From Escherichia phage Cyrano, in the sequence record OV696614: 64,000 nt of DNA; one strand, 5' to 3'. Positions within the stretch are counted from its first letter, which is position 1. The number at the start of each line of letters is the position of its first letter. The translations under genes and the position numbers were made by a program. Under the pieces are notes generated by a model, which made no database searches, had not been told where the DNA came from, and worked only from the letters and a program-made list of their open reading frames with translations. This document shows, piece after piece, positions 1 to 64,000 of this stretch.

Positions 1-134
1 ATATATACGGAAGCAGGCTTAGTAAGACATGCCCAGACCTAATTAAACACCCCAGAAAACAAGTTGGTTAGAAGATGCAGTAAACAAGTTGTTTTAGAGC
101 GCATGGACGCGCTCTGTGTGTTTTAGAGGGATCT

Positions 135-767
135 ATGACGGTCGAAAAAGACGAGGTAAAAACTCGCCTGACACCAGCGGAGTGGGCCGAAGCTGAAGCC
201 AAATGGACGTCAGGCGAATATACACTCTCAAAGCTGGAGGAAGAGTACGGCATTCGTCGTGAAACACTCTCCAGACATTTCAAAAAGCGAGGATTAGAGA
301 AAGGCGCGGACTCTGTTGGGAAGATGGTTCGTGAGTCTCTTAAATCTGACGCAGAGCTTCGCGCTAAAGCCCGTGCGGAAAAGATAGAAGAACGTCGTAC
401 ACGTTATGACGGCTGGGCGTATGCGTTGGGGCAGATGGTGATGGTCGAAGTCACTACGGCCAAACGTGAGGGTAAGCCTTTAGGGGCGATTGAGGATTCT
501 CTCAAGAGCTTACAGAGAGCCAGTAATACCCTTGCAAAATGCTTTGAAGTTTCGTCCAAAGCATTGGGCATGGATCATGCGGAAAATGACGAGGAAGAAA
601 TTCCGAACCTGGTATTTGGTGAGCTTACGCCTTCCCAGGTGGCGAAATTACGTCAGGAAGACGACGAGCCTGAAATCATCGATGACGAATTGCTTGAGAC
701 GTTGGAAGAAGAAGCTCTAAGCGAATTTGATGCGACAGATGATGGAAGTGAAGGGGAGGACGAATAA
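135..767 (+). CDS. putative terminase small subunit
   Basis: 210 aa; HTH-like N-terminal region, acidic C-terminus; stop overlaps start of the large terminase gene (ATAATGG); position immediately upstream of terminase large subunit. Confidence 0.5.
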   Translation: MTVEKDEVKTRLTPAEWAEAEAKWTSGEYTLSKLEEEYGIRRETLSRHFKKRGLEKGADSVGKMVRESLKSDAELRAKARAEKIEERRTRYDGWAYALGQMVMVEVTTAKREGKPLGAIEDSLKSLQRASNTLAKCFEVSSKALGMDHAENDEEEIPNLVFGELTPSQVAKLRQEDDEPEIIDDELLETLEEEALSEFDATDDGSEGEDE

Positions 768-2023
768 TGGCAATCCCGTCCTCGCTCAGTCTTGTGCAAC
801 TGCATTCTGGACAGATGAAAGTCTTCCAGTCTCCGCATCGATTTAAAGTTGTTTGTGCTGGTCGACGCTGGGGAAAATCCCGGTTGTCGATCTCCACTAT
901 TATTCGTGCGGCGGCAAAGGAAAAAAAGCAAAGGGTCTGGTATGTCGCTCCTACTTACCAGATGGCTCGCCAGATTTTGTGGGACGATCTACAGGAAGTT
1001 CTGCCTCGTAAGTGGGTTAGGAAAAAGAACGACACCACGATGACAATCGTGTTGAAGAACGGTTCGGAGATCGCCCTCAAAGGTGCTGATAAGCCTGACA
1101 CTCTGCGCGGCGTAGCGTTGCATTTTGTAGTGCTTGATGAATTTCAAGATATGAAGGCTGACACCTGGTACAAGGTGTTACGACCTACTCTTTCATCGAC
1201 ACGCGGCGGTGCACTGATCATTGGTACGCCAAAAGGCTTCTCGGAATTTCACAAACTGTGGACTATAGGCCAGAACGTAGAGCTGCAAAGAAAGGGACAG
1301 TGGAAGAGCTGGCAGTTTGTAACTGCCGATTCTCCGTTTGTACCTACGGCGGAAATTGAAGCTGCTAAGAACGATATGGACCCGAAATCGTTCGCTCAGG
1401 AGTACCTGGCGAGCTTTGAGAACATGTCCGGGCGCGTTTACTACCCGTTCGATCGTAACGTGCATGTAAAACCGCTTCAGTTCAACCCTCGGTTGCCTAT
1501 ATGGGTAGGGCAGGACTTCAACATTGACCCGATGTCTTCAGTAATTTTGCAACCTCAGCCAAATGGTGAGCTATGGGCAATTGATGAATTGGTGCTCTTT
1601 TCCTCTAACACGGCAGAGGTTTGTGATGAGCTTGAGAGACGCTTCTGGCGCTGGAAATCACAGATAACGGTATTTCCAGATCCGGCAGGTGCTTATCGCC
1701 AACATGCTCGCGGGGAGTCTGACGTCGACATATTCAAAGAGAAGGGATTCTTACGTGTCGATTATTCGAAAAAGCACCCGCCAATTGCGGATCGTGTTAA
1801 TGCTGTTAACCGAATGCTGATGACCGCATCTGGAGATATCCGGCTGTATATCGATCCGAAGTGCAAGCATTTGATTGATTCACTGGAAAAAGTCATCTAC
1901 AAGCCTGGAACACGAGATATGGATAAGACAGGTGGCATTGAGCATAGTGCAGACGCATTGGGCTATCCAGTACATCGTAGGTATCCAGTCAAAAACCGTG
2001 TTATTCTTGGTGGTTCTCGATAG
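767..2023 (+). CDS. terminase large subunit
   Basis: 418 aa; Walker A-like VVCAGRRWGKS and Walker B-like VVLDEFQD; followed by portal gene. Confidence 0.75.
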   Translation: MAIPSSLSLVQLHSGQMKVFQSPHRFKVVCAGRRWGKSRLSISTIIRAAAKEKKQRVWYVAPTYQMARQILWDDLQEVLPRKWVRKKNDTTMTIVLKNGSEIALKGADKPDTLRGVALHFVVLDEFQDMKADTWYKVLRPTLSSTRGGALIIGTPKGFSEFHKLWTIGQNVELQRKGQWKSWQFVTADSPFVPTAEIEAAKNDMDPKSFAQEYLASFENMSGRVYYPFDRNVHVKPLQFNPRLPIWVGQDFNIDPMSSVILQPQPNGELWAIDELVLFSSNTAEVCDELERRFWRWKSQITVFPDPAGAYRQHARGESDVDIFKEKGFLRVDYSKKHPPIADRVNAVNRMLMTASGDIRLYIDPKCKHLIDSLEKVIYKPGTRDMDKTGGIEHSADALGYPVHRRYPVKNRVILGGSR

Positions 2024-2049
2024 GTAAGTAACTATCTAAGGTTATTCAA

Positions 2050-3624
2050 ATGGAATTGAACGACAAACAAATTAAGGATCTGGTGGCGCGACGCCACCCG
2101 GAATACGAAAAGAAAAAAGAACATTGGGACTTCCTCGCCAGCACTTACGCTGGCGGGCGTGGTTGGTTTACAGACAATATCTTTCGTTACTTTAAAGAGG
2201 GAGATCAGGAGTTTAAGGAGCGAGTTGAACGTGCTTATCGCTTCAACCACACTCGTGAGGTGGTAAACCTCATCAACAAATATCTCTTTAAAGAAGACAT
2301 TCATAGAAATATCGAAGAGGCACCAGAGCAGATCCGCAATTTCTGGAAACGTGCGACTCGCCAGAATGCCTCTATTGACTCATTTATGGCCGCTATTGAT
2401 TTGCAGTCGTCTATTTACGGTCGCATATGGGTTGTTGTCGATAGCACGATGAGTGGTGATGTTGAGTCAGTAGCTGACGAGAAAAAGAAAGATGCTCGCG
2501 CCTACGCCTACTGGATTTCACCTCAGCAAATGCTGGATGTGGCATGGGACGACGACGGGAATATGTTGTGGGCGTTAATTGTGGAAGTCGCTCGTGATGA
2601 CGCAGATCCTTTTACTTCTACAGGTCAGGAATACCAACGTTATCGTCTGTGGACACAAAACGAGTGGTATCTGTTCCGTGAGGAAGTGAAGAAGGGCGCT
2701 GGTGGAGCAGGTCGCCGTCAGGCAAAAGTTATTTTAGAGGATAGCGGTGAGCATAATCTCGGCGTAGTTCCTGTGTTTCCTGTTGATTGTATTGGAGAAA
2801 GTGAATCACCGTATTTCAGCCCATCGTTGATCGATGATATCGCTTATCTTGATCGTGCGGTTGCAAACTATCTGTCAAACCTTGATGCCATTATTCAGGA
2901 TCAGACATTTAGCCAGTTGGCTATACCGGTACAGTCGCTTTTACCTGGTGATGAAAACCACACTAAAGTGCTTGAAATGGGCACAAAGCGAGTCTTCACC
3001 TACGATTCTGAAGGTGGAAACCAGCCGTTTTATCTGTCACCAGACCCGAAACAAGCTCAGATGATCATCACTACGATTAAGACGGTGATTAACGAAATCT
3101 ACCATTCAGTTGGTGTAGCTGGTGAGCGAACGAAGCAGGACAACGCACAGGGAATCGATAATTCATCTGGTGCCGCAAAAATGTATGACTTCCAGCGTGT
3201 AAATAGCTTGCTTGTCACAAAAGCAGAGCGTCTGGAAAGGGCTGAACGCCAAATCATGCTACTGGTTGCGAAATGGATGGGGGTAGATCTGGACGAAGAC
3301 CACTCTTTAATTGCATATCCAGAAAGTTTCGATATTCGTGGCCTTACTGATGAATTTTCTGTTGCCGAGAAACTGTCATTACTTCAGGCACCGGACTCTG
3401 TACGTCGTCACCAGATGGAAATGCTTATTGAGAAGATTTTCCCGAACATTACTGAGGCGATGAAAAAGGAATTTGATAAAGATCTCTTGAATTTTCCTCC
3501 AAAAAATGATCTAAATACCCTTGAAAATAAGTCAGTACTTACTTATGATCGTGGTGCAGCCCAAGAAAGCGGGCAAGATCAACCCCGAGGGAATGGGGAC
3601 TCATCTACTCAAGAGAACGAGTGA
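2050..3624 (+). CDS. putative portal protein
   Basis: 524 aa, size and position between terminase and scaffold/capsid genes; RBS AAGG before ATG. Confidence 0.55.
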   Translation: MELNDKQIKDLVARRHPEYEKKKEHWDFLASTYAGGRGWFTDNIFRYFKEGDQEFKERVERAYRFNHTREVVNLINKYLFKEDIHRNIEEAPEQIRNFWKRATRQNASIDSFMAAIDLQSSIYGRIWVVVDSTMSGDVESVADEKKKDARAYAYWISPQQMLDVAWDDDGNMLWALIVEVARDDADPFTSTGQEYQRYRLWTQNEWYLFREEVKKGAGGAGRRQAKVILEDSGEHNLGVVPVFPVDCIGESESPYFSPSLIDDIAYLDRAVANYLSNLDAIIQDQTFSQLAIPVQSLLPGDENHTKVLEMGTKRVFTYDSEGGNQPFYLSPDPKQAQMIITTIKTVINEIYHSVGVAGERTKQDNAQGIDNSSGAAKMYDFQRVNSLLVTKAERLERAERQIMLLVAKWMGVDLDEDHSLIAYPESFDIRGLTDEFSVAEKLSLLQAPDSVRRHQMEMLIEKIFPNITEAMKKEFDKDLLNFPPKNDLNTLENKSVLTYDRGAAQESGQDQPRGNGDSSTQENE

Positions 3625-3645
3625 TAAGTAACAAAAGGAATTTTT

Positions 3646-4533
3646 ATGAATCTGTGGCAAATGCTTTTGGCCCGTCGTGGTCTGATGGATGTCGCTGAAG
3701 CGCATGAGCGTGGAGGCGCTGGCGGTGTAGCTGCTGATAATGAGCAGAGTACACAAGATCCTGACAAACAGGGTGAACAAAAAGAGCAGCCGAAGGGCGA
3801 TGACGAATACGCTGGCATGACTCAGGAAGAGTTACTGGCCGAACTTCGTAAAACCAAGAAAGCTGGTGCTGAACTGCTGAAGGAGAACATGAAGCGCAAA
3901 GAGAAAGAGCGCACATTGGCCGATCAGCTTGCTCAGTACGGTGATATCGATCCGGCTCGTGCTCGCCAGCTTTTAGAAGCTGAACAGGCCGCAGAAAACG
4001 CACGTCGTGAGGCGGAGCAAGCTGAACTGGAGCGTCGTGGTGAGTTCGATGCTGTTAAAAAACAGATGATCGAAGCACACCAGGCAGAGCTGGCACAGCG
4101 TGACGAACGTTATGCAGCACTGGAAAGTGAAAACGCATCACTGAAATCTCAATTAGTCGAGATGACCGTGGGCGCTTCCTTCAGTAACTCTCTCTTCCTA
4201 CGTGACAAAGTTCTGATGACCCCGGCAAAAGCCCGCGTGATCTACGGTTCTCATTTTGAAGTGGGTGAAGACGGTAGCGTAGTGGGTTATGACAAACCGG
4301 CAGGTCACAAAGAACGAGCTGTTCTGGTTGACGGTGAAGGTAAGCCGTTGCCGTTTGAATCCGCGATTGAACGCATTGTGCGGGCAGATCCGGAAGCTGA
4401 CGCATTGATGCGTAGCGAAGCCAAGCAGGGTGTAGGCTCACATTCCAAATCGACCTACACAATATCCCAACCGAAGAACAAGTCGACTATGGATAAGTTG
4501 GCCTCCGGTCTGGGGAAAATTGGACTTAAGTAA
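3646..4533 (+). CDS. putative scaffolding protein
   Basis: 295 aa, highly charged, long predicted coiled-coil (EQAAENARREAEQAELERR), located directly upstream of capsid gene. Confidence 0.5.
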   Translation: MNLWQMLLARRGLMDVAEAHERGGAGGVAADNEQSTQDPDKQGEQKEQPKGDDEYAGMTQEELLAELRKTKKAGAELLKENMKRKEKERTLADQLAQYGDIDPARARQLLEAEQAAENARREAEQAELERRGEFDAVKKQMIEAHQAELAQRDERYAALESENASLKSQLVEMTVGASFSNSLFLRDKVLMTPAKARVIYGSHFEVGEDGSVVGYDKPAGHKERAVLVDGEGKPLPFESAIERIVRADPEADALMRSEAKQGVGSHSKSTYTISQPKNKSTMDKLASGLGKIGLK

Positions 4534-4558
4534 CATCTAAATCAAAGGGAATTGATAG

Positions 4559-5434
4559 ATGCCATTACTGCGTGAAGAAGCTGAAAAGCTGTCTAACAAC
4601 GAACTTGAACAGGGTGTGATCGAAACTATCATCGATCGCGATGACCTGTTTGCCATCCTGCCTTTTATGAAAATTAATTCAAAGGCATATCTGTACAACC
4701 GTGAAAAAACGCTGAGTGAAGCTACCTTCATCGACGTTAACGACACCATCCCTGAAGGTGCAGCAACCTTCGAAGAATGCGTTGCGAAACTGCGTATTCT
4801 GGCTGGTGACGTAGACGTTGATAAATTCCTGGCGACCACTATGGCCGACACCAACAACCAGTTGGCTATTCAGGTTCGTCAGAAAGTTAAAGGTCTGGCT
4901 CGTGCGTTCCGTCGCAACCTGATTTTGGGTGACTCCAGCTCCAACAACAAGGCGTTTGACGGCATTCCACGCCTGATGCACGCAGATCAGAAGATCGATA
5001 TCGCCGGTGCATCTATGACTTTCTCTATGTTCGACGAACTGGTCGATGCGGTGAAAGATCTTGGTGCTGACTGCATCATGATGCGTTCAGAGCACCTGCG
5101 TGCTTACCGTGCGCTGCTGCGTACAGTAAACGTAGGTCCGTCTGAAATCATGATGGAGAACTTCGGTCGTCCGATGCTGTGTCATAACGGCGTTCCGTTC
5201 ATCATCAACGACTTCATCCCGACCGATTCTGGCAAAGCAAGCATCTACTGCCTGCATCTGTCAGAAGAGAACGGCGTTACTGGTCTGTATGGCGGCGACA
5301 ACGCAGGTATCGTTGTTGAAAACATTGGTACTGTACAGAACAAAGACGCAGTACGTACCCGTGTGAAGTGGTACTGCTCTCTGGCGAATAAGCACGATAA
5401 GGCTATCGCTGCACTGACCAATGTAAAAATTTAA
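4559..5434 (+). CDS. putative major capsid protein
   Basis: 291 aa; position after scaffold; followed by strong hairpin terminator; no signature I can name with certainty. Confidence 0.5.
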   Translation: MPLLREEAEKLSNNELEQGVIETIIDRDDLFAILPFMKINSKAYLYNREKTLSEATFIDVNDTIPEGAATFEECVAKLRILAGDVDVDKFLATTMADTNNQLAIQVRQKVKGLARAFRRNLILGDSSSNNKAFDGIPRLMHADQKIDIAGASMTFSMFDELVDAVKDLGADCIMMRSEHLRAYRALLRTVNVGPSEIMMENFGRPMLCHNGVPFIINDFIPTDSGKASIYCLHLSEENGVTGLYGGDNAGIVVENIGTVQNKDAVRTRVKWYCSLANKHDKAIAALTNVKI

Positions 5435-5468
5435 TCAGTGAAGTAGATAAGTAATTATCTATGTTAAA

Positions 5469-5496
5469 GGGTGGGCTATACGCCCACCCTTTTTGT
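5469..5496 (+). terminator. rho-independent terminator after capsid gene
   Basis: GGGTGGGC-tata-CGCCCACCC hairpin followed by TTTTTGT. Confidence 0.7.
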
Positions 5497-5507
5497 AGGA
5501 GCGAGAA

Positions 5508-6428
5508 ATGCCAGAACAAAAGATGAAGATTACGGAAGAGGCATTTTCGGATTTTACGGGGCATATGTGCCGTGCCGGATTTACCAATTCTATCTCCGAT
5601 GAACCTTTAACCGAGCGACAACAAAGTCAGCTATCTGCTTGTTTGCAGGCGGTTCCCTTCTCCCAATCCGTAAACATAACCCCGGCTTCACCGTCAGTTT
5701 TGGTTGGGAAAACTGTTCAACTTAGTGCAGGTATTACTATGGGTAAGAGTGCCAGTTCATTCACCTGGAAGTCAGCCAATGATCAAATTGCAACCGTCAA
5801 CGGCACTGGATTAGTAACTGGCGTAGCACCAGGCAAAGTGAAAATTACCGCAACTGATCAGGAAACCCAGCTTTCCGCGTCAGTGGAAGTCACCGTAAAT
5901 CCGGTAGCCGTTCAATCCGTAACGGTAACGCCAGACTCAACCTCTGTTGAGAAAGGGAAATCAGTCAGTCTGAAAGCGAATGTTCAGCCGTCAAATGCGA
6001 CGAATAAGGCAGTTACTTGGTCTTCCAAAAATGAAGACAAGGCAACGGTAGACCAGAGCGGGAACGTTACTGGTGTAGAAGTTGGCACTGCGACGATTGA
6101 GATCGTTTCCCAAGATGGCAGCAAAAAGGGAACTGCAACGGTGGAAGTAACTGCGCCTGTTGTGGCTGTTACCGGCGTCGAAATCGACCCAAATAGCACA
6201 ACCGTTGAGGCAAACAAAACTGTTCAGCTGACCGCAAATGTCGAGCCGGCAGGAGCAACAAATAAAACCGTTACTTGGGAATCCAAAAATACCGAGTTTG
6301 CAACGGTGGATAGCGAAACCGGTGTTGTAACTGGCGTTGCGGCTGGTACTGCCACAATCGAGGTTACTACCCAAGATGGTAGCCACAAAGCGACAGCGAC
6401 CGTAGAAGTCACTGCTGCACAGGAATAA
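5508..6428 (+). CDS. bacterial Ig-like (Big_2-type) repeat protein, possible capsid decoration protein
   Basis: 306 aa; repeated ~80 aa units (VKITATDQ.., TATIEIVSQDGSKKGTATVEVTA.., TATIEVTTQDGSHKATATVEVTA); same domain type recurs at C-terminus of major tail protein. Confidence 0.6.
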   Translation: MPEQKMKITEEAFSDFTGHMCRAGFTNSISDEPLTERQQSQLSACLQAVPFSQSVNITPASPSVLVGKTVQLSAGITMGKSASSFTWKSANDQIATVNGTGLVTGVAPGKVKITATDQETQLSASVEVTVNPVAVQSVTVTPDSTSVEKGKSVSLKANVQPSNATNKAVTWSSKNEDKATVDQSGNVTGVEVGTATIEIVSQDGSKKGTATVEVTAPVVAVTGVEIDPNSTTVEANKTVQLTANVEPAGATNKTVTWESKNTEFATVDSETGVVTGVAAGTATIEVTTQDGSHKATATVEVTAAQE

Positions 6429-6472
6429 TCAATATTGGGCGGCGAAAGCCGCCCATGTAGAGAGAATGCGTT

Positions 6473-6907
6473 ATGAAACCAGCAAAAATTGTTTTATTAG
6501 AACCGCAATTTTCCGGTTATTCGGGAATGTTGTGCGGCGTTCAGTTCGAGAACGGGGTGTCCGTAGCGGAGTTGCCTTTTATCGATCAGCAAAGGATTTG
6601 TGCCTCAATGCGAGCATCAACAGTCGAGGGCAAAAATGTTTCTCCGTCTGCCGCATACAGTGATCGTGGTGAATTGACAGCAGACCTGATTACCGAGCCA
6701 GCAGCGCCTGACATTGCGCCAATGAAACGTGGGACACCAGATGAACCGGCCAAACAGATCCAGACTTTCACACGAGAAGAACTGGAGTCAATTGCAGACA
6801 ACGAAGGTATTGCCGGTCTACGAGTTATTGGTAATCAGGTTGGTGTCAAAGCGAAAGGAATTGTCGAAATGATTGACGGCATCCTGAAAGCACAAGGTGG
6901 TGAGTAA
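6473..6907 (+). CDS. hypothetical virion-module protein
   Basis: 144 aa ORF in structural gene run, no recognisable motif. Confidence 0.4.
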   Translation: MKPAKIVLLEPQFSGYSGMLCGVQFENGVSVAELPFIDQQRICASMRASTVEGKNVSPSAAYSDRGELTADLITEPAAPDIAPMKRGTPDEPAKQIQTFTREELESIADNEGIAGLRVIGNQVGVKAKGIVEMIDGILKAQGGE

Positions 6908-7740
6908 TGGCGCAGATCGACTCGTATCGTAGCGGTGAAGCTGTTTCTCTTTCATTTGCCTTCAACGTGCTGGATATCGAATCTGCCACCTACACAGTAA
7001 AGGACAGCACCGGGGCTATTCTCGTTGATGGCGAGCCGCTAGAAATTACCAACGGTCAAATGTCGATTCCGGTTGTCGTGTCGGCTGAATATAACCAGCT
7101 CTCTGAGAAAGAGCGAGATCTGCGGTACGTCATTGTGAAGGCTGTTGCATCGGGTCTGACGCATGAAGAGCGGCAAATGTATGTTCTGCTGAATAGTTTT
7201 GAACTGTCGATACCAGAACAGTCGTTTGCAACTGTCGCTGATGCTCAAATGCAGGCGATCGATATGCTGAATGGGGACACTTTGCTGTCGGATGGTGAAG
7301 GCTTAATGCGCAAGCGTCTCATTGAGGCTACCAGACGAATTAAAACTTTACCGTTCTCAATCCGCAAAATTCTACGTATCGACTTTGACCGATACGATCG
7401 CCCTCAAAATATGCTGAATGTGTATGACATTCCGTGGGGAGCAGATGGAGCGTACCGGCATGATTTAGTCGATTGGGAAAAGATGACGCAGGAGAAGTTT
7501 GAAGAGTTCCCTGACTACTTCAAAGAAGCGTTGATGCTTGCCGTTGTCAACGAAGCGTGTGAGATCGCAAATGGCAATGATGTTGCCGCAGCACGAGAGG
7601 ATGGCATTTTGTCAGAGTCAATCGGTGAAACAACCAACATGTACCGTACCGGTAAAGCTGCAAACGTTCATGTGGCTCGCAGTACCTGGCGCTTGCTGGT
7701 CAGTTACATCAACAACCGTATGATTGTTCGCCGTGCGTAA
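6907..7740 (+). CDS. hypothetical virion-module protein
   Basis: 277 aa ORF, start overlaps previous stop (TAATGG). Confidence 0.4.
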   Translation: MAQIDSYRSGEAVSLSFAFNVLDIESATYTVKDSTGAILVDGEPLEITNGQMSIPVVVSAEYNQLSEKERDLRYVIVKAVASGLTHEERQMYVLLNSFELSIPEQSFATVADAQMQAIDMLNGDTLLSDGEGLMRKRLIEATRRIKTLPFSIRKILRIDFDRYDRPQNMLNVYDIPWGADGAYRHDLVDWEKMTQEKFEEFPDYFKEALMLAVVNEACEIANGNDVAAAREDGILSESIGETTNMYRTGKAANVHVARSTWRLLVSYINNRMIVRRA

Positions 7741-7819
7741 CGCCAGTCGCATTATTTACTTTTGGTCGAAAGGGTTTTTGGCCAGTAATGAGAGCGACCG
7801 ACAACAACAGAGAGAGAGC

Positions 7820-8164
7820 ATGAATATTTCGTGGCAAACAGAAATTGCGATCTACCGCTTTGGCGCAAAGAACGTTTACGGCGAGGCGCAATTACAATTC
7901 GTCAGGAAGACGAATGTCGGCGTGGTTAAGTTCGAACAGAGTAATGAGAAATCGTCAGTTCGTGCTGATAGCTCTGGTAGTCGTGGTAAGGCGAGTCTGG
8001 AGCTGTTTGATGCTGTGTTAGTTGTCCCTTTAGAAGCGGCTGTACAACTTGATGATGTGCTGATCCTTGAAGGTCAAAAATTAAAGGTGTCCAGTGTTCA
8101 TCGCCGCTGGGGGCTACGAGGAAGACCTGGGCATCTTGAAGTAGGGGCGAATATATGGGTCTGA
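7820..8164 (+). CDS. hypothetical head-tail joining protein
   Basis: ORF-track ORF 7724..8164 trimmed to internal ATG at 7820 to avoid overlap with upstream gene; position only. Confidence 0.3.
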   Translation: MNISWQTEIAIYRFGAKNVYGEAQLQFVRKTNVGVVKFEQSNEKSSVRADSSGSRGKASLELFDAVLVVPLEAAVQLDDVLILEGQKLKVSSVHRRWGLRGRPGHLEVGANIWV

Positions 8165-8628
8165 AATACGATGCGCATCAGTTCAAACGTGCGGGGAATC
8201 GACTCAACAACAGCCAGAAAGCATTTAAGCGATATCTTATCCGTGACATGGAAAAGCTGGCGCGTTTGGTTGAGCGTCTCAGCCGTGCAATGGCCCCGCT
8301 GGAAACCGGATCTCTGGAGACAGCCATCTTTGCCAGGGTGATTAAAGAAGGTTATTCAGGGCTGCGTATTGAGCTTTCTGTGTCTGGAGCAAAACCACGT
8401 CAGGGGCATCCGGGCGTAGAAGTAGGTGACTATGCTAAGTACATGGAGCTGGGTAAATACCGACTCGGTTATCTTTCTCGAATGAAGAGCGTGACAAACC
8501 CACCAATTGCCGGTGTTAAACCTCGTGTTGGGCCACACTTTCTGGAAAGAGCGGTGGAAATTAGCGAGAAGCAGTTCTCAGAAGCGATTCTTGAGGCTGC
8601 CAGAAAAGCCGGTTTTACGAGAGGTTAA
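8155..8628 (+). CDS. hypothetical head-tail/virion morphogenesis protein
   Basis: 157 aa, position between head and tail genes. Confidence 0.4.
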   Translation: MGLKYDAHQFKRAGNRLNNSQKAFKRYLIRDMEKLARLVERLSRAMAPLETGSLETAIFARVIKEGYSGLRIELSVSGAKPRQGHPGVEVGDYAKYMELGKYRLGYLSRMKSVTNPPIAGVKPRVGPHFLERAVEISEKQFSEAILEAARKAGFTRG

Positions 8629-8629
8629 T

Positions 8630-9013
8630 GTGTTTATTGAAGCGTTTGCAAGTTTGATGCAGAAGGCAAAGATTGGCACGGTCGGGACTGACATTTTCTG
8701 TCACTACTTGCCTGCCAATGTGAAATCTGGCGTCCTGCTTATTAACCCAAATACCGGTATCAGCATCGATCATGAGCTACAGGGCTTTTATCACGAATCA
8801 TTCACAATCATTGTGCGTGGTTCGTCAATTACTACGACGGTTGAGAAAGCCAATAAAATCATTGAGATGTTTCCAGTAGAGGAAACGGAATCTGGTGGTG
8901 TTTATTTTCGACTGGTACGACCGATGGCGATGCCAATCATTTATCCCAAAAATGATGGGGCATTAATAGAAGCAGGCATTCCTGTTGAATTTGCTGGCTA
9001 TTTATTGAATTAA
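8630..9013 (+). CDS. hypothetical tail completion protein
   Basis: ORF-track ORF 8507..9013 trimmed to GTG at 8630 preceded by GAGAGG; upstream part would overlap previous gene by >100 nt. Confidence 0.3.
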   Translation: MFIEAFASLMQKAKIGTVGTDIFCHYLPANVKSGVLLINPNTGISIDHELQGFYHESFTIIVRGSSITTTVEKANKIIEMFPVEETESGGVYFRLVRPMAMPIIYPKNDGALIEAGIPVEFAGYLLN

Positions 9014-9087
9014 GTTAATCGGTAAGTATATACTTACTATTAGCGCAATGAATGCGTAGAATTAACGGAAAAAGGAGTTTTCCATCA

Positions 9088-9834
9088 ATGTCTAATACCC
9101 ATGTAAAAAACATCAAACTTGGTGCCTGTAAGGTGTCGTTTGGTGGTGTGGATTTGGGTTACACCAAAGGTGGTGTTCAGGTTGAAGTAGCCACTGAAAC
9201 GCTGAAAGTCACCGTCGATCAGTTGGGGCAGACCGTAATTTCCGAATTAGTTCAGGGGCGCAACATTACCATCACCGCGCCTCTGGCTGAGTCTGTACTC
9301 CAAAACATGGTTGACCTGATGCCTGGTTCTACTCTGAGCGAAGATGACAACTCTGTCACGATCACATCTGCACAGGGCGTTAACCTGATTGATGTGGCGA
9401 AGGAGCTGGTTCTGACTCCGCAGGACACCACCGACTATGTGTTGACCATCCCGAAAGCGGCAACCGCGGGCAACTTCACTATGACCTACCAGTCTGATGA
9501 TGTTCGTGTGTTCTCTGTTCAGTTCAGCGCATACCCGGATGATGAAGGCGTTCTGGGCAAAATGAGCGGCCCTAAACCGGTAAAAACTGTGTCGATCTCA
9601 CCGGAATCTCCAACCGTAAAAGCTGGAGAAACTGTGCAACTGACAGCCGAAATCACTCCAGCTGATGCCGCAGACAAAACCGGTGTTTGGGAATCCGAAG
9701 ACCAGGAAAAGGCCACGGTAGATCAAACGGGTCTGGTACGTGGTGTGGCGCAGGGTTCTACAAATATCTCCTTCACCAGCAATAGCGGTGGTAAGAAGGC
9801 AACTAAGTCAGTAACGATTAATCCCGCAGATTAA
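9088..9834 (+). CDS. putative major tail protein with C-terminal Ig-like domain
   Basis: ATG at 9088 preceded by AAAGGAG; C-terminal ~85 aa is a Big_2-type Ig domain as in many siphovirus tail tube proteins; followed by hairpin terminator and G/T-like genes. Confidence 0.55.
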   Translation: MSNTHVKNIKLGACKVSFGGVDLGYTKGGVQVEVATETLKVTVDQLGQTVISELVQGRNITITAPLAESVLQNMVDLMPGSTLSEDDNSVTITSAQGVNLIDVAKELVLTPQDTTDYVLTIPKAATAGNFTMTYQSDDVRVFSVQFSAYPDDEGVLGKMSGPKPVKTVSISPESPTVKAGETVQLTAEITPADAADKTGVWESEDQEKATVDQTGLVRGVAQGSTNISFTSNSGGKKATKSVTINPAD

Positions 9835-9846
9835 TCAGTAATTAAG

Positions 9847-9875
9847 CAGAGGCTCAGGATGGGCCTCTCTTTTAA
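9847..9875 (+). terminator. putative terminator after major tail gene
   Basis: AGAGGC-tcaggatg-GCCTCT hairpin followed by CTTTTAAAA. Confidence 0.45.
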
Positions 9876-9889
9876 AAGGATTTTAACCA

Positions 9890-10207
9890 ATGACCAAATT
9901 ACTCGATCTCGATTCCATTCTGCCTCCGAAGAAAAGCATCAAATTTGGCGGTCAGGAATATCCCATCGTTGAAATGACGGTAGGTCTGTTCGTTTCCATC
10001 AAGCAGATGGAAGGTAAAGATCTCATGAACATGTCTCCTGTTGAGCAAGTGACAGCTTATGCAGATCTGGTTCGTAAGGTTATCCCTTCAGTACCTGACG
10101 AAGTTCTTGAAAAACTGACTGTTCCGCAACTCCAGCAGATCTTCACCTTCGCTATGGAAGTGATTGATGAAGAAAACGAAAAAGCGGCTGGCGAAGGGGC
10201 AAAGTAA
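9890..10207 (+). CDS. tail assembly chaperone (lambda G-like)
   Basis: 105 aa acidic protein immediately upstream of tape measure gene. Confidence 0.5.
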   Translation: MTKLLDLDSILPPKKSIKFGGQEYPIVEMTVGLFVSIKQMEGKDLMNMSPVEQVTAYADLVRKVIPSVPDEVLEKLTVPQLQQIFTFAMEVIDEENEKAAGEGAK

Positions 10208-10287
10208 TTTCCCGCGATGAATCCGGGACAAGGACCGTCTCAATAGATCTCGGATTCTATTTCAGTCGTGTAGTTGCTCACTACGCC

Positions 10288-10557
10288 GTGTCGCCATTAG
10301 AGCTACTGAACGTTCCTCTCACGATGTTCTGGATGCTCAGTCGCAATATAGACCGTCTGCGTGCGGAAGAGGATGTCCGCAACTTACAAGTCGCTCGTGC
10401 GTCCCAGGCGGATGGCGAGGCTGTGAAGGCGTTCATGGAGGGTTTGCAACTCAGGATTGGAAGACCAGTCGTAACAGATAAAGTCTACGATCCAAGCCAG
10501 GATAAGGCAGACCCTGACGCCAAAGAGCAACTGATGCAAATATTTGGCAGAGGATGA
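10288..10557 (+). CDS. probable T-like extension of the tail assembly chaperone, expressed by -1 frameshift from 9890..10207
   Basis: frame is open from 10171 (no in-frame ATG; track start is GTG 10288) and overlaps the last 37 nt of the G-like ORF in the -1 frame; ends just before tape measure start. Confidence 0.35.
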   Translation: MSPLELLNVPLTMFWMLSRNIDRLRAEEDVRNLQVARASQADGEAVKAFMEGLQLRIGRPVVTDKVYDPSQDKADPDAKEQLMQIFGRG

Positions 10558-10564
10558 CAAGGGA

Positions 10565-13500
10565 ATGTCACAAAACGTAGAGTTTATCCTGTCGCTGGAA
10601 GACAAACAGTTTACAGCGTCAATCGATCGTGCGGGGAAACTGCTTACTCGATTTGGTGAGCAGGTAACAAAGCCTGCTCAAAAAATCCAAACCTTTGAAC
10701 GCTCTTTGGGTTCGGTCGCCCGTATCATTGGCGTTCTGGAAAGCAAGCTCGATTCTACGGCAGATAAACTACAGGATGTAGCTGCCGGTTTTGAGCTTGC
10801 TTCAGATGCTACGCGTAAAATGCGTGGCAACATCACCAGCCTCAATTCTGGTCTTAAAGCCCTGATTGAGCGCGTCGATACGACAACTTCTTCAGTAGAT
10901 AAACTCACCGCGTCATTACGTAAAGTGCAATCAGAGCTAAATGATTTCTCTGATTGGGCGACCTATGCAAGCAAAAGCGCAAGCCGCTTTGGTACGGAGG
11001 TCAAAGAAGCCTCTGCGTCCGTGAGTGGCATGAATACGCGCCTTAATACCACGACGAAGCGACTCAGTAATTGGGGTGTCACAACGAGTCAGGCTGCCGA
11101 GGGACTGAAAAAGGTTCGTGAGCAGATGGACGAAGTTATCGGACGTCAGCAACTGATTAGCAAGCCGGTACGCGTTCGTACATCTGGAAGTGGCGATGGT
11201 GGTAGCGGGCGGCGTAGCGGCGCTTCTGGCCATAGCGGTAAAAGTAACGAAGGAGGTATGTTCTCTGGCCTTCGTGGCAACATTTTCCTGCTTGGCGAGA
11301 TCGGAGATGCAGCCAGAACGGTTACTGACATCATGTTTGGGTGGCAGAAGCCTATTGTTGAAGCTGCGGCCGAAATGGAACGTATGCGGGTGATGCTTCG
11401 AGGGTTGAATAAGGAGAAGTCCAACCCGGGCCAGGCTGCCGCTGATGATATGAAGTACATCGTAGACATGGCTCAAAATGCGCCGTTCGCGATGCAGGCG
11501 TTAACAGACTCCTTCGTGAAGTTTCGTTCTGCTGGCTTAGATCCAACCGATGGTTCTCTGAAGGCGCTGGTGGACTCCGTTGCTCGTTTTGGTGGTGATA
11601 GTGAGCTGTTGAAACGTGCGGCTGTGGCCGTTCAGCAGATGTCCGGTAAGGGCGTTGTGTCAATGGAAGAGCTACGTCAGCAATTAGGTGAAGCCGTTCC
11701 TAACGCGATGCAGGCAATGGCAGACGCCGCAGGCATCACTATGGGGGAACTGACTAAAGCCGTTGCCAGCGGTATGGTTGAGGCAAAACAGGCGTTGTCT
11801 CTGATGTTTGTTGGTCTGCGTGCGGAGAATGAGAACGCAGCGAAAGACATGATGCAAACCTACACAGGTGCGCTGGCGCAACTTCAGACGTCATTCTCGT
11901 TATTTGCTGATCGGGTTGGTCAGGCCGGATATCTAGATTCTCTATCGAAGGGGATGAAAGAACTGGCTTCAATCATGAATAGCGCCGAAGGGATTTCGTT
12001 TGCCAATTCTTTAGGTTCGGGGTTAACAACGGCAATCGATGGGTTGCGTCAGCTTGCTCAATGGTTAGCAAAGAACCAAGAGCTGGTGATTAATCTCGGT
12101 AAGGTCGTGGCCGCGATGGTTGCGTTCAAACTGATGCGAGCAGGGATCATGGGGGTAGTTGGCGCAGGCAGCCAGATGGTTAGCACCTTTGCCACGATGG
12201 CGACCGCCATACAGACTCCATTTAACCTCGGCGCTACAGCAGTAACTCGATTCAATCGTGCGGCACGTATGGGGCTGGCTCCGATCCCCTCTCTTATTTT
12301 CGCCATCCGTGGGGCGATTACGGGGCTTAAAGGCGCTTTTGCTGGCTTGACTGCGTTTATTGCGGCGAATCCGATAGGTTTTGTTTTCACTGCTGCAATG
12401 ACCGCTGTTGCTGGCTTAATCACGTATATGACCATGCTTCGTAGCGAAACTTCAAAGGTCGTTGACGAGATTAGGAAAATACCAGAAGCGATGACGGCGG
12501 CTAAACGTGCACAGATGGCCGAGTATAAAGCGCGTCTTGAGCAACAAATCACGCAAAAGGAACAAGAGTTAAAATCTGGCGAAAAGGTGGTTTATGGGCC
12601 GGGTATGGCCGGAACTACAGTAAAGATTAATCATGATGAACGTAAGCGAATAGAAAATGAGCTAAATGAACTTCGTAAGAAACGCGATGAAACCAATGAA
12701 ACTATTGCCAGAGGGGATTTGGCTGTAGCCAAACGTCTGGCAAAAGAGACGGCAGAATCCCAGATAGAGAAAATACTCGAAGAGAATAGAGACTTTGCGG
12801 CAACGTTCGTGAAAGCTCGTCAGGAGGCTCTGGAGAAAATCCAGAAAATCAAGGATGACGGTTCACTTTCGGATGACGAAAAGAACAAGCTATTGGCACC
12901 GTTACGTGAAACGGTAAACAAAAGCTATCTGGAGCCTGCGCAAAAACTGGTTGATTCACTTTCTTCTCGTAAGAATGCGACCGAGAAGCAAATCGCGACT
13001 CTTAATGATCAGCTTGAAAAAGCGAAAAAGGAAGGAAATACCGAGCAGATTCAGAAACTGCAAGGAAGTATTCGTGGCTATCAGGAGCATTTGGAAGTCG
13101 TTGCTCAGGAACTGACTCAGGCAGAGTTTAAGAGGGATAACGCGGCCAAAAGTGGTAATGGCTTAGTGTCAATCAATGGAGATGTTCTTGGGTTAGGTAC
13201 AACTGATAAAGCTGCTCAGAAGGCGCTGGCGCAATATATGCGCAACCAGATGGATTCTGCGACTTATCAACGTACTTTGCCTGACGGCACTCCGATGATG
13301 GACTTCGAAGGTAAGCCGATTATTGGGCCTAAACAACTCAAGACGCAGCTTAATTTGCAGAAAGCATCCAGCGCCAGCTCTCTGGAGAAAATGAGCGATG
13401 AAGAGCGTGCCGCAGCCATTGCTGCACTGACTAAAGCTCGTGAACAGGATGCAGCAGCTGCCGAGAAAGCAGCCCAACGATCAGCTAACGCCTCGCAGCG

Positions 13501-15142
13501 TGCGGCCAAGAAGGAACAGGCAGCGCAACAGAAACTGGCAGCCGGATACCAGAAGGCTCTGGACAAAGCCGATCAGCTTATGGGGCAAATGGGTGAAAGC
13601 TCTAAGGCTACGGTATCGTTTGATCAGTCTCTTCGCGATACAACGAAATCGCTGACAGATTTGGCTAATGCGGTTCCTAACGAGTTCATCACTCAAGAGA
13701 TGATCGACAAGGCGAAAAAACGTCTTGAAGACCTCAAAAATGCGACACCTGAATATCGCGAGATGTTTAATCGCCGCAATGTTGAGCAGATGATCTCCAC
13801 TTGGGCACCGAAGGCGGATTCCATTATTAGTGCTGGCTATACGCCGTCTCGCGAAGATAAAGTTGCTGATTTCGAAGACACCTACAACCGCAATCTCAAA
13901 GCGTTGATAGAACTTCGTGATAAGGCGTCTGATCCTAAAGTTGTGGCGCTTTATACAAAGAAAATCAATCAACTGATTGCTGCTGGCAATACCGCGCTTA
14001 TTAAAGAGACGGGGACTGCGACGCAGAAGTTGGCACTGGAATACGAAAACCTGGCAGAGCAGATCGAAAGCACCTGGACTGATTTGTTTAGTGGCTTAAC
14101 TGATGTCCTGACTGATTTCGTTATTAACGGGAAGATGAGCTTCTCCAGCCTGTCTCAGTCCATTTTGAAAGATATCACCAATATGGTCGTGAAGTCGCAG
14201 ATCACGCTGCCTCTAATGAACATGTTGGGGATGGGAGCCACCGCAGCTGGTAGTTCACAGAGTGGTAATTTGCTCACCGGGGTTGCTTCCGCAGTTGCCA
14301 ATCAAGGTGTGCGCATAAGCAACACTGTTAATGGCGACAAGTCGGTAGGAGAAGCCACGAAGGAGACGTCCAGTTCGGTAACTGGATTGGGGCAAACAAC
14401 ACAGCAGACCACCAGCGCAATTGGCACTGCAACAAATGCGATTGGTAGCTGGGTATCGGGGCTATTTGATAGCACCGAAGCCAAAGATGCTGAGACAAAA
14501 GCAGTGAAGGACTCCATCTTCTCGATGCAGAACCTCAGTTCTGTTACCGGCGCTCTGTCTGCCGCGTTTGCAATGCTTGGAGCTAATGCTTCCGGCTCTG
14601 GTAATAAGTGGTTGAATTTCGGCGCGACAGTTGCATCTGGTTTGGTTTCAGTATGGGCTGGTGGTGGATTCGATGGATTGATGTCCGGTTCTTCTGGCTC
14701 AACTTCCGGGTTCAACAATCTGACCAGTTCTGCTGCCGATGGCACGAATGGTATTCCTGCAATTCCGAAGTTTGCAAATGGTGGCATATTCGGAAAAGAC
14801 GGCGTGATCCCGCTCCGGGCATACCAGAAAGGCGGTATAGCCAACTCACCTCAATTGGCGTTGTTTGGGGAAGGCGATATGAATGAGGCGTATGTTCCAT
14901 TGCCTGATGGTCGAACAATCCCTGTAACGCTCAGTACCGATGGTATGAGTGGAGGAGGAAATGTTCTTTCTCCGGTATCAATTGAGATCAACGTCCATAG
15001 TGACGGTAGCACAACTGAATCCGGCGATACAGAAAGCATATGGAACAATGCCGCTCAACGGATGAAAGCAATCGCGCTTGAGACTATCGCTCAAGAGAAA
15101 CGCCCTGGCGGATCACTCAACCCAAACACTCAACGTAACTAA
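10565..15142 (+). CDS. tail tape measure protein
   Basis: about 1525 aa, long coiled-coil/helical regions, central hydrophobic Gly/Ala-rich segment, Gly/Ser-rich C-terminus; located between G/T-like genes and M-L-K-I-J genes; ATG 10565 chosen over TTG 10544. Confidence 0.85.
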   Translation: MSQNVEFILSLEDKQFTASIDRAGKLLTRFGEQVTKPAQKIQTFERSLGSVARIIGVLESKLDSTADKLQDVAAGFELASDATRKMRGNITSLNSGLKALIERVDTTTSSVDKLTASLRKVQSELNDFSDWATYASKSASRFGTEVKEASASVSGMNTRLNTTTKRLSNWGVTTSQAAEGLKKVREQMDEVIGRQQLISKPVRVRTSGSGDGGSGRRSGASGHSGKSNEGGMFSGLRGNIFLLGEIGDAARTVTDIMFGWQKPIVEAAAEMERMRVMLRGLNKEKSNPGQAAADDMKYIVDMAQNAPFAMQALTDSFVKFRSAGLDPTDGSLKALVDSVARFGGDSELLKRAAVAVQQMSGKGVVSMEELRQQLGEAVPNAMQAMADAAGITMGELTKAVASGMVEAKQALSLMFVGLRAENENAAKDMMQTYTGALAQLQTSFSLFADRVGQAGYLDSLSKGMKELASIMNSAEGISFANSLGSGLTTAIDGLRQLAQWLAKNQELVINLGKVVAAMVAFKLMRAGIMGVVGAGSQMVSTFATMATAIQTPFNLGATAVTRFNRAARMGLAPIPSLIFAIRGAITGLKGAFAGLTAFIAANPIGFVFTAAMTAVAGLITYMTMLRSETSKVVDEIRKIPEAMTAAKRAQMAEYKARLEQQITQKEQELKSGEKVVYGPGMAGTTVKINHDERKRIENELNELRKKRDETNETIARGDLAVAKRLAKETAESQIEKILEENRDFAATFVKARQEALEKIQKIKDDGSLSDDEKNKLLAPLRETVNKSYLEPAQKLVDSLSSRKNATEKQIATLNDQLEKAKKEGNTEQIQKLQGSIRGYQEHLEVVAQELTQAEFKRDNAAKSGNGLVSINGDVLGLGTTDKAAQKALAQYMRNQMDSATYQRTLPDGTPMMDFEGKPIIGPKQLKTQLNLQKASSASSLEKMSDEERAAAIAALTKAREQDAAAAEKAAQRSANASQRAAKKEQAAQQKLAAGYQKALDKADQLMGQMGESSKATVSFDQSLRDTTKSLTDLANAVPNEFITQEMIDKAKKRLEDLKNATPEYREMFNRRNVEQMISTWAPKADSIISAGYTPSREDKVADFEDTYNRNLKALIELRDKASDPKVVALYTKKINQLIAAGNTALIKETGTATQKLALEYENLAEQIESTWTDLFSGLTDVLTDFVINGKMSFSSLSQSILKDITNMVVKSQITLPLMNMLGMGATAAGSSQSGNLLTGVASAVANQGVRISNTVNGDKSVGEATKETSSSVTGLGQTTQQTTSAIGTATNAIGSWVSGLFDSTEAKDAETKAVKDSIFSMQNLSSVTGALSAAFAMLGANASGSGNKWLNFGATVASGLVSVWAGGGFDGLMSGSSGSTSGFNNLTSSAADGTNGIPAIPKFANGGIFGKDGVIPLRAYQKGGIANSPQLALFGEGDMNEAYVPLPDGRTIPVTLSTDGMSGGGNVLSPVSIEINVHSDGSTTESGDTESIWNNAAQRMKAIALETIAQEKRPGGSLNPNTQRN

Positions 15143-15184
15143 CTATCGACTGCCCCGACCGGGGCAGTCTCACAAGGATGTGAG

Positions 15185-15520
15185 ATGGAAAGACAAACGT
15201 TTAATTGGTATCCAGATTACGAATCTGAAAAAAGCGTAAAACCGAATGTAACGGTACTTAATTTTGGTGATGACTACGAGCAGCGACAGGCTCAAGGTCT
15301 TAATCGTATTAAAGAAGAATGGTCGTTAACCTTTACCAGATCATACAACGAAATTAATGCAATCGATGACTTCCTGACTGAGCGAGCAGGCGTTGAGTCG
15401 TTCTATTGGGTTAATCCAAGAGGAAAACGGATTGTAGTTGTATGTGACAGTCATACGGTCAAGCGATATCAGGGGTACTGTGTCTTAACAGCTACATTCA
15501 GACAAGTATTTGAGGCTTAA
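15185..15520 (+). CDS. minor tail protein, lambda gpM-like
   Basis: 111 aa; resembles lambda M by eye (LNFGDDYEQRQAQGLN vs lambda RFGDGYSQRAPAGLN; C-terminal ATFRQVFEA vs lambda AEFEQVVN). Confidence 0.7.
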   Translation: MERQTFNWYPDYESEKSVKPNVTVLNFGDDYEQRQAQGLNRIKEEWSLTFTRSYNEINAIDDFLTERAGVESFYWVNPRGKRIVVVCDSHTVKRYQGYCVLTATFRQVFEA

Positions 15521-15602
15521 GTATCTAGATAAGTAAGTACTAATTTACTATTATTGTGGCGCTGACAGGATGTTAGCGCCTACTTATTTCAAGGATGAAA
15601 CA

Positions 15603-16301
15603 ATGGGAATTAAAGCTGATATTCAGAGCTTATCTCCCTCTGCACTCATTGAGTTGTTCGTACTGGATATGTCGAACACAACTTCAGGGGGGAAGCTATT
15701 CTTCCACGCCGGAACAAACGAACTGATGCAACCGGTCGTCTGGCAAGGAGTGACATACGAGCCGTGGCCAATCAAAGCATCAGGCTTTGACAAAACTGGC
15801 CAGGGAACGTTGCCACGTCCAAAAATTCAGGTATCGAACTTTGCCGGAACTGTCTCTGCGGAAGTTCAGGCAAACGACGATCTTGTTGGCTGCCGCATTA
15901 TTCGCAAGATGACGCTGGCTCGCTTCCTCGATGCCGTTAATTTTAAAGACGGCAACCCAACAGCAGATCCAAACCAACATTTCCCGGATGAAATGTGGTT
16001 TATCGAACAGAAAACTCTCGAAACTCATCAGGTTGTCGAGTTTGAATTGTCCAGTGTGTTCGATTTGATGGGGGTGCAACTGCCGTATCGTCAGATCATT
16101 AAAAACACCTGCCCGTGGAAATACCGAGGGCCAGAATGCGGCTATACCGGTCCATATTTCGACAAAAATAACCAGCAGACGTCTATGTCTGGTGCGGATT
16201 ACTGCACAAAACGTTATGACGCCTGTAATGCGCGTCGGAATTATTTTGCCGACGGTGTGATCCATTTTGGCGGATTTATTGGAGCTACGCGGTATGGGTA
16301 A
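15603..16301 (+). CDS. minor tail protein, lambda gpL-like
   Basis: ATG 15603 with AAGGA RBS; clear similarity to lambda L (VVWQGVTYEPWPIKASGFD, ARFLDAVNF, NTCPWKYRGPECGYTGP, GNFGGF-type C-terminus). Confidence 0.85.
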   Translation: MGIKADIQSLSPSALIELFVLDMSNTTSGGKLFFHAGTNELMQPVVWQGVTYEPWPIKASGFDKTGQGTLPRPKIQVSNFAGTVSAEVQANDDLVGCRIIRKMTLARFLDAVNFKDGNPTADPNQHFPDEMWFIEQKTLETHQVVEFELSSVFDLMGVQLPYRQIIKNTCPWKYRGPECGYTGPYFDKNNQQTSMSGADYCTKRYDACNARRNYFADGVIHFGGFIGATRYG

Positions 16302-17091
16302 TAAAGCAATCCCTGAGCTTGGCTCTGACGTTATGCAGCAAATCTATCTCTGCGCCATAAATCGCTACCCTAATGAAGCGTGTGGCTTTCTGGTTAGAAC
16401 TAATGGCGACAAATATCGCTTTATGGAAGCGCGGAATGTTTCGGAGAACCCGCAGAACACTTTTGTAATGCACGTTGACGACATTATGGCGGCAGAGGAT
16501 GCGGGTGATGTTATCGCAATCTGGCATTCACATACTGATGAATCAGCAGAAGCATCTGATGCCGATCGTGCAGGCTGCGAAGCGACGGAAGTTCCGTGGA
16601 TGATTCTGGCTATTCGCAAGAATGTTGAGGGAGATGCCCCTTTCCATTTTAGCGAGATGAATGTGATCACACCTGATGGTTTCGAAATGCCATACCTGGG
16701 CAGACCGTATGTATTTGGCGTATTCGATTGCTGGATGTTGTGTCGGGACTATTTGAAGCGTGAGTTTAACGTCGAACTAAACCCGAACGCACACCTGCAT
16801 ATTCCATCGTGGTACACCGGCGATAACGACATTCTCGATCAGAACTACCGTAACGAGGGATTGGTGCGTCTTGCGCCCGGAACAGAGCCTCAACGTGGGG
16901 ACATCTTCTTTATCCAATACGGGAAAATGCCCGACCACTGCGCGGTTTATATCGGCGATGGAATGATTCTTCATCACCAGATCGACCGCCTTAGTTGTCG
17001 TGCTTATTACGGCGGAATGTATCAGAAACATACGACGCATCACTTGCGTCACAGAGACTTGCTCAAGGGAGATGAGACGTGTCTGAGTTAG
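16294..17091 (+). CDS. tail assembly protein, lambda gpK-like (JAB/MPN + NlpC/P60 domains)
   Basis: JAMM-type motif AIWHSHTDESAEASDAD and NlpC/P60-type Cys (GVFDCWML); gene order after L. Confidence 0.8.
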   Translation: MGNKAIPELGSDVMQQIYLCAINRYPNEACGFLVRTNGDKYRFMEARNVSENPQNTFVMHVDDIMAAEDAGDVIAIWHSHTDESAEASDADRAGCEATEVPWMILAIRKNVEGDAPFHFSEMNVITPDGFEMPYLGRPYVFGVFDCWMLCRDYLKREFNVELNPNAHLHIPSWYTGDNDILDQNYRNEGLVRLAPGTEPQRGDIFFIQYGKMPDHCAVYIGDGMILHHQIDRLSCRAYYGGMYQKHTTHHLRHRDLLKGDETCLS

Positions 17092-17672
17092 TTCATGTGC
17101 AGCTTGGCGGCCCTATGGCCAAACATTTTGGCCGCCACTGGCATCTAAAGGTGCGCAATACAAAACAGGCTCTGGATTTAATTGAGGCCAACAAGCCTGG
17201 GTTTAAAGCATGGATGAAGCGCAATATCAAAACCTATGACCGTTACCACATCCAGATCACCAATAAACAGGGCCACAAGTGGTCTGTTGACGAAAGTGAA
17301 TATCAGATGATGGGGCAGTCTGACAACATTGCCAAAATCCGCATTACACCTGTTCCGCGAGGAAGCGGTGGATCTGCTTTTGGGTGGTTTCAGACGGTAG
17401 TAGGGGCCGCTTTGTTGGTTGTATCGGCGGTAGTGATGCCTGCTTTAGCACCTCTCGGTTTGTCACTGATGATGGGCGGCATATCACAAATCATATCGCC
17501 GCAAGCCACTAACGAAAGTGTGAGACAGGCAGATAACTCGAACTCTTATTATTTCGACGGCCCTCAAAATACAGAAAACCAGGGCAACCCAGTACAACTT
17601 ATCTATGGCGAGGAAATTCTGGTTGGCTCACAGGTTGTGAGTTCTTCAATCACGATTGACCAGCTAATGTAA
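17079..17672 (+). CDS. tail assembly protein, lambda gpI-like
   Basis: 197 aa, GTG start with AAGGGAG RBS; N-terminal domain then hydrophobic segment, position between K-like and J-like genes. Confidence 0.65.
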   Translation: MSELVHVQLGGPMAKHFGRHWHLKVRNTKQALDLIEANKPGFKAWMKRNIKTYDRYHIQITNKQGHKWSVDESEYQMMGQSDNIAKIRITPVPRGSGGSAFGWFQTVVGAALLVVSAVVMPALAPLGLSLMMGGISQIISPQATNESVRQADNSNSYYFDGPQNTENQGNPVQLIYGEEILVGSQVVSSSITIDQLM

Positions 17673-17689
17673 ACAAGGATTTTTTGAAC

Positions 17690-20600
17690 ATGGAACAGTT
17701 CAAGAAGAAAAAGCTACCGCTGTTTATTGCCGGTGCGGGTGGTAAAAAAAGCAGCAAAAGCTCCAGCCGTACACCGGTTGAAGCCGACGATACCGTAAAT
17801 TCTCGTGCAATGGCCGCTATCCTCGATCTTCTTGGGGAAGGGGTAATTGGCGGCTTAGTAAATGGCGCAAGATCTATTTTTATCGACGATCTGCCGATTG
17901 TAAATGAAGACGGTTCCTCCAACTTCAGCGGAATCACATGGGATTTTCGCGACGGTTCGCAAGACCAAACTCCAATGTCTGGCTTTGATTTCGTTGAAAC
18001 GCCTAAATCCGTCAATATCCAGTTAAAAAAAACACATTATGTAACGGTTTCAATCGATAACGATGAAGCTGATCGGGTTCGTGTCATCATGAAGTTTCCT
18101 TCTTTGCGAAGCATAGATAAAAAAACTGGTGACACGAACGGTACGACTGTTGAGTACAAGTTCCAGATAGCAAATGGCGACTCAACATTTGTAGATGTGG
18201 TCGCGGAAGGTGAAAAAAGCGTTGGCATTAAGCTAACAGCAAAGAAGACCGGCGTTTATTACCGTAGCTACGAGCTGAAGCTGCCTAAGCCTGGACGCGC
18301 ATACAAGGTTCGTGTAGTCCGTATTACCGATGATAACAGTAGCCAGTATCTCTATAACGATACATGGGTGGATTCAATCGGGGAAATTGTCGATACACCG
18401 ATGAACTATCCAAACTCTGTTTTAGTTGGATTGAAGGTAAACTCTGAGCAATTCGGCAGCACCATGCCATCTCGCTCTTATCTGGTGCGTGGCCTAAAAA
18501 TTCGAGTACCTTCAAACTATAACGAGTCCAGTAACACTTACGCTGGGGTATGGGATGGCACTTTTAAGCTGTTGTCTTCTTCGAACCCCGCGTGGATTCT
18601 CTTTGATTTGCTGACCAATGCTCGATATGGCCTTGGTCAGTATGTGTCGGAATCTATGATTGACCTTGGCCAGTTGTACCAGATTGGTCGATATTGTGAC
18701 GAAGAGGTCGATGATGGCTTTGGTGGCAAAGAGAAACGCTTTGCAATCAATACGCAGATCACCAGTCGACAGGACGCATACCGACTAATTCAGGATATTG
18801 CTGGAGCATTCCGCGGCATGGTGTTTTGGGCTGGTGGGATGGTTAACATCATGCAGGATAGCCCATCAGATCCGGTAATGATGTTTACCAACTCTAACGT
18901 CAAAGATGGATTGTTTACCTATAAAGGTTCTGCGCGTAAAGATCGCCCATCCGTTGCGCTCGTAACCTACAACAACAAGGAGGACGGTTATAAGCAAAAC
19001 ATCGAGTACGTTGAAGATCAGGACGCAATGCGCCGTTATGGTGAGCGTAAGACAGAAGTCGTAGCATTTGGCTGTACAAGCCGAGGGCAGGCTCACCGAG
19101 TTGGTTTGTGGCTTTTATATACCGCCAGAATGGAGTCGGATGTAATTACATTTACTGCCGGCTTAGACGCGTCATTTCTGATGCCTGGTGAAACCGTTCT
19201 GATTCAGAACAAATATCGCGCAGGCAAACGTAACTCAGGTCGAATTGTGGCGTTTACCAAAAACAGCGTCACACTCGATGCGCCGGTGTCGTTAGCCAAA
19301 GGCGGCTGCTTTATTCGAATACTGAATCAGGAAGGCAAAATCGTTGAACGCGATGTTCTTGAAACTGGCGAAAATATAACAAAAGTTACGTTTTCAAAAT
19401 CCCTGTCTTCGGCTGAAACGCCTGTTTTGAACGGCGTCTGGACTATTACAGAACCAGACCTCGAACCTATGCGCGTTCGCATCGTTAACATCGCGCAGGG
19501 GGAAACGCCGGGTAGCTTTGACATCACCGCTGTTGAGAACAATCCGTCTAAATATGAGGCGATCGACAATGGTGCAACGCTTATCCCGCAAAATACGACG
19601 GTATTGGACCCGACTTACTCCAAGCCGTCTAATTTGCAAATCACCGAAGGGACTTATCTCTCAAGCCCTGGCAACCTGTCAGTAAAACTGACTGCAACAT
19701 GGGAAGGGAAATCTCCAGAGTATTGGATCAGTTGGCGACGTTCTGATGAAAACAATGTATCGAACTGGCAATCGGCGCGTGTAACCGAAGAGCAATACGA
19801 AATCGTTAATGTCGCGGAGAATGGACGCTACGACTTCCAACTGTATGCGGTTTCATTCAACGGTAAAAAAACAGAAATTATCAGTGCCGTTTATCAGGTG
19901 CTGGGCACAATGACACCGCCGGATGCACCAACGTCATTAACGGCCGTTGGAGACTATCGTAATGTGATACTGAATTGGGTTAATCCAGATTCGGTAGACC
20001 TTGATCACATTAATGTTTACGCATCCCAGACCAACAATCTGGATACGGCGAAACTGATCGCAGAGTCTGCAAGCACCACCTTTACACATGCTGGTCTTGG
20101 GGATAGCGAAACGTGGTATTACTGGGTTCGAGCATCGAACAAGCGAGGTATGTTAAGTCCTCCGAACTCAAACTTGGGTACAGAGGCGACAACTCGCGAT
20201 GTACTGTCGTTCCTGACTGGCAAAATTACATCTTCCGAGCTTGGTCAGGCTCTGCTTGAGGACATCAACAGCAAAGCCTCTCAAGAAGCAGTTGACGAGT
20301 TAAATGAGCATATCAACCAGAGCGTCGAATCTTTGGAGGGGTCGGTAAACGACGTTAAGGAAGATATAGCTGAATTAGATAAGCAGTTCAGCGATAACCT
20401 CGCGGATTTTGAAATAAAATTCAACGAGCGTAGCGATGCTTTGGAGAACGCACAAACCGAGCTTAAAGGTGAGGTTTCGGCAACGATCGACAAGGTCAAT
20501 GAAGCGTTTGAAAAAATTGATGCTACTGATGCTGCAATTGTTGAAATCGAAAACACCGTATCTGAACACGATAAAGCTCTCGCTAATACAGTCGAGGCAA

Positions 20601-22417
20601 TAAAGGCTGCAAGAGATGAAGCGGCGGCTCTTATTGCTAAGGAAAGCGAGGCTCGTGTTGAAGGCGATGCTGCAAACGCTAAACAACTGGAAGTGTTGCA
20701 GTCAACGGTAGAGGAAAGCTCCGCTGCCGTTGAAGAAATGAAAAAGACGGTTGCAGAGGTCGATCGTGCCAGTGCAGAACTGACTACGAACATTGAGGCG
20801 TTGGCCAAAACAAATATTGACCTGGCTCTTCGTCAAGATGAAGACCAGCACAAGCAGATGGTCAATAACGCGAAGATCGCAACAACACAGAAAACCTTTG
20901 CTGATGATATGTCTGCAATGGCCACGAAGGTTGAGGAAATTCGCGTAGAAATTGGCGAAGACATTAAGGCCAGTATTCTGGAAGAGTCCACCGCTCGTGC
21001 CGATGGCGATGAAGCGTTGGCAAAGCGTGTCACTCAGCTGCAATCTAAGTTTGAAGGAGATATCAGCGCGGCGATTAGTACAGAGCAGGAGGCTCGTACA
21101 TCTGCCGATGAAGCTCTGACGACACAGATCACTCAGCTTGAGTCGAAAGTAAGCAACGATATCGTCGCAGCTATTAAGGAAGAGCAAGAAGCCCGAGCAA
21201 CGGAAGATTCGGCTCTGGCAAGCCAGATCACACAACTTCAGGCAAAGGTTGATGATGATATTTCTGCTGCAATACGTAGTGAGCAGGAGGCCCGAGCAAG
21301 CGGGGACTCTGCGTTAGCCAAACAAATAAACCAGCTTCAGTCAAAGGTTGACGGTGATATATCCGCTGCCATCACTCAGGAGCAGGAGGCCAGGGCAAGT
21401 GCTGACCAGGCGCTCTCACGAGAAATTAACAGCCTGCGAGCACAAACCGGAACTGATATTGCCGCAGCGGTTGCTGTAGAGACAAAAGCAAGGACTGATG
21501 CCGATAGTGCATTGTCTACCCAGATTACGTCTCTTACAGCAAAAGCTAATGATCTCGAGGCGTCTCTTGCCAGAGAAACAACGGCTCGTGCAGATGGTGA
21601 TACCGCTTTAACAAAAGAGGTTTCAAGTTTAAAAGCACAGACAGCGAAAGATATTAGTGCGGCCGTTGCAGTTGAAACGCAGGCTCGAACTGATGCTGAC
21701 TCGGCGTTGTCGTCTCAGATCACCAAGCTGACCTCTCAATACAAAGAGGATATTAAAGCGGCTGTAGCAACCGAAACGAAAACGCGTACAGAGCAAGATG
21801 CTGCATTGGCGACTCAAATCACAAACTTAGAGTCTCAAACGGCAGCCAACATTTCCGCGGCGGTAACAACTGAAACGACAGCGAGAACGCAGGCAGATAA
21901 TGCTCTGAGTGGGCGAATCGATACTCTGAAAGCAGAGGTGGATGGAAATACCGCGACAATTCAACAGCAGGCAACAGCTATTGCTGATACCAACAAAAAA
22001 GTGTCAACCGCGTGGACGTTGAAAATGGAGACTTCAACGAGCGGAGGGCAGAAGTATGTTGCCGGTATTGCGCTTGGTATTGACACCACTGGGCTATCTC
22101 AGTTTTTGGTTCAGGCGGACAGGTTTGGTTTGGTCAACTCTGTTAACGGGAAGATCACAACGCCATTTGTTATCGAAAACAGTATCGCCTATATGAATGG
22201 AGCGTATATCAAGGATGGCACAATCACCAATGCAAAAGTAGGCGATCTGCAATCTACCAATTTTGTTAGCGGTAGATCTGGATGGCGGTTCGGCAAAAAT
22301 GGAACGCTTGAGATCAACGGTAATAGCGGCGGCAATGGGCGATTGGTTATAAATGGTCAGCGGATTGACGTTTATGACGATAACAACGTCTTACGAGTAA
22401 GAATTGGCCGTCTGTGA
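17690..22417 (+). CDS. central tail fibre / host specificity protein, lambda gpJ-like, with long internal tandem coiled-coil repeat insertion
   Basis: about 1575 aa; N-terminus resembles lambda J (GGKKSSKSS..); aa ~1100-1420 consist of ~10-12 tandem ~33 aa repeats (DISAAI..EQEARA..D.AL..QITQLQ.KV). Confidence 0.85.
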   Translation: MEQFKKKKLPLFIAGAGGKKSSKSSSRTPVEADDTVNSRAMAAILDLLGEGVIGGLVNGARSIFIDDLPIVNEDGSSNFSGITWDFRDGSQDQTPMSGFDFVETPKSVNIQLKKTHYVTVSIDNDEADRVRVIMKFPSLRSIDKKTGDTNGTTVEYKFQIANGDSTFVDVVAEGEKSVGIKLTAKKTGVYYRSYELKLPKPGRAYKVRVVRITDDNSSQYLYNDTWVDSIGEIVDTPMNYPNSVLVGLKVNSEQFGSTMPSRSYLVRGLKIRVPSNYNESSNTYAGVWDGTFKLLSSSNPAWILFDLLTNARYGLGQYVSESMIDLGQLYQIGRYCDEEVDDGFGGKEKRFAINTQITSRQDAYRLIQDIAGAFRGMVFWAGGMVNIMQDSPSDPVMMFTNSNVKDGLFTYKGSARKDRPSVALVTYNNKEDGYKQNIEYVEDQDAMRRYGERKTEVVAFGCTSRGQAHRVGLWLLYTARMESDVITFTAGLDASFLMPGETVLIQNKYRAGKRNSGRIVAFTKNSVTLDAPVSLAKGGCFIRILNQEGKIVERDVLETGENITKVTFSKSLSSAETPVLNGVWTITEPDLEPMRVRIVNIAQGETPGSFDITAVENNPSKYEAIDNGATLIPQNTTVLDPTYSKPSNLQITEGTYLSSPGNLSVKLTATWEGKSPEYWISWRRSDENNVSNWQSARVTEEQYEIVNVAENGRYDFQLYAVSFNGKKTEIISAVYQVLGTMTPPDAPTSLTAVGDYRNVILNWVNPDSVDLDHINVYASQTNNLDTAKLIAESASTTFTHAGLGDSETWYYWVRASNKRGMLSPPNSNLGTEATTRDVLSFLTGKITSSELGQALLEDINSKASQEAVDELNEHINQSVESLEGSVNDVKEDIAELDKQFSDNLADFEIKFNERSDALENAQTELKGEVSATIDKVNEAFEKIDATDAAIVEIENTVSEHDKALANTVEAIKAARDEAAALIAKESEARVEGDAANAKQLEVLQSTVEESSAAVEEMKKTVAEVDRASAELTTNIEALAKTNIDLALRQDEDQHKQMVNNAKIATTQKTFADDMSAMATKVEEIRVEIGEDIKASILEESTARADGDEALAKRVTQLQSKFEGDISAAISTEQEARTSADEALTTQITQLESKVSNDIVAAIKEEQEARATEDSALASQITQLQAKVDDDISAAIRSEQEARASGDSALAKQINQLQSKVDGDISAAITQEQEARASADQALSREINSLRAQTGTDIAAAVAVETKARTDADSALSTQITSLTAKANDLEASLARETTARADGDTALTKEVSSLKAQTAKDISAAVAVETQARTDADSALSSQITKLTSQYKEDIKAAVATETKTRTEQDAALATQITNLESQTAANISAAVTTETTARTQADNALSGRIDTLKAEVDGNTATIQQQATAIADTNKKVSTAWTLKMETSTSGGQKYVAGIALGIDTTGLSQFLVQADRFGLVNSVNGKITTPFVIENSIAYMNGAYIKDGTITNAKVGDLQSTNFVSGRSGWRFGKNGTLEINGNSGGNGRLVINGQRIDVYDDNNVLRVRIGRL

Positions 22418-22510
22418 TGGTGGAAAAAAAATTTTATATCGGTAAAAATAGGTAAGTATTTACTTAATGGCGGGCAAGGATAGCCCGCCAAATCAAGGAG
22501 CATATTCAAC

Positions 22511-25500
22511 ATGTGGTACAGGGAAGGTACTATCACATTTACACAGGGTAGCAATACTCTGGTTGGGGCAGGGACAGCCTGGAACGTAACAGCTAATGGT
22601 GTGTTGCCGGGGATGATCGTCATTGGCCCCGACAATAAGCTGTATGAGATCAAGCGCGTAACAAGCGATACGAATATTGTTCTCTCAGAACCTTATACCG
22701 GCGAAACTCAGTCTGAAGTTCCGTGCCGAATCATTACGACCTATGAAGGCGACTTAACACAGTTTAGCGCGCGCTTTACTGCGCTAATGTCGCGTATGTC
22801 GGCTGATTCCAAGTCCATGCGCAGTTGGTTGACTGCGCTGGATGAGGTGACAATCGAGCGTGAAGACGGTACAGAAGTGACCGTTAAGCCGCTAATGCAG
22901 ATCGTCAACGAGCACAACGAAAACGTTGAGTGGTATAAAAATAACACTGACGCGATTGATGCTGCTGGCGACAAAGCTCGTGAGGCGGCGGCCAGTGCTG
23001 CCGCAGCAGCAAAAAGCGCCAATGCCGCTGGAGAAAAAGCATCTCAAGCGTCTCAAAGTGCATCCGCTGCGGCATCCTCACAAAGTGCCGCAAGTGCGAG
23101 TGCAACTGCTGCGAAAAAATCTGAAACGAATGCTGCAGCGTCACAAAAATCTGCAGCCACTTCTGCATCCACCGCGACCACGAAGGCGTCAGAAGCTGCC
23201 ACCTCAGCCCGGGATGCGGCGGCCTCAAAAGAGGCAGCGAAATCATCAGAAACGAGCGCAGCCTCGAGCGCCAGTAATGCCGCTTCCTCGGCAACGGCGG
23301 CAGGAAATTCCGCGAAGGCGGCAAAAACGTCCGAGACGAACGCCAGGTCTTCTGAAACGGCAGCGGGACAGAGCGCCTCGGCTGCGGCAGGCTCAAAAAC
23401 AGCGGCTGCGTCGTCTGCCAGTGCCGCGTCAACAAGTGCCGGGCAGGCCTCAGCCAGTGCCACCGCCGCCGGAAAATCGGCAGAAAGTGCCGCATCGTCT
23501 GCTTCAACAGCCACAACGAAGGCTGGCGAAGCCACTGAACAGGCCAGCGCAGCAGCGAGGTCTGCTTCCGCAGCGAAGACATCCGAAACGAACGCGAAAG
23601 CGTCGGAAACCCGTGCAGAATCCTCAAAAACGGCAGCCGCATCGTCCGCCAGTTCGGCAGCGTCATCGGCATCATCTGCGTCTGCTTCAAAAGATGAGGC
23701 GACCAGACAGGCGTCAGCAGCGAAGGGCAGCGCCACGACGGCATCCACGAAAGCAACAGAGGCGGCAGGCAGTGCGACGGCAGCATCTCAGAGCAAAACT
23801 GCTGCTGAATCCGCTGCGACCCGTGCGGAAGCTGCTGCTGATCGTGCTGAAGAGATTGCCGGTGCAGTTGCGATGGAAGACGCAAGCCTTACAACTAAAG
23901 GTGTTGTGAAACTTAGCAGTGCTGTCGACAGCACCAGTGAATCGCTGGCCGCAACGCCAAAAGCAGTTAAAGTAGTCAATGACAATGCGAACAGCAGGGT
24001 GCCATCTAACCGAAAAATTAACGGGAAAGCACTGACTGCGGATATCACATTAACGCCGAAAGATATTGGTACTTTAAATTCAATAACGATGTCTTTCTCT
24101 GGCGGGGCCGGGTGGTTCAAACTGGCTACTGTTACAATGCCACAAGCGAGTTCCATCGTTTACATCGCATTGATTGGTGGCGCTGGTTACAACGTCGGCT
24201 CCCCACATCAGGCAGGCATTTCAGAACTGGTTCTACGAGCAGGCAATGGAAACCCCAAAGGGATTACAGGTGCTTTGTGGAAGCGTACAGCTGTCGGATT
24301 AACGAATTTCGCCTGGATCAACACATCCGGCGATACATATGATATTTACGTTGAGATTGGCAATTATGCGACTCGTGTAAATATCCATTGGGATTGTACT
24401 GCAAATGCGACAGTTTCTATTTATACATCGCCAACATATTCAGCTAGTAAGCCTTCCAGCGTTACCGATGGTGTTGTTTATACGATGTATAGCACACATC
24501 AGAAACCGACGCCGTTAGATATTGGAGCACTGCCAACAACCGGAGGAACAGTTTCAGGTCCGTTGTCTGTTACTGGTGGGATCACCGGAACATTAAATGG
24601 TAATGCAAGTACAGCAACGAAATTGCAGACGGCAAGATCTATCGGTGGAGTTGGTTTCGACGGTTCTGCAAATATCAACCTTCCAGGTGTAAATACTACG
24701 GGTAATCAGAACACCACTGGTAATGCTGCAACTGCTACAAAACTTCAGACGGCAAGAACTATCGGCGGCGTGAGCTTTGATGGTACTGCGAATATTAATT
24801 TGCCAGGTGTTAATACGACTGGTAATCAGAATACAACGGGCAACGCGGCTACTGCTACGAAGTTGCAGACTGCGCGTACTATCAATGGGGTGTCGTTTGA
24901 CGGCTCGGCAAATATTTCCTTGTCGCCAACAAATATAGGTTGCCCGGCATCTCCTACTGGTTGGTTAACTACAGGAAGTAATGGCGGAGCAATAACAACA
25001 GCACAGTTAGTGACGTTATTGCAAAATAATGGTGCTTTTAATGCAAAGGCATGGATAGCGCGTTGTGCTTGGGCGTATGCAAATAGTGCATCCATACCAG
25101 ACAGCGAAACAGGATGCGGCATTATTCCACTGGCTGGCGCAGTTATTGAGGTATTTAATAACGGTAGTAGCTCAAACAATTATACGATCCGCATAACAAC
25201 GGCCACAACGACAAGTGTTTCCGGTGCTCTCACTAATGCGGAGTTTATCTATGTATTTAACGGGACGAGCTATTCACCAGGATGGCGCAGAGCGTATAAC
25301 ACTAAAAACAAGCCTACTGCGGCTGATGTCGGAGCTTTACCACTATCTGGAGGAGCGTTAACTGGCGGATTAACGTCTTCTGGTGAGATCGTTTCAAAAT
25401 ATGCAAATGGTTTCCGCATTGCTTACGGTAGCTTTGGGTTCTTTATCCGTAATGATGGATCGAACACATATTTCATGCTAACAGCATCAGGAAACACATT

Positions 25501-26536
25501 AGGTTCATGGAACGGTTTGCGACCTATTACAATTAATAATACCAGCGGTGCTGTGTCCATTGGTAATGGACTAAATGTTACTGGTGGCGTAAATGGTAGT
25601 TTGAACGGTAATGCTTCAACAGCTACGAAGTTGCAAACTGCTAGAAAAATAAGCGGCGTGTCTTTTGATGGTTCTGCTGATATAACACTAACAGCTGCAA
25701 ATGTATCTGCTTTTGCTCGACGCGCTACTGGAACTTATGCCGATACTAGTGGTGCGGTCCCGTGGAATGCCGAATCAGGTGCGTATAATGTTACACGCTC
25801 CGGGGATTCTTATATCGTTGCAAATTTTTATATAGGCGTAGGTAGTTGTCGGACTCTCCAAATCCGAGCGCATTATAAAAATGGTGGATTGTATTACCGT
25901 TCATCACGTGATGGCTATGGGTTCGAAGAGGACTGGACTCAGATATATACTAAAAAAGACAGCATCCCAGGTGTGAATGCAGATGGGAACCAGAACACTA
26001 CTGGTAATGCTGCCACCGCCACAAAATTGCAGACAGCAAGGAAAATTGCTGGTGTGGCGTTTGATGGCTCTGCCGATATTACTTTGACTGCGGCTAACCT
26101 TAATGCTTATACGAAAACAGAGGTAACGAATCTTCTAAGTTCCTATGTGAAGAGCAGTGCTCTTCCAAGCATGACTGTGCGAACTTCCTCCATTTCAGGT
26201 GGGGATATGGGCATGAGTTTGTCCACATTCATTAGCCACCTTAAATCAAATGGGGCGTTTAGCAAAAGATATTGGATTGGCTTTGGCGATGCTATGGGAT
26301 TCAATGCTGGCAGTATCAACAATATAACGGGATTTGGTGCTGTAGAATTAGCAGAATCTATAATCGAAGTTTTTAATCTACCTAACGGTGATTATACAAT
26401 TCGTTTAACAACGTCACATAAAGCTGATTACGGTGGAGTGACAAACGCAATCCTCGTTTATCACTACCGCAGTAATAGAAGTCCGTCAGGTCAATGGCTG
26501 AAATTTGCCGGTACTGTTGGGGCAACAAGTAACTGA
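22511..26536 (+). CDS. stf: side tail fibre protein, lambda Stf-like N-terminal half plus phage fibre repeats
   Basis: 1341 aa; long Ala/Ser/Thr-rich segment nearly matching my memory of lambda Stf (KSETNAAASQ.SAATSASTA.TKASEAATSARDA..SKEAAKSSET.., LAATPKAVKVV); five copies of GNAATATKLQTAR.I.GV.FDG..NI.L repeat. Confidence 0.85.
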   Translation: MWYREGTITFTQGSNTLVGAGTAWNVTANGVLPGMIVIGPDNKLYEIKRVTSDTNIVLSEPYTGETQSEVPCRIITTYEGDLTQFSARFTALMSRMSADSKSMRSWLTALDEVTIEREDGTEVTVKPLMQIVNEHNENVEWYKNNTDAIDAAGDKAREAAASAAAAAKSANAAGEKASQASQSASAAASSQSAASASATAAKKSETNAAASQKSAATSASTATTKASEAATSARDAAASKEAAKSSETSAASSASNAASSATAAGNSAKAAKTSETNARSSETAAGQSASAAAGSKTAAASSASAASTSAGQASASATAAGKSAESAASSASTATTKAGEATEQASAAARSASAAKTSETNAKASETRAESSKTAAASSASSAASSASSASASKDEATRQASAAKGSATTASTKATEAAGSATAASQSKTAAESAATRAEAAADRAEEIAGAVAMEDASLTTKGVVKLSSAVDSTSESLAATPKAVKVVNDNANSRVPSNRKINGKALTADITLTPKDIGTLNSITMSFSGGAGWFKLATVTMPQASSIVYIALIGGAGYNVGSPHQAGISELVLRAGNGNPKGITGALWKRTAVGLTNFAWINTSGDTYDIYVEIGNYATRVNIHWDCTANATVSIYTSPTYSASKPSSVTDGVVYTMYSTHQKPTPLDIGALPTTGGTVSGPLSVTGGITGTLNGNASTATKLQTARSIGGVGFDGSANINLPGVNTTGNQNTTGNAATATKLQTARTIGGVSFDGTANINLPGVNTTGNQNTTGNAATATKLQTARTINGVSFDGSANISLSPTNIGCPASPTGWLTTGSNGGAITTAQLVTLLQNNGAFNAKAWIARCAWAYANSASIPDSETGCGIIPLAGAVIEVFNNGSSSNNYTIRITTATTTSVSGALTNAEFIYVFNGTSYSPGWRRAYNTKNKPTAADVGALPLSGGALTGGLTSSGEIVSKYANGFRIAYGSFGFFIRNDGSNTYFMLTASGNTLGSWNGLRPITINNTSGAVSIGNGLNVTGGVNGSLNGNASTATKLQTARKISGVSFDGSADITLTAANVSAFARRATGTYADTSGAVPWNAESGAYNVTRSGDSYIVANFYIGVGSCRTLQIRAHYKNGGLYYRSSRDGYGFEEDWTQIYTKKDSIPGVNADGNQNTTGNAATATKLQTARKIAGVAFDGSADITLTAANLNAYTKTEVTNLLSSYVKSSALPSMTVRTSSISGGDMGMSLSTFISHLKSNGAFSKRYWIGFGDAMGFNAGSINNITGFGAVELAESIIEVFNLPNGDYTIRLTTSHKADYGGVTNAILVYHYRSNRSPSGQWLKFAGTVGATSN

Positions 26537-26738
26537 TTTAGACATTATTTATATGGCTGTGAGGTTTAAAATGCGATCTCACAGCCGCAATCATAGGGAT
26601 ATATTAGTGAGTTACTAGATACGAATTTGAACAGCCGTTAAACGGTATATACATAGATAGGTAAGTACACACCTACAACAAAAGGGTGAAATGTGATATA
26701 AATCCGCCATCCCGATTTGACTTTTCATGGAGGAAAAC

Positions 26739-27062
26739 ATGTCGAACGAGATGGCGGGCGTTACAACAGAGCAAGTTGAGCGTATTGCCGCGATCGTTGC
26801 TCGGGAGGTTGTTGGTAAATTAGGTAAAGAGCTACGTGAAGAAATTGGCCAGGAGGTCAATGATCAGCTGAAAACCTACTTTGGTGATATGACCCCGGCG
26901 CAACATAGTATTCAACACTCCAATCTGGACAAACTCCTTAACCGGTTAGATTCCATCTCCAGTGGGTTCTTTGGCGGCATTGTTTCTAAAATAACGTCGT
27001 TCATTATTACTGCACTGCTTTTGGGGTTAGCCGCGTATGGCGTAAAAAATGGACTGCAATAA
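26739..27062 (+). CDS. putative lysis-associated membrane protein (holin candidate)
   Basis: ATG 26739 preceded by GGAGGAAAAC; ~107 aa with single C-terminal hydrophobic helix; sits directly upstream of hydrolase and spanin genes; assignment by position only. Confidence 0.3.
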   Translation: MSNEMAGVTTEQVERIAAIVAREVVGKLGKELREEIGQEVNDQLKTYFGDMTPAQHSIQHSNLDKLLNRLDSISSGFFGGIVSKITSFIITALLLGLAAYGVKNGLQ

Positions 27063-27075
27063 CAGGAGATCAAGG

Positions 27076-27768
27076 ATGAAGACTCCGAGAGGCATTCGTA
27101 ATAATAACCCCGGTAATCTTGATAAAGGATCACCGTGGCAAGGTCTGGTTGCGAATCCAGACGAACCGCGCTTTTGCACGTTTAAAGACCCTGTTTGGGG
27201 GATTCGTGCGCTGGCGGTGACTCTAATTACCTACCACGATAAACGTCGCGCAAAAGACGGCACAAGTATCGATACCATTCGTGAAGTTATTGAACGCTGG
27301 GCACCGCCGAATGAAAACAATACTGACGCCTACATTAATGAGGTGTCTAAAGCCGTTGGTGTAACCGCAGACATGATCATCGATCTGCATGATTACGACA
27401 TCCTTCGACCTTTGGTTGAGGCAATCATTCGCCACGAGAATGGCCGAGGCCCGCTAAAAACGCTGAACACCTGGTATGCGGCAGAAGTTATTGAGGAAGG
27501 TCTGCGTCGAGCTGGCGTTGTTAAGCCGGTGAAAACCGTGAAGGCTGTTCCTGTAACTAAAGAAACCGCAGGCGCAACTGTTACAGCAGGTATTGGTCTG
27601 GCGCAGCTGGCCGATGTTATGCCGCAGGTTTCCGCTGCTATGGATAAAGCACAAGGTCATATCTCTAGCGGGGATACAGTACGCATCATCTTCGGTATTG
27701 CCACTATTGTTGTGGCAGGATTCATTGCCTGGTCGCAGGTAAGAAAACACCAGAAAGGGATGGTCTAA
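27076..27768 (+). CDS. putative endolysin / cell wall hydrolase with C-terminal membrane anchor
   Basis: ATG 27076 with AGGAGATCAAGG RBS; conserved-looking N-terminal motif IRNNNPGNL; C-terminal hydrophobic helix IIFGIATIVVAGFIAW; directly upstream of Rz/Rz1-like pair. Confidence 0.4.
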   Translation: MKTPRGIRNNNPGNLDKGSPWQGLVANPDEPRFCTFKDPVWGIRALAVTLITYHDKRRAKDGTSIDTIREVIERWAPPNENNTDAYINEVSKAVGVTADMIIDLHDYDILRPLVEAIIRHENGRGPLKTLNTWYAAEVIEEGLRRAGVVKPVKTVKAVPVTKETAGATVTAGIGLAQLADVMPQVSAAMDKAQGHISSGDTVRIIFGIATIVVAGFIAWSQVRKHQKGMV

Positions 27769-27769
27769 T

Positions 27770-28021
27770 ATGCTAGGCAGCCTGATGACAAAGCTAAAAG
27801 TTGCTTTGATTACGCTGGCTGCCGTTCTTTTCGTTCTTGTCGGCGCTTACACGATGGGCGGGAATGCGGCGCGACGAGCAATGGAAGAGAAGGCAAAACA
27901 GGAAGACAGAAAACGACTTCAAAACACAGTGAAAGTGGTGAATGAGACGAGCAGTAAAATACGTCAGAAAGATGCTTCTGCCGTTCATCGTGAGTTGTAT
28001 GATAAGTGGGTGCGTCATTAA
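27770..28021 (+). CDS. i-spanin (Rz-like)
   Basis: 83 aa, N-terminal TM helix then charged coiled-coil periplasmic part; contains embedded lipoprotein gene in +1 frame. Confidence 0.55.
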   Translation: MLGSLMTKLKVALITLAAVLFVLVGAYTMGGNAARRAMEEKAKQEDRKRLQNTVKVVNETSSKIRQKDASAVHRELYDKWVRH

Positions 28022-28157
28022 ACCACAAACAGCCAGCGTGTTGTTCTGCGATGGGGCTGAGCCTATCTATATCAGCAATAATGATGTAATGACTGAAGAA
28101 ACCGAACGCCAAATCCTTTTTCACAATACGATGGGAGAGAGGGTTTGTGGTTGGTGA
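27942..28157 (+). CDS. o-spanin (Rz1-like outer membrane lipoprotein), embedded/overlapping
   Basis: signal peptide with lipobox (LLPFIVSCMISGC), starts inside the Rz-like gene in a different frame, classic Rz/Rz1 architecture. Confidence 0.55.
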   Translation: MRRAVKYVRKMLLPFIVSCMISGCVIKPQTASVLFCDGAEPIYISNNDVMTEETERQILFHNTMGERVCGW

Positions 28158-28189
28158 TGTCGAAGTTCCCCTCAAATGAGGGGAACACA

Positions 28190-28711
28190 TTATTCTTCGA
28201 ACAATTTTTCGATAGATTTTGTAGGATAGAACAAAGAACGCTCGTTGTTACCAACCAGCTGGATAAAGCCTAAACTTTTATAAAACGCCTTGGCTTTGTC
28301 ATTTAACGCCTCAACGAAAAGTCCATGAATGCCTACAGCAAGAGATGCATTGTACACAACGCGCATTGCATGTGTTACAAGCATTGAGCCAAATCCTTGA
28401 CCTTGAAGGGACTTGTCCAAAGCCAGCCTACCCAAAGTAACACTTGGAACATTCCGATAAGGAACCTTCTTTTGTTTGCTTCTTGAAGGTAAGGACTCCT
28501 TTTCAAAACAACTACCTGACAAAGTGTAATATCCTAACACTTTTGGCCTTTCTTCTTGAGTGCAAAGCACATAAGCACGAAGAATTTTTCCCTCATGCTG
28601 CCTTTTTAAGTGGTTGGCTAAAAAGGCGTTTAGTGACTCTTCGCCGCAATCAAAACCGTTTAGATCATAATCTTTCTCTCCAGAGAAAATCTCTATCGTT
28701 GTATTGCTCAC
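28190..28711 (-). CDS. GNAT-family acetyltransferase toxin (TacT/AtaT/KacT-like)
   Basis: 173 aa; GNAT acetyl-CoA binding region (LGRLALDKSLQGQGFGSMLV); GTG start 4 nt after stop of upstream RHH gene. Confidence 0.7.
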   Translation of the reverse strand: MSNTTIEIFSGEKDYDLNGFDCGEESLNAFLANHLKRQHEGKILRAYVLCTQEERPKVLGYYTLSGSCFEKESLPSRSKQKKVPYRNVPSVTLGRLALDKSLQGQGFGSMLVTHAMRVVYNASLAVGIHGLFVEALNDKAKAFYKSLGFIQLVGNNERSLFYPTKSIEKLFEE

Positions 28712-28718
28712 GAGTAAA

Positions 28719-28988
28719 CTACTCCATGCTTTTCAGACGATCAGCAGCTCGTTTCAGCTTGTCGTTCGGTGCCGGAGGATTGCTTATAGCGTCCATAACC
28801 AGATTCCAGGATTCTTCATTCAGAACTAGTCTACGGTGTTGCTCTATAACTTTCACGGCACGTTCAGATGCACTGCTAACCATAAACTGAGTAATGCTCT
28901 GGTTAGACATTGCGGCAGCTTCCTCGATGATGCTTTTATCGTCATCGGTTAATCTCAAATCGATGCGCTGCTTTTTTAGTGCTGACAT
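28719..28988 (-). CDS. RHH antitoxin (DUF1778/TacA-like)
   Basis: 89 aa from ATG 28988 with CAGGAGGAATAC RBS; small protein directly upstream of GNAT gene. Confidence 0.65.
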   Translation of the reverse strand: MSALKKQRIDLRLTDDDKSIIEEAAAMSNQSITQFMVSSASERAVKVIEQHRRLVLNEESWNLVMDAISNPPAPNDKLKRAADRLKSME

Positions 28989-29306
28989 GTATTCCTCCTG
29001 ATGGCCGTGATGTAGGAAGGCCATCAATCTCCTCTGTTCAAACTGAGTTTTCGACTCAAAAATTACTTTAAAAGGCTATAGCCCATTACGTGTGCATTAT
29101 CAAATTGTGTACGGCATATCACCGTACTTGTAATATAGAGGTCATTGTTACTTTTTTCAACAGACAAATACAAGCTATGATTGCCAATTGTTAATCACAA
29201 CCTACCATTTAACCTTTACACCGCAGCCGTAGGCATTTAGGCTATATCACATATAAGAAAACAAGTTGTTTCAGACGATAATTATATACGCAAAGGGAAC
29301 TCTCCA

Positions 29307-29975
29307 ATGACCAAGATCTTTGTGGTTGGCGGCACAAAGGGCGGGCCTGGCAAATCCACCGTTGCCCAGCAAATTGCCGTTTGCCTGAAAGTCAAAAAGA
29401 AGAAGAAGGTTTATATCACTGATATAGATATTCAGCGCACGACAACAAGCTGGTGTGAAGACCGTCGACAGAACGAAGACCTTGAGCTGATTCCTTTTGC
29501 ATACGTTCAGGATGACATCATTAAGCACCTAAAATCGCTTCAGGGTAGAGCTGAGTATGTAGTGGTAGATGCTGGTGGCTTCGACTCCGAAATTCAGCGA
29601 CAAGCGATGCTGATGGCCGACGTTATCATTATCCCGCTTCGTCCTAAGCGTCGTGATTTGAAATCTCTGCGTGACATTGATCCTATTATCGACAATGTTC
29701 GTAATGTAAACGATAAAGTGAAGGTCCGCGCGGTCATGAACCAGTGCCCGGCTTTGCCATCACAAGTGTCTCGCATTCTGGCGGCTAAAGAGATTGTTGA
29801 GACGTTTGGCATCGAGTCTGCGCCAGTCAATCTATATAACCGCAACGTCTATGATGATGCGGAAGAGTCTGGTCGTTCTATCTTTGAAATGACCGGTAGC
29901 GAGCGCGACAAAAAGGCGGAAGCCGAGTTTGAAGAATTTGTAGATTATCTGTTGAGTCTGGAGGAAGAAGAATAA
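29307..29975 (+). CDS. parA: ParA-family partition ATPase (small type Ib)
   Basis: deviant Walker A GGTKGGPGKST near N-terminus, 222 aa. Confidence 0.85.
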   Translation: MTKIFVVGGTKGGPGKSTVAQQIAVCLKVKKKKKVYITDIDIQRTTTSWCEDRRQNEDLELIPFAYVQDDIIKHLKSLQGRAEYVVVDAGGFDSEIQRQAMLMADVIIIPLRPKRRDLKSLRDIDPIIDNVRNVNDKVKVRAVMNQCPALPSQVSRILAAKEIVETFGIESAPVNLYNRNVYDDAEESGRSIFEMTGSERDKKAEAEFEEFVDYLLSLEEEE

Positions 29976-30334
29976 TGTCCATGAAAATGGGGGACCTAGC
30001 AAAGCGCAAAGAGCCTGATGCACCGGCTAAGAACACAACTCCTTTGCGCCAACCAGTCAGACCACAGGGACGCCCGACTCGTGGCAAAGAGAAAATTAAA
30101 AGCCGCACAATGTCACTGGAGGACGAATACTTCGAACTGCTGGAGATGATGAAGTTCATCCCTCGTTTCGAGAAATTCACCCGTTCAGACGTGATTCGCG
30201 CAGCCATTTTCCATCTGGCAGAGAAGTCACCGCAGGAAATCGAGGACATCGTGAAACTTAACGAGGCGATCACAGCTGCCGACGTAACGATGCGTACCGA
30301 TGAAATCAAACGCGAGTTGATGAAGAAAGGTTGA
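29975..30334 (+). CDS. putative centromere-binding partition partner (ParG-like)
   Basis: 119 aa, basic disordered N-terminus, translationally coupled to parA (ATAATG overlap). Confidence 0.45.
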   Translation: MSMKMGDLAKRKEPDAPAKNTTPLRQPVRPQGRPTRGKEKIKSRTMSLEDEYFELLEMMKFIPRFEKFTRSDVIRAAIFHLAEKSPQEIEDIVKLNEAITAADVTMRTDEIKRELMKKG

Positions 30335-30337
30335 TAA

Positions 30338-30363
30338 GAGAAGGCGTGATTAGACGCCTTCTC
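30338..30363 (+). terminator. hairpin after partition operon (terminator or attenuator)
   Basis: GAGAAGGCGT-gattag-ACGCCTTCTC inverted repeat; weak T tract. Confidence 0.3.
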
Positions 30364-30378
30364 TTAAAAGGTATATTT

Positions 30379-31134
30379 ATGCTTTACAAATATGTTGGAA
30401 GTAGCGTCCCGGAAGACACAATAAAGTATTTAAAGTATTACTTAGAAGATGGGAAAATTCGAGCAACTCGTCCGAATGATTTCAACGATCCTGCCGAGTT
30501 TAAAGTTAATTTTGATTATGATGCTGATATAGACGCCATTAAGAAAAGATTTTTTGAGCTTTGGCCTAATCATCACAATGATGAATTTGAACGCTGGTTA
30601 TTGAGTCAAACAGAACATAGTCGCAGTTTTGATAACTATATGATTAGAACAACTTTTCTGCAGTGTCGGGGAGTTATTTGTTTGACAAAAAGACCAGATA
30701 ATTATCTTATGTGGTCGCATTATGCGCATTCTCACTCTGGTTTTTGCATCGGATTTGATGATGGTTTTATAAATGCGTTTGATGATGGTTTTTTTGTTCG
30801 CGGTGAGGTCAAATATTCCTCTGATGTTCCGGTTGTAAATTTTTTTACCGACTCAGATAAAGAGATTGCAGCGGCTCTTTGCCTAAATAAAAGCGATGTC
30901 TGGGAATATGAAGAGGAGGTTAGAATCGTAACCGAGAATTGTGGCGTGAAATTATTTGATAAATCCTTAATTAAGGAAATAACAATAGGTTGTAAGGCTA
31001 GCAGTCAACTTCAAAATTATGTTCATCAACTATTTGATTCAGGTATCGAAATCTACAAAATGAAGTGCCCTCCAGGATCGTATAAGCTGGAAAAAATAAG
31101 ATTAGAGAAAGATACTGATTTTCTTGGATACTAG
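30379..31134 (+). CDS. DUF2971-like protein (function unknown)
   Basis: N-terminal LYKYVG..(28 aa)..FNDPAEF and central NYLMWSHYA.SHSGFCIGFD motifs match my recollection of the DUF2971 family; AT-rich relative to flanks; ATG 30379 chosen. Confidence 0.45.
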   Translation: MLYKYVGSSVPEDTIKYLKYYLEDGKIRATRPNDFNDPAEFKVNFDYDADIDAIKKRFFELWPNHHNDEFERWLLSQTEHSRSFDNYMIRTTFLQCRGVICLTKRPDNYLMWSHYAHSHSGFCIGFDDGFINAFDDGFFVRGEVKYSSDVPVVNFFTDSDKEIAAALCLNKSDVWEYEEEVRIVTENCGVKLFDKSLIKEITIGCKASSQLQNYVHQLFDSGIEIYKMKCPPGSYKLEKIRLEKDTDFLGY

Positions 31135-31157
31135 TATTGGTAGTGTCAACAATTATG

Positions 31158-31218
31158 ACCTGCTTCTGTATATAATAAGTAAATTAGTATTTATATATAT
31201 ACAGAAGCAGGTCTTTTA
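31158..31218 (+). terminator. long perfect inverted repeat / terminator
   Basis: 18 bp arms CCTGCTTCTGTATATATA ... TATATATACAGAAGCAGG, followed by TCTTTTAAA. Confidence 0.5.
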
Positions 31219-31327
31219 AAGACACCCACCAGAACAAGTCCCTTCCGTTTCCACTTCCAAAAACTGCCACCAGTCGCTATCATCCGCTCATTGTGATAAG
31301 TAAGTAACTACCTACCAGGTGAGCCAC

Positions 31328-32068
31328 ATGAGCCAAATCTTTTTCGATACCATCGACAACGACCAGTACGACTTCATGACAGAGTGGAATACCGCTGTTA
31401 TGGACAAGTGGGTTGCTGAAAACATTGGTTTGTCGCGCTGCAAAGACGAGGCTGAACTGTTTGAGACGAAGTGGTTTGATTACCGCGATATGCATCCTCT
31501 CATGGCCACCTGTCTGTTTACGGAGGCATACAAACGTCAGTACTCAAATATCATGCTGACGCACGGTCGTGAACACTTTGAAACAGCTCCGTTCACCACC
31601 GGGTTAAAACGCCTGCCTTATCAGGAGTTGTCGACTGCCAATAAAACGTCGCTATGGAAAGCACGCCAGTTTGCGGATCGCTATTGCTGCTCATACGACT
31701 ACTTTATCTCCACTGTTCTTTCCGCAGCTGCACGACGTCTGTGGGACAAGCTGCCTCGCCCACAGCATTTGTGGCAGCCAGAACTGATTGAGATATTTGA
31801 AGAGAAATTAGCCAGACGCGCAACAACCCGTCTGGATGACTCTGTGGTTAGCTTTAAGCATATGGGAGACATGCAGTTCAACCCGATTCAGGAAAGCTAT
31901 TTTGAGTGGATTCTGGAGCGTTTGCGCACCATCCCTCGCAGTAAGCGCATACGCGCAATTTTCTCCGCTATCTGGCTAATGGAAATCGTTCCAGAGCGCC
32001 TTATTTCCGCCCACTTTCCAGAAGAACTGGAAGAAGCACGGCGGTTTATTGATCCCCTATCTAATTAA
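31328..32068 (+). CDS. hypothetical protein
   Basis: about 246 aa ORF, ATG 31328 preceded by AGGTGA; no recognisable motif. Confidence 0.4.
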   Translation: MSQIFFDTIDNDQYDFMTEWNTAVMDKWVAENIGLSRCKDEAELFETKWFDYRDMHPLMATCLFTEAYKRQYSNIMLTHGREHFETAPFTTGLKRLPYQELSTANKTSLWKARQFADRYCCSYDYFISTVLSAAARRLWDKLPRPQHLWQPELIEIFEEKLARRATTRLDDSVVSFKHMGDMQFNPIQESYFEWILERLRTIPRSKRIRAIFSAIWLMEIVPERLISAHFPEELEEARRFIDPLSN

Positions 32069-32111
32069 CTAATACTAGAAAACAATTTGTTTAAAAAACA
32101 AAGGAAAGCAC

Positions 32112-33452
32112 ATGACCGAACTTTGCCATACAGGACGCGGGCTGTCCGAAGAGTTTGATGAAGATTTCCAGAACAGACTGACGGCATATTTTTGTCGTGA
32201 TCACGAGTTTCTTACTCGTGCGGGAGATCTGGTTGTGCCTAGCCAATTTGCCAATGCGGCCAATGCCATATTGGTTAATATGGTTTCGGGCTATTACCGT
32301 ATGTACAAGAGCGCGCCCTCTTCATCTGCAATTCTGGATATGCTTAAGCGTGCGAAACGCGATAAGACTATCCGTGAGGAACTATTCGCCGATGTTGTTG
32401 CTGCGTTTAAGCGCATTCTTGCAGAAAAATTGTCCGATACCTCGTACATGGTTGACCAGGTATCAACCTTCGCAAAAAGTGTAGCGTTTGATGATGCTCT
32501 GATTAAGGCTGCTGAACTGAAAGAGAAAGGCGACTTTCAGGGGGCGATGGCAATCATGGCCAAGGTTCAGCAGATTGGATCGAACGAAGCGACCGGAATC
32601 TATGACTACTACACCTCCGCAAGTGAGCGATTGAAAGCGCGTGAATATGAGGCTTCAGAGGAGTATGTGCCAAACAGCATTACAACTGGACTCCCTCTGC
32701 TCGATAGGTTGCTGTACCAAAAAGGCTGGGCAAAGCGCGAAATGGTGCTCTTCATGGGGTTCGCTAAATCCGGTAAATCGACCGCAATGGGTGAGTTTTC
32801 CATAAACGCAACGCTTGCTGGCTACAATGTTCTGTATCTCTCGCTGGAGGTTCACACCACCATTTTATCCGACCGTTTTGATGCAAGATTGTCGGAGACA
32901 GAAATGTCCAAGCTGGTGGAACGGCGCGATGAGGTTCATCGTAAGTTGGCAGAGTTGGGAGCCACGAAGGGGATTGGTAGTTTGTGGGTGGTTGAGCGTC
33001 CGTCAGGAAGTATGTCACCGGCAGATCTGGACCGTATGCTTAACAGCATGAAAGCCAACGGCATGGTACCTGACATGGTTGTTGTCGACTACGCAGATTT
33101 GATGCGTGCCAGTTATGACCTTCGTGATGATCGCGCCAACATTCGTAGTATCTACACCGATTTACGTGCTCTTTATGACAAGCATAACGTTGCTGGGATC
33201 ACGGCATCGCAGACAAACCGTGAAGGTGGCGCGTCAGAAGTTGCCACAATGATGCACGCTGCCGACAACATCGAAAAAGTACGTATTGCTGACCTGGTAA
33301 TAACGATCAACAAAACCGAAGAAGAAGAAGCGAAAGGAGAGGCTCGTCTCTACTTTGCTGGTTCACGTAACCAGCAGGGAGGGATCAGCATTCGCGTTAA
33401 ACAAAACCTCGAACAAATGCGCTTCATTGAGCGAATCTTAGACGTTACCTAA
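32112..33452 (+). CDS. dnaB: replicative DNA helicase, DnaB-like
   Basis: 446 aa; C-terminal RecA-fold with Walker A GFAKSGKST and Walker B VVVDYADL. Confidence 0.8.
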   Translation: MTELCHTGRGLSEEFDEDFQNRLTAYFCRDHEFLTRAGDLVVPSQFANAANAILVNMVSGYYRMYKSAPSSSAILDMLKRAKRDKTIREELFADVVAAFKRILAEKLSDTSYMVDQVSTFAKSVAFDDALIKAAELKEKGDFQGAMAIMAKVQQIGSNEATGIYDYYTSASERLKAREYEASEEYVPNSITTGLPLLDRLLYQKGWAKREMVLFMGFAKSGKSTAMGEFSINATLAGYNVLYLSLEVHTTILSDRFDARLSETEMSKLVERRDEVHRKLAELGATKGIGSLWVVERPSGSMSPADLDRMLNSMKANGMVPDMVVVDYADLMRASYDLRDDRANIRSIYTDLRALYDKHNVAGITASQTNREGGASEVATMMHAADNIEKVRIADLVITINKTEEEEAKGEARLYFAGSRNQQGGISIRVKQNLEQMRFIERILDVT

Positions 33453-33461
33453 AAAATAAGC

Positions 33462-34715
33462 GTGGAGAACACCTCCACGCTTGATTCATTGGTGAAACAA
33501 CTTTTCTTTTGCCAAACCACAAAAGAAAAACACATGAGCCTTTATGTTATATCAACATTTAGGTTGGTCACAATATTGCCTGTTAAAAGTGGAATTATCG
33601 TGAGCGAGCTGAAAGAGCTAATTACCGAATTAGATTTTGAACAATGGTTGGATACTGAAGGTATCGTTTATCGACGTGGAGGCGTGAGTACTCGCGGTCG
33701 TGAAGTGAATATCAAGGAGTGTCCGGTATGCGGCAGCTCCAACTGGAAGGTATATTTCAATCTGACCAGTGGCGTCGGTAAATGCTTCGCTGGTGATCAT
33801 CCCGAAGAGATTCAGTTCAATAAGCTGGTCTTCCTCAAGCACTACAGCGGCAAATCACGACGACAGTTCGAGGAATATGTGCAGAACGCCCTTCTTTCCC
33901 AGGGGTGGGCACCAAAGAAAGAAGAGCTAGTGCTTGCAAGCACAGTCGAGTTAGAGGGGCCAGTTGCACTCCCTCGTCATTACGAGCTTCCTATAGATGG
34001 CCGTCTTCCAGACTATCTGGTTGAACGAAACATATCGCCTGAAATGGCAAAATATTTTGACCTACGATACTGCGTCGAAGGCAAGCACGCCTATGTAGAT
34101 CCGTATACAGATCAGGTTAAAGGACAGATATTCGATATGCGAATACTGATACCGGTTTACGATCTGGATGGGGTAATGAAGACATTTCAGGGACGAGACA
34201 TTACCGGTACAGCAGAACGCCGCTACCTCTTTCCTATGCAGCTTCCAGCTTCAGGTAAGTTTCTCTACAACGGCCATAATGCAGTTGGCAAACAGACTGT
34301 AGTTGTCTGTGAGGGGGCGTTCGATGTTATGGGAGTTAAACGAGCTATTTTTGATGAAGAAACATTACGTGATTACGTGGAACCAATAGGAACGTTCGGG
34401 ATGCATCTATCTGGCAACACCACTCAGGATGCAGAAGATCAGTTGGGCGCGTTCCTGACGCTCAAGGCGCGTGGATTACGTAATGTGATCATGATGTGGG
34501 ATAGTGAAAAGCAAGCTATACGCAACACTATGGCCGCAGCCAAGCGACTGACCAGTATTGGTCTTAATGTCAAAGTAGCGTGTTTGGGCGAGGAAGGACT
34601 CGACCCAGGCGATGCAACGCCAGAACAAATTATCAAAGCCTATTATCGGGCAAAACCGTATACCAGACAGTTGGAGTTGCAAAGCAAGGTTTTAGGCATT
34701 AAGGCTCTATCGTAA
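33462..34715 (+). CDS. dnaG: DNA primase (zinc-ribbon + TOPRIM)
   Basis: CPVCGSS..(16)..CFAGDH zinc-binding motif; TOPRIM-like VVVCEGAFDVMG; true start may be ATG 33534, which carries the conserved leader. Confidence 0.75.
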   Translation: MENTSTLDSLVKQLFFCQTTKEKHMSLYVISTFRLVTILPVKSGIIVSELKELITELDFEQWLDTEGIVYRRGGVSTRGREVNIKECPVCGSSNWKVYFNLTSGVGKCFAGDHPEEIQFNKLVFLKHYSGKSRRQFEEYVQNALLSQGWAPKKEELVLASTVELEGPVALPRHYELPIDGRLPDYLVERNISPEMAKYFDLRYCVEGKHAYVDPYTDQVKGQIFDMRILIPVYDLDGVMKTFQGRDITGTAERRYLFPMQLPASGKFLYNGHNAVGKQTVVVCEGAFDVMGVKRAIFDEETLRDYVEPIGTFGMHLSGNTTQDAEDQLGAFLTLKARGLRNVIMMWDSEKQAIRNTMAAAKRLTSIGLNVKVACLGEEGLDPGDATPEQIIKAYYRAKPYTRQLELQSKVLGIKALS

Positions 34716-34790
34716 CAAGTGCCGATAAAATAAGTAGATGATTACTTATCTTTCTGTAAGAATACTTTCATCTGTTAGCTAGGAGTTTGT

Positions 34791-35573
34791 ATGAAAGACG
34801 AAATTCAGAAATTAGCCTGCGACATCATTGATAAAACTGGTTTAGAAATCAGCGAGAGCAATCGGCTAGACATCATTGAAAAAGCCGTAAAAACAGCAAT
34901 GGATCATATCGCCACTCGTTTGGTCGAGATCCCGCTACCGGGGCTACCTTATCTGAAGGTTAAGTTACACGTATGGGGTGAACCTTCTTGTGCACGGCGT
35001 TCTGCATTAGTTGTTTTTATTAGCAAAGAAAACCCGATCAGTCTTAAAGTGCAGGTTGGGGCATGGATGGATGGCAAAGCGATCTACACAAATACCGTTT
35101 TTTGTGCGTCAAATGACAGTATTATTGAAGAGGCTATTCAAGAATCACTTCTAACTATGCATAGCTTAGTTTTGCTGGAAGACAAGCAAAACTACGAAGA
35201 GTACTTACGGTCGATAAAAGGTGAGAGAACATTGTCACTTAAAGCCGATTTCGTTACCCCGACAAACCTGTTGGAAGTCTTGCTTAATAAAGGGGCTAAT
35301 GATGCTGTAAACCTAATCAGGGAGAGCGAATATTCGACTCTTTGGGACATGTGCAAAAGCCAGTTGGATCTTGTGCATATCATTGTTGATGCGGGTAAGG
35401 CGTGTGATGGCGTAATGGCGGAATTTGCTGGGAAGGTGGTCAGGATTGCTAACGAATTACCGATGATAGAGCAAGAGGCTAAATCATACGCCACCAATCA
35501 TGTCACAGAGCTTCTTGCCCCCTATCGCTTAGAAAGCAATCAGCGCAAGATGATTAGCTGGGGAAGTTGGTAA
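34791..35573 (+). CDS. hypothetical protein
   Basis: 260 aa ORF with AGGAG RBS; no recognisable motif. Confidence 0.4.
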   Translation: MKDEIQKLACDIIDKTGLEISESNRLDIIEKAVKTAMDHIATRLVEIPLPGLPYLKVKLHVWGEPSCARRSALVVFISKENPISLKVQVGAWMDGKAIYTNTVFCASNDSIIEEAIQESLLTMHSLVLLEDKQNYEEYLRSIKGERTLSLKADFVTPTNLLEVLLNKGANDAVNLIRESEYSTLWDMCKSQLDLVHIIVDAGKACDGVMAEFAGKVVRIANELPMIEQEAKSYATNHVTELLAPYRLESNQRKMISWGSW

Positions 35574-35628
35574 TCTCTCAGTGTGTCGTTTTTTACGCAA
35601 AGAATGATAGGTAAGTACAAGATTATTT

Positions 35629-36111
35629 GTGGCGGTGGTTGTGAAAGCTGATTTGTCAAAAATCCCCTCTATTTCAGGAAATAATGGTTATTCACTTCGT
35701 TGTGAGGAAGTAAAGATAAACGGTGAGTCGGCATATTGCAGCTACTCCGTTTGCCAGCACACCATTCTTGCCTTCAAAGAAAACCGTCTTCCTCGAACTT
35801 CATTCCAGTCGTGCGCAACCGCTATCAAAGCAGGCAAATGCAAGGCGTTAAAAATGATGGTTGAAGAGATTCGTAAAGGAGAATCTCTGTATTTCGAAGA
35901 TATGACCGCACTCATTAAGGAGGTTGAAGAACGGAATAAACAAGCCAGAACTATAAAACGAAAACGTGACAGTGTAACGATTAATAGCATGGTTAAGAAG
36001 AGCGCCACATCACAAACAGCGATCACTGACGTGTATGCGGCGTTGCTTGAAGAAACAACAAAAGAAACACATGAGCAAATCGATCAACATATGGAGGCAA
36101 AACAACAATGA
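35629..36111 (+). CDS. hypothetical protein (Cys-rich N-terminus)
   Basis: 160 aa, GTG start uncertain. Confidence 0.35.
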   Translation: MAVVVKADLSKIPSISGNNGYSLRCEEVKINGESAYCSYSVCQHTILAFKENRLPRTSFQSCATAIKAGKCKALKMMVEEIRKGESLYFEDMTALIKEVEERNKQARTIKRKRDSVTINSMVKKSATSQTAITDVYAALLEETTKETHEQIDQHMEAKQQ

Positions 36112-37430
36112 AAAAGTTGATCGCACTTAAGCATAAGCTGGACGAAATGAAAGCTATGGGAACCAATGCAAAAAAAGAGGCATTGGCCAACATGGATGAC
36201 TTTGAACAAAGCATGGTTTCATTGATGCTCAACCCTTTCATCCGTTTTGGGGTAAAGAAATACAAAGTGGCAGAGCCGCTTAGTGAGTCCGTCCCAAGTG
36301 ACGAAAAAGCCATTGATGTACTGAATAAGCTGGCCTCTCGCGAGCTGACGGGGAACGCAGCAATAGCAGCTGTTGAGTCTATCGTGGCGTCAATGTGCGC
36401 CGATGGGCAGGACGTGTTCCGTCGTTTCCTCTTAAAAGACCCGAAAGCAGGTGTTGGGATTAGCCTATGCAACAAGGTTTTTGAAAATCCCATTCCGAAA
36501 TTCGAGGTGCAGCTGGCGTCACCGTATAAAGAAAAAGGCGACAAATACCCCTTCAAGCCAAATCCTAAAGCAAAATGGCCGATGATTGGCAGTCTTAAGC
36601 TCGATGGTTTGCGAGTAATTTGCGAGGTTATTGTTGACGAGGAAGAGGTTAACTTCCTTTCTCGTACTGGTAATCCAATCACGTCTCTCGATCACCTAAA
36701 GCCAGCAATGCTCGAATTAGGCAAACTTTCAGGCCACAAACACATCTTCTTCGATGGTGAAGGAACAGCCGGTTCATTTAACCAGTCCGTATCTGCATTG
36801 CGCAAAAAGAACGTGCAGGCAATTGGCGCTATTTATCATGTTTTCGACTTCTTCCTACCGGAATGGCGGGCACAGGCTAAATCCAAAGAGTATGCAAAGA
36901 CAGGTATGAAGCTGAAAGAGCGCCTGGCTATTCTCGTGGCGTTGTTCAAAAACGATCGCAGTGAAGGCTACGCACAAGACATTCACCTGCATCCGTTCTA
37001 TATCATCCATAGCCACGAAGACTTCATCGAACGCTTCATGAAACGCCTGGACGATAACGAAGAAGGGGAGATGGGCAAAGATCCGAACTCTGTTTACGAG
37101 TTTAAACGTACCCGCAGCTGGTGGAAGTTAAAAGACGAAGATTCAGAAGATGGTGAAATTATCGATTTTGAGCCGGGCGATCCGGACTCTGGTTTTGCCA
37201 ACACGCTTGGAAAAATTGTTATTCGCCTTGAAAACGGTGTGATTGTTCGTGCGAGCGGCATTAAGCATAAATATCTGGACGAGATCTGGAACAACAAAGA
37301 GAAGTACCGTGGTCGTATTGTTGAGGTTCATTGTCACGAGAAAACACCGGATGGCAGCTTACGCCACCCCCGACTGAAATGGCCGCGTTGCTTACGCGAT
37401 ACAGAAGATCGAATCGGAGATAAAGAATGA
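36108..37430 (+). CDS. ATP-dependent DNA ligase
   Basis: 440 aa; nucleotidyltransferase motif I KLDGLRV (KxDGxR). Confidence 0.75.
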   Translation: MKKLIALKHKLDEMKAMGTNAKKEALANMDDFEQSMVSLMLNPFIRFGVKKYKVAEPLSESVPSDEKAIDVLNKLASRELTGNAAIAAVESIVASMCADGQDVFRRFLLKDPKAGVGISLCNKVFENPIPKFEVQLASPYKEKGDKYPFKPNPKAKWPMIGSLKLDGLRVICEVIVDEEEVNFLSRTGNPITSLDHLKPAMLELGKLSGHKHIFFDGEGTAGSFNQSVSALRKKNVQAIGAIYHVFDFFLPEWRAQAKSKEYAKTGMKLKERLAILVALFKNDRSEGYAQDIHLHPFYIIHSHEDFIERFMKRLDDNEEGEMGKDPNSVYEFKRTRSWWKLKDEDSEDGEIIDFEPGDPDSGFANTLGKIVIRLENGVIVRASGIKHKYLDEIWNNKEKYRGRIVEVHCHEKTPDGSLRHPRLKWPRCLRDTEDRIGDKE

Positions 37431-37606
37431 TGCTCGGCTGGATGATTGCATTTTTAGCAGTTGGTTTTTTCATAGGTATTGTGGTGATGTCCAGTTGCAT
37501 CAATGACTACATTAAAAGCGGTGTTATAGAAAGACGCGGTCGTATTTATCGCATTGTAGAAATAACCAACACCCTGAAGGAGATTAAGGATGATCGTATT
37601 AAGTAA
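37427..37606 (+). CDS. small single-pass membrane protein (59 aa), paralog of 37802..37954
   Basis: found by hand (below ORF-track cutoff); ATG overlaps ligase stop; TM helix then GRIYRIVEITN motif. Confidence 0.35.
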   Translation: MMLGWMIAFLAVGFFIGIVVMSSCINDYIKSGVIERRGRIYRIVEITNTLKEIKDDRIK

Positions 37607-37805
37607 ACGGGAGAAGGAAACGCTTCATGAAATCAGTAAGTGGCCGGAGTTCCCTGAGTACTGGAAGCCTAAAACGCGAGCTAAGTTAGAGCGTTTAGGG
37701 TTGGTTGCAAACGTTTCTGAAACGAAGTGTTCGGCCAACTACCAGTTAACTGATAAAGGGAAAGTATTGCTACAGCAATTAGTAGAATCAGGAGTGTTAA
37801 AATGA
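37590..37805 (+). CDS. hypothetical small protein
   Basis: 71 aa, overlaps neighbours at both ends. Confidence 0.35.
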   Translation: MIVLSKREKETLHEISKWPEFPEYWKPKTRAKLERLGLVANVSETKCSANYQLTDKGKVLLQQLVESGVLK

Positions 37806-37954
37806 TTCCATACATCTCATTAGCTTTTATGGGTGGCTTCCTTATCGGCTTCGGCATCTGTCGTGATTTAATTAAGCAGGAACTTAAAACCAAAACACTG
37901 TGCATCGGAAAGCGTGTGTATCGGGTAGTTCATGAAACAAAGGTTAGAAAATGA
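37802..37954 (+). CDS. small single-pass membrane protein (50 aa), paralog of 37427..37606
   Basis: found by hand; TM helix then KRVYRVVHETK motif; ATGA overlaps with flanking genes. Confidence 0.35.
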   Translation: MIPYISLAFMGGFLIGFGICRDLIKQELKTKTLCIGKRVYRVVHETKVRK

Positions 37955-38241
37955 GCAATTTAACTTCTTGGGACTGGTGGTTGGCCACCTATTTCTTAGC
38001 GGCCGGAGTCGCATTCGCCTTTTACGTAGGTCAGTTAGTCGTAAAACTGTTGCTGATTAAATTTGCTAGTCATAAACGTATCGATGATGGTCTGTGGCGT
38101 CTTGGCACCCTGGTGGAAACTCGCTACGGGCAACTTAAGGAGAACGAAACCATTACTATCCAGGCGAAACGATTCACTGCCACCATCACAAGAACACCTA
38201 GTCGTAGAGTGGCCTTGATCAAAAAAGTCACAACCGAATAA
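37951..38241 (+). CDS. small membrane protein
   Basis: 96 aa, N-terminal TM helix. Confidence 0.4.
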   Translation: MSNLTSWDWWLATYFLAAGVAFAFYVGQLVVKLLLIKFASHKRIDDGLWRLGTLVETRYGQLKENETITIQAKRFTATITRTPSRRVALIKKVTTE

Positions 38242-39020
38242 AAACATCATGATAAGTATTTACTTACTTATCTTTTATGTATAAGATGACTTTGTTTTCG
38301 TTGAGACGCGACTGTTTGAACTTAAATACAAGTGCAAACGAAGAAGTCTATCTGGCAGTAGCCTAATAAGCCAAACACCAGCGAGGTCAGTTTCCAGCCT
38401 CGTTACCGAAATGGGACACACTGAGCGAGTGTGATTGCAGAACGCAGGAGGGAACATTCATGTTCCCTCCGATGAAGTAACAGAATGGGCGGTTGGTATA
38501 TTTTCAACTCCATATGACTCCCGGATTCTTAGCCACTGACCGCCCATCCTGTTACGTCATTTTGTTCAATTATGTCGTTTATACTGGGTTAAAAAGCGGC
38601 GACGTAGCCCGGCTGGTATGGTTAGCCAGCACACAACGTTGAGGCCATTACATTTTTATCAATTCTAAGGTTCTATTCACAGAGATACCGGCGAGCGTTG
38701 ATATGTAACATGTTGGGCAAACATTCAATCGGAGTAGTGGCCTCAACGTTGTGAAGACGGGATTGTTGTGTAGGTTTAACCACTGTTGCCATTGGTGCCT
38801 GTTTTCACAACAAATGATTCCATACATCACATTGTATAAATTACAAAGTAGGTGCTGTCCTCAGAAACATCATCTACTTAAAGATTTTGCCTTCTACTAT
38901 TGAGCGAAGTCGAAAGCGTCTGGCACTAACGAAAAGTGCAAGTAGCGGTGCGTTTCCTGGCAGAAACTAAACCGTCGCGATTGGCACTGTTGAGTAAAAA
39001 AATACTGGCAGTGCCGAATT

Positions 39021-39095
39021 GATGGTGTAGCTCAGTGGTAGAGCAGTTGGCTGTTAACCAACTGGTCGGTGGTTCGAATCCACCCACCATCGCCA
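39021..39095 (+). tRNA. tRNA-Asn (anticodon GTT)
   Basis: manual fold: acceptor GATGGTG/CACCATC, D-arm GCTC..GAGC, anticodon loop CTGTTAA, T-arm GGTGG-TTCGAAT-CCACC, 3' GCCA. Confidence 0.85.
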
Positions 39096-39097
39096 AT

Positions 39098-39173
39098 GCC
39101 GGTTTAGCTCAGTTGGTAGAGCACCTGCCTTGTAAGCAGGATGTCAGCGGTTCGAATCCGTTAACCGGCACCA
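39098..39173 (+). tRNA. tRNA-Thr (anticodon TGT)
   Basis: manual fold: acceptor GCCGGTT/AACCGGC, anticodon stem CCTGC/GCAGG with loop CTTGTAA, T-loop TTCGAAT, 3' ACCA. Confidence 0.85.
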
Positions 39174-39181
39174 ACACAATT

Positions 39182-39268
39182 GGAGAGTAGAGAGCATGGT
39201 GCTCAAGCGGTCTTGAAAACCGTCCCATTGCGCAAGCGATGATGGTTCGATTCCATTACTCTCCGCCA
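39182..39268 (+). tRNA. tRNA-Ser (anticodon TGA), long variable arm
   Basis: 87 nt; acceptor GGAGAGT/ACTCTCC, anticodon loop CTTGAAA, long extra arm, T-loop TTCGATT, 3' GCCA. Confidence 0.8.
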
Positions 39269-39269
39269 G

Positions 39270-39349
39270 ACACAGCGTTGAGCGGTTTGGCCTTTTAATC
39301 AACTCGATTAAGACTCCGCTAACATAAACCAGACCGCTCAACGCTGTGA
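39270..39349 (+). repeat. long near-perfect inverted repeat immediately downstream of tRNA cluster
   Basis: CACAGCGTTGAGCGGTTTGG ... CCAGACCGCTCAACGCTGTG (19/20 complementary) separated by ~38 nt. Confidence 0.5.
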
Positions 39350-39424
39350 TAGACAATTACGGCAGACGTTCTTAACCATAGCTTGCTAACATCATAGCAA
39401 CACTTTTTTTTCAGCGCAAAATTC

Positions 39425-39447
39425 AAAGGGGCTTCGGCCCCTTTTTT
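39425..39447 (+). terminator. rho-independent terminator
   Basis: AAAGGGGC-ttcg-GCCCC followed by TTTTTT; a second T8 tract lies at 39403-39410. Confidence 0.6.
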
Positions 39448-39490
39448 GCAACTGAAAGAGTCAAGTCTACGAACTTTGTAGGAAGAAATA

Positions 39491-39841
39491 ATGACCAGCA
39501 AAGAGAACACACCACTAAAAGTCACCTCTGAACACATTGAACAACTCATTCAAAGTGAACATTATTTCACTGCATATGATGCCAGCCACGGGGATAACTT
39601 CATCTCTGTTTACAATTCAAAAACAGATATCGACAAAGGTCATGAGTCGTTAAAACTCTTAACGTTCTGCGTTATGGTTCTCAAAAATGGATATACCGTA
39701 ACGGGAAAATCTGCGTGCGTAAGACCAGAAATCTTCAACTTTGATGTTGGTCGCGAGTACGCTCGAAAAGATGCTGTCGATCAAATCTGGCCCCTGGAAG
39801 GCTATCTCCTGAAGCAAAAGTGGCATGAGGCAAAGCAATGA
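39491..39841 (+). CDS. hypothetical protein
   Basis: 116 aa, AGGAAG RBS. Confidence 0.4.
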   Translation: MTSKENTPLKVTSEHIEQLIQSEHYFTAYDASHGDNFISVYNSKTDIDKGHESLKLLTFCVMVLKNGYTVTGKSACVRPEIFNFDVGREYARKDAVDQIWPLEGYLLKQKWHEAKQ

Positions 39842-40083
39842 CGATCACTATCTACGGACGAGATAACTGCTCATACTGCAAACGTGCGGTCGAGCTGGCG
39901 AGGCAACTAAAGGGACATGGCTACGGTGATTATGAGTACATCGACATCACCACTGCCGGTATCGACAAGAAAAAACTAAGTGAAATTGTTGGTAAACCGG
40001 TAGAGACTATCCCCCAGGTGCTGATCGATGGCCAGCCGATTGGCGGATACACAGAGATGGCATCTTTCGTAAGTTTCTTATAA
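39838..40083 (+). CDS. glutaredoxin-like protein (NrdH/Grx family)
   Basis: 81 aa, CSYC redox motif near N-terminus. Confidence 0.7.
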   Translation: MTITIYGRDNCSYCKRAVELARQLKGHGYGDYEYIDITTAGIDKKKLSEIVGKPVETIPQVLIDGQPIGGYTEMASFVSFL

Positions 40084-40120
40084 GTAAAAGCCACATCTTT
40101 GTACATATAGTACATATAAC

Positions 40121-40145
40121 AAAAAAGGCCCATATGGGCCTTTTT
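40121..40145. terminator. bidirectional rho-independent terminator between convergent genes
   Basis: AAAAAA-GGCCCATATGGGCC-TTTTT. Confidence 0.75.
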
Positions 40146-40164
40146 CATAACTTCTAGCTAACCA

Positions 40165-40311
40165 CTACAGTGGCTTAAAGACCACTTCACCCTTGCGTTC
40201 AGCTTCAGCTTTAGCAGTCATGAATCGTTTGATCATTTCGACTTTGCTAGCATGGATAGTTTTAAAATCAATCTTCCCTTTGTTTTGGGTAGTGTTGTGT
40301 TCGTATCGCAT
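40165..40311 (-). CDS. possible small protein (48 aa)
   Basis: found by hand; GGAG RBS 6 nt upstream of ATG; overlaps 3' end of the 184 aa gene by 44 nt, so uncertain. Confidence 0.2.
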   Translation of the reverse strand: MRYEHNTTQNKGKIDFKTIHASKVEMIKRFMTAKAEAERKGEVVFKPL

Positions 40312-40822
40312 AGGAAGCTCCGTCATTTAAATAAGTTAGGCCACGCTCTTGTGTAAATCTCTTCACATATCTCTTGTATGTGGCCATCAGTTCTTCGCGT
40401 TCTGCCGCAAAGAATAAAATCTGTATGCCTTCATTGTCGGCAACTTTGAGCATTAAGTCAACTAAAGTACCGTAAAGGTATTGAAGTTCACCTAAAGTAA
40501 GATTAAAAGACCCTTCGGGTTTGGCAAATACGTTAATTGGCTCTTCCGCTCCAAGAGCGACATTCTGGAGCTGTTCTTGCTGCCTGTCAAGTTGAATCAT
40601 GTCCACAAAACTAACGACAGATACACACAACCCATAAACATCAGCACCTAACATATTATGCATAGTTTCTGCGGCAACAGGATCTAAAGAAGGAGGGCAA
40701 AAGACTAAACGGTATCTAGCCTTACGAGCTTCATTGCCAGAGAAAACAAAGTCTATATCTAAATATGACAGATCACCCGGCAATGAAGCCAAACCAGGTG
40801 TAACCAACTTATGCAAGTGCAT
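40268..40822 (-). CDS. hypothetical protein
   Basis: 184 aa, divergent from recombinase gene across an AT-rich region. Confidence 0.4.
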   Translation of the reverse strand: MHLHKLVTPGLASLPGDLSYLDIDFVFSGNEARKARYRLVFCPPSLDPVAAETMHNMLGADVYGLCVSVVSFVDMIQLDRQQEQLQNVALGAEEPINVFAKPEGSFNLTLGELQYLYGTLVDLMLKVADNEGIQILFFAAEREELMATYKRYVKRFTQERGLTYLNDGASYAIRTQHYPKQRED

Positions 40823-41089
40823 CTGTCTCGAATCCCTCTTTATTAGTATAAGTTGTCTTATTGTACCCTACCAAACGTTTATATGCATTGTTATGTATTA
40901 TTTTGATTTTCAATATTACCTCCTAGAACGAAGGGTAGATTTCAAAAAACGCATCCTCAATGATTCCATACCTACTATGTATGGAATCATTACTGAAAAT
41001 GAGTTACTTTTACTCTTGATCCTATAAGAATCTATGCCTAATATACTGTTTACTTATACAGTGCATCGGCGTAACTCGGTGATTGTCAT

Positions 41090-42193
41090 ATGAAAAATAG
41101 CTTTGACAGAGCACGCGCTGCGGAGAACACCTCAAAAGAGGCGATTGAGTATCTCGAAAGAGCATCTCAAATGCAGGCCGTTATGATCTCCCAGGTCAGC
41201 AATGACATGAGATTCTCGGACGCATTCATGTTATTCACTCGCTTATCTCTGCTGATAACAAGACGTCGGCCAGAGATCGCTGTTCATTGTATTTTGATAC
41301 ATGTTTTGCCGCACATTGCCGATGTAAAAGTAAGTGATATTAATAGGTTCATGGTGAACCAACTGGTCAACCCACTAATACTGGATGGCAAAATTGTTAT
41401 GGGTCGCCGCGTTTTCTCTCTGATGAAGCAGTTCCTCAGCTGGTGCGCCTTCCAGGGGATGATCGACGTGTCACCGTTAAACGATATGTCACTTAACAAA
41501 GTTGCCGGTGGCGCAAAGCCCACACCTCGCGAGCGGAAGCTAACCGACGCAGAGGTATGGGTGTTCTGGAATATATGGGACTACTTCAATGTGTGTGCTG
41601 GTACAAAATGGGCGGCCAGGCTATGTCTTGTATCCGCAAGACGACCTGACGAAGTACTGCGGGCTAAAAAAAGTGAGTTCAACCTCCAGCGTGGGGTTTG
41701 GAATCAAGGCAAGAGAAACAAATCAGCCCGTGAGCATTCTCTGCCTTTAAGCACATTAATGCGCACATGCATTGAAGAGTTATTCGAATATGGTAAAGGC
41801 AGCCAGTGGCTTGTGCCTTCGAATAAAAAAATCGGGAAAGATCTTCCGATGTCTAAAGTGGCAATAGCCCAGGCATTACGCCGTATCCTGGAACGACCAG
41901 AACTGATGGAGCTTGAGCCATTTACACCACGAGATTTGCGTCGTACTGCGCGTAGTTACTTCCCAGCATTAGGCATAAGCCAGGAGGTATCACGTAAAAT
42001 CATGAACCACAGTCTTGAGGGGATAGATCGGGTCTACGACCGGCACGATTATATGGACGAGATGCGAGACGCCTTAGAAAGTTTCTCGACGTACATCGCA
42101 TCAATCGTAGAGCAACCGGATTTAGACGAAATTGACCACAAATTTAAGGGAGATCGTCTATCAACAGAGCTTATTCGTGTAAATTTTTCATAG
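41090..42193 (+). CDS. tyrosine recombinase / integrase family protein
   Basis: 367 aa; C-terminal catalytic region with R..R and H....Y spacing (PRDLRRTARSY ... NHSLEGIDRVYDRH) typical of tyrosine recombinases. Confidence 0.65.
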   Translation: MKNSFDRARAAENTSKEAIEYLERASQMQAVMISQVSNDMRFSDAFMLFTRLSLLITRRRPEIAVHCILIHVLPHIADVKVSDINRFMVNQLVNPLILDGKIVMGRRVFSLMKQFLSWCAFQGMIDVSPLNDMSLNKVAGGAKPTPRERKLTDAEVWVFWNIWDYFNVCAGTKWAARLCLVSARRPDEVLRAKKSEFNLQRGVWNQGKRNKSAREHSLPLSTLMRTCIEELFEYGKGSQWLVPSNKKIGKDLPMSKVAIAQALRRILERPELMELEPFTPRDLRRTARSYFPALGISQEVSRKIMNHSLEGIDRVYDRHDYMDEMRDALESFSTYIASIVEQPDLDEIDHKFKGDRLSTELIRVNFS

Positions 42194-42574
42194 AGACTTT
42201 ATGGCCTCAACAACCTTTTGTGATGCGCCTTTCTCTTTACCGAATCGCTCGTTATATGCAGCAAGAACCTGTTTTTCGTCCTCGTTAAGAGGAGCAGTGC
42301 CTTCTTTGTATAAAAATGCTGCGAGTTCGGGTTGGCGTTCTTCCAGCACCATCATCATAAGACGACTTGGCTCAATGCCCAGTGCCAGCGCCAGCGGACG
42401 AACCTTATCGATAGGCAAAGGAATTTTGCCGCTTTTAATTAAAGAAAGGTTGTTGGCGTTTTTATACCCAATTGTTTTGGCTATCTGGGCCTGGCTCATA
42501 GGTGAGGATTCAATCAACCCTGCGATAAAAGCAGCGTAGCGACTTTCTATAAATTCAATCTTGTTATCAGACAT
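42188..42574 (-). CDS. HTH (XRE-type) transcriptional regulator, candidate prophage repressor
   Basis: 128 aa; HTH MSQAQIAKTIGYKNANNLSLIKSGK; divergent/convergent arrangement near recombinase; palindrome GGTAAGTGCTTACC 32 bp upstream of its start. Confidence 0.6.
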   Translation of the reverse strand: MSDNKIEFIESRYAAFIAGLIESSPMSQAQIAKTIGYKNANNLSLIKSGKIPLPIDKVRPLALALGIEPSRLMMMVLEERQPELAAFLYKEGTAPLNEDEKQVLAAYNERFGKEKGASQKVVEAIKSL

Positions 42575-42605
42575 GGTTACAACCTTTGCGCGTTCAATTC
42601 TCTCT

Positions 42606-42619
42606 GGTAAGTGCTTACC
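42606..42619. promoter_or_regulatory. candidate operator (perfect palindrome GGTAAGTGCTTACC)
   Basis: perfect 14 bp palindrome in the regulator promoter region; related to dispersed GTAAGTA/TACTTAC motifs elsewhere. Confidence 0.45.
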
Positions 42620-42825
42620 GATATTACATCAAAGGTTAGGGTTGTAAAGCTATTATCATTTTTTTCGATAGGCACTTAAAAGACCGGTTAAAGGCCATTG
42701 CACGGAGAAAAATTAGCCCAAAACAGGTAAGAAAATCAACTTGCATATGATATGAATGTATTCAGTATTGATATAAATTTTAGTAGTATTCCTTACCATA
42801 GTATAAGTTAGAATGGATTGATTGA

Positions 42826-43038
42826 ATGAACACCACTATTTCCAGCCTAATCGCTCTTGAGATCGGACACGTACAGAAATTAGTTGATGAGTGTGTAGCT
42901 GACATCCTCACCGATCTACCGAATGAGCAGATTCAGGTTGGTGTGAATGACACAACTGGATTTATATTCGAACTTAACAACAAACGCTTCACGCTTCTCA
43001 ATACCGGCTCCGGGTCTTTAGCCGTCAGAATCTGTTAA
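42826..43038 (+). CDS. hypothetical small protein
   Basis: 70 aa ORF followed by CTGCGCGAA..TTCGCGCAG hairpin. Confidence 0.3.
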   Translation: MNTTISSLIALEIGHVQKLVDECVADILTDLPNEQIQVGVNDTTGFIFELNNKRFTLLNTGSGSLAVRIC

Positions 43039-43136
43039 CCCCTCTTCTCCCTGCGCGAATGGCTTAGTTCCCTGTTCGCGCAGTGCTACATTAAACACAC
43101 TAGTAAATAATTTGTTTTCATAACAAAGGATTAGCC

Positions 43137-45245
43137 ATGTCTAAAAAACGTTCCATCAAAGAGGTTCAGGACTTCCGTGACAGTGTAAAACGAGTAGTCG
43201 CTCTCCTTTCAGGTAAAAACATCCCTGTTGCAGAACGAGGGGACGACGCTTATGTACGCTATAACGATGATGGAGAGCCAATTCTCGTAAACATCCCATC
43301 AATCCCGGATAACGCAACACCGGCATTGATGAATGCTGTGCGCGGATTTCTCGATCATGAGGTTGCTCACATTTTGTTTACCGATATTCGTGTGTCCAAC
43401 AAAATGAGAGAAAAAGGACGCGTTCCTTCCTGGTCGCTATGGAATGCCTTAGAAGACGTGTTCATCGAGCGAAAAATGGGTCAGGTCTTTAACGGAACAA
43501 GACGTAATCTGATGGCAACTCAGCGCCTTATTATCGAAAAAGTCTTTAAACCAAAGGCTTCAGAGGCTATTGCTTATTGTGGCAAAGATCAGCGCGCGCT
43601 TTTTCTAAACTTCTTTCTCTGTCCGGTTGTAAGAGCCTGGGATGGCCAAGCACCGTTCGTAGATTTCATGGATGAATATTGGCCTGTCATTGAGAAACCA
43701 ATTTCATTATTAAAAGAACATGGTATCGATGTGGCCGTGCGTAACATGTCTTGCACCGAGGATTGTGTAAAGGTGGCTGCGACCATAGCTAAGATCCTCA
43801 AAGACACTGAAAGTGAAAGCAACGGTAAGGAGTCAGCTCCGGGAAAAACTTCCGATCCTTCAGACGCTGACCAGACGGATGCCTCTGGAGAAAACAATGA
43901 AGATAACGAAGATCATGAGACACCCTCAGCGTTAGATAATCACAAATCTATCAAATCAGAATCACACAATAAGCACAAACATGATAATAATGACAGTGAT
44001 GATTTAGATAATTCTGAATCATCAGAAACAATATTCGATGATACAGAAAATGATAAAGAGGTATCAGATTCTGATGCTTCTGATAACGCGGCGTCAGAAT
44101 CATTAACCGCTGACCACGAAAAAAGAAAAACGACAGAAGACGGCTCTTCAGATATTCCAACTCCGTCAAAAATGAGTCTGGAAGAGGCTTTAGAGGAGCT
44201 GGATAGCATAGAAGATGAAGTCGGAGGCATGACAGAAGATGCTCTATCCGAAACGATTAAAAGCGAGTTAACAGAAAGCTCGAAAAGCGAATACAGGCCA
44301 TACAATCGCTCATACGACTTCATCGGCTCGATTGATCAGGCAGAAGCCCATATCAAACGGCTTATTAAAACATTCTCCGATATTGATTTAGGAGGATGTC
44401 CAATCAGCCGCTATCGCATCGTTCCTGAAGGCAACCAGCTCTTCGACAAATATATTGAAAAGCATCTTTCGTCAGGTGTTTCGTCGACGCTGGCAAAAGA
44501 CCTGGAGCGAGCAATAGCAAGCAGAAACAGAGTTCAGTTTATACCGGGCCAGCGTCGGGGGCGCATTCATGGTTCTAGTATCTACAGATTAGCAATGAAT
44601 GATGATCGCGTGTTTCGTAAAAAAGAAGAATCTAAAGCCGTTAACGCCTGTGTTCAACAAGTGATTGATTTATCAGGTTCAATGAGGGGTATAACGATAC
44701 AATTGGCTCTTGCAAGTGCATATACCATCGCCGATGCCCTTGATCGAATAAATGTTCCCAACATTATCACCGGCTTCACTACATTTGGTAGTCATATGGC
44801 GGCAGGAGAACTTAAGGCTGTCAAGTATGAGTTCTCTCGCTTTGAATCTTTAATGCTACCTATCATCAAAAATTGGAATGAAAAGGTAAATTCTCGCGAA
44901 GTTCGCTCACGTATGGGGTGCGTAGGCTACACATTCCCACTTCTTAATAACGTGGATGGTGAAAGCATAGCCAGCCTTGCATCGTTATTTTCCGGTCGCA
45001 TGGAGGACAGGAAGATCATGCTTGTTCTGAGCGATGGCGAGCCGTGGGCTGTTGGGAGAGGTTTTGACGCTCATTTGCGTTCGGTTGCGAAGCAAATTGA
45101 AACGCAGACTGACATTGATTTGATGGCAATTGGCATCATGACTGACGCACCGGAGAGATTTTACTCAAATCATGCCCTGGTAACGAGCGTTGATAGTCTT
45201 GGTTCATCTGTAGTTACTGAACTATCTCGTATCATTTTAAAGTGA
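43137..45245 (+). CDS. vWA-domain protein, CobT-like, with acidic low-complexity linker
   Basis: 702 aa; C-terminal von Willebrand A domain with MIDAS motif DLSGSM; central Asp/Glu/Ser-rich segment; paired with AAA+ gene downstream. Confidence 0.7.
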   Translation: MSKKRSIKEVQDFRDSVKRVVALLSGKNIPVAERGDDAYVRYNDDGEPILVNIPSIPDNATPALMNAVRGFLDHEVAHILFTDIRVSNKMREKGRVPSWSLWNALEDVFIERKMGQVFNGTRRNLMATQRLIIEKVFKPKASEAIAYCGKDQRALFLNFFLCPVVRAWDGQAPFVDFMDEYWPVIEKPISLLKEHGIDVAVRNMSCTEDCVKVAATIAKILKDTESESNGKESAPGKTSDPSDADQTDASGENNEDNEDHETPSALDNHKSIKSESHNKHKHDNNDSDDLDNSESSETIFDDTENDKEVSDSDASDNAASESLTADHEKRKTTEDGSSDIPTPSKMSLEEALEELDSIEDEVGGMTEDALSETIKSELTESSKSEYRPYNRSYDFIGSIDQAEAHIKRLIKTFSDIDLGGCPISRYRIVPEGNQLFDKYIEKHLSSGVSSTLAKDLERAIASRNRVQFIPGQRRGRIHGSSIYRLAMNDDRVFRKKEESKAVNACVQQVIDLSGSMRGITIQLALASAYTIADALDRINVPNIITGFTTFGSHMAAGELKAVKYEFSRFESLMLPIIKNWNEKVNSREVRSRMGCVGYTFPLLNNVDGESIASLASLFSGRMEDRKIMLVLSDGEPWAVGRGFDAHLRSVAKQIETQTDIDLMAIGIMTDAPERFYSNHALVTSVDSLGSSVVTELSRIILK

Positions 45246-45340
45246 ACAAAACAGCCTTAACGATAAGTAACCACTTACGATAGATAATGATATATTTATA
45301 TAAGAAGTTGAACGCTCATTAGAAAACAAAGGAAAAACGC

Positions 45341-46576
45341 ATGACTACTACTGCACTGCAAAATGAAAAAAATCCTTCTGATTACCTTGTTTGCAAGTGG
45401 TGCGGAAAATCATTTCACTATTTTAAGTCCCATGTAGCCAATGGTAATTGCGAGGGCATTCCTGAGTCAGTAAAAGATGCCGATCCTGACACCGTACTGA
45501 AAATGTACACAACACAGTTTCCAGATGAGCCAACGCTATCGAAAAAGGCACTTGATGCAATTCAAGCTAAACGTGCCGAGCAAAAAAGCGAAATGGCCAA
45601 ATCATCTGGCGTGACCAGTAGCCCAGGCTACACAGGCACAGTTGAGTACAAGACAGATCTGGTCGCAGCTCACGAACTGCTAAATGTAACGGTGAAAGAA
45701 CTCGGAACAAAACGTGGGACGCCGCTCATGGTTAGCGTCAACGTCAATACGCCGTTTCCAGAGTTCGTTCCAGAAGTGAAGAAGGGCTACGTATATGGCG
45801 ACTTCGAACTGATCAAAGACATTTTCATGATGCTTGAACTTGGCATACCTGGCTATTTGTGGGGTCATGCAGGAACAGGCAAATCGTCATTGCCTACACA
45901 ACTATGTGCTTTGCTCAATCGTCCGTTGATCCGTGCCCAACATACAGCATCAATGGAAGAGGCACATGTTACGGGGCAAATTCTGGCGCGTGATGGCTCT
46001 ACGTATTTCGAGCCTGGCTTGCTTGCGCTCGCAATGAAGCATGGCTGGGTTTACCTCGCGGATGAATACGACTTTGCGTTTCCACAGATTCTTGGCGTGT
46101 ATCAGCCAGTGCTGGAAGGTGAAGCGTTGGTCATCAAAGAGGCGACTCCAGAATGGCGTCGCATTACTCCGCATGAACGGTTTGCTTTCATTGGCACTGG
46201 CAACACGAACGGATCTGGTGATGAAACCGGCTTGTACCAGGGTACAAACATCCAGAACGCCGCGAACTTTTCGCGTTTTGGCATCGTTTCGAATGTGAAA
46301 TACATGAGCAAAGAGGCAGAGATCAACATGTTGATAAATGCCGGTATCGTGGATGAATACGCAGAAAAGATGGTTAAGTTTGCCGGTATCGTTCGCGATG
46401 GATACGAAGAACACCTTATCAGTCAGCCAATTGGCCCTCGTGAACTTTTGTTGTCGGCCAAGATTGGAATGATGCGAGGCGACTTTGTGACAGGTATTGA
46501 GCGTTCTTTCATTAACAAACTCCCTTCAGCTTCTGCACAAGCGGCTCGTGAAGTTGTTCAAAAAATATTTGGTTGA
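45341..46576 (+). CDS. AAA+ ATPase, MoxR/CobS-like
   Basis: 411 aa; Walker A GHAGTGKSS, Walker B VYLADEYD; immediately downstream of vWA gene. Confidence 0.7.
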   Translation: MTTTALQNEKNPSDYLVCKWCGKSFHYFKSHVANGNCEGIPESVKDADPDTVLKMYTTQFPDEPTLSKKALDAIQAKRAEQKSEMAKSSGVTSSPGYTGTVEYKTDLVAAHELLNVTVKELGTKRGTPLMVSVNVNTPFPEFVPEVKKGYVYGDFELIKDIFMMLELGIPGYLWGHAGTGKSSLPTQLCALLNRPLIRAQHTASMEEAHVTGQILARDGSTYFEPGLLALAMKHGWVYLADEYDFAFPQILGVYQPVLEGEALVIKEATPEWRRITPHERFAFIGTGNTNGSGDETGLYQGTNIQNAANFSRFGIVSNVKYMSKEAEINMLINAGIVDEYAEKMVKFAGIVRDGYEEHLISQPIGPRELLLSAKIGMMRGDFVTGIERSFINKLPSASAQAAREVVQKIFG

Positions 46577-46782
46577 TCGTGCGTAAAGGATGTTTCGGCT
46601 CTCTTATCGCTGCTTCTGAAACTGGTAAGGCTTGTCTGGTATGTCCAGACAAGCCCGATTGTCACCAATCAGCAAAAGAAGTTGCGATTTCGATGTATGG
46701 GAAGTTCGTAGGCTTCCCCAATGACAAAATCAAAAAAACCATAAAGGTAAAAACACATGAAAGCACTGATGGTTCGAACTGA
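46573..46782 (+). CDS. possible small Cys-rich protein
   Basis: 69 aa, CLVCPDKPDC motif, non-ATG start, overlaps dnaE start; weak. Confidence 0.2.
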   Translation: MIVRKGCFGSLIAASETGKACLVCPDKPDCHQSAKEVAISMYGKFVGFPNDKIKKTIKVKTHESTDGSN

Positions 46783-49700
46783 CTTCTCACTTGGGGAGTC
46801 GGCTCTAAAAGCAGAAAACGCGGTGAAGATTGCCAGAGAAGCTGGCTACACCGCTGTAATTTCAGCAGATAGCATGAATATTGCGAGTGTTATTCCACTA
46901 CAACGTGCCGCTGGTGACGACATGGCGGTTATTTGTGGTGTGAAACTAAATATCGTTGATGATCCCACATACGAGCACCGGGCTAAACTTGCTAAAGAAT
47001 CTATGAGATGTATGGAATCATTAGAGCGGGGACGTAACTACTCGTTTACCGCTCTAATTAAAAATGAGCAAGGATATCGCGACATCTGCGAACTAATGAC
47101 GGCGGCCAACACACGAGAACAGTTCTACTTTGTACCGCGTCTCTCGCTCGAACAGTTGGTTTCTACATATGCCAAAGGCAACATCATCCTGCTTACTTCC
47201 GACATCGGTAGCGTGTTCCAACGCAACGATTTTGCAAAAATCATAAGCACACTGATTACAGCGGGTGGAAAAGACAACTTCTATAGTGTGGTTTATCCGC
47301 ACCCTACCCCATTCTACGACCAGATTAACGTCCGGGCGATGAAAGTCGCCAGCGCATTGAAAATAGAGCCAGTGGCGTTCTATCCCGCTTATTACGAATC
47401 GATCGACGATGCAGACATTAAAGACATTGCGCACATGGTTACGAACAACATCAAAATCGACCAGCCGCATCGTCTGCGTATCCCCCACCAGCGAGATAAC
47501 GCCATCAATGGTCGTCGCCATCTCCTTGAGGCGCTTAAAGCCTTCTCCGTTCGCATGGATGTGCCGGTAACAGCTGCAATGGCCTCAACAACGCAGGACT
47601 CCATTATCGATGCCTGCACATGGCGCTGGCATGAATTGCCACCAGCACTGCCCAAGATGGCAGACGACGAACCTGCAACGCTGATGAAACTGGCTGTTGC
47701 AGGGCTGCGTAAACGTCTTACCACAAAAGAGTTTGGATACACACCACCTGCTTCTGAGAACAGGGTTTATGTTGAGCGGCTAAAGTACGAAATGGACACG
47801 CTGACTCGCCTGGGATTCTGTGGTTACTTCCTGATGGTACGCGATCTGATGAATCACAGCCGTGAAACTGGCATTCCTGTCGGGCCTGGTCGTGGTTCCT
47901 CTGCCGGTTCTCTGGTGGCGTGGTGCATAGGCATAACCAACGTCGACCCAATCCGTCACGGTCTTCTGTTTGAGCGTTTCATCAACCCTGAGCGTCTCGA
48001 CTTGCCGGATGCGGACTTGGACTTCAGCCAGGCACGTCGCCATGAGGTGATCGAGTATCTGAATGAACGCTACGGCGAAGATTACGTTGCAGGCATTCCG
48101 AACTTCACCTATCTGGGCGCGGCATCTGCACTACGTGACACCGCTCGTATTTATGGTGTGGAGTCCGCAGATATGGCGGTATCAAAAGAACTGAAGAACG
48201 TCGAGGATGATAGCCTTCCATTGGAAGAGCTGCGCGAACAACTGGCAAGTCTCGACAAATACGCAACAAAATATCCTGATGCATTCAATGCAGCCTGCAA
48301 GTTACAAAGCCTTATGCGTGGCTTTGGTAGACATGCGGCAGGGATGATCGTAGCAGGTGTTCCTCTGACAGAACGTACACCGGTTGAGCGCCGTGGTGAC
48401 GCGCGTTGTATCGCATTTGACAAGCGTTACTGCGAGGCTATGGGCCTAATTAAGCTGGACGTGCTTGGCCTGGCAACTCTCGATTTGCTCGATAGTGCAA
48501 AACGCTACATCAAAGAGAGTACCGGGGAAGACATCAATCTCGACGCTATCCCACTGGACGATCGCAAGGTTCTGGATGGGTTCGCTGCAGGGTACACGCA
48601 GGGCGTATTCCAGCTGGAGTCCGGCCCCATGCGTAAGTTGCTTAAAGATCTGGGCGGTGGCATCGAGCCAATGAGCTTCAAGACCGTTGTCGCCACGACC
48701 GCACTCTTCCGACCAGGCCCGATCCAATCCGGCATGTTGGACGACTATGTCTCCGTGGCCAAAGGCTTCATGGCTCCACATTCAATTCATCCGCGTCTTG
48801 AGGAAGTCACCCGGGAGACTAATGGTGTTTTGCTCTATCAGGAACAAATCATGCAAAGTTCCCGAGTACTTGCCGGGTTCTCTATGGCCGAAGCAGACGC
48901 TCTGCGTTCCGCTATCGGTAAAAAGAACATGGATAAGATGAAAGCGATCGGCAGCGATTTTGTAGAACGAGCACAAGCAGGCTGGGTGACACTGTCACTC
49001 AAAAATGGAGGTACTGTAGAGGTTCACAAACACGCAAAACTGGATTGCTCAGACGGTAAGCGTAGAAGCTACAGCGAGGCTATTAGTGACGGCATAGACT
49101 ACGTGGAGATCGTCTCTGAACAAGAAGGTCTCAGTAAGGAAAAAGCCCAAGAAATATGGGACGCCTTTGAGAAGTTCGGTGGATATGCCTTCAACAAATC
49201 ACACAGTGTTGCTTATTCTTTAATCAGTTATCAGTCTATGTGGCTAAAGACGCACTACCCTGCTGAGTTCTTCGCAGCTGCGCTCACCATTCTGGGCGAG
49301 GATAAGCATCAGGGGCTGGTGAAGGATGCGCTGACCTATGGCATTCGCGTATTGCCACCAGACGTTAATGTGTCATCTAACCGAATTGAGATCCGCACAC
49401 TCGAAGACGGCAGTCAGGCACTGTATGCGCCATTCTCTGCTGTGAAAGGCTGTTCTGAAAATGGTTGTCAGGCAATTATGCGTGCGCGTGAGAAAGTTGG
49501 TGGCAAATTCGAGTCAGTGGCACAATTCGATGAAGCGGTCGAGAAGCGTGCATGTAACAGTCGTGTACGCGAGTCGCTTCATAAAGTAGGGGCTTTTGCG
49601 TCAATTGAGCCAGGCAGTCTGCCAGCAACTGATCCTGAACGACTGCGCGACCAGGCTGAGCTGATGGGCAATCTCATCATTGACGCTGTTAAAGCATCAC

Positions 49701-50263
49701 GTCCGTTCGAAATGAATCCTAAGCGTTCTGCCGAAATCAACGTACTCATGACACGTATGGCGGCTGAAATGGGCTTGGGTGAGGAGTTGATACGCCCGAC
49801 TATTGGTATTAAACCCAAAATCATGATCATTCTGGACAATGCGAACGGCAATGACGCTCGTACCGGCTACTTCATGGAGAACGGATACGACGACTTTAAG
49901 GCAAAACTACTGACAGTTGGAGATCTGCGCATGGGCGATCTTTATGTCACGGGTGTTTGTAAGAAGGTTAAGGACAAAGAGAAAGACTATACCAAAGACG
50001 AGATAGGCCAGTTCACAGACTTTATGCGGGAAGAAATTAATCTTGTACGACCAACCTACATTTTGACGTGTGGTAGTCGTTCAACCGCACTATTTAACAA
50101 TAAGAGTAAACCATCAGATCTGATTGGTCGTAAGGAGTACTTCCCAGAGCTTGATGCAACCGTCTTCTACGGATTTAACCCGAATATCCTGTACTTCCGA
50201 CCGGAAGAAGGAGAGCGACTGGAGGCCATTCTGGCTGATATCGCGGAGACAATAAATAAGTAA
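46757..50263 (+). CDS. dnaE: DNA polymerase III alpha subunit (DnaE-type)
   Basis: 1168 aa; N-terminal PHP-like region, polymerase core (GRGSSAGSLVAWCIGIT, palm acidic motifs), typical length. Confidence 0.85.
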   Translation: MKALMVRTDFSLGESALKAENAVKIAREAGYTAVISADSMNIASVIPLQRAAGDDMAVICGVKLNIVDDPTYEHRAKLAKESMRCMESLERGRNYSFTALIKNEQGYRDICELMTAANTREQFYFVPRLSLEQLVSTYAKGNIILLTSDIGSVFQRNDFAKIISTLITAGGKDNFYSVVYPHPTPFYDQINVRAMKVASALKIEPVAFYPAYYESIDDADIKDIAHMVTNNIKIDQPHRLRIPHQRDNAINGRRHLLEALKAFSVRMDVPVTAAMASTTQDSIIDACTWRWHELPPALPKMADDEPATLMKLAVAGLRKRLTTKEFGYTPPASENRVYVERLKYEMDTLTRLGFCGYFLMVRDLMNHSRETGIPVGPGRGSSAGSLVAWCIGITNVDPIRHGLLFERFINPERLDLPDADLDFSQARRHEVIEYLNERYGEDYVAGIPNFTYLGAASALRDTARIYGVESADMAVSKELKNVEDDSLPLEELREQLASLDKYATKYPDAFNAACKLQSLMRGFGRHAAGMIVAGVPLTERTPVERRGDARCIAFDKRYCEAMGLIKLDVLGLATLDLLDSAKRYIKESTGEDINLDAIPLDDRKVLDGFAAGYTQGVFQLESGPMRKLLKDLGGGIEPMSFKTVVATTALFRPGPIQSGMLDDYVSVAKGFMAPHSIHPRLEEVTRETNGVLLYQEQIMQSSRVLAGFSMAEADALRSAIGKKNMDKMKAIGSDFVERAQAGWVTLSLKNGGTVEVHKHAKLDCSDGKRRSYSEAISDGIDYVEIVSEQEGLSKEKAQEIWDAFEKFGGYAFNKSHSVAYSLISYQSMWLKTHYPAEFFAAALTILGEDKHQGLVKDALTYGIRVLPPDVNVSSNRIEIRTLEDGSQALYAPFSAVKGCSENGCQAIMRAREKVGGKFESVAQFDEAVEKRACNSRVRESLHKVGAFASIEPGSLPATDPERLRDQAELMGNLIIDAVKASRPFEMNPKRSAEINVLMTRMAAEMGLGEELIRPTIGIKPKIMIILDNANGNDARTGYFMENGYDDFKAKLLTVGDLRMGDLYVTGVCKKVKDKEKDYTKDEIGQFTDFMREEINLVRPTYILTCGSRSTALFNNKSKPSDLIGRKEYFPELDATVFYGFNPNILYFRPEEGERLEAILADIAETINK

Positions 50264-50267
50264 TAAA

Positions 50268-50291
50268 GAAAACCCGCCTGTTGGCGGGTTT
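50268..50291 (+). terminator. rho-independent terminator after dnaE
   Basis: AAAACCCGCC-tgtt-GGCGGGTTT followed by ATAAAG. Confidence 0.65.
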
Positions 50292-50566
50292 ATAAAGAAT
50301 TATGGCGCTTGTTGAGGAAGTCACTCCTCTTACGCACTTTGTTTTGCCATGCCGGCAGTTAGCTTCTGCCTTTGACTATTCATGCGGCAACCCCGCATTT
50401 CGCCACAATGGGCAATTCACTTTTATGGAATAAACTGGCCGTTGTGTCGATTTAATTAGCATGGCCTTACCATGCTAATTTATTCAACTTGTACAATCCT
50501 ACAAATCTATCCACTCAGGCTTACACCGTCTTCGTTATTGTAGAAATGAGGATCATCAGCGTTGAA

Positions 50567-50782
50567 TCAGCTTAGAGCAACGACATTTGCTGCTGCTGGG
50601 CCTTTAGCACCATTCTCGATAGAGAATTCGACCTGCTGGCCTTCTTCCAAAGTGCGGAAATTATTACTCTGAATTGCCGAAAAATGTACAAAAACATCTT
50701 TACTGCCATCAGCAGGAGAAATAAAGCCAAAGCCTTTATCAGAGTTAAACCATTTTACTAAACCAGTCATTTTATTAGACAT
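50567..50782 (-). CDS. cspA: cold shock protein (CspA family)
   Basis: 71 aa from ATG 50782 with AAGAAGG RBS; RNP motifs KGFGFI and VFVHF. Confidence 0.9.
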
Positions 50783-51111
50783 AGATATTACCTTCTTAAT
50801 TTTGTGAGCCACATAGTGCGGCGAGAATTTGATCTGTATAGATTGGGACTTACTTAGGCACTTAAGGAGGAGACTCACGAAGAAGGGAAATCAGAAGATA
50901 ACACTGAACTGAGACTGCTTTACTAAAACTGCTTACATAAGGTCTGTCTTGCAAACCAACGATGCTATTAACGCATACCCCTTCTTTTCATGCAACCTTT
51001 ATTTTTCAAAGATAACTAATTTTTGTCACCATTGGTTTAGTAAACGTTAACGAACCAGACGATGCCAGACACCTTTACAGAGAACAGATGCCCGCCAATT
51101 GGCGGGCATCA

Positions 51112-51675
51112 TTATGCGCATTTCGCAATATCTTTGCGGCGTTTAATCAGTTTCTCCGCAATTTGCTCTATTTCGTTGAAATCTTTCGAGACGCTGTTTC
51201 GAAGCGCCAGATTCCATTTACTCAAAGTTCGGGCATTTTGGACAATTTGATCGCCCTCTTTAAGTCGTCCGTTATTCATGAGCCATTCAGCCACATCAGC
51301 CCAATCCCAGAGAGGAGACTGGCCTTTTATGCGTTGTACAGGGCAAGGGAAGTCGCCGCTTCCGCGCTTACCGTCTTTGAGCAACGCCACTGCCTGGCGA
51401 GACAGGTCTGTCAGTTCCGCGATATCGCTTAAGCCCACAAGAGCCGAGTCGACGGATTCAACAATTGCACCGATACCGGCTGATTCAATATTGTCGACCG
51501 CAGATGCGATAGCTGCATCAAGTGATTGTGCTTCGCGGTCAAATTCTACATAGACGGAGTTTCCATATGCGCAAATTAGCGCATCGTCACAGCCGTTTTG
51601 GTACAGCGCGTCTTCCAGTCCTTCCGTCTCATACGATACGCCTGAGAGCGTCAGAGTGAAGTTATAAAGCGCCAT
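51112..51675 (-). CDS. two-domain regulator: HicB-like N-domain (uncertain) plus AlpA/Xis-type HTH C-domain
   Basis: 188 aa from ATG 51675 (AAGGAA RBS); C-terminal DLSRQAVALLKDG..FPCP....SPLWDWADVAEWL resembles AlpA-type HTH. Confidence 0.4.
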   Translation of the reverse strand: MALYNFTLTLSGVSYETEGLEDALYQNGCDDALICAYGNSVYVEFDREAQSLDAAIASAVDNIESAGIGAIVESVDSALVGLSDIAELTDLSRQAVALLKDGKRGSGDFPCPVQRIKGQSPLWDWADVAEWLMNNGRLKEGDQIVQNARTLSKWNLALRNSVSKDFNEIEQIAEKLIKRRKDIAKCA

Positions 51676-51735
51676 AGTTTTCCTTTGAAGATAGTTGGAC
51701 AGTTTCTGCAAAAGGCGGCTAATGCCGCCTTGAAA

Positions 51736-51960
51736 TCATTTACAACGATCAACCATTCGTTTGATCTGTTTGGCATGGTTTTCGGGATTACCCGGAGTCG
51801 ACCATACGCTCATTTGGTGAGTTTTGTGTTCACCTTCTGGATTACCGCATCGCAGTCTGCAAAAACAATGTGCAGCACCACCAGCAGCTACCCAGATCCA
51901 GCCTTTACTTAATGCATAGTCAATGGCTGCTTGAATATGCTTATTCGGATGTTGCTTCAT
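51736..51960 (-). CDS. small protein, possible HicA-like toxin
   Basis: 74 aa; weak resemblance to YcfA/HicA pattern (KGW....GG.AH ... TPGNP.NHAKQIKR); immediately upstream of HTH gene. Confidence 0.3.
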   Translation of the reverse strand: MKQHPNKHIQAAIDYALSKGWIWVAAGGAAHCFCRLRCGNPEGEHKTHQMSVWSTPGNPENHAKQIKRMVDRCK

Positions 51961-51977
51961 TCGCCTCAGATAATAGT

Positions 51978-52007
51978 ATTCTATTCACAGTGTTGACATC
52001 TGTCAAC
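51978..52007 (-). promoter_or_regulatory. sigma70-like promoter with overlapping palindromic operator
   Basis: minus strand reads TTGACA-17 nt-TAGAAT then GAGG RBS and ATG at 51960; palindrome GTTGACA-tc-TGTCAAC (51992-52007) overlaps the -35. Confidence 0.5.
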
Positions 52008-52171
52008 GGCGACTGAATTTCATCCGTTCATGCCACACCCCATCCATCTCATGTATGTGACCTAAAGATGGTCAGCACAGCTTACCAAAATAAGACAACT
52101 AATTATCTTCGGTGATCTCAATATCTTCCCCTGAACAAAGTTGACATGACGCCATAAACCCGTTCTCTGTT

Positions 52172-52180
52172 TGATATAAT
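52172..52180 (+). promoter_or_regulatory. extended -10 promoter element (TGaTATAAT)
   Basis: TGATATAAT about 35 nt upstream of the 52214 start. Confidence 0.4.
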
Positions 52181-52213
52181 TGATACAGATTTTATAAGTA
52201 GGAACCTATTAGA

Positions 52214-52645
52214 GTGAACACTGATATTTTTTCTAAAATCATGGCCGATCTGGAGTTCGACCGCGACAACCTTGAGGAAGTATGGCGTAAACAGCCACGG
52301 CTTTTAATGGAGTATGGGTCAAAACTAGCGCAGGCAGATCGAGATGTCGCAGAGGCAAAACTTAACCTTGAAGCTGTTGAAGCAAAGCTATACGACACAG
52401 AGCGTAAGAACTTGAGTATGAACGGCATTAAGTTCAACGAGTCTGTACTGGACGCTAAGGTTAAAACAAACCCACAGTATCTGTCTAAACGGCAGAAGTT
52501 GGATGAAGCACGGCACATCGCAGACATATACAAACATGCTGTCGCCGCCTTTTCGCATCGCCGAGACATGATCGTTCAGGCGTCAAAGATGGCCATCGTT
52601 GAATTAGAGCGATTAGGCTCTGAACGCTTTATTACTCCCCGTTGA
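52214..52645 (+). CDS. hypothetical protein, possibly UvsY-like recombination mediator
   Basis: 143 aa helical protein directly upstream of gp32-like SSB; similarity to T4 UvsY is only a loose impression. Confidence 0.3.
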   Translation: MNTDIFSKIMADLEFDRDNLEEVWRKQPRLLMEYGSKLAQADRDVAEAKLNLEAVEAKLYDTERKNLSMNGIKFNESVLDAKVKTNPQYLSKRQKLDEARHIADIYKHAVAAFSHRRDMIVQASKMAIVELERLGSERFITPR

Positions 52646-52762
52646 TTTTTGATAGATAATAAGTAAGTACTGATCTATCATTTAACAGCTCGAAAGAGCC
52701 ACGAATGAACGAAAGCCCAACGCGCATAGCGCCATCGGCCAAATCACAACAAGGAGAAACAC

Positions 52763-53791
52763 ATGTCTAAGACATTACTTGATTTGCTTAACAAAACTCG
52801 TGAAGACATTGCCGCCAAACGTGGCAACAACGTTGATCTGACTCGCTTAAAAGACGGCGTCAACTATATCCGCATCTTCCCGAATAAAGACGACCCAAAC
52901 GGTAAGTTCTTCCAGACTTTCGGTATGCACTACGTTAAGTATCAGAACGAGGAAGGTAAAGAAGCAACCAACGCTTATATTTGTGAGCAACATACTCACG
53001 GTCGCGCTTGTCAGCTATGCGAAATGGTGATGGAAGGTCGCGCTCGTCACAAGGGTAACAAAGCAATGGAAGAACGCATCGGTCAAATGCGTGCCACTCC
53101 TCGCTACCTGGTCAACGGCATTCTTTCTGCTCGTGAGGATTTCGCAGATGCTGAGAAATGCCAGTTAATCGAGCTGCCGTCTACTGTATTCGATGATATC
53201 TGCAAAGCAATCACCGAAGACATCGCTGATGATATCGGCAATCCACTGAGCAAAGAGGAAGGCTACGCATTCCTGATTAAACGTACTGGCTCTGGTCGCG
53301 ATACCAAATATGACGTCTCGCCTAAGCGTAAAGTCTACAAAGGCGATATCGAAGATAAATTCTGGAACACCCAGCATGATCTGATCGCATACGCAAATCA
53401 GGCTGATGAAACTCGTCTTCTGTCGACAGTTCGCACTATGGGTCGTCTGATTGGCATCGCTGCACCAACTGCCGCAGCATCTGCACCAGCAATTTCCTCA
53501 ACCGCGAAAACATCGGCTGCGGCACTACCTGGATTTGGCTCTGTCACTGGTCATACAGAAGGAGCGACGGCTGTAGCAACCGCGCACACACCGGCTTCTG
53601 AACCAACCAGTCTGGTTGATGAAGAAATCCTCCGTGCCGTTGAAACTGAATTTAAACCAGAGGCAAGTTCCGCTGCCGTTGCCGTATCAGTCAAAGAGTC
53701 TGAAGCAGTCGCAGCGACATCTGTAGCAACCGCATCTGCGACGGAAGATGAAGGTCTGGATGACCTACTGAGAGAGCTGGACTCTCTGTAA
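52763..53791 (+). CDS. ssDNA-binding protein, T4 gp32-like
   Basis: 342 aa; zinc-binding-like motif HTHGRACQLCEM, Ala/Ser/Thr-rich linker and acidic C-terminal tail EDEGLDDLLRELDSL. Confidence 0.55.
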   Translation: MSKTLLDLLNKTREDIAAKRGNNVDLTRLKDGVNYIRIFPNKDDPNGKFFQTFGMHYVKYQNEEGKEATNAYICEQHTHGRACQLCEMVMEGRARHKGNKAMEERIGQMRATPRYLVNGILSAREDFADAEKCQLIELPSTVFDDICKAITEDIADDIGNPLSKEEGYAFLIKRTGSGRDTKYDVSPKRKVYKGDIEDKFWNTQHDLIAYANQADETRLLSTVRTMGRLIGIAAPTAAASAPAISSTAKTSAAALPGFGSVTGHTEGATAVATAHTPASEPTSLVDEEILRAVETEFKPEASSAAVAVSVKESEAVAATSVATASATEDEGLDDLLRELDSL

Positions 53792-53800
53792 TCCCATTAC

Positions 53801-54796
53801 GTGACCAGTAAGGCGTCTACGGACGCCTTACTTTTTGGAAGGAATGTACCGGTGAATTATCTCTTCGTAGATGGCAATAGCCTGGGTTATTACCACCAAC
53901 AATCTGACAAATTGCACAACGGCGAAATGGAAGTACAGGCTGCTTTCGGCTTTGTTAAGAACGTCCGTCGTTATGCCTCCATCCTCCATGCCCGACCTAT
54001 GATTCTTTGGGATGGATTTAGTGACAAGCGTCGCGACTTTTACCCGGACTACAAGGCAAATCGCGACGACGATCCTGATATGAAAAAGATGAAGGAAGGC
54101 TTTGCTATCCAGAAGCCATACATCCTCAAAATGATGACCGCGCTTGGAGTTACCCAACTCATTGCAAAAGATGCAGAAGCGGATGATCTGGCCGGGCTGC
54201 TGGTATCCCGCATGGCACCGCAGCCAACCGTTGAACACATCTATCTGTTAACAGGCGATAGCGACTGGCTTCAGTTAGTTCGTGAAAACGTAAGCTGGGT
54301 AAGCCTGCGTGAAGACGCCAAAAACAAGCAGGTTAATTTTGAGCAATTTGCGGAGCTGACAGGATTCGCTACTCCTCGCGCATTTTTGGAAGCAAAAGCA
54401 TTACAAGGCGATAAATCGGACAACATTAGCGGTGTTGGTGGCATTGGTGCTGGCGGTGCGAAAGAGCTGCTGCATGAATGGGGAAGTGTCGCAACGATGG
54501 TACGCGGCATCAACGACGGCTCAATCGTGGTTGACAAAGGACGCCATAAGACCGCCTTCAACAAACTAGCGAAGAATGCCTTCAACGAGAAAACAGGCTG
54601 TCGAATGCTCGAAGCGTTCAAGAGAAACATCACGCTAATGAACCTGATTGAGACGAAGTTTCCGCCTACCGAAATCGAAACAATCAAAGGCAATCGTGAC
54701 GTGAAAGCATTCGAGCAACTGTGCTACGAGCTGAATTTCCGTTCGTTCCTTGAAGACCTTGAAGTGTTTGTTCTTCCATTCGAAAGGTATTGCTAA
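53801..54796 (+). CDS. 5'-3' exonuclease / flap endonuclease (T4 RNase H / Pol I N-terminal family)
   Basis: N-terminal LFVDGNSLGYY and downstream acidic clusters typical of FEN family; true start probably GTG 53852 because 53801-53850 overlaps the terminator hairpin. Confidence 0.75.
   Translation: MTSKASTDALLFGRNVPVNYLFVDGNSLGYYHQQSDKLHNGEMEVQAAFGFVKNVRRYASILHARPMILWDGFSDKRRDFYPDYKANRDDDPDMKKMKEGFAIQKPYILKMMTALGVTQLIAKDAEADDLAGLLVSRMAPQPTVEHIYLLTGDSDWLQLVRENVSWVSLREDAKNKQVNFEQFAELTGFATPRAFLEAKALQGDKSDNISGVGGIGAGGAKELLHEWGSVATMVRGINDGSIVVDKGRHKTAFNKLAKNAFNEKTGCRMLEAFKRNITLMNLIETKFPPTEIETIKGNRDVKAFEQLCYELNFRSFLEDLEVFVLPFERYC
53808..53837 (+). terminator. hairpin terminator (GGCGTC family)
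   Basis: TAAGGCGTC-tacg-GACGCCTTA followed by CTTTTTGG. Confidence 0.6.
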
Positions 54797-55062
54797 TGCT
54801 TAAATCGATTATTAATGGCGCTACAACCACCCCCACCCAACTGGCAAAAGAGATTGTCTTTTATCACGGTGAGTACGCTGTCATCGCACTGCCGTCAATT
54901 CTAGGCGCTGCCGGAATGAAAGCGACAGATCGCGAGTTTGGATTAGTCAGCGAGCAGGTCGTAAAAATCCTCGCTCGTGTATCCAGACTCCTTAATCACG
55001 ATGCGATTGTATTCGACGAATCCGCCGCTTTAAAACGAATCAACGAAACAAAAGGAGCCTGA
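54796..55062 (+). CDS. hypothetical protein
   Basis: about 88 aa, ATG 54796 overlapping upstream stop (TAATG). Confidence 0.35.
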   Translation: MLKSIINGATTTPTQLAKEIVFYHGEYAVIALPSILGAAGMKATDREFGLVSEQVVKILARVSRLLNHDAIVFDESAALKRINETKGA

Positions 55063-55064
55063 TC

Positions 55065-57404
55065 ATGGCAAAAGGAAAATCCGCACTGGCACTTGCTCTG
55101 AAAAAGAAAATCGGTAGCAACGACGAAATTCAGAAAGTAACTCATTGGATTGACACAGGCTTTCCTCCGTTAAACAAAGCTATTTCCGGTCGTTACGATG
55201 GCGGTTTCCCATGTGGTCGTATCGTAGAAGTATTCGGGCCACCAAGCGCGGGGAAATGTGTTACCGCAGACACCATGCTGCTGACGGAGCGTGGAATGGT
55301 AACAGTGAAAGAACTGTTTGAGATTGAGGGGCACAAAGCAACATGCACTACTCGCGATGTAGAGCATAACGTTGGACTCATCAATGAAAATGGCGTGATA
55401 GAGAAGACCTCACACCTGACATGGAACAACCGTCGCAAATTCAAGCGTATTAAGCTGGCATCAGGCGGTTATATCGAGGCTACGTTCCGTCACCCAATCC
55501 GTGTGGTTGACGACTTAGGTAATGTCGTCTGGCGACATGCTGAAAAAATCAGTGTAGGCGACACGATTCCTTCAATGGTTGGCACACATCAATTCGGCGA
55601 TCAGCACCTGGATGCCAATATCGCAAAACTGATGGGCTATTTAATTGCTGACGGATACGTGGCCTCTGAAAATTCAGTGAATTTTTCTAACACAGATCCT
55701 TTCATCAAGGATGAGTACTACCGCCTCATTTCGCTGGTATCAGACAAGATGCCAGTTACGAGAAAACATAACGGCTCGGAAGACCATGTGCTGTTTAGCA
55801 AAGAGGTGCGTTCGCTGCTTTTTAAAGAGTATGGTCTGGAGTATGAGAAAGCTGCTGGCAAGCAGGTTCCGTTGAGTGTGCGTCGCGCCAATAGCGAGGC
55901 TCAAATTGCATTCCTTCGCGGCTACTTTGAGCTGGAATGCCACGTCAATGATGGTCGCTGCATTGAGGTTGTGAGCGCGAGTGGGCTGCTGCTACAGCAA
56001 ATTCGCCTCATGCTCCTGAATCTGGGGATTACGTCAACTATCTCTGAAAAACACGTCGCGGGTTATGAAAATACATATTACCGGCTGTCATTCAGTGGCT
56101 CTAATTACGACCTTTTTCTGTCAACGATTGGTTTCGAATCTCCGGCACGTTTATCAGTGGCAACCAAACGGGACATTGGTTTTGACCGCACTTACTCAGG
56201 CTATGTTCCGCACATCAGCGGCTTAGTGAAATCACTCTACGAGTCGCTCACCAAGACCACCCGTGAAGACTACGCTCTGGTAGACCACGTTATTGGCCGC
56301 GGCGATCGTGTCGGAATAGACAAACTGCGAGAAATCTATGTCTCCTTCATTGGCAGAAAGAATCGTTTTAACGAGCATCTGTTTGCACAACTGGCAGCGG
56401 TAATTGGCTCTAACTTGTTCTACGACGAAGTCGTGGCTATTGAGGAAGGTGAAGCACCAACGTTCGACGTAGCGATGCCGGAAACACACTCTTTCTGGTC
56501 TAACGGGATTATCAGCCACAACACATTCCTTGCAACAGCAGCGATGATCTCCGCTCAAAAACAAGATGGTCTGGCGGTATTCCTCGATCATGAAAACAGT
56601 TTTGACGTTGGCCTGGCTGTAGCCAATGGCCTGAACGCAGATGAGGATGACGGTCAGTGGGTATACAAGCAGCCAGATACCTTCGAAGACTCTGTAGAGT
56701 TGATCGGCACAATACTTAAATTGGTTCGTGATGAAGAGCTTATCCCCGAATCAGCACCTATCTGTATCGTGGCTGACTCTCTTGCGTCTATGGTTCCGAA
56801 CTCCAAAGCCGAGAAGTTCGAAAAGATGGCTGAAGGCACTGCCAAAGACAAAGATCAGCTAAACATGAACGACAATACGGCACTGGCTCGTGCGACGAGT
56901 GCGAACTTCCCTACTCTGGCTTTGTGGGCACGCAAATACAACGCCTGCATCATCTTCTTGAATCAGGTTCGCACAAAAATCGGTGTAATGTTTGGCGACC
57001 CTACTACGTCGCCAGGTGGAGATTCACCGAAGTTTTACGCTTCTGTGCGCATCCGTCTCGGTGCATCGGTGATGAAGGATGGGAAAGAGAAGATCGGCCA
57101 GGACGTAGGCGCAGAATGCATCAAAAACAAAGTTGCACCACCGTATGGCAAATGCACCTGGAAATTCTACTTCGATCCTACTCGTGGCCTCGACGTTATC
57201 GAGTCGCTCGTCGAGTACATGCTGGAAGAAGGATACCTGCCAAAGAACGCCAGCGGGCGAGTTGAAATTGGTGACAAGAAATACACCAAATCGCAGATCG
57301 TCGACATGTATCGGGAGAAGCCATTAGCAGAAATCATTGCTGCGTTACAGGCGATAGATGACCGACGAGAGAAGACATCACCAACAGAAGAACTAGAAGA
57401 TTAA
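55065..57404 (+). CDS. recA: RecA-family recombinase precursor interrupted by an intein
   Basis: exteins: GRIVEVFGPPSAGK / TFLATAAMISAQKQDGLAVFLDHENSFD ... KFYASVRIRLG match RecA/UvsX core; 422 aa insert between P-loop Lys and Thr. Confidence 0.85.
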   Translation: MAKGKSALALALKKKIGSNDEIQKVTHWIDTGFPPLNKAISGRYDGGFPCGRIVEVFGPPSAGKCVTADTMLLTERGMVTVKELFEIEGHKATCTTRDVEHNVGLINENGVIEKTSHLTWNNRRKFKRIKLASGGYIEATFRHPIRVVDDLGNVVWRHAEKISVGDTIPSMVGTHQFGDQHLDANIAKLMGYLIADGYVASENSVNFSNTDPFIKDEYYRLISLVSDKMPVTRKHNGSEDHVLFSKEVRSLLFKEYGLEYEKAAGKQVPLSVRRANSEAQIAFLRGYFELECHVNDGRCIEVVSASGLLLQQIRLMLLNLGITSTISEKHVAGYENTYYRLSFSGSNYDLFLSTIGFESPARLSVATKRDIGFDRTYSGYVPHISGLVKSLYESLTKTTREDYALVDHVIGRGDRVGIDKLREIYVSFIGRKNRFNEHLFAQLAAVIGSNLFYDEVVAIEEGEAPTFDVAMPETHSFWSNGIISHNTFLATAAMISAQKQDGLAVFLDHENSFDVGLAVANGLNADEDDGQWVYKQPDTFEDSVELIGTILKLVRDEELIPESAPICIVADSLASMVPNSKAEKFEKMAEGTAKDKDQLNMNDNTALARATSANFPTLALWARKYNACIIFLNQVRTKIGVMFGDPTTSPGGDSPKFYASVRIRLGASVMKDGKEKIGQDVGAECIKNKVAPPYGKCTWKFYFDPTRGLDVIESLVEYMLEEGYLPKNASGRVEIGDKKYTKSQIVDMYREKPLAEIIAALQAIDDRREKTSPTEELED
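55257..56522 (+). mobile_element. intein with LAGLIDADG homing endonuclease domain inside recA P-loop
   Basis: begins with Cys (GK|CVTADT), ends His-Asn followed by Thr (ISHN|TF); internal LMGYLIADGYV and FLRGYFELECHV blocks. Confidence 0.75.
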
Positions 57405-57408
57405 TTAT

Positions 57409-57433
57409 CAGGCGTCCAAACGGACGCCTTTAT
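57409..57433 (+). terminator. hairpin terminator (GGCGTC family)
   Basis: AGGCGTCC-aaac-GGACGCCT followed by TTATTG. Confidence 0.55.
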
Positions 57434-57497
57434 TGTATGTTGAAAATGTATAAGCACTTACTTATCATTAGCACACAATAACCACATAGGAAAACAC

Positions 57498-57698
57498 ATG
57501 TTCAAACTCTATCTTATGGCAGTAGTTACAGGTCTATCTGTAGTTTTCATCTACTGTTTGCTGGTTCCGTCGCTGATCTCTGCTAAAAGCGACATTGCCG
57601 TAATGCTTGGAATCATCGTTGCTTTTGGTGCTCCTGTGATCGGGTTTATTGCAGGTCGTAAGTTTCTAAAGTCACTCATCAATTCGAAGGAGAAGTAA
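57498..57698 (+). CDS. small two-helix membrane protein (NfeD/YqiJ-like partner of SPFH protein?)
   Basis: 66 aa, two hydrophobic helices; immediately upstream of SPFH gene. Confidence 0.4.
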   Translation: MFKLYLMAVVTGLSVVFIYCLLVPSLISAKSDIAVMLGIIVAFGAPVIGFIAGRKFLKSLINSKEK

Positions 57699-57701
57699 GT
57701 A

Positions 57702-58532
57702 ATGAAGAAAGGTTTACTTGCAGTTGCTCTGGCGGCTATTTGCACAATGGGTCTTACTGGCTGCGATCGCGTGGAGCCTGGATACGTTGGCATCAAAGTA
57801 AACAAATTAGGTGAAGACAAAGGGATTGGTGAAGTGGTTGGCGTTGGTCGCCAATGGACAGGTCTTAACACCGAACTTTACGTATTCCCGACCTTCAAAC
57901 AAATGAAGACCTACGACGAGCCGTTCACATTCCAGATGAGTGACGGTACTGCTATTGGTCACAAAATTGGCGTTGCGTATCTGGTTAATCGTGACAAGGT
58001 AACGACGGTGTTCCAGACCTATCGCAAAGGCGTAGACGATATCACCGAATCAGATCTGCGTCAGAAAATTGCCGACTCTCTAAACCGTTTGGCCAGCCGT
58101 ATGACCACTGACTCATTTATCGACGGTGGTAAGGCACAATTGCTGGACAACGCACTGAAAGATATTCAGAAAGAGATGTCTCCGGTTGGTATTGAGGTAC
58201 TGAGCCTGTCATGGGTTGGAAAGCCTGATTACCCAAAAACTGTCATTGAATCTATTAACGCCAAAGTAACGGCTAACCAGCGTACTCTGCAACGTCAGCA
58301 GGAAGTTGAACAACGTAAAGCTGAGGCGAATATGCTACGTGAACAGGCTAATGGTGAAGCTGATGCTATCCGTGCTCGTGCGCAAGCAGAAGCAGACGCC
58401 ATTCGTCTGCGCGGTGAAGCTCTGCGTCAAAACCCGAACGTTATGGAACTGGAAGCCATCAATAAATGGAATGGCCAGTTACCGCAGTACATGACTCAAG
58501 GGGCTAACACTCCTTTCATTACAGTGAAATAA
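57702..58532 (+). CDS. SPFH/band-7 (prohibitin/HflK-like) lipoprotein
   Basis: 276 aa; lipobox LTGC; SPFH-like core and C-terminal Ala/Glu/Arg-rich coiled coil (EADAIRARAQAEADAIRLRGEAL). Confidence 0.65.
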   Translation: MKKGLLAVALAAICTMGLTGCDRVEPGYVGIKVNKLGEDKGIGEVVGVGRQWTGLNTELYVFPTFKQMKTYDEPFTFQMSDGTAIGHKIGVAYLVNRDKVTTVFQTYRKGVDDITESDLRQKIADSLNRLASRMTTDSFIDGGKAQLLDNALKDIQKEMSPVGIEVLSLSWVGKPDYPKTVIESINAKVTANQRTLQRQQEVEQRKAEANMLREQANGEADAIRARAQAEADAIRLRGEALRQNPNVMELEAINKWNGQLPQYMTQGANTPFITVK

Positions 58533-58547
58533 CTCCCCTTAAAAGTT

Positions 58548-58574
58548 CAGGCGTCCAGTTGGACGCCTTTTTTA
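58548..58574 (+). terminator. hairpin terminator (GGCGTC family)
   Basis: AGGCGTCC-agtt-GGACGCC followed by TTTTTTA. Confidence 0.7.
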
Positions 58575-58746
58575 TCGCAATTATCTTATTAAGAAAACAA
58601 TTTGTTTAAAGGGTTAAGAAAATATAACAGCTATTAAGAAACTCTACGATGCCGCAAACGCGGCTCTGGATGTTATTGATGATGAAGTATCAAAAGGCTT
58701 TCCTGAACCTGATTGGGCGCATCAGCTACGAAACGCTATCGCCGAA

Positions 58747-59049
58747 ATGAATCCACCAGATCCGACCACCGAGGAGACAGACTGGCAGCGATTCATCCGT
58801 ATGTACGCTCAGGAAATAGGTCCAACGCCAACGGCAGAGCAGGCAATGCTGCTGAAATACTTCAAAGAGGCGGGAGAGGATTTACCAATTGATGACTCAG
58901 CATATTGGTTCCACTGCGCATGGCGTAAGTATGACGTGATATTCACACAAGGCATGGGAAGCAAAGATATGGTTGTGTGGCATCTACTCCATATAGACAC
59001 AGCCGTTGACAGAGTTATTGAACAGTTTTTCCCTAAACAAGAAGATTGA
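58747..59049 (+). CDS. hypothetical protein
   Basis: 100 aa; reading frame is open further upstream without a canonical start. Confidence 0.35.
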   Translation: MNPPDPTTEETDWQRFIRMYAQEIGPTPTAEQAMLLKYFKEAGEDLPIDDSAYWFHCAWRKYDVIFTQGMGSKDMVVWHLLHIDTAVDRVIEQFFPKQED

Positions 59050-59104
59050 TCGCCTATTCATAACTAACAAAATAAGTAAACACTAACCACAAAAGGAAAA
59101 ACAC

Positions 59105-59380
59105 ATGAGAGTTTTAGTTCGAATCGTTACCAGCACTGTCTATGACGTGTTTCCGGTTTTTATGGTCAAAGCCGATGGCCTTAACGACGAAGAAACTGAC
59201 GCGCTGATCCAGCGTATTCTCGTTGAATATACAGGTCATGACGCTGATTCAGTGATGGTTGATGATGATGGTGTTTGTTGGCATAACGGCAACTGTTGGT
59301 ACGTAGAAGAGACTCAACAAATCAGTGATGAAGATGCCGAACATCTTGAGCGTATTTTAAGCATCAGCACTTTTGAGTGA
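59105..59380 (+). CDS. small acidic hypothetical protein
   Basis: 91 aa, Asp/Glu-rich; conserved leader AAAAGGAAAAACACATG. Confidence 0.35.
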   Translation: MRVLVRIVTSTVYDVFPVFMVKADGLNDEETDALIQRILVEYTGHDADSVMVDDDGVCWHNGNCWYVEETQQISDEDAEHLERILSISTFE

Positions 59381-59595
59381 GTTTACAGTAAAATTTATAT
59401 AAGTTAGTATCTACCTATCATGAAGATTTTTATTGAATACTTGTTACTCATCGTTTCAATAGCTTTTGTCATCGACTGCATTTTCACTGGTGTCATTCGT
59501 AAAGTCTTTTCCCCGGTGCACGACGTAGTCATAAACGCTTTGGCTATCGTGCTCGTATTTAATTCAGCATTTGATGTAATCAAAGAGGTGGCAGC

Positions 59596-59931
59596 ATGAA
59601 GGCCATCCCATTCGCGCTGTTGTTCCTTTCTTCGATCGTTGTGGCCGACACCACTGTTTATCAGTGTGAAATGTCTGTAGCCGACGTTAAGAATGGCGCT
59701 CTTACCGACGTCATAAAAGCACCATATGGAGCGATGGTCGTAGACAGCGGCGACCAGTTCTATGTTGTGCGTGACGATCGAGTGTTGTCATCCCCATATC
59801 TCACAAATCGTAATGGCAAATTAACCGGCGTCGGAGAAGACCACTTCGTATACAACAAATACAAGGGCTTCTATGGCGTTCACGCTTCTCAGCAAAGCTA
59901 CCTTTTCGATGACTGCAAGGAGGTTGGATAA
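59596..59931 (+). CDS. small secreted protein (signal peptide)
   Basis: 111 aa, N-terminal signal peptide MKAIPFALLFLSSIVVA. Confidence 0.4.
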   Translation: MKAIPFALLFLSSIVVADTTVYQCEMSVADVKNGALTDVIKAPYGAMVVDSGDQFYVVRDDRVLSSPYLTNRNGKLTGVGEDHFVYNKYKGFYGVHASQQSYLFDDCKEVG

Positions 59932-60143
59932 TGGCATTAACACTGGCAGGTCTGGAAATCGAGAAAACAAGCGGCTACTGGCGTGCCAAGGGTTTCAAGC
60001 AACCTGGCATTCTTGAGCGTCTGGAACGTGAAGATGGGTATATCGTCCACCAGCGGCGTGAATGGCGTATGTACAATCCAGAAACAGGAAAACTGACTAC
60101 AAAAGCCGGAACACTTTGGGGTCTGTTGAAGAAAATACACTAA
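59931..60143 (+). CDS. hypothetical small protein
   Basis: 70 aa, start overlaps previous stop. Confidence 0.3.
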   Translation: MALTLAGLEIEKTSGYWRAKGFKQPGILERLEREDGYIVHQRREWRMYNPETGKLTTKAGTLWGLLKKIH

Positions 60144-60152
60144 TAGCACCAA

Positions 60153-60631
60153 CCACTGCGGTGAGTAGTCTGCTCACCGCATTCGTATCCAGCTCATTAT
60201 CCACTGTAGTCAGTAACAAAACCTTCCTACATATCTGCTAACCACTGTAGCGAGTAGACAGCCTTTCATTCGCATCAAACAACCACTATGGTGAGTATTG
60301 GAGTGAGATGTCCAGCGGGTATCCACTATGGTGAGTAAGCCTTTGCTGTTTTCAGTGGATATCCACTCGCCACAGTGGATACGCTCAAAGATGAGGGCGA
60401 CAACAACCACTATAGACAGTAAATTTTCCAAGATACCCAGTGACCACTAACCTCGCAGCCCTTGTTTCATCAGTGTTAGTGATCACTAACATTTAATTCA
60501 GTATTTGCATTCTACTGCCTACAGTGGTTATCAACAGATAACGATACTCACTATAGTGGATAGCGAATTACAGATATAAGTAAGGCTCACTACAGTGGAT
60601 AGTGAGCCTTACTACTAACTACAGTGGTTGG
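60153..60631. repeat. iteron array downstream of repA (P1 incA-like)
   Basis: at least 6 copies of CCACT(G/A)T(A/G)G..AGTA at ~40 bp spacing (60153, 60201, 60242, 60283, 60323, 60407) plus inverted ACAGTGG copies at 60519-60631. Confidence 0.7.
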
Positions 60632-60632
60632 G

Positions 60633-61688
60633 CTATTTGCGAGTCTTTGCCTTGCGCAACTCTTCGAGAAGCGCCAGTTCTTCTTTACTCAACATGACCA
60701 TTTTGCCTTCTTTTTCGTCAGGCACAACGTCGATAATGTCATCTTGATTCTCATCTGGGAGGCTATATTCCGTCTCATCATTATCGATTTTTGTTGATAT
60801 TTGTGCCTGGCGTAACTTTGGCCGCCTATAGTGGATGACGAAGTAGACCGAGTTTCCGCGCTTAACTTCCGTGTAATCGAGATATCCTATCTCTCGCAGC
60901 TGTTCCATAGCCTTTCTTACCGTCGCATTCTGAGTAATAGTGCGACTTGTCAGATTAAGTCTGGCGCGTAAACGGGCTAGTGATATTGGTGCCGGATCAG
61001 GCGGCAAACTTTCAATAAAAGTATAAAGCGCCTGAGCGGATTCTTTTCTTGAGAGTTCGTTTATAGCCCGGAGTTGCAGAAGAACCTTTTTGTCGAACTG
61101 GTAGAGTTCGAAAATCTTGGGATCTGCTTTCAGTTCGACCGTATCGTGCTTGACACTATATTTTGCCGTTTGCACAAGATGCGTTACGTAAAACTCATCA
61201 GAGCCTTTGCTACGGAACGAGATGGTATTTGTGGCAATACGGCTTAGCGAACTGTCCAGGCGTTTGCGTAACTTCGCTGATGACCTGGCGGTCGGAATGC
61301 CACACAGCCTTACAAACTCAACGAACGGCAACGTGACAGTATCGCCAACGACCTTGTGTTTGGCAAACGCGTGGATTATTCCCACCCACGTTTTAAAGTC
61401 GTTATCCATATCAAGCCGAAGGCCAGAGATCCTTATGTCTTCGTACCCTTCGGCTTTTGCCAGAGACAGCTGTTTGAGTTCAGCAGAGGCATCCATAGAG
61501 ACCATTTGCCCCTTTCTTCCTCTGGATGTCGATTTCAGCGTCGGAACGAAGAGGCCCAGACGCATCAAAGCAACAGGCTGAACAGTGTTATTAGTGTTAG
61601 GAACCAACGTAACAACTTCGCCTGTCTTTTTATCTGTTTCTGAAAATGCTTCAACGATCGCTATGTTTTTATTGCCGTTTTCGCTCAT
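60633..61688 (-). CDS. repA: replication initiator RepA (P1 / RepFIB family)
   Basis: 351 aa; strong resemblance to P1 RepA as I recall it ([60 protein letters not shown]); flanked by iterons. Confidence 0.9.
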
Positions 61689-61734
61689 TCCAAATGTCTC
61701 TTGTTATTCGACGGCTTTGGTGGCCTTTGCTGAT

Positions 61735-61852
61735 TACAGTGGATAGTAGCACTCATCACAGCGGTTATCCTACCGTCTATAGTGGTTTTTCTCCTCTCTA
61801 TAGTGGTTGCTTTGCTCCCTATAGTGGATTATTCGCTCTCTATAGTGGATAT
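61735..61852. repeat. iteron array upstream of repA (origin iterons)
   Basis: six copies of C(T/C)CTATAGTGG(A/T)T-type repeats at ~21 bp spacing. Confidence 0.7.
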
Positions 61853-61895
61853 CGATCATGTCTGAAGGCAGATGGCACAACGGTTTGAGGTGGGC

Positions 61896-62113
61896 GGGGA
61901 TCTTATTGGGTCTTTATGGGTCTCTTTGGTTCTCTTTGTGATCTGAATTACTGGATCGGGCCTGTGGATAAAAATCAGAGGATTTCAAGAACAGGTAACT
62001 CTACTCTTCTGTGGATATTTAAGGACATAAGAATCATGACTAAGAGTAGAGTTTAAAATATATCTATGTATATCAGTATGTTAATGAAGAATTAAGTCAT
62101 TAAGTTATCCATA
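61896..62113. promoter_or_regulatory. origin-like region: GATC-containing 10-11 bp repeats, DnaA boxes and AT-rich stretch
   Basis: TGTGGATAA (61963-61971, perfect DnaA box), TGTGGATAT (62010-62018), TTATCCATA (62105-62113); AT-rich 62040-62105; GGGTCT/GATCT repeats 61896-61957. Confidence 0.5.
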
Positions 62114-62132
62114 AAAGACAATGTGCTCTACT

Positions 62133-62233
62133 CTCTACAGTGGATATATACAGCTCTCCAGAGTGGTTGTTTTACTCTTCATAGCGGTTATTCAGCTCTC
62201 TACAGAGGTTTCTTTGCTCTCCATAGTGGATGG
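62133..62233. repeat. second iteron array (five copies, ~21 bp spacing)
   Basis: CTCTACAGTGGATAT, CCAGAGTGGTTG, CATAGCGGTTA, CTACAGAGGTT, CCATAGTGGATGG. Confidence 0.65.
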
Positions 62234-62272
62234 CAACACCCTTTCAGACCAGTAACCGCAACGGCTAGAGGC

Positions 62273-62330
62273 GATCGGGGATCTCTTTGGATCTTCTATT
62301 TGATCTTACTTGGGATCTCTTATTTGGATC
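62273..62330. repeat. GATC cluster (six GATC in 58 bp) in ~14 bp repeats
   Basis: GCGATCGGGGATCTCTTTGGATCTTCTATTTGATCTTACTTGGGATCTCTTATTTGGATC. Confidence 0.55.
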
Positions 62331-62431
62331 TATCCAGTGGATAACTGGGATAAGTAAAACAGGCAAATGCAGATTAAGGTATGCCTAATGAGTTATCGTA
62401 GCATCGGCCAATAACTACTGAAAAAACGATT

Positions 62432-63076
62432 ATGGATCTAAAACGCACGCGCTGGGTTCGTCGTCTTGAGGACGGCTCCTACACTATCGAATCAAATTCC
62501 AACCTGAATAAGCAGAAGTTACTTTGTGATATCTGCGGTATAGCGGCGAAGTGCCCGATCTACGAAACCAGAATTAAACTTGATAAGGCTGGTGTGAACT
62601 TTCATTTGAATAGTTGTATCAGGTACGTTCCATTGCTCGCATTTCGTAAACCGATCATCGGATTGGATGCGCCCTACTTCAACACACTCCGTTCAGGAGT
62701 AACGTGGCGAGATCGTTTAACACCAGACAAACTGATTTGCCTTGTATCCGCAGATACAGGAAAAATCATTCGTTTTGGGAAAGTAGACAAGGTTTACTCA
62801 GGCCCAGTTGACGAGATGTTGCGGAAACACAGCCGGTTTAATCACCTCTGCATGGGTGGTGAGAAAATCGAGAAGGTTGAAGAAGTGATCCGCAAATCCT
62901 ACGGACACTTCCTGACCAAAGATAGCCTGCTCACTGCAATCTACATCAGACATGTAAAACGTGAGTTCGACCTTGAATACCATAGCGAAGAAGAACTGAA
63001 CCTTGTCGATCCACGTCCTAAAGCTGGCGTCATAAGCATAAATGCAGCGCGTAAAAAGCCCACTGACGCGCTGTAA
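62432..63076 (+). CDS. hypothetical protein
   Basis: 214 aa, AT-rich, several Cys; no recognisable motif. Confidence 0.35.
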   Translation: MDLKRTRWVRRLEDGSYTIESNSNLNKQKLLCDICGIAAKCPIYETRIKLDKAGVNFHLNSCIRYVPLLAFRKPIIGLDAPYFNTLRSGVTWRDRLTPDKLICLVSADTGKIIRFGKVDKVYSGPVDEMLRKHSRFNHLCMGGEKIEKVEEVIRKSYGHFLTKDSLLTAIYIRHVKREFDLEYHSEEELNLVDPRPKAGVISINAARKKPTDAL

Positions 63077-63330
63077 CCCTCCAGATCGTATATTGGCGTA
63101 GATAGAATCTACGCCCCCTCAAAATAGCTCTCATAGCGTTCTACAGTGATCCAGTCTTATTTTTAGTCATACAGACAAGCAAAGTTGCGCCACGATAAAT
63201 AGGTATATACTTACTTATAAATTTTGTATATTAAGGCGCTCGTTTCATTCCTAACATACCGTTATGCATAGTTGTTTACCTCCTCATTGCTCTTAGAATT
63301 TGTATCAAAATAACCACAAAGGAAAAACAC

Positions 63331-64000
63331 ATGACTTTGCCATACGGCGTCATTTCTGACTGCCACTACCACAAATGGGATGCGTTCTCCACGACGAACG
63401 CTGAGGGGCTTAACTCCAGACTTGAAATACAGTTGGAAGCAACGAAAGAAGCAGCCATCGCCATGAAGAAGGCCGGTTGTAAGTACATGTTGGTTGCCGG
63501 TGATACATTTCACGTCCGAGGAACTGTGTCCCCTTCTGTTTTGCATTACGTAACTGAAACGTACAAGTGGATTATCAACGAGCTTGATCTGACAGTAGTA
63601 ATGCTGGCCGGTAATCACGATCTTGAAACCAACGATTCAGTATATAGCGCCAACGCAGCAGCATCGCTGAGTTCTATCGGCGTGGTAATCGTATGTGGCA
63701 AGCGCCCACACTCAATAAAAATTGGTGATGTGACTGTCCACCTGATTAGCTGGCGTAACAATCATGCGGAGCTTATCAGCGATCTGAAAGCATTACGTAA
63801 GAGCGTAGAAGGTGATAATCATGACGTTGTTATCCATACATCCATTAACAAAGCCATTCCAACAATGCCTGACGTCGGTATCGATGCGCAGGAGTTAAAG
63901 GATATCGGCTTTCGTCTCGTGCTTAGTGGGCATTACCACAACCACAAAGAGGTCATTCCTGGAGTTATCAGTGTCGGTGCACTGACTCATCAAAATTGGG
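63331..64000 (+). CDS. calcineurin-like metallophosphoesterase, SbcD/Mre11-like nuclease (3' partial, runs off window)
   Basis: found by hand (truncated at window end so absent from ORF track); motifs D.H (ISDCHYH), GD..H (AGDTFH), GNHD (AGNHD), GH.H (SGHYHNH); leader AAAGGAAAAACACATG. Confidence 0.6.
   Translation, partial: MTLPYGVISDCHYHKWDAFSTTNAEGLNSRLEIQLEATKEAAIAMKKAGCKYMLVAGDTFHVRGTVSPSVLHYVTETYKWIINELDLTVVMLAGNHDLETNDSVYSANAAASLSSIGVVIVCGKRPHSIKIGDVTVHLISWRNNHAELISDLKALRKSVEGDNHDVVIHTSINKAIPTMPDVGIDAQELKDIGFRLVLSGHYHNHKEVIPGVISVGALTHQNW

Follow-up and report, generated by a model that had tools for sequence, protein, structure and literature searches.

A probable class-1 intein with a LAGLIDADG endonuclease domain in the P-loop of a phage-plasmid RecA-like recombinase

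INTRODUCTION

The closest described counterpart of the element analysed here is the RecA intein 'c2 (65-486)', which Topilina et al. (2015; Nucleic Acids Res 43:6631, PMC4513877, Table 1) listed for E. coli, Enterobacter and Salmonella and treated by bioinformatics and modelling only. The c2 intein lies at the same point at the end of the P-loop, GK/T (a slash marks the junction throughout), and shares residue numbers (65-486) and host species with ours. Because residue numbers, host species and insertion point agree, entries having been matched by description rather than by sequence, the two are almost certainly the same intein. Topilina et al. (2015) treat its host as 'E. coli RecA', whereas the gene described here belongs to an SSU5-like phage-plasmid and is never chromosomal. 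No experiments on splicing or cleavage by this intein were found in the literature on SSU5, pHCM2 and phage-plasmid inteins or homing endonucleases, and PMC8914359, PMC8529194 and PMC13476343 do not mention it.

The Pyrococcus horikoshii RadA intein (site c1; PDB 4e2t, 2lqm) occupies the homologous P-loop point and is likewise followed by a +1 Thr. Its removal by splicing makes the ATP site whole again, and it has been proposed that the site was invaded independently (PMC4513877). Its Hint domain is similar in structure to that of our predicted model (Foldseek E 4.6e-5), although sequence similarity is low. RecA-family recombinases also carry inteins in Mycobacterium tuberculosis and M. leprae (sites a and b; PDB 2in9, 2imz), but these span residues 252-691 and about 205-573 and are situated at the monomer-monomer interface, not in the P-loop (PMC4513877). 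The M. tuberculosis intein also has a LAGLIDADG endonuclease. The mycobacterial-type NCBIfam model matched our precursor mainly through its RecA part, and the Hint fold match was weak (E about 1e-3).

The architecture predicted here, a Hint domain with a two-motif LAGLIDADG endonuclease, is found in the archaeal inteins TliVMA and PhoVMA (7qss, 7qst), PI-PfuI (1dq3) and PI-PkoII (2cw7) and in PI-SceI of yeast (1vde). These inteins match ours in fold (E 5.6e-19 to 1e-8) and in sequence (E down to 6.7e-8), but they reside in other host proteins, have other target sites and are only 10-21% identical. The best intein-containing NCBIfam models for our intein alone were those of the archaeal RFC small subunit and aIF2 inteins (NF003157, 1.8e-18; NF003159, 1.5e-17; NF011418, 1.8e-17), which presumably also sit at a P-loop GK/T. 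The full-protein match begins in the GPPxxGK flank. However, the exteins are unrelated, the hosts are archaeal, and the scores fall far below the cut-offs of those models.

RESULTS

Organization of the interrupted recombinase gene

In the window, i.e. the whole 64,000-nt stretch of DNA analysed, nt 55065..57404 form one uninterrupted frame that encodes a 779-aa precursor. The first part of the Walker A motif, GPPSAGK (aa 58-64), is immediately followed by Cys65 (nt 55257 on), the first residue of an in-frame insert of 422 aa (1266 nt; precursor aa 65-486) without a stop. The insert ends with His485-Asn486, and Thr487 comes next. Deleting the insert in silico gave a 357-aa recombinase with GPPSAGKT, the length and intact P-loop that the initial annotation had anticipated (about 357 aa); natural intein-less alleles read the same P-loop. 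The boundaries of the insert, together with Cys1, the terminal His-Asn and Thr+1, proved exact to the base when compared with both the open frame and intein-less alleles. The features are as follows (all on the + strand; block and motif residues are in intein numbering).

55065..57404, +: precursor ORF plus stop, probable intein-containing RecA-like recombinase of the SSU5-like phage-plasmid (ORF, profile matches, intein-less alleles)
55065..55256, +: N-extein, aa 1-64, ending with GPPSAGK; aligns to 3001-3192 of the intein-less allele L001 and to GPESSGK of E. coli RecA
55248..55256, +: upstream flank GCG GGG AAA, with synonymous codons seen only beside the intein, read as a co-conversion tract (allele comparison, PLSDB 60-mers)
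55257..56522, +: probable intein, 422 aa, a Hint splicing domain split by a predicted LAGLIDADG homing-endonuclease domain (profiles, alleles, predicted fold)
55257..55280, +: splicing block A, CVTADTML; Cys1 (nt 55257-55259) would be the first nucleophile (sequence; TIGR01445 intein_Nterm, aa 65-147)
55464..55505, +: splicing block B, GGYIEATFRHPIRV; contains T76-x-x-H79 (sequence reading; consensus of relatives ATxNHPxRV)
55629..55661, +: LAGLIDADG motif 1, LMGYLIADGYV, aa 125-135; Asp132 presumably binds metal as a catalytic residue (alignment with GYLIADG in the TliVMA intein)
55911..55946, +: LAGLIDADG motif 2, FLRGYFELECHV, aa 219-230; Glu227 at the catalytic acidic position (aligned to the motif-2 Asp of the TliVMA intein)
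56457..56498, +: splicing block F, PTFDVAMPETHSFW; includes Asp404 and His411 (PTFDVxMPETHSFW kept in relatives 28-46% identical)
56502..56522, +: splicing block G, NGIISHN; penultimate His421 and terminal Asn422 (sequence; TIGR01443 intein_Cterm, aa 466-487)
56523..57404, +: C-extein, aa 487-779 plus stop, the remainder of the RecA core (profiles, allele and RecA alignments)
56523-56525, +: Thr487 codon ACA, doubling as presumed +1 nucleophile and Thr of GKT (sequence)
56523..56530, +: downstream flank ACATTCCT, common to all intein-bearing alleles examined; ACA (versus ACG/ACC) is intein-linked (allele comparison, PLSDB 60-mers)

Profile, structure and family evidence for an intein

Pfam matches in the precursor to RecA (3.2e-36), LAGLIDADG_3 (2.5e-17) and Intein_splicing (2.3e-11) were all above the gathering cut-offs. 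LAGLIDADG_3 reached 63.3 bits (cut-off 22.5) and spanned precursor aa 279-356, and the NCBIfam models intein_Nterm and intein_Cterm reached 36.6 bits (cut-off 24.5) and 17.8 bits (cut-off 15.6), respectively. The pattern therefore did not arise by chance. Thus, the Hint/LAGLIDADG profile search proposed in the initial annotation was positive. The residues of a class-1 intein were complete, i.e. Cys1, T76-x-x-H79, D404 and H411, H421-N422 and Thr+1. The two LAGLIDADG blocks claimed earlier were both located, and D132 (LMGYLIADG) and E227 (LRGYFELEC) combined with the profile match point to a two-motif LAGLIDADG endonuclease. In motif 2 of the endonuclease (LRGYFELEC) Glu replaces Asp and the following residue is Cys instead of Gly, a combination that is compatible with activity but does not prove it.

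An AlphaFold model of the intein, predicted from a 9-sequence alignment, had a pLDDT of 80.8 and a pTM of 0.84. Its best Foldseek matches were the TliVMA intein (7qss; E 5.6e-19, TM 0.68), PI-PfuI, PI-PkoII and PI-SceI, and further matches to mini-inteins and hedgehog Hint domains are consistent with a predicted Hint fold. A word-indexed protein search with the intein returned 13 matches; the wider family was visible only by exhaustive HMMER, which gave 4681 matches with E<=0.001, including 190 with E<=1e-30. The best 150 library representatives contained 108 full-length relatives, of which 100 had the insertion at GK/C...HN/(T or S), mostly in RecA-type P-loops.

We conclude, with a probability of roughly 0.9, that the insert is an intein of class 1 in which a LAGLIDADG homing endonuclease is nested, situated between the Walker A Lys and Thr (GPPSAGK/T) of a RecA-like recombinase in an SSU5-like phage-plasmid.

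The host gene belongs to a phage-plasmid

The spliced recombinase aligned with E. coli RecA with no gap across the P-loop. It matched the Pfam RecA domain with 125.6 bits (cut-off 27) but did not reach the TIGR02012 RecA equivalog (132.5 bits; cut-off 325.3), and PHROGs assigned it to 'UvsX-like recombinase' (1.6e-91). Taken together, these three results mark the protein as a phage-type RecA-family recombinase rather than a cellular RecA orthologue. The earlier RecA/UvsX assignment is refined in that the protein is nearer bacterial RecA (PDB RecA chains, about 1e-34) than T4-type UvsX (2.9e-9).

The gene was present in 743 PLSDB plasmids, of which 247 (about one third) carried the intein. Of 219 complete E. 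coli genomes with the gene, 120 had the intein, always on a plasmid; chromosomal copies in complete E. coli genomes numbered 0 of 121 places for the intein and 0 of 220 for the C-extein. Contrary to the initial annotation, the intein cannot be called uncommon in this setting. Sampling in PLSDB and RefSeq has a clonal bias, so these plasmid counts do not equal counts of independent invasions. At least one intein-bearing phage, PhiR41_1, is propagated on K-12.

Natural empty sites

Seven intein-bearing and three intein-less alleles were compared base by base. The comparison with intein-less alleles of related elements, suggested at the outset, thereby yielded the alleles of phage CMS-2020a, SSU5 and Klebsiella phage vB_Kpn_1825-KPC53, which join exactly at K64/T487. 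They differ from the intein-bearing alleles by exactly the 1266 nt of the insert, and the empty P-loop reads GPPSAGK/T (in DNA, for example, ...CCAAGTGCAGGGAAA/ACGTTCCTTGCA...).

Horizontal spread and selection

The intein in the window was 97.2-97.3% identical to the Klebsiella, Enterobacter and Cronobacter copies, whereas the flanking exteins were 79-86% and the upstream genes 77-81% identical. Synonymous divergence was calculated with our own Nei-Gojobori script, in which values >1 are saturated. Between the window and these copies dS was 0.079-0.086 for the intein and 1.2-1.9 (saturated) for the extein, and among the Klebsiella, Enterobacter and Cronobacter copies it was 0.007-0.010 and 0.9-1.3, respectively. 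Identity between the window and the Klebsiella copy fell off within the first 10 nt on the upstream side of the intein and the first 9 nt on the downstream side. Three synonymous flank changes (GCG, GGG and ACA) were found in all seven intein-bearing alleles inspected and were absent from every empty site. 'Healed' 60-mers had 0 full-length matches in PLSDB, and the native empty-site 60-mers had 237 for the Klebsiella type and 71 for the E. coli type.

Each of the six intein copies in the comparison was an open reading frame, and dN/dS was 0.1-0.2, endonuclease part included. The extein had a dN of 0.001-0.03 with a dS up to about 2, indicating strong purifying selection on the recombinase gene. 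We considered whether the divergent copy from E. albertii (L006), with 93.7% identity, was a decaying intein. This was rejected, as its ORF is intact with a dN/dS of 0.09, and a second intein lineage is therefore the better reading.

The low intein dS, the tight boundaries, the intein-linked flank changes and the dN/dS of 0.1-0.2 constitute an indirect signature that would be expected of recent homing. We consider it fairly probable that active homing of the intein continues at present between the SSU5-like phage-plasmids found in E. coli, Klebsiella, Enterobacter and relatives. The earlier description of an 'active selfish-element insertion site' is favoured only indirectly, by population evidence.

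The most serious competing explanation is a splicing-competent intein with a dead endonuclease, passed on only by vertical inheritance or by ordinary recombination between phage-plasmids. Its motif 2 is atypical (ELEC versus DADG/DGDG), and of the distant relatives that share its site, some (P0007, P0012 and P0013) have degenerate endonuclease regions. However, both catalytic acidic residues are retained, the dN/dS of the endonuclease region is about 0.12-0.18, and extein dS between genera is 10 to 100 times intein dS. Moreover, similarity is lost within about 10 nt of either junction, and ordinary recombination across flanks that are 80-85% identical is not expected to yield boundaries so tight, so repeatedly. 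We consider a dead endonuclease unlikely.

Alternatives to protein splicing

The insert could instead be retained in the mature recombinase without splicing, whether as an ordinary inserted domain or as a free-standing endonuclease gene that became fused, and RefSeq often labels the whole protein just 'LAGLIDADG family homing endonuclease'. This is very improbable: the splicing residues (Cys1, TxxH, block F, His-Asn and Thr+1) are complete and conserved, Hint profiles match, a Hint fold is predicted, and 422 aa inside the Walker A Lys/Thr pair would abolish ATP binding by the product of a gene under strong purifying selection. A plain domain insertion was rejected on the strength of the splicing blocks and profiles. 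Group I introns also encode LAGLIDADG endonucleases, but removal at the RNA level, by a group I or II intron that carried the LAGLIDADG gene, is exceedingly improbable and was rejected in view of an open frame that continues stop-free through both exteins and of the lack of any Rfam intron family match at the gathering threshold anywhere in the 64,000-nt window; the endonuclease is also flanked by Hint-domain halves.

DISCUSSION

Protein splicing of a class-1 intein is thus our preferred explanation of the insert. By the standard intein mechanism, the gene would be translated as a 779-aa precursor in which the ATP site is split. A thioester would form between Cys65 and Lys64, the acyl group would be transferred to the side chain of Thr487, and cyclisation of Asn486 would free the intein. 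A final O-to-N shift would then generate the normal 357-aa recombinase with GPPSAGKT. The motifs and population data further suggest that the freed 422-aa intein may cleave the uninterrupted GK/T-coding site on a co-resident or co-infecting relative, and that repair templated by the intein-bearing copy would insert the intein together with a few flanking bases.

This intein is not new. It was catalogued in 2015, is named in some RefSeq records and is represented by a PHROG family, and the identical protein is already in public collections under names that include 'intein-containing recombinase RecA' and 'LAGLIDADG family homing endonuclease'. Since it has been catalogued and is common in enterobacterial plasmids, we regard it as a clear but ordinary example. 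What we add is the identification of a phage-plasmid gene, not chromosomal recA, as its host, and the population evidence for its spread. Two annotation corrections follow: 'LAGLIDADG family homing endonuclease', a label frequent in RefSeq, masks the recombinase, and the 'E. coli RecA intein' belongs to a phage-plasmid gene, never to chromosomal recA.

The finding carries little weight as a discovery, and its practical value is as a model system: the intein is full-length, its homing endonuclease is apparently functional, it is native to mobile elements of E. coli and Klebsiella, and natural intein-plus and intein-minus alleles are abundant. Scoring the intein as present or absent could further help to track recombination among clinically relevant phage-plasmids. 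A more speculative and improbable extension is that active homing, possibly with repair via the interrupted recombination module, is combined with conditional splicing that gates the recombinase post-translationally between the plasmid and lytic states. If true, this intein would provide a natural, genetically tractable E. coli system for both active homing and conditional splicing.

An intein in the P-loop of a RecA-like recombinase

A single open frame (55065..57404, +) encodes a 779-aa precursor in which GPPSAGK occupies aa 58-64. The insert starts with Cys65 at nt 55257, ends with His485-Asn486 at nt 56522, is followed by Thr487 and measures 422 aa (1266 nt). The initial annotation had placed an intein at 55257-56522, which is exact to the base, and its proposal that removal would restore a recombinase of ~357 aa was confirmed when in silico deletion of the insert left 357 aa and an unbroken GPPSAGKT. 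The spliced sequence (grivevfgppsagktflata) aligned with E. coli RecA without gaps across the junction, and it matched RecA chains at ~1e-34 and UvsX at 2.9e-9. The recombinase scored 132.5 bits against the RecA equivalog model, under the cut-off of 325.3.

Three Pfam families matched the precursor above gathering cut-offs: RecA (3.2e-36, in two stretches, one on each side of the insert), LAGLIDADG_3 (2.5e-17, aa 279-356) and Intein_splicing (2.3e-11, aa 73-486). The NCBIfam models intein_Nterm (aa 65-147) and intein_Cterm (aa 466-487) also exceeded their cut-offs. The search with Hint and LAGLIDADG profiles was therefore positive, the earlier interpretation as a LAGLIDADG intein in a RecA-like recombinase is correct, and we conclude that the intein is real. 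With the insert alone, the top intein-containing NCBIfam models were archaeal RFC small subunit and aIF2. The canonical blocks were read directly from the protein sequence.

Intein blocks and key residues (intein numbering)
Block A: CVTADTML; Cys1
Block B: GGYIEATFRHPIRV; T76-x-x-H79
LAGLIDADG-1: LMGYLIADGYV; D132
LAGLIDADG-2: FLRGYFELECHV; E227, which aligns with the catalytic Asp in the TliVMA intein
Block F: PTFDVAMPETHSFW; D404, H411
Block G: NGIISHN; H421, N422

An AlphaFold model of the intein, predicted from a shallow, 9-sequence alignment, had a mean pLDDT of 80.8 and a pTM of 0.84. Its top Foldseek match in the PDB was TliVMA (7qss, E 5.6e-19, TM 0.68), followed by PI-PfuI, PI-PkoII, PhoVMA and PI-SceI, all of them endonuclease-containing inteins like TliVMA; mini-inteins, including Pho RadA and Mtu RecA, ranked lower.

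From established intein chemistry and the residues present, splicing would proceed by an N-S acyl shift at Cys65, transesterification moving the acyl group to Thr487, Asn486 cyclisation freeing the intein, and an O-N shift restoring GPPSAGK-T. As 422 residues split the Walker A loop before splicing, the recombinase should be inactive until spliced. In homing, the freed intein would presumably cut the empty GK/T-coding site on a co-resident relative, and the intein-bearing copy would then serve as the template for repair. Our literature search found no paper showing splicing or cleavage by this intein.

Relationship to known inteins

The intein is already known. A survey of RadA and RecA inteins defined five insertion points (Topilina et al. 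2015, PMC4513877); point c lies in the P-loop, with c1 for archaeal RadA (e.g. the Pho RadA mini-intein) and c2 for bacterial RecA. Table 1 of that survey gives 'c2 (65-486)' for eight E. coli, two Enterobacter and one Salmonella strain. Our intein has the same residue numbers, site and hosts, so we take it to be this c2 intein, a match made on those features rather than on sequence alignment. Public collections contain the exact protein, in a cluster (90% identity) with 1496 members, and some database copies are named 'intein-containing recombinase RecA'; its PHROGs family is phrog_9666 (779 positions). Of 4681 library relatives of the intein, the best 150 included 108 that aligned over the full length, and 100 of these 108 lay at GK/C...HN/T or S, mostly in RecA-type P-loops. 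The intein is thus one member of a large P-loop intein family.

The host element is an SSU5-like phage-plasmid

The gene with its insert is also found in Escherichia phage PhiR41_1 (98.0%) and Klebsiella phage vB_KpnS_p4727 (90.2%). Its C-terminal part (query nt 1456/1468 onward) is 83-85% identical to Salmonella phage SSU5 and Klebsiella phages, and the CMS-2020a match covers both extein parts only. In PLSDB the gene matched 743 plasmids, 711 of them non-mobilizable, with lengths of ~100-120 kb among the matches listed. Elsewhere in the window there are tail genes and a replication module, with SSB and 5'-3' exonuclease genes shortly before the recombinase gene. On these matches and this gene content, the element is an SSU5-like phage-plasmid.

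Features of the element
52763-55062 (+): recombination module directly upstream of the intein gene; phage SSB (phrog_1192), 5'-3' exonuclease (phrog_107), 90-aa ORF (phrog_2207)
50542-50960 (-): full-length match to the Rfam cspA thermoregulator, 187.6 bits against a gathering score of 78, just downstream of the DNA pol III alpha gene
43137-46576 (+): within the replication region, CobT-like VWA protein (702 aa), then AAA_5 ATPase (411 aa)
41090-42193 (+): tyrosine recombinase, Phage_integrase domain (6.3e-10)
39021-39268 (+): three tRNA genes, Asn-GTT, Thr-TGT, Ser-TGA

The thermoregulator match points to a phage-plasmid copy of a cold-shock-protein gene together with its regulatory leader, and the VWA-ATPase pair resembles cobaltochelatase subunits. 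On this plasmid-maintained element the tyrosine recombinase could be a dimer-resolution enzyme instead of an integrase. The tRNA-Thr(TGT) reads ACA, the Thr+1 codon linked to the intein, which is probably a coincidence.

Among 5426 complete E. coli genomes, the C-extein was found in 219 and the intein in 120; all copies were plasmid-borne and no chromosomal copy of either was found. The intein's host is a recombinase gene of phage-plasmids, never chromosomal recA. The intein was present in 247 of the 743 PLSDB plasmids; the databases behind all these counts are clonally biased.

PLSDB plasmids with intein / with gene
Escherichia: 122 / 228
Klebsiella: 71 / 279
Enterobacter: 41 / 90
Citrobacter: 6 / 20
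Salmonella: 1 / 42
Yersinia: 0 / 63

Spread of the intein between genera

Comparison with intein-less alleles, as the initial annotation had proposed, showed that in CMS-2020a, SSU5 and vB_Kpn_1825-KPC53 this gene lacks the insert, with K64 followed directly by T487. The window intein is 97.2-97.3% identical to copies in Klebsiella, Enterobacter and Cronobacter plasmids, but the exteins are merely 79-86% and the upstream genes 77-81% identical. In dS from our own script, where values >1 are saturated, these comparisons gave 0.079-0.086 for the intein and 1.2-1.9 for the exteins; among the Klebsiella, Enterobacter and Cronobacter copies, the values were 0.007-0.010 and 0.9-1.3.

We read ten alleles base by base. 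All seven intein-bearing alleles have GCG GGG AAA before the intein and ACA after it, whereas the three empty alleles have GCA, GCC or GCT, then GGG or GGT, then AAA, joined to ACG or ACC. The window and the intein-bearing Klebsiella allele are identical for 10 nt before the intein and 9 nt after it, beyond which identity ends. One intein-bearing and one empty Klebsiella allele differ at -70, -7, -4 and +3, with the next difference at +199. At population scale, 60-mers spanning the junction were matched to PLSDB. Full-length matches to native empty-site 60-mers numbered 237 for the Klebsiella type and 71 for the E. coli type. 'Healed' 60-mers, with intein-type flanks and no intein, had none in PLSDB; their matches, in 72 and 66 intein-bearing records, covered half-sites only, and no precisely healed site was seen with these probes. 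Therefore, the three synonymous flank changes travel only with the intein, and such linked changes are what co-conversion during homing would give.

The reading frame is open in each of the six intein copies compared, and dN/dS is 0.09-0.22. For the endonuclease region, comparison with the Klebsiella and E. albertii copies gave 0.18 and 0.12, respectively, values that argue for selection on the endonuclease. The intein in E. albertii plasmid p3RM15112 (L006 1309-3150) has an intact ORF and, at 93.7% nt identity and dS 0.24, represents a second lineage, yet its host gene is 98-99.5% identical to that of the window, which points to more than one invasion. In this plasmid, similarity to the window's C-extein ends after nt 313, and the ORF, which has no CDS annotation, stops at 614 aa. 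E. coli plasmids pCPWW7-IncF (L007 3001-4466) and pRHB11-C04_3 (L008 3001-4125) lack the 5' part of the gene; similarity sets in at nt 683 and nt 1024 of the intein, and the C-terminal remnants adjoin a DEAD/DEAH helicase gene, with C-exteins of a diverged type (86% identical).

What is added here to the known intein is its phage-plasmid host gene and the population data, whose signature of recent homing between genera is strong, though indirect.

Follow-up and report, generated by a model that had tools for sequence, protein, structure and literature searches.

In the replicon of the P1 plasmid prophage, tandem DnaA boxes, GATC heptamers, a GC-rich spacer and five iterons at 21-bp spacing make up a single origin core abutting repA, and a control array of nine further iterons, incA, lies on the other side of the gene. 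Methylated heptamers are required for origin function in P1. RepFIB replicons (the P307 / pColV-K30 REPI type, represented here by the phage-plasmid SJ46) belong to the same family and have the same layout: a DnaA box, five or six GATC sites, five iterons, repA and a downstream array of mixed orientation. The replicon of Escherichia phage Cyrano described here is of the type carried by the phage-plasmid SSU5, the S. Typhi plasmid pHCM2 and the Y. pestis plasmid pMT1 and, being shared with these, is of an already known type. In 1998 Lindler et al. reportedly found that a pMT1 fragment of roughly 2.45 kb with this replicon type replicated autonomously, and likened it to RepFIB, P1 and P7.

The window analysed is a 64,000-nucleotide stretch of the Cyrano sequence (record OV696614), of which positions 60148-62353 very probably constitute the low-copy replicon of an SSU5-like phage-plasmid, iteron-controlled, of theta type and belonging to the P1 RepA / IncFIB family. 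The elements follow one another in the same order as in P1. Element-by-element comparison with the annotated P1 record thus agrees with the oriR/incC/incA logic attributed to this region in the initial annotation, and the DnaA/GATC part of the core more distant from repA is 75% identical to P1 oriR over 88 nt (E 1e-11, pairwise nucleotide search). The iterons themselves are unrelated (GATGTGTGCTGGAGGGAAA in P1, CTCTCTAYAGTGGWT in Cyrano), so that a different incompatibility specificity is expected. Further differences are that P1 has one origin core with its five upstream iterons whereas Cyrano has two in tandem with 11, and that Cyrano lacks DnaA boxes between the iterons and repA. The duplication of the origin core is the one unusual trait of the replicon; being structural, it leaves the family assignment, which is based on homology, unaffected.

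The RepA initiator

Two features were located in the coding region:

60633-61688, minus strand: repA, encoding a 351-aa initiator of the Rep_3 family (WH1+WH2), predicted to bind iterons
60818-60839, plus strand: iteron-like site in the 3' part of repA (PWM score 15.2-15.6)

The open reading frame is annotated as repA in plasmid CP088831, which is 100% identical here. Its product is, on sequence grounds, a Rep_3 initiator and a homologue of P1 RepA. The Pfam domains Rep3_N (42.2 bits, cut-off 22.4) and Rep3_C (22.6 bits, cut-off 21.1) both exceed their gathering scores, the RepA proteins of P1 and P7 match residues 40-293 with 47.5% identity (tblastn, E 1e-71), and P1 RepA aligns by blastp at 49% over 267 aa. 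Homology points to no other family, as expected if the initiator is of the P1 type originally proposed. Compared with P1 RepA, the Cyrano protein has extensions at the N-terminus (~40 aa) and C-terminus (~58 aa). The RepA proteins of SSU5, pMT1 and pHCM2 are much closer, with pairwise identities of 91-92%. There was no match to RepA in NCBIfam, and sequence searches of solved structures, using either the single sequence or a nine-sequence profile, gave no significant match.

The iteron-like site within the gene is kept at an equal position in SSU5, pMT1, pHCM2 and CP088502, while none was detected with the PWM in repA of the Pantoea plasmid.

Iterons and the two origin cores

Apart from this intragenic site, 23 iterons (RepA-type site length roughly 17-22 bp) flank repA in three arrays. 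Matches to the core AYAGYGGWT number 22 in the 64 kb, and 20 of the 22 fall within 60199-62231. The PWM was trained on the 11 upstream copies only and recovered the 12 downstream copies, outside its training set, with scores of 12.6-26.9; the highest score in the window outside the replicon was 13.6. Upstream of repA, the following elements were identified:

61726-61853, plus strand: proximal iteron array, six copies with spacings of 22/21/21/21/21 bp
61854-61971, minus strand: remainder of the proximal core, with GC-rich spacer, heptamers phased at 10-11 bp and DnaA box
62010-62018, minus strand: DnaA-like box ATATCCACA, one mismatch
62016-62130, no strand: AT-rich inter-core segment, 23-26% GC, containing a one-mismatch DnaA box TTATCCATA at 62105
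62127-62234, plus strand: distal iteron array, five copies with spacings of 23/21/21/21 bp, oriented like the proximal array
62235-62353, minus strand: remainder of the distal core, with GC-rich spacer, six GATC heptamers and tandem DnaA-like boxes
62336-62344 and 62345-62353, minus strand: the tandem DnaA-like boxes of the distal core, TTATCCACT and TTATCCCAG respectively

The two upstream arrays with their spacing of about 21 bp had been recognised at the outset, and both are confirmed. The array beyond the first, initially singled out as a third array in the locus, is indeed present but is no unrelated extra: the origin core has been duplicated in tandem, and this array belongs to one of the two copies. 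The upstream region is made up of two paralogous tandem P1-oriR-like cores, each consisting of a DnaA box, GATCC-type heptamers phased at 10-11 bp, a GC-rich spacer and five or six iterons at 21-bp spacing. Proximal and distal cores are 68% identical over 139 nt, non-iteron spacer included (E 2e-19), and the paralogy reaches past the iterons into spacer, heptamers and DnaA box.

The two cores differ in their complement of GATC sites. In the distal core all six heptamers carry one (62273, 62280, 62290, 62302, 62314 and 62327), and these six sites are invariant in five relatives. Six GATC in 58 bp (62273-62330) is a density unique in the window, where the runner-up count is three per 70 bp, and has a Poisson P of about 8e-7 per 70-bp window. 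Among the proximal heptamers three contain GATC (61899, 61940 and 61954), and GGTCT or GTTCT stands in its place in the other three. Both GATC clusters noted in the initial annotation therefore exist, but the density of the three sites at 61899-61957 is matched in four other places, and the sole point of interest of this cluster is its paralogy to the distal cluster. The six-site cluster had, moreover, been placed between the two upstream arrays, whereas it actually lies outside the distal array.

The DnaA boxes noted at first are present: the sole perfect box, TTATCCACA, lies in the proximal core (61963-61971, minus strand), and boxes with one mismatch lie at 62010, 62105 and 62336. The AT-rich segment also noted earlier was recovered, since the 100 nt with the lowest GC content in the window (23%, against a window mean of 46.6%) begin at 62016. 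The corresponding segment in SSU5, pMT1 and pHCM2 has 40-44% GC and is only 62-66% identical, strong AT-richness being confined to the E. coli lineage to which Cyrano belongs, and the inter-core length across the clade ranges from 129 to 297 bp. With length and composition varying in this way, and AT-richness not conserved in relatives, an essential role for the stretch in unwinding is unlikely, and was rejected.

From its location at the position of P1 incC, the proximal array is presumed to be the operator and promoter region of repA. No convincing conserved repA promoter was located in a scan of the proximal array and the repA leader: the sole match, TCGATA-16-AATAAT (61855-61828, minus strand), is a weak sigma-70-like sequence (9/12) that is not conserved in SSU5.

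Distribution of the duplicated core

Both cores are present in SSU5, pMT1, pHCM2 and CP088502, with a start-to-start offset of the arrays fixed at 295-297 bp. Among the 53 analysable loci of the RepA clade (RepA 62-91% identical), 45 have two arrays; the loci come from many genera of Enterobacterales, among them Yersinia, Kluyvera, Buttiauxella, Rahnella, Erwinia, Pantoea, Cedecea, Franconibacter and Xenorhabdus. The distal array of Cyrano is orthologous to, and collinear with, that of the Pantoea plasmid pPV989-167. A single core was found in 25 of 25 loci of the sister clade, as in P1, SJ46 and the Klebsiella-type and PhiR41_1-type replicons.

Across the 45 dual-core loci the outer flank of the distal array contains 5-6 GATC sites, except for two loci with three, while the count in the proximal flank ranges from 0 to 5. 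Sequence conservation follows the opposite pattern: the proximal DnaA box and heptamers form the best-conserved non-coding segment in comparison with SSU5, pMT1 and pHCM2 (94-95%), as against 76-77% for the distal core.

A single RepA clade, ranging from plasmids of Xenorhabdus and Pantoea to pMT1, pHCM2, SSU5 and E. coli phage-plasmids, has long kept the duplication, and we tentatively raise the idea that this duplication could represent a functional two-part initiation region. Such a region might comprise two origins differing in Dam/SeqA sensitivity or, alternatively, an origin plus an operator for repA, which are one element in P1 and would have been parted after duplication. Full-text literature searches returned no iteron or origin descriptions for pMT1, pHCM2 or SSU5, and no published account of the dual-core layout was found in the literature searched, which did not cover the classical pMT1, pHCM2 and RepFIB papers, where it may be described. 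The conserved dual core is a natural setting in which to ask whether the origin and operator roles that P1 incC combines are separable, a matter mainly of interest to specialists in plasmid replication.

The downstream control array

The region on the other side of repA contains:

60148-60632, no strand: control array of 12 iterons (PWM), the counterpart of P1 incA, adjoining the repA stop codon
60440-60490, plus strand: two GTRAYCACTAAC motifs, within a conserved 109-bp gap of the array

A downstream array with inverted copies had been reported initially, and that much holds; the true count is 12 iterons, six of them inverted, and not about six. Reading outward from repA, four direct iterons (starting at 60611, 60582, 60543 and 60511) are followed by the 109-bp gap, beyond which come one inverted copy (60402), two direct copies (60362 and 60342) and, at the outer end, five inverted copies at about 41-bp spacing (60318, 60278, 60237, 60196 and 60148). 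The spacings of the inverted copies, from 60148 to 60402, are 48/41/41/40/84 bp. As in P1, the array begins at the stop codon of repA and has direct copies and then inverted ones; the six direct and six inverted copies follow the same logic as the three direct and six inverted copies of P1 incA. Unlike its P1 counterpart, the array is not followed by a parAB operon.

Downstream iteron number differs among relatives, Cyrano (12) having a smaller array than the SSU5/pMT1 type (13 in pMT1, 15 in SSU5) and CP088502 having 17. The upstream arrays remain constant over this range of 12-17 copies.

The second GTRAYCACTAAC motif forms a perfect palindrome, GTTAGTGATCACTAAC (60475-60490). The motif pair is also present in SSU5, pMT1 and CP088502, and a pair of this type occurs, as in Cyrano, in the downstream arrays of the PhiR41_1 and Klebsiella replicons, despite the unrelated iterons there; the loci of P1, SJ46 and Pantoea yielded no such motifs. 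A role for the palindrome as a repeated operator was considered and rejected, as it occurs only once in the window. An Rfam scan of 59900-62600 (E <= 1) matched no RNA family, so there was no sign of antisense-RNA control.

Which core is the origin

By analogy with P1 and iteron plasmids, RepA monomers would load on the origin iterons and act with DnaA to unwind the heptamer region and bring in DnaB. Re-initiation would be delayed through methylation of the heptamers by Dam and their binding by SeqA once the fork has passed. RepA bound to the iterons nearest repA would repress its own promoter, and at the downstream array RepA-mediated pairing (handcuffing), along with titration, would keep copy number low.

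Within this scheme the distal core is probably an active origin. It is taken as the Dam-regulated one because its six GATC sites have been kept along with its tandem DnaA boxes, and because its GATC cluster is retained clade-wide. The duplicated cores would then have undergone subfunctionalisation, the proximal one mainly retaining an operator and autoregulatory role beside repA, and perhaps still acting as an origin in a residual or auxiliary way.

The proximal core could instead be the only origin, as in P1, with the distal core a regulatory duplicate that acts as a handcuffing or titration partner, or as a SeqA-binding sink, and so tightens copy-number or cell-cycle control. The high conservation of the proximal DnaA box and heptamers and the presence there of the only perfect DnaA box would fit a working origin, and the position is that of P1 oriR/incC, the P1 origin being the one that abuts repA. 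Yet in the SSU5 group GATC has been lost from half of the proximal heptamers, and some clade members have only 0-2 GATC sites in the proximal flank where the distal flank keeps its 5-6. The clear nucleotide homology to the origins of P1 and of the Klebsiella-type and PhiR41_1-type replicons, furthermore, belongs to the distal core. A sole proximal origin is a possibility we regard as doubtful.

Somewhat in the same vein as the two-part region considered above, both cores might be active origins under one RepA, differing in Dam/SeqA sensitivity through their six and three GATC sites, so that one could still fire when methylation or sequestration was unfavourable. Each core does retain a DnaA box, phased heptamers, spacer and regularly spaced iterons, and the variation in inter-core distance suggests that the two are separate units and not parts of a single phased complex. 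The tandem repeat also persists in many genera, though inter-array recombination could delete a copy; if the proximal array serves as an operator, however, this persistence is explained equally well. We know of no precedent for dual active origins in the P1 / RepFIB family, and consider them unlikely here.

That the repeats are chance occurrences or decaying remnants, the element being kept by another replicon elsewhere, is highly improbable: nothing was found in its favour, though the window covers 64 kb of an element of roughly 107 kb, and against it stand the extreme iteron enrichment, the intact repA, the conservation of the architecture in hundreds of plasmids and the typing of identical plasmids (CP088831) as IncFIB only.

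Relatives and phage-plasmid context

The replicon sequence is 100% identical to that of many E. coli and E. albertii plasmids of ~107 kb typed IncFIB. In PLSDB, with MOB-suite, CP088831 is assigned IncFIB and no other type, and pMT1, pHCM2 and the Klebsiella plasmid are likewise IncFIB. Phage-plasmids of the SSU5 supercommunity are mostly typed IncFIB (PMC7969092).

Genes in the window with PHROG matches include those for terminase, portal, tape measure, tail fibre, DNA polymerase and ligase. The first 24 kb (positions 1-24000) are 80.6% identical to SSU5 over 90% of the query, and 98.3% identical to E. coli phage CMS-2020a. With SSU5-like siphovirus structural and replication genes beside a plasmid replicon, Cyrano is, by these comparisons, a phage-plasmid of the SSU5 supergroup. 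The plasmid-like lysogeny initially suggested fits this context of structural phage genes, SSU5-like left-hand sequence and IncFIB typing.

SSU5, pHCM2 and pMT1 share with Cyrano the iterons, both cores, the 109-bp gap with its motif pair and a neighbouring gene of 214 aa, and differ by a nucleotide identity of about 80-84%. The surrounding phage backbone is nearer to those of the E. coli phages CMS-2020a and PhiR41_1, which have another replicon. The PhiR41_1-type replicon of E. coli and the Klebsiella (pKpn-type) replicon sit at the same place in the genome, flanked by the same phage genes, and their origins are 70% identical over 184 nt and 75% identical over 163 nt, respectively, to the Cyrano distal core. 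They differ in having RepA proteins only 50-53% identical, unrelated iterons (GTATGCTGTCAGCGGT) and a single core. These comparisons show the whole replicon as a 2.1-kb cassette, exchangeable between nearly identical phage backbones, and such exchange would let related phage-plasmids escape mutual incompatibility.

This replicon type maintains the Y. pestis virulence plasmid pMT1 and S. Typhi pHCM2, and also a large, widely distributed set of phage-plasmids from E. coli and Enterobacter, some of them with resistance genes. Annotated correctly, it accounts for plasmid-type lysogeny and allows incompatibility behaviour to be predicted.

The RepFIB replicon of SJ46 is more distant. Its RepA is 44-45% identical to that of Cyrano and its origin is 71% identical to the Cyrano distal core over 132 nt; it differs in having a single core and iterons of the form TTGACTATACGCGAT. 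The IncFIB label assigned by MOB-suite covers both this type and that of Cyrano, although their RepA proteins are only about 44% identical.

Iteron arrays flanking repA

The initial annotation described a repA gene flanked by iteron arrays, and both motif counts and a position weight matrix bear this out. Of 22 matches to the iteron core AYAGYGGWT across the 64-kb window, 20 lie within 60199-62231. A matrix built from the 11 upstream iteron copies alone picked up 12 further iterons downstream of repA, with scores of 12.6-26.9, as well as one inside repA at 60818; beyond the replicon, the window scores 13.6 at most.

Principal features of the replicon (window coordinates)
60148-60632: downstream iteron array, counterpart of P1 incA, 12 copies
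60633-61688, minus strand: repA, encoding a 351-amino-acid product
61726-61853: proximal iteron array, 6 copies at spacings of 22/21/21/21/21 bp
62127-62234: distal iteron array, 5 copies at spacings of 23/21/21/21 bp, oriented like the proximal array
62010, 62105 and 62336: DnaA boxes with one mismatch

The downstream array includes inverted copies, as first annotated, the earlier figure of at least six iterons being replaced by twelve. Outward from the repA stop codon it consists of four direct copies, a 109-bp gap, one inverted copy, two direct copies and five inverted copies at a spacing of around 41 bp. Its iterons number 12 in the window, 13 in pMT1, 15 in SSU5 and 17 in the E. coli plasmid CP088502, whereas SSU5, pMT1, pHCM2 and CP088502 all have both upstream arrays with copy number and spacing unchanged, a difference that fits a control-locus role for the downstream array.

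Among close relatives the inverted part of this array (window 60148-60423) grows and shrinks by 41-bp units, CP088502 having three identical tandem units flanked by near-identical copies (722-1088 of its replicon locus, L006). The conserved 109-bp gap contains a pair of GTRAYCACTAAC motifs (60440-60451 and 60479-60490), the second of them part of a perfect 16-bp palindrome, GTTAGTGATCACTAAC (60475-60490), with GATC at its centre. The pair is kept in SSU5, pMT1 and CP088502 and also, despite their unrelated iterons, in the PhiR41_1 and Klebsiella replicons; the P1, SJ46 and Pantoea plasmid loci yielded no copy of the motif. The pair may be bound by a factor peculiar to SSU5-type elements.

The initiator protein

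The open reading frame at 60633-61688 is named repA in plasmids of 100% identical sequence, and its product matches Pfam Rep3_N and Rep3_C, each above the gathering score. In tblastn searches of phage genomes three tiers of relatives are seen: SSU5 RepA (91% identity), the RepA proteins of P1 and P7 (47.5% over residues 40-293, E 1e-71) and the RepFIB-type proteins of SJ46 and RCS47 (around 44%). At 351 residues the protein is longer than P1 RepA (286). Relative to the latter it has an N-terminal extension of around 40 residues (1-40, window 61569-61688), and its C-terminal tail (residues ~294-351, window 60633-60809), comprising an acidic stretch and then a predicted amphipathic helix, is shared with the Klebsiella-type and PhiR41_1-type proteins and lacking in P1 and SJ46 RepA. 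The sole domain hint here is a weak, sub-threshold Pfam match to T4_y05I_C (E 0.005).

The iteron-like site within the 3' part of repA (CCTATAGTGGATGA, 60818-60839, matrix score ~15) occupies the same position in SSU5, pMT1, pHCM2 and CP088502, with none detected in the Pantoea plasmid. It could reflect either RepA binding or mere codon conservation.

GATC sites, DnaA boxes and the AT-rich segment

Two GATC clusters had been placed between the upstream arrays. Both exist, but the six-site cluster (62273-62330) is situated outside the distal array. Elsewhere in the window the count never exceeds three sites per 70 bp (Poisson P ~8e-7 per 70-bp window); the three at 61899-61957 are unremarkable by themselves. 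The annotated DnaA boxes are also present, although just one, TTATCCACA at 61963-61971 on the minus strand, is perfect. The AT-rich segment proves to be the most extreme of the window, the 100 nucleotides from 62016 having 23% GC compared with a mean of 46.6%. It is nevertheless unlikely to be an essential element, since the matching segment in SSU5, pMT1 and pHCM2 is 40-44% GC and weakly conserved, and the cores lie 129-297 bp apart in members of the RepA clade.

The top sigma-70-like match of the region (TTAACA-16-TATATT, 10/12, 62057-62084, minus strand) falls inside this lineage-specific segment and is directed across the proximal core to repA. Such a match could arise by chance in AT-rich DNA; alternatively, a promoter there could drive transcription across the proximal core. 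Within the proximal array and the repA leader, the one sigma-70-like match is weaker (9/12, 61855-61828, minus strand) and is not shared by SSU5.

Relationship to P1 and other replicons

In the annotated P1 record a tandem pair of DnaA boxes leads into five GATC sites and a GC-rich spacer; five iterons at 21 bp (incC/oriR) come next, then repA and incA, the last having nine iterons (three direct, six inverted) from the repA stop codon on. The same order of elements is seen in the window, supporting the oriR/incC/incA interpretation originally offered. The P1 alignment proposed with it gave 75% identity to the distal core over 88 nucleotides (E 1e-11, pairwise search); on the repA strand TTATCCACTGGATAGATCCAATAATCAGGTCCATACAGATCCC...GATCCCTGATCG in P1 corresponds to TTATCCACTGGATAGATCCAAATAAGAGATCCCAAG...GATCCCCGATCG in the window. 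The distal core similarly matches the origin in a Klebsiella SSU5-like plasmid (75% over 163 nucleotides), in SJ46 RepFIB (71% over 132) and in phage PhiR41_1 (70% over 184). In all four replicon types the iterons are unrelated to those of the window, as expected from different specificities, and each has one origin core compared with the window's two.

By its sequence, the region belongs to the P1 RepA / RepFIB family, all of whose testable architectural features were found bar a single origin core. More narrowly, it is of the SSU5 / pHCM2 / pMT1 replicon type which, being already represented in databases (repA, IncFIB typing), makes this an ordinary and known replicon. A pMT1 fragment of around 2.45 kb was reportedly shown to replicate by Lindler et al. 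in 1998, who are said to have likened it to RepFIB, P1 and P7. If so, the cloning test initially suggested would in essence already exist for a replicon whose RepA is 91% identical.

A duplicated origin core

The initial annotation singled out a third array beyond the origin. That array (62127-62234) is real, yet rather than a separate extra it is half of a tandem duplication of the origin core. The proximal and distal regions are paralogous outside the iterons too: the GC-rich spacer and last heptamers are 68% identical over 139 nucleotides (E 2e-19), and the DnaA box and first heptamer likewise pair between units (repeat families D8 and D13). Both units are complete, with a DnaA box, heptamers phased at 10-11 bp, a spacer and iterons at 21-bp spacing. 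They differ in GATC content, the distal unit having six sites and the proximal unit three heptamers reading GGTCT or GTTCT. Both units are present in SSU5, pMT1, pHCM2 and CP088502, with the arrays 295-297 bp apart start-to-start and the three decayed proximal heptamers identical, and also, collinear with the window, in the non-phage Pantoea plasmid pPV989-167 (RepA 69% identical).

Scanning a single genome from each species yielded 80 loci. Of the 53 analysable loci of the same iteron type (RepA 62-91% identical), 45 have two arrays, both with GATC sites in the outer flank; loci of this type come from genera that include Yersinia, Kluyvera, Buttiauxella, Rahnella, Erwinia, Pantoea, Franconibacter, Cedecea and Xenorhabdus. 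In the sister clade (TTACAGTGAAC-type iterons, nearly all Pantoea) a single array with an adjoining GATC cluster was found in every locus (25/25). Two cores in most analysable loci of the RepA clade, and one in the sister clade and other replicons, mark the duplication as an old, clade-specific and retained trait. It may be the sole under-described aspect of the replicon: no account of it was found in the searchable literature, the original pMT1, pHCM2 and RepFIB papers lying outside that search. It offers a modest, testable twist on otherwise familiar machinery.

Proposed working of the two cores

The mechanism of iteron plasmids in general has been reviewed (PMC6090056). By homology with P1 and other such plasmids, RepA bound to the origin iterons would, with DnaA, open the heptamer region; re-initiation would be limited by the GATC heptamers being methylated by Dam and sequestered by SeqA; RepA bound beside its own gene would repress the repA promoter; and the downstream array would lower copy number through titration and handcuffing.

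As to which core fires, the evidence points in both directions. We lean towards subfunctionalisation, the distal core probably serving as Dam-regulated origin and the proximal mainly as repA operator. Nearly all dual-core loci have 5-6 GATC sites in the distal outer flank, compared with 0 to 5 in the proximal flank, and it is the distal core that has clear homology to the origins of related, single-core replicons. The reverse assignment, with the proximal core as origin and the distal as regulator, is a live alternative: the proximal core holds the only perfect DnaA box, and its box and heptamers are the best-conserved non-coding segment relative to the SSU5 group (94-95% versus 76-77%). Activity of both cores as origins is another live alternative.

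Phage-plasmid context and replicon exchange

Many E. coli and E. albertii plasmids of around 107-126 kb, typed IncFIB and non-mobilizable, match the 2.3-kb region at 100% identity; SSU5, Y. pestis pMT1 and S. Typhi pHCM2 match it at around 81-84%. Elsewhere the window has genes for terminase, portal, tape measure, tail fibre, DNA polymerase and ligase, and its first 24 kb are 80.6% identical to SSU5 over 90% of the query. Elements of this kind form the SSU5 supercommunity of phage-plasmids, most typed IncFIB (PMC7969092; PMC11652158).

The phage backbone (1-24000) is closer still to CMS-2020a (98.3%) and PhiR41_1 (92.7%), whose replicon differs, with RepA 49-50% identical, unrelated iterons and one core. 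Similarity to PhiR41_1 is 98.9% over 58944-60143, nil over 60144-62242 and resumes from 62243, at around 70% across the origin core and 93.4% over the whole block 62243-63778, including the neighbouring gene. On the left, similarity stops abruptly at the first downstream iteron; on the right, the junction fades inside the shared DnaA/GATC core. Such similar flanks around a dissimilar interior suggest that phage backbones have swapped the replicon as a cassette of around 2.1 kb.

Divergent from the origin is a gene for a 214-residue protein (62432-63076, plus strand; PHROG 2105, E 1e-132) with no Pfam or NCBIfam match. Whatever their replicon type, all SSU5-like elements examined (SSU5, pMT1, pHCM2, Klebsiella and PhiR41_1) have this gene immediately beside the DnaA/GATC core; it is absent beside the Pantoea plasmid replicon.

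In PLSDB, counting best partial matches, 178 plasmid records match the whole 2.3-kb region (60100-62400) at at least 95% identity, compared with 62 for the upstream origin region (61690-62431), for which around 250 more fall at 80-90%. The disparity hints at recombination within the replicon, between repA with its downstream array and the origin cores.
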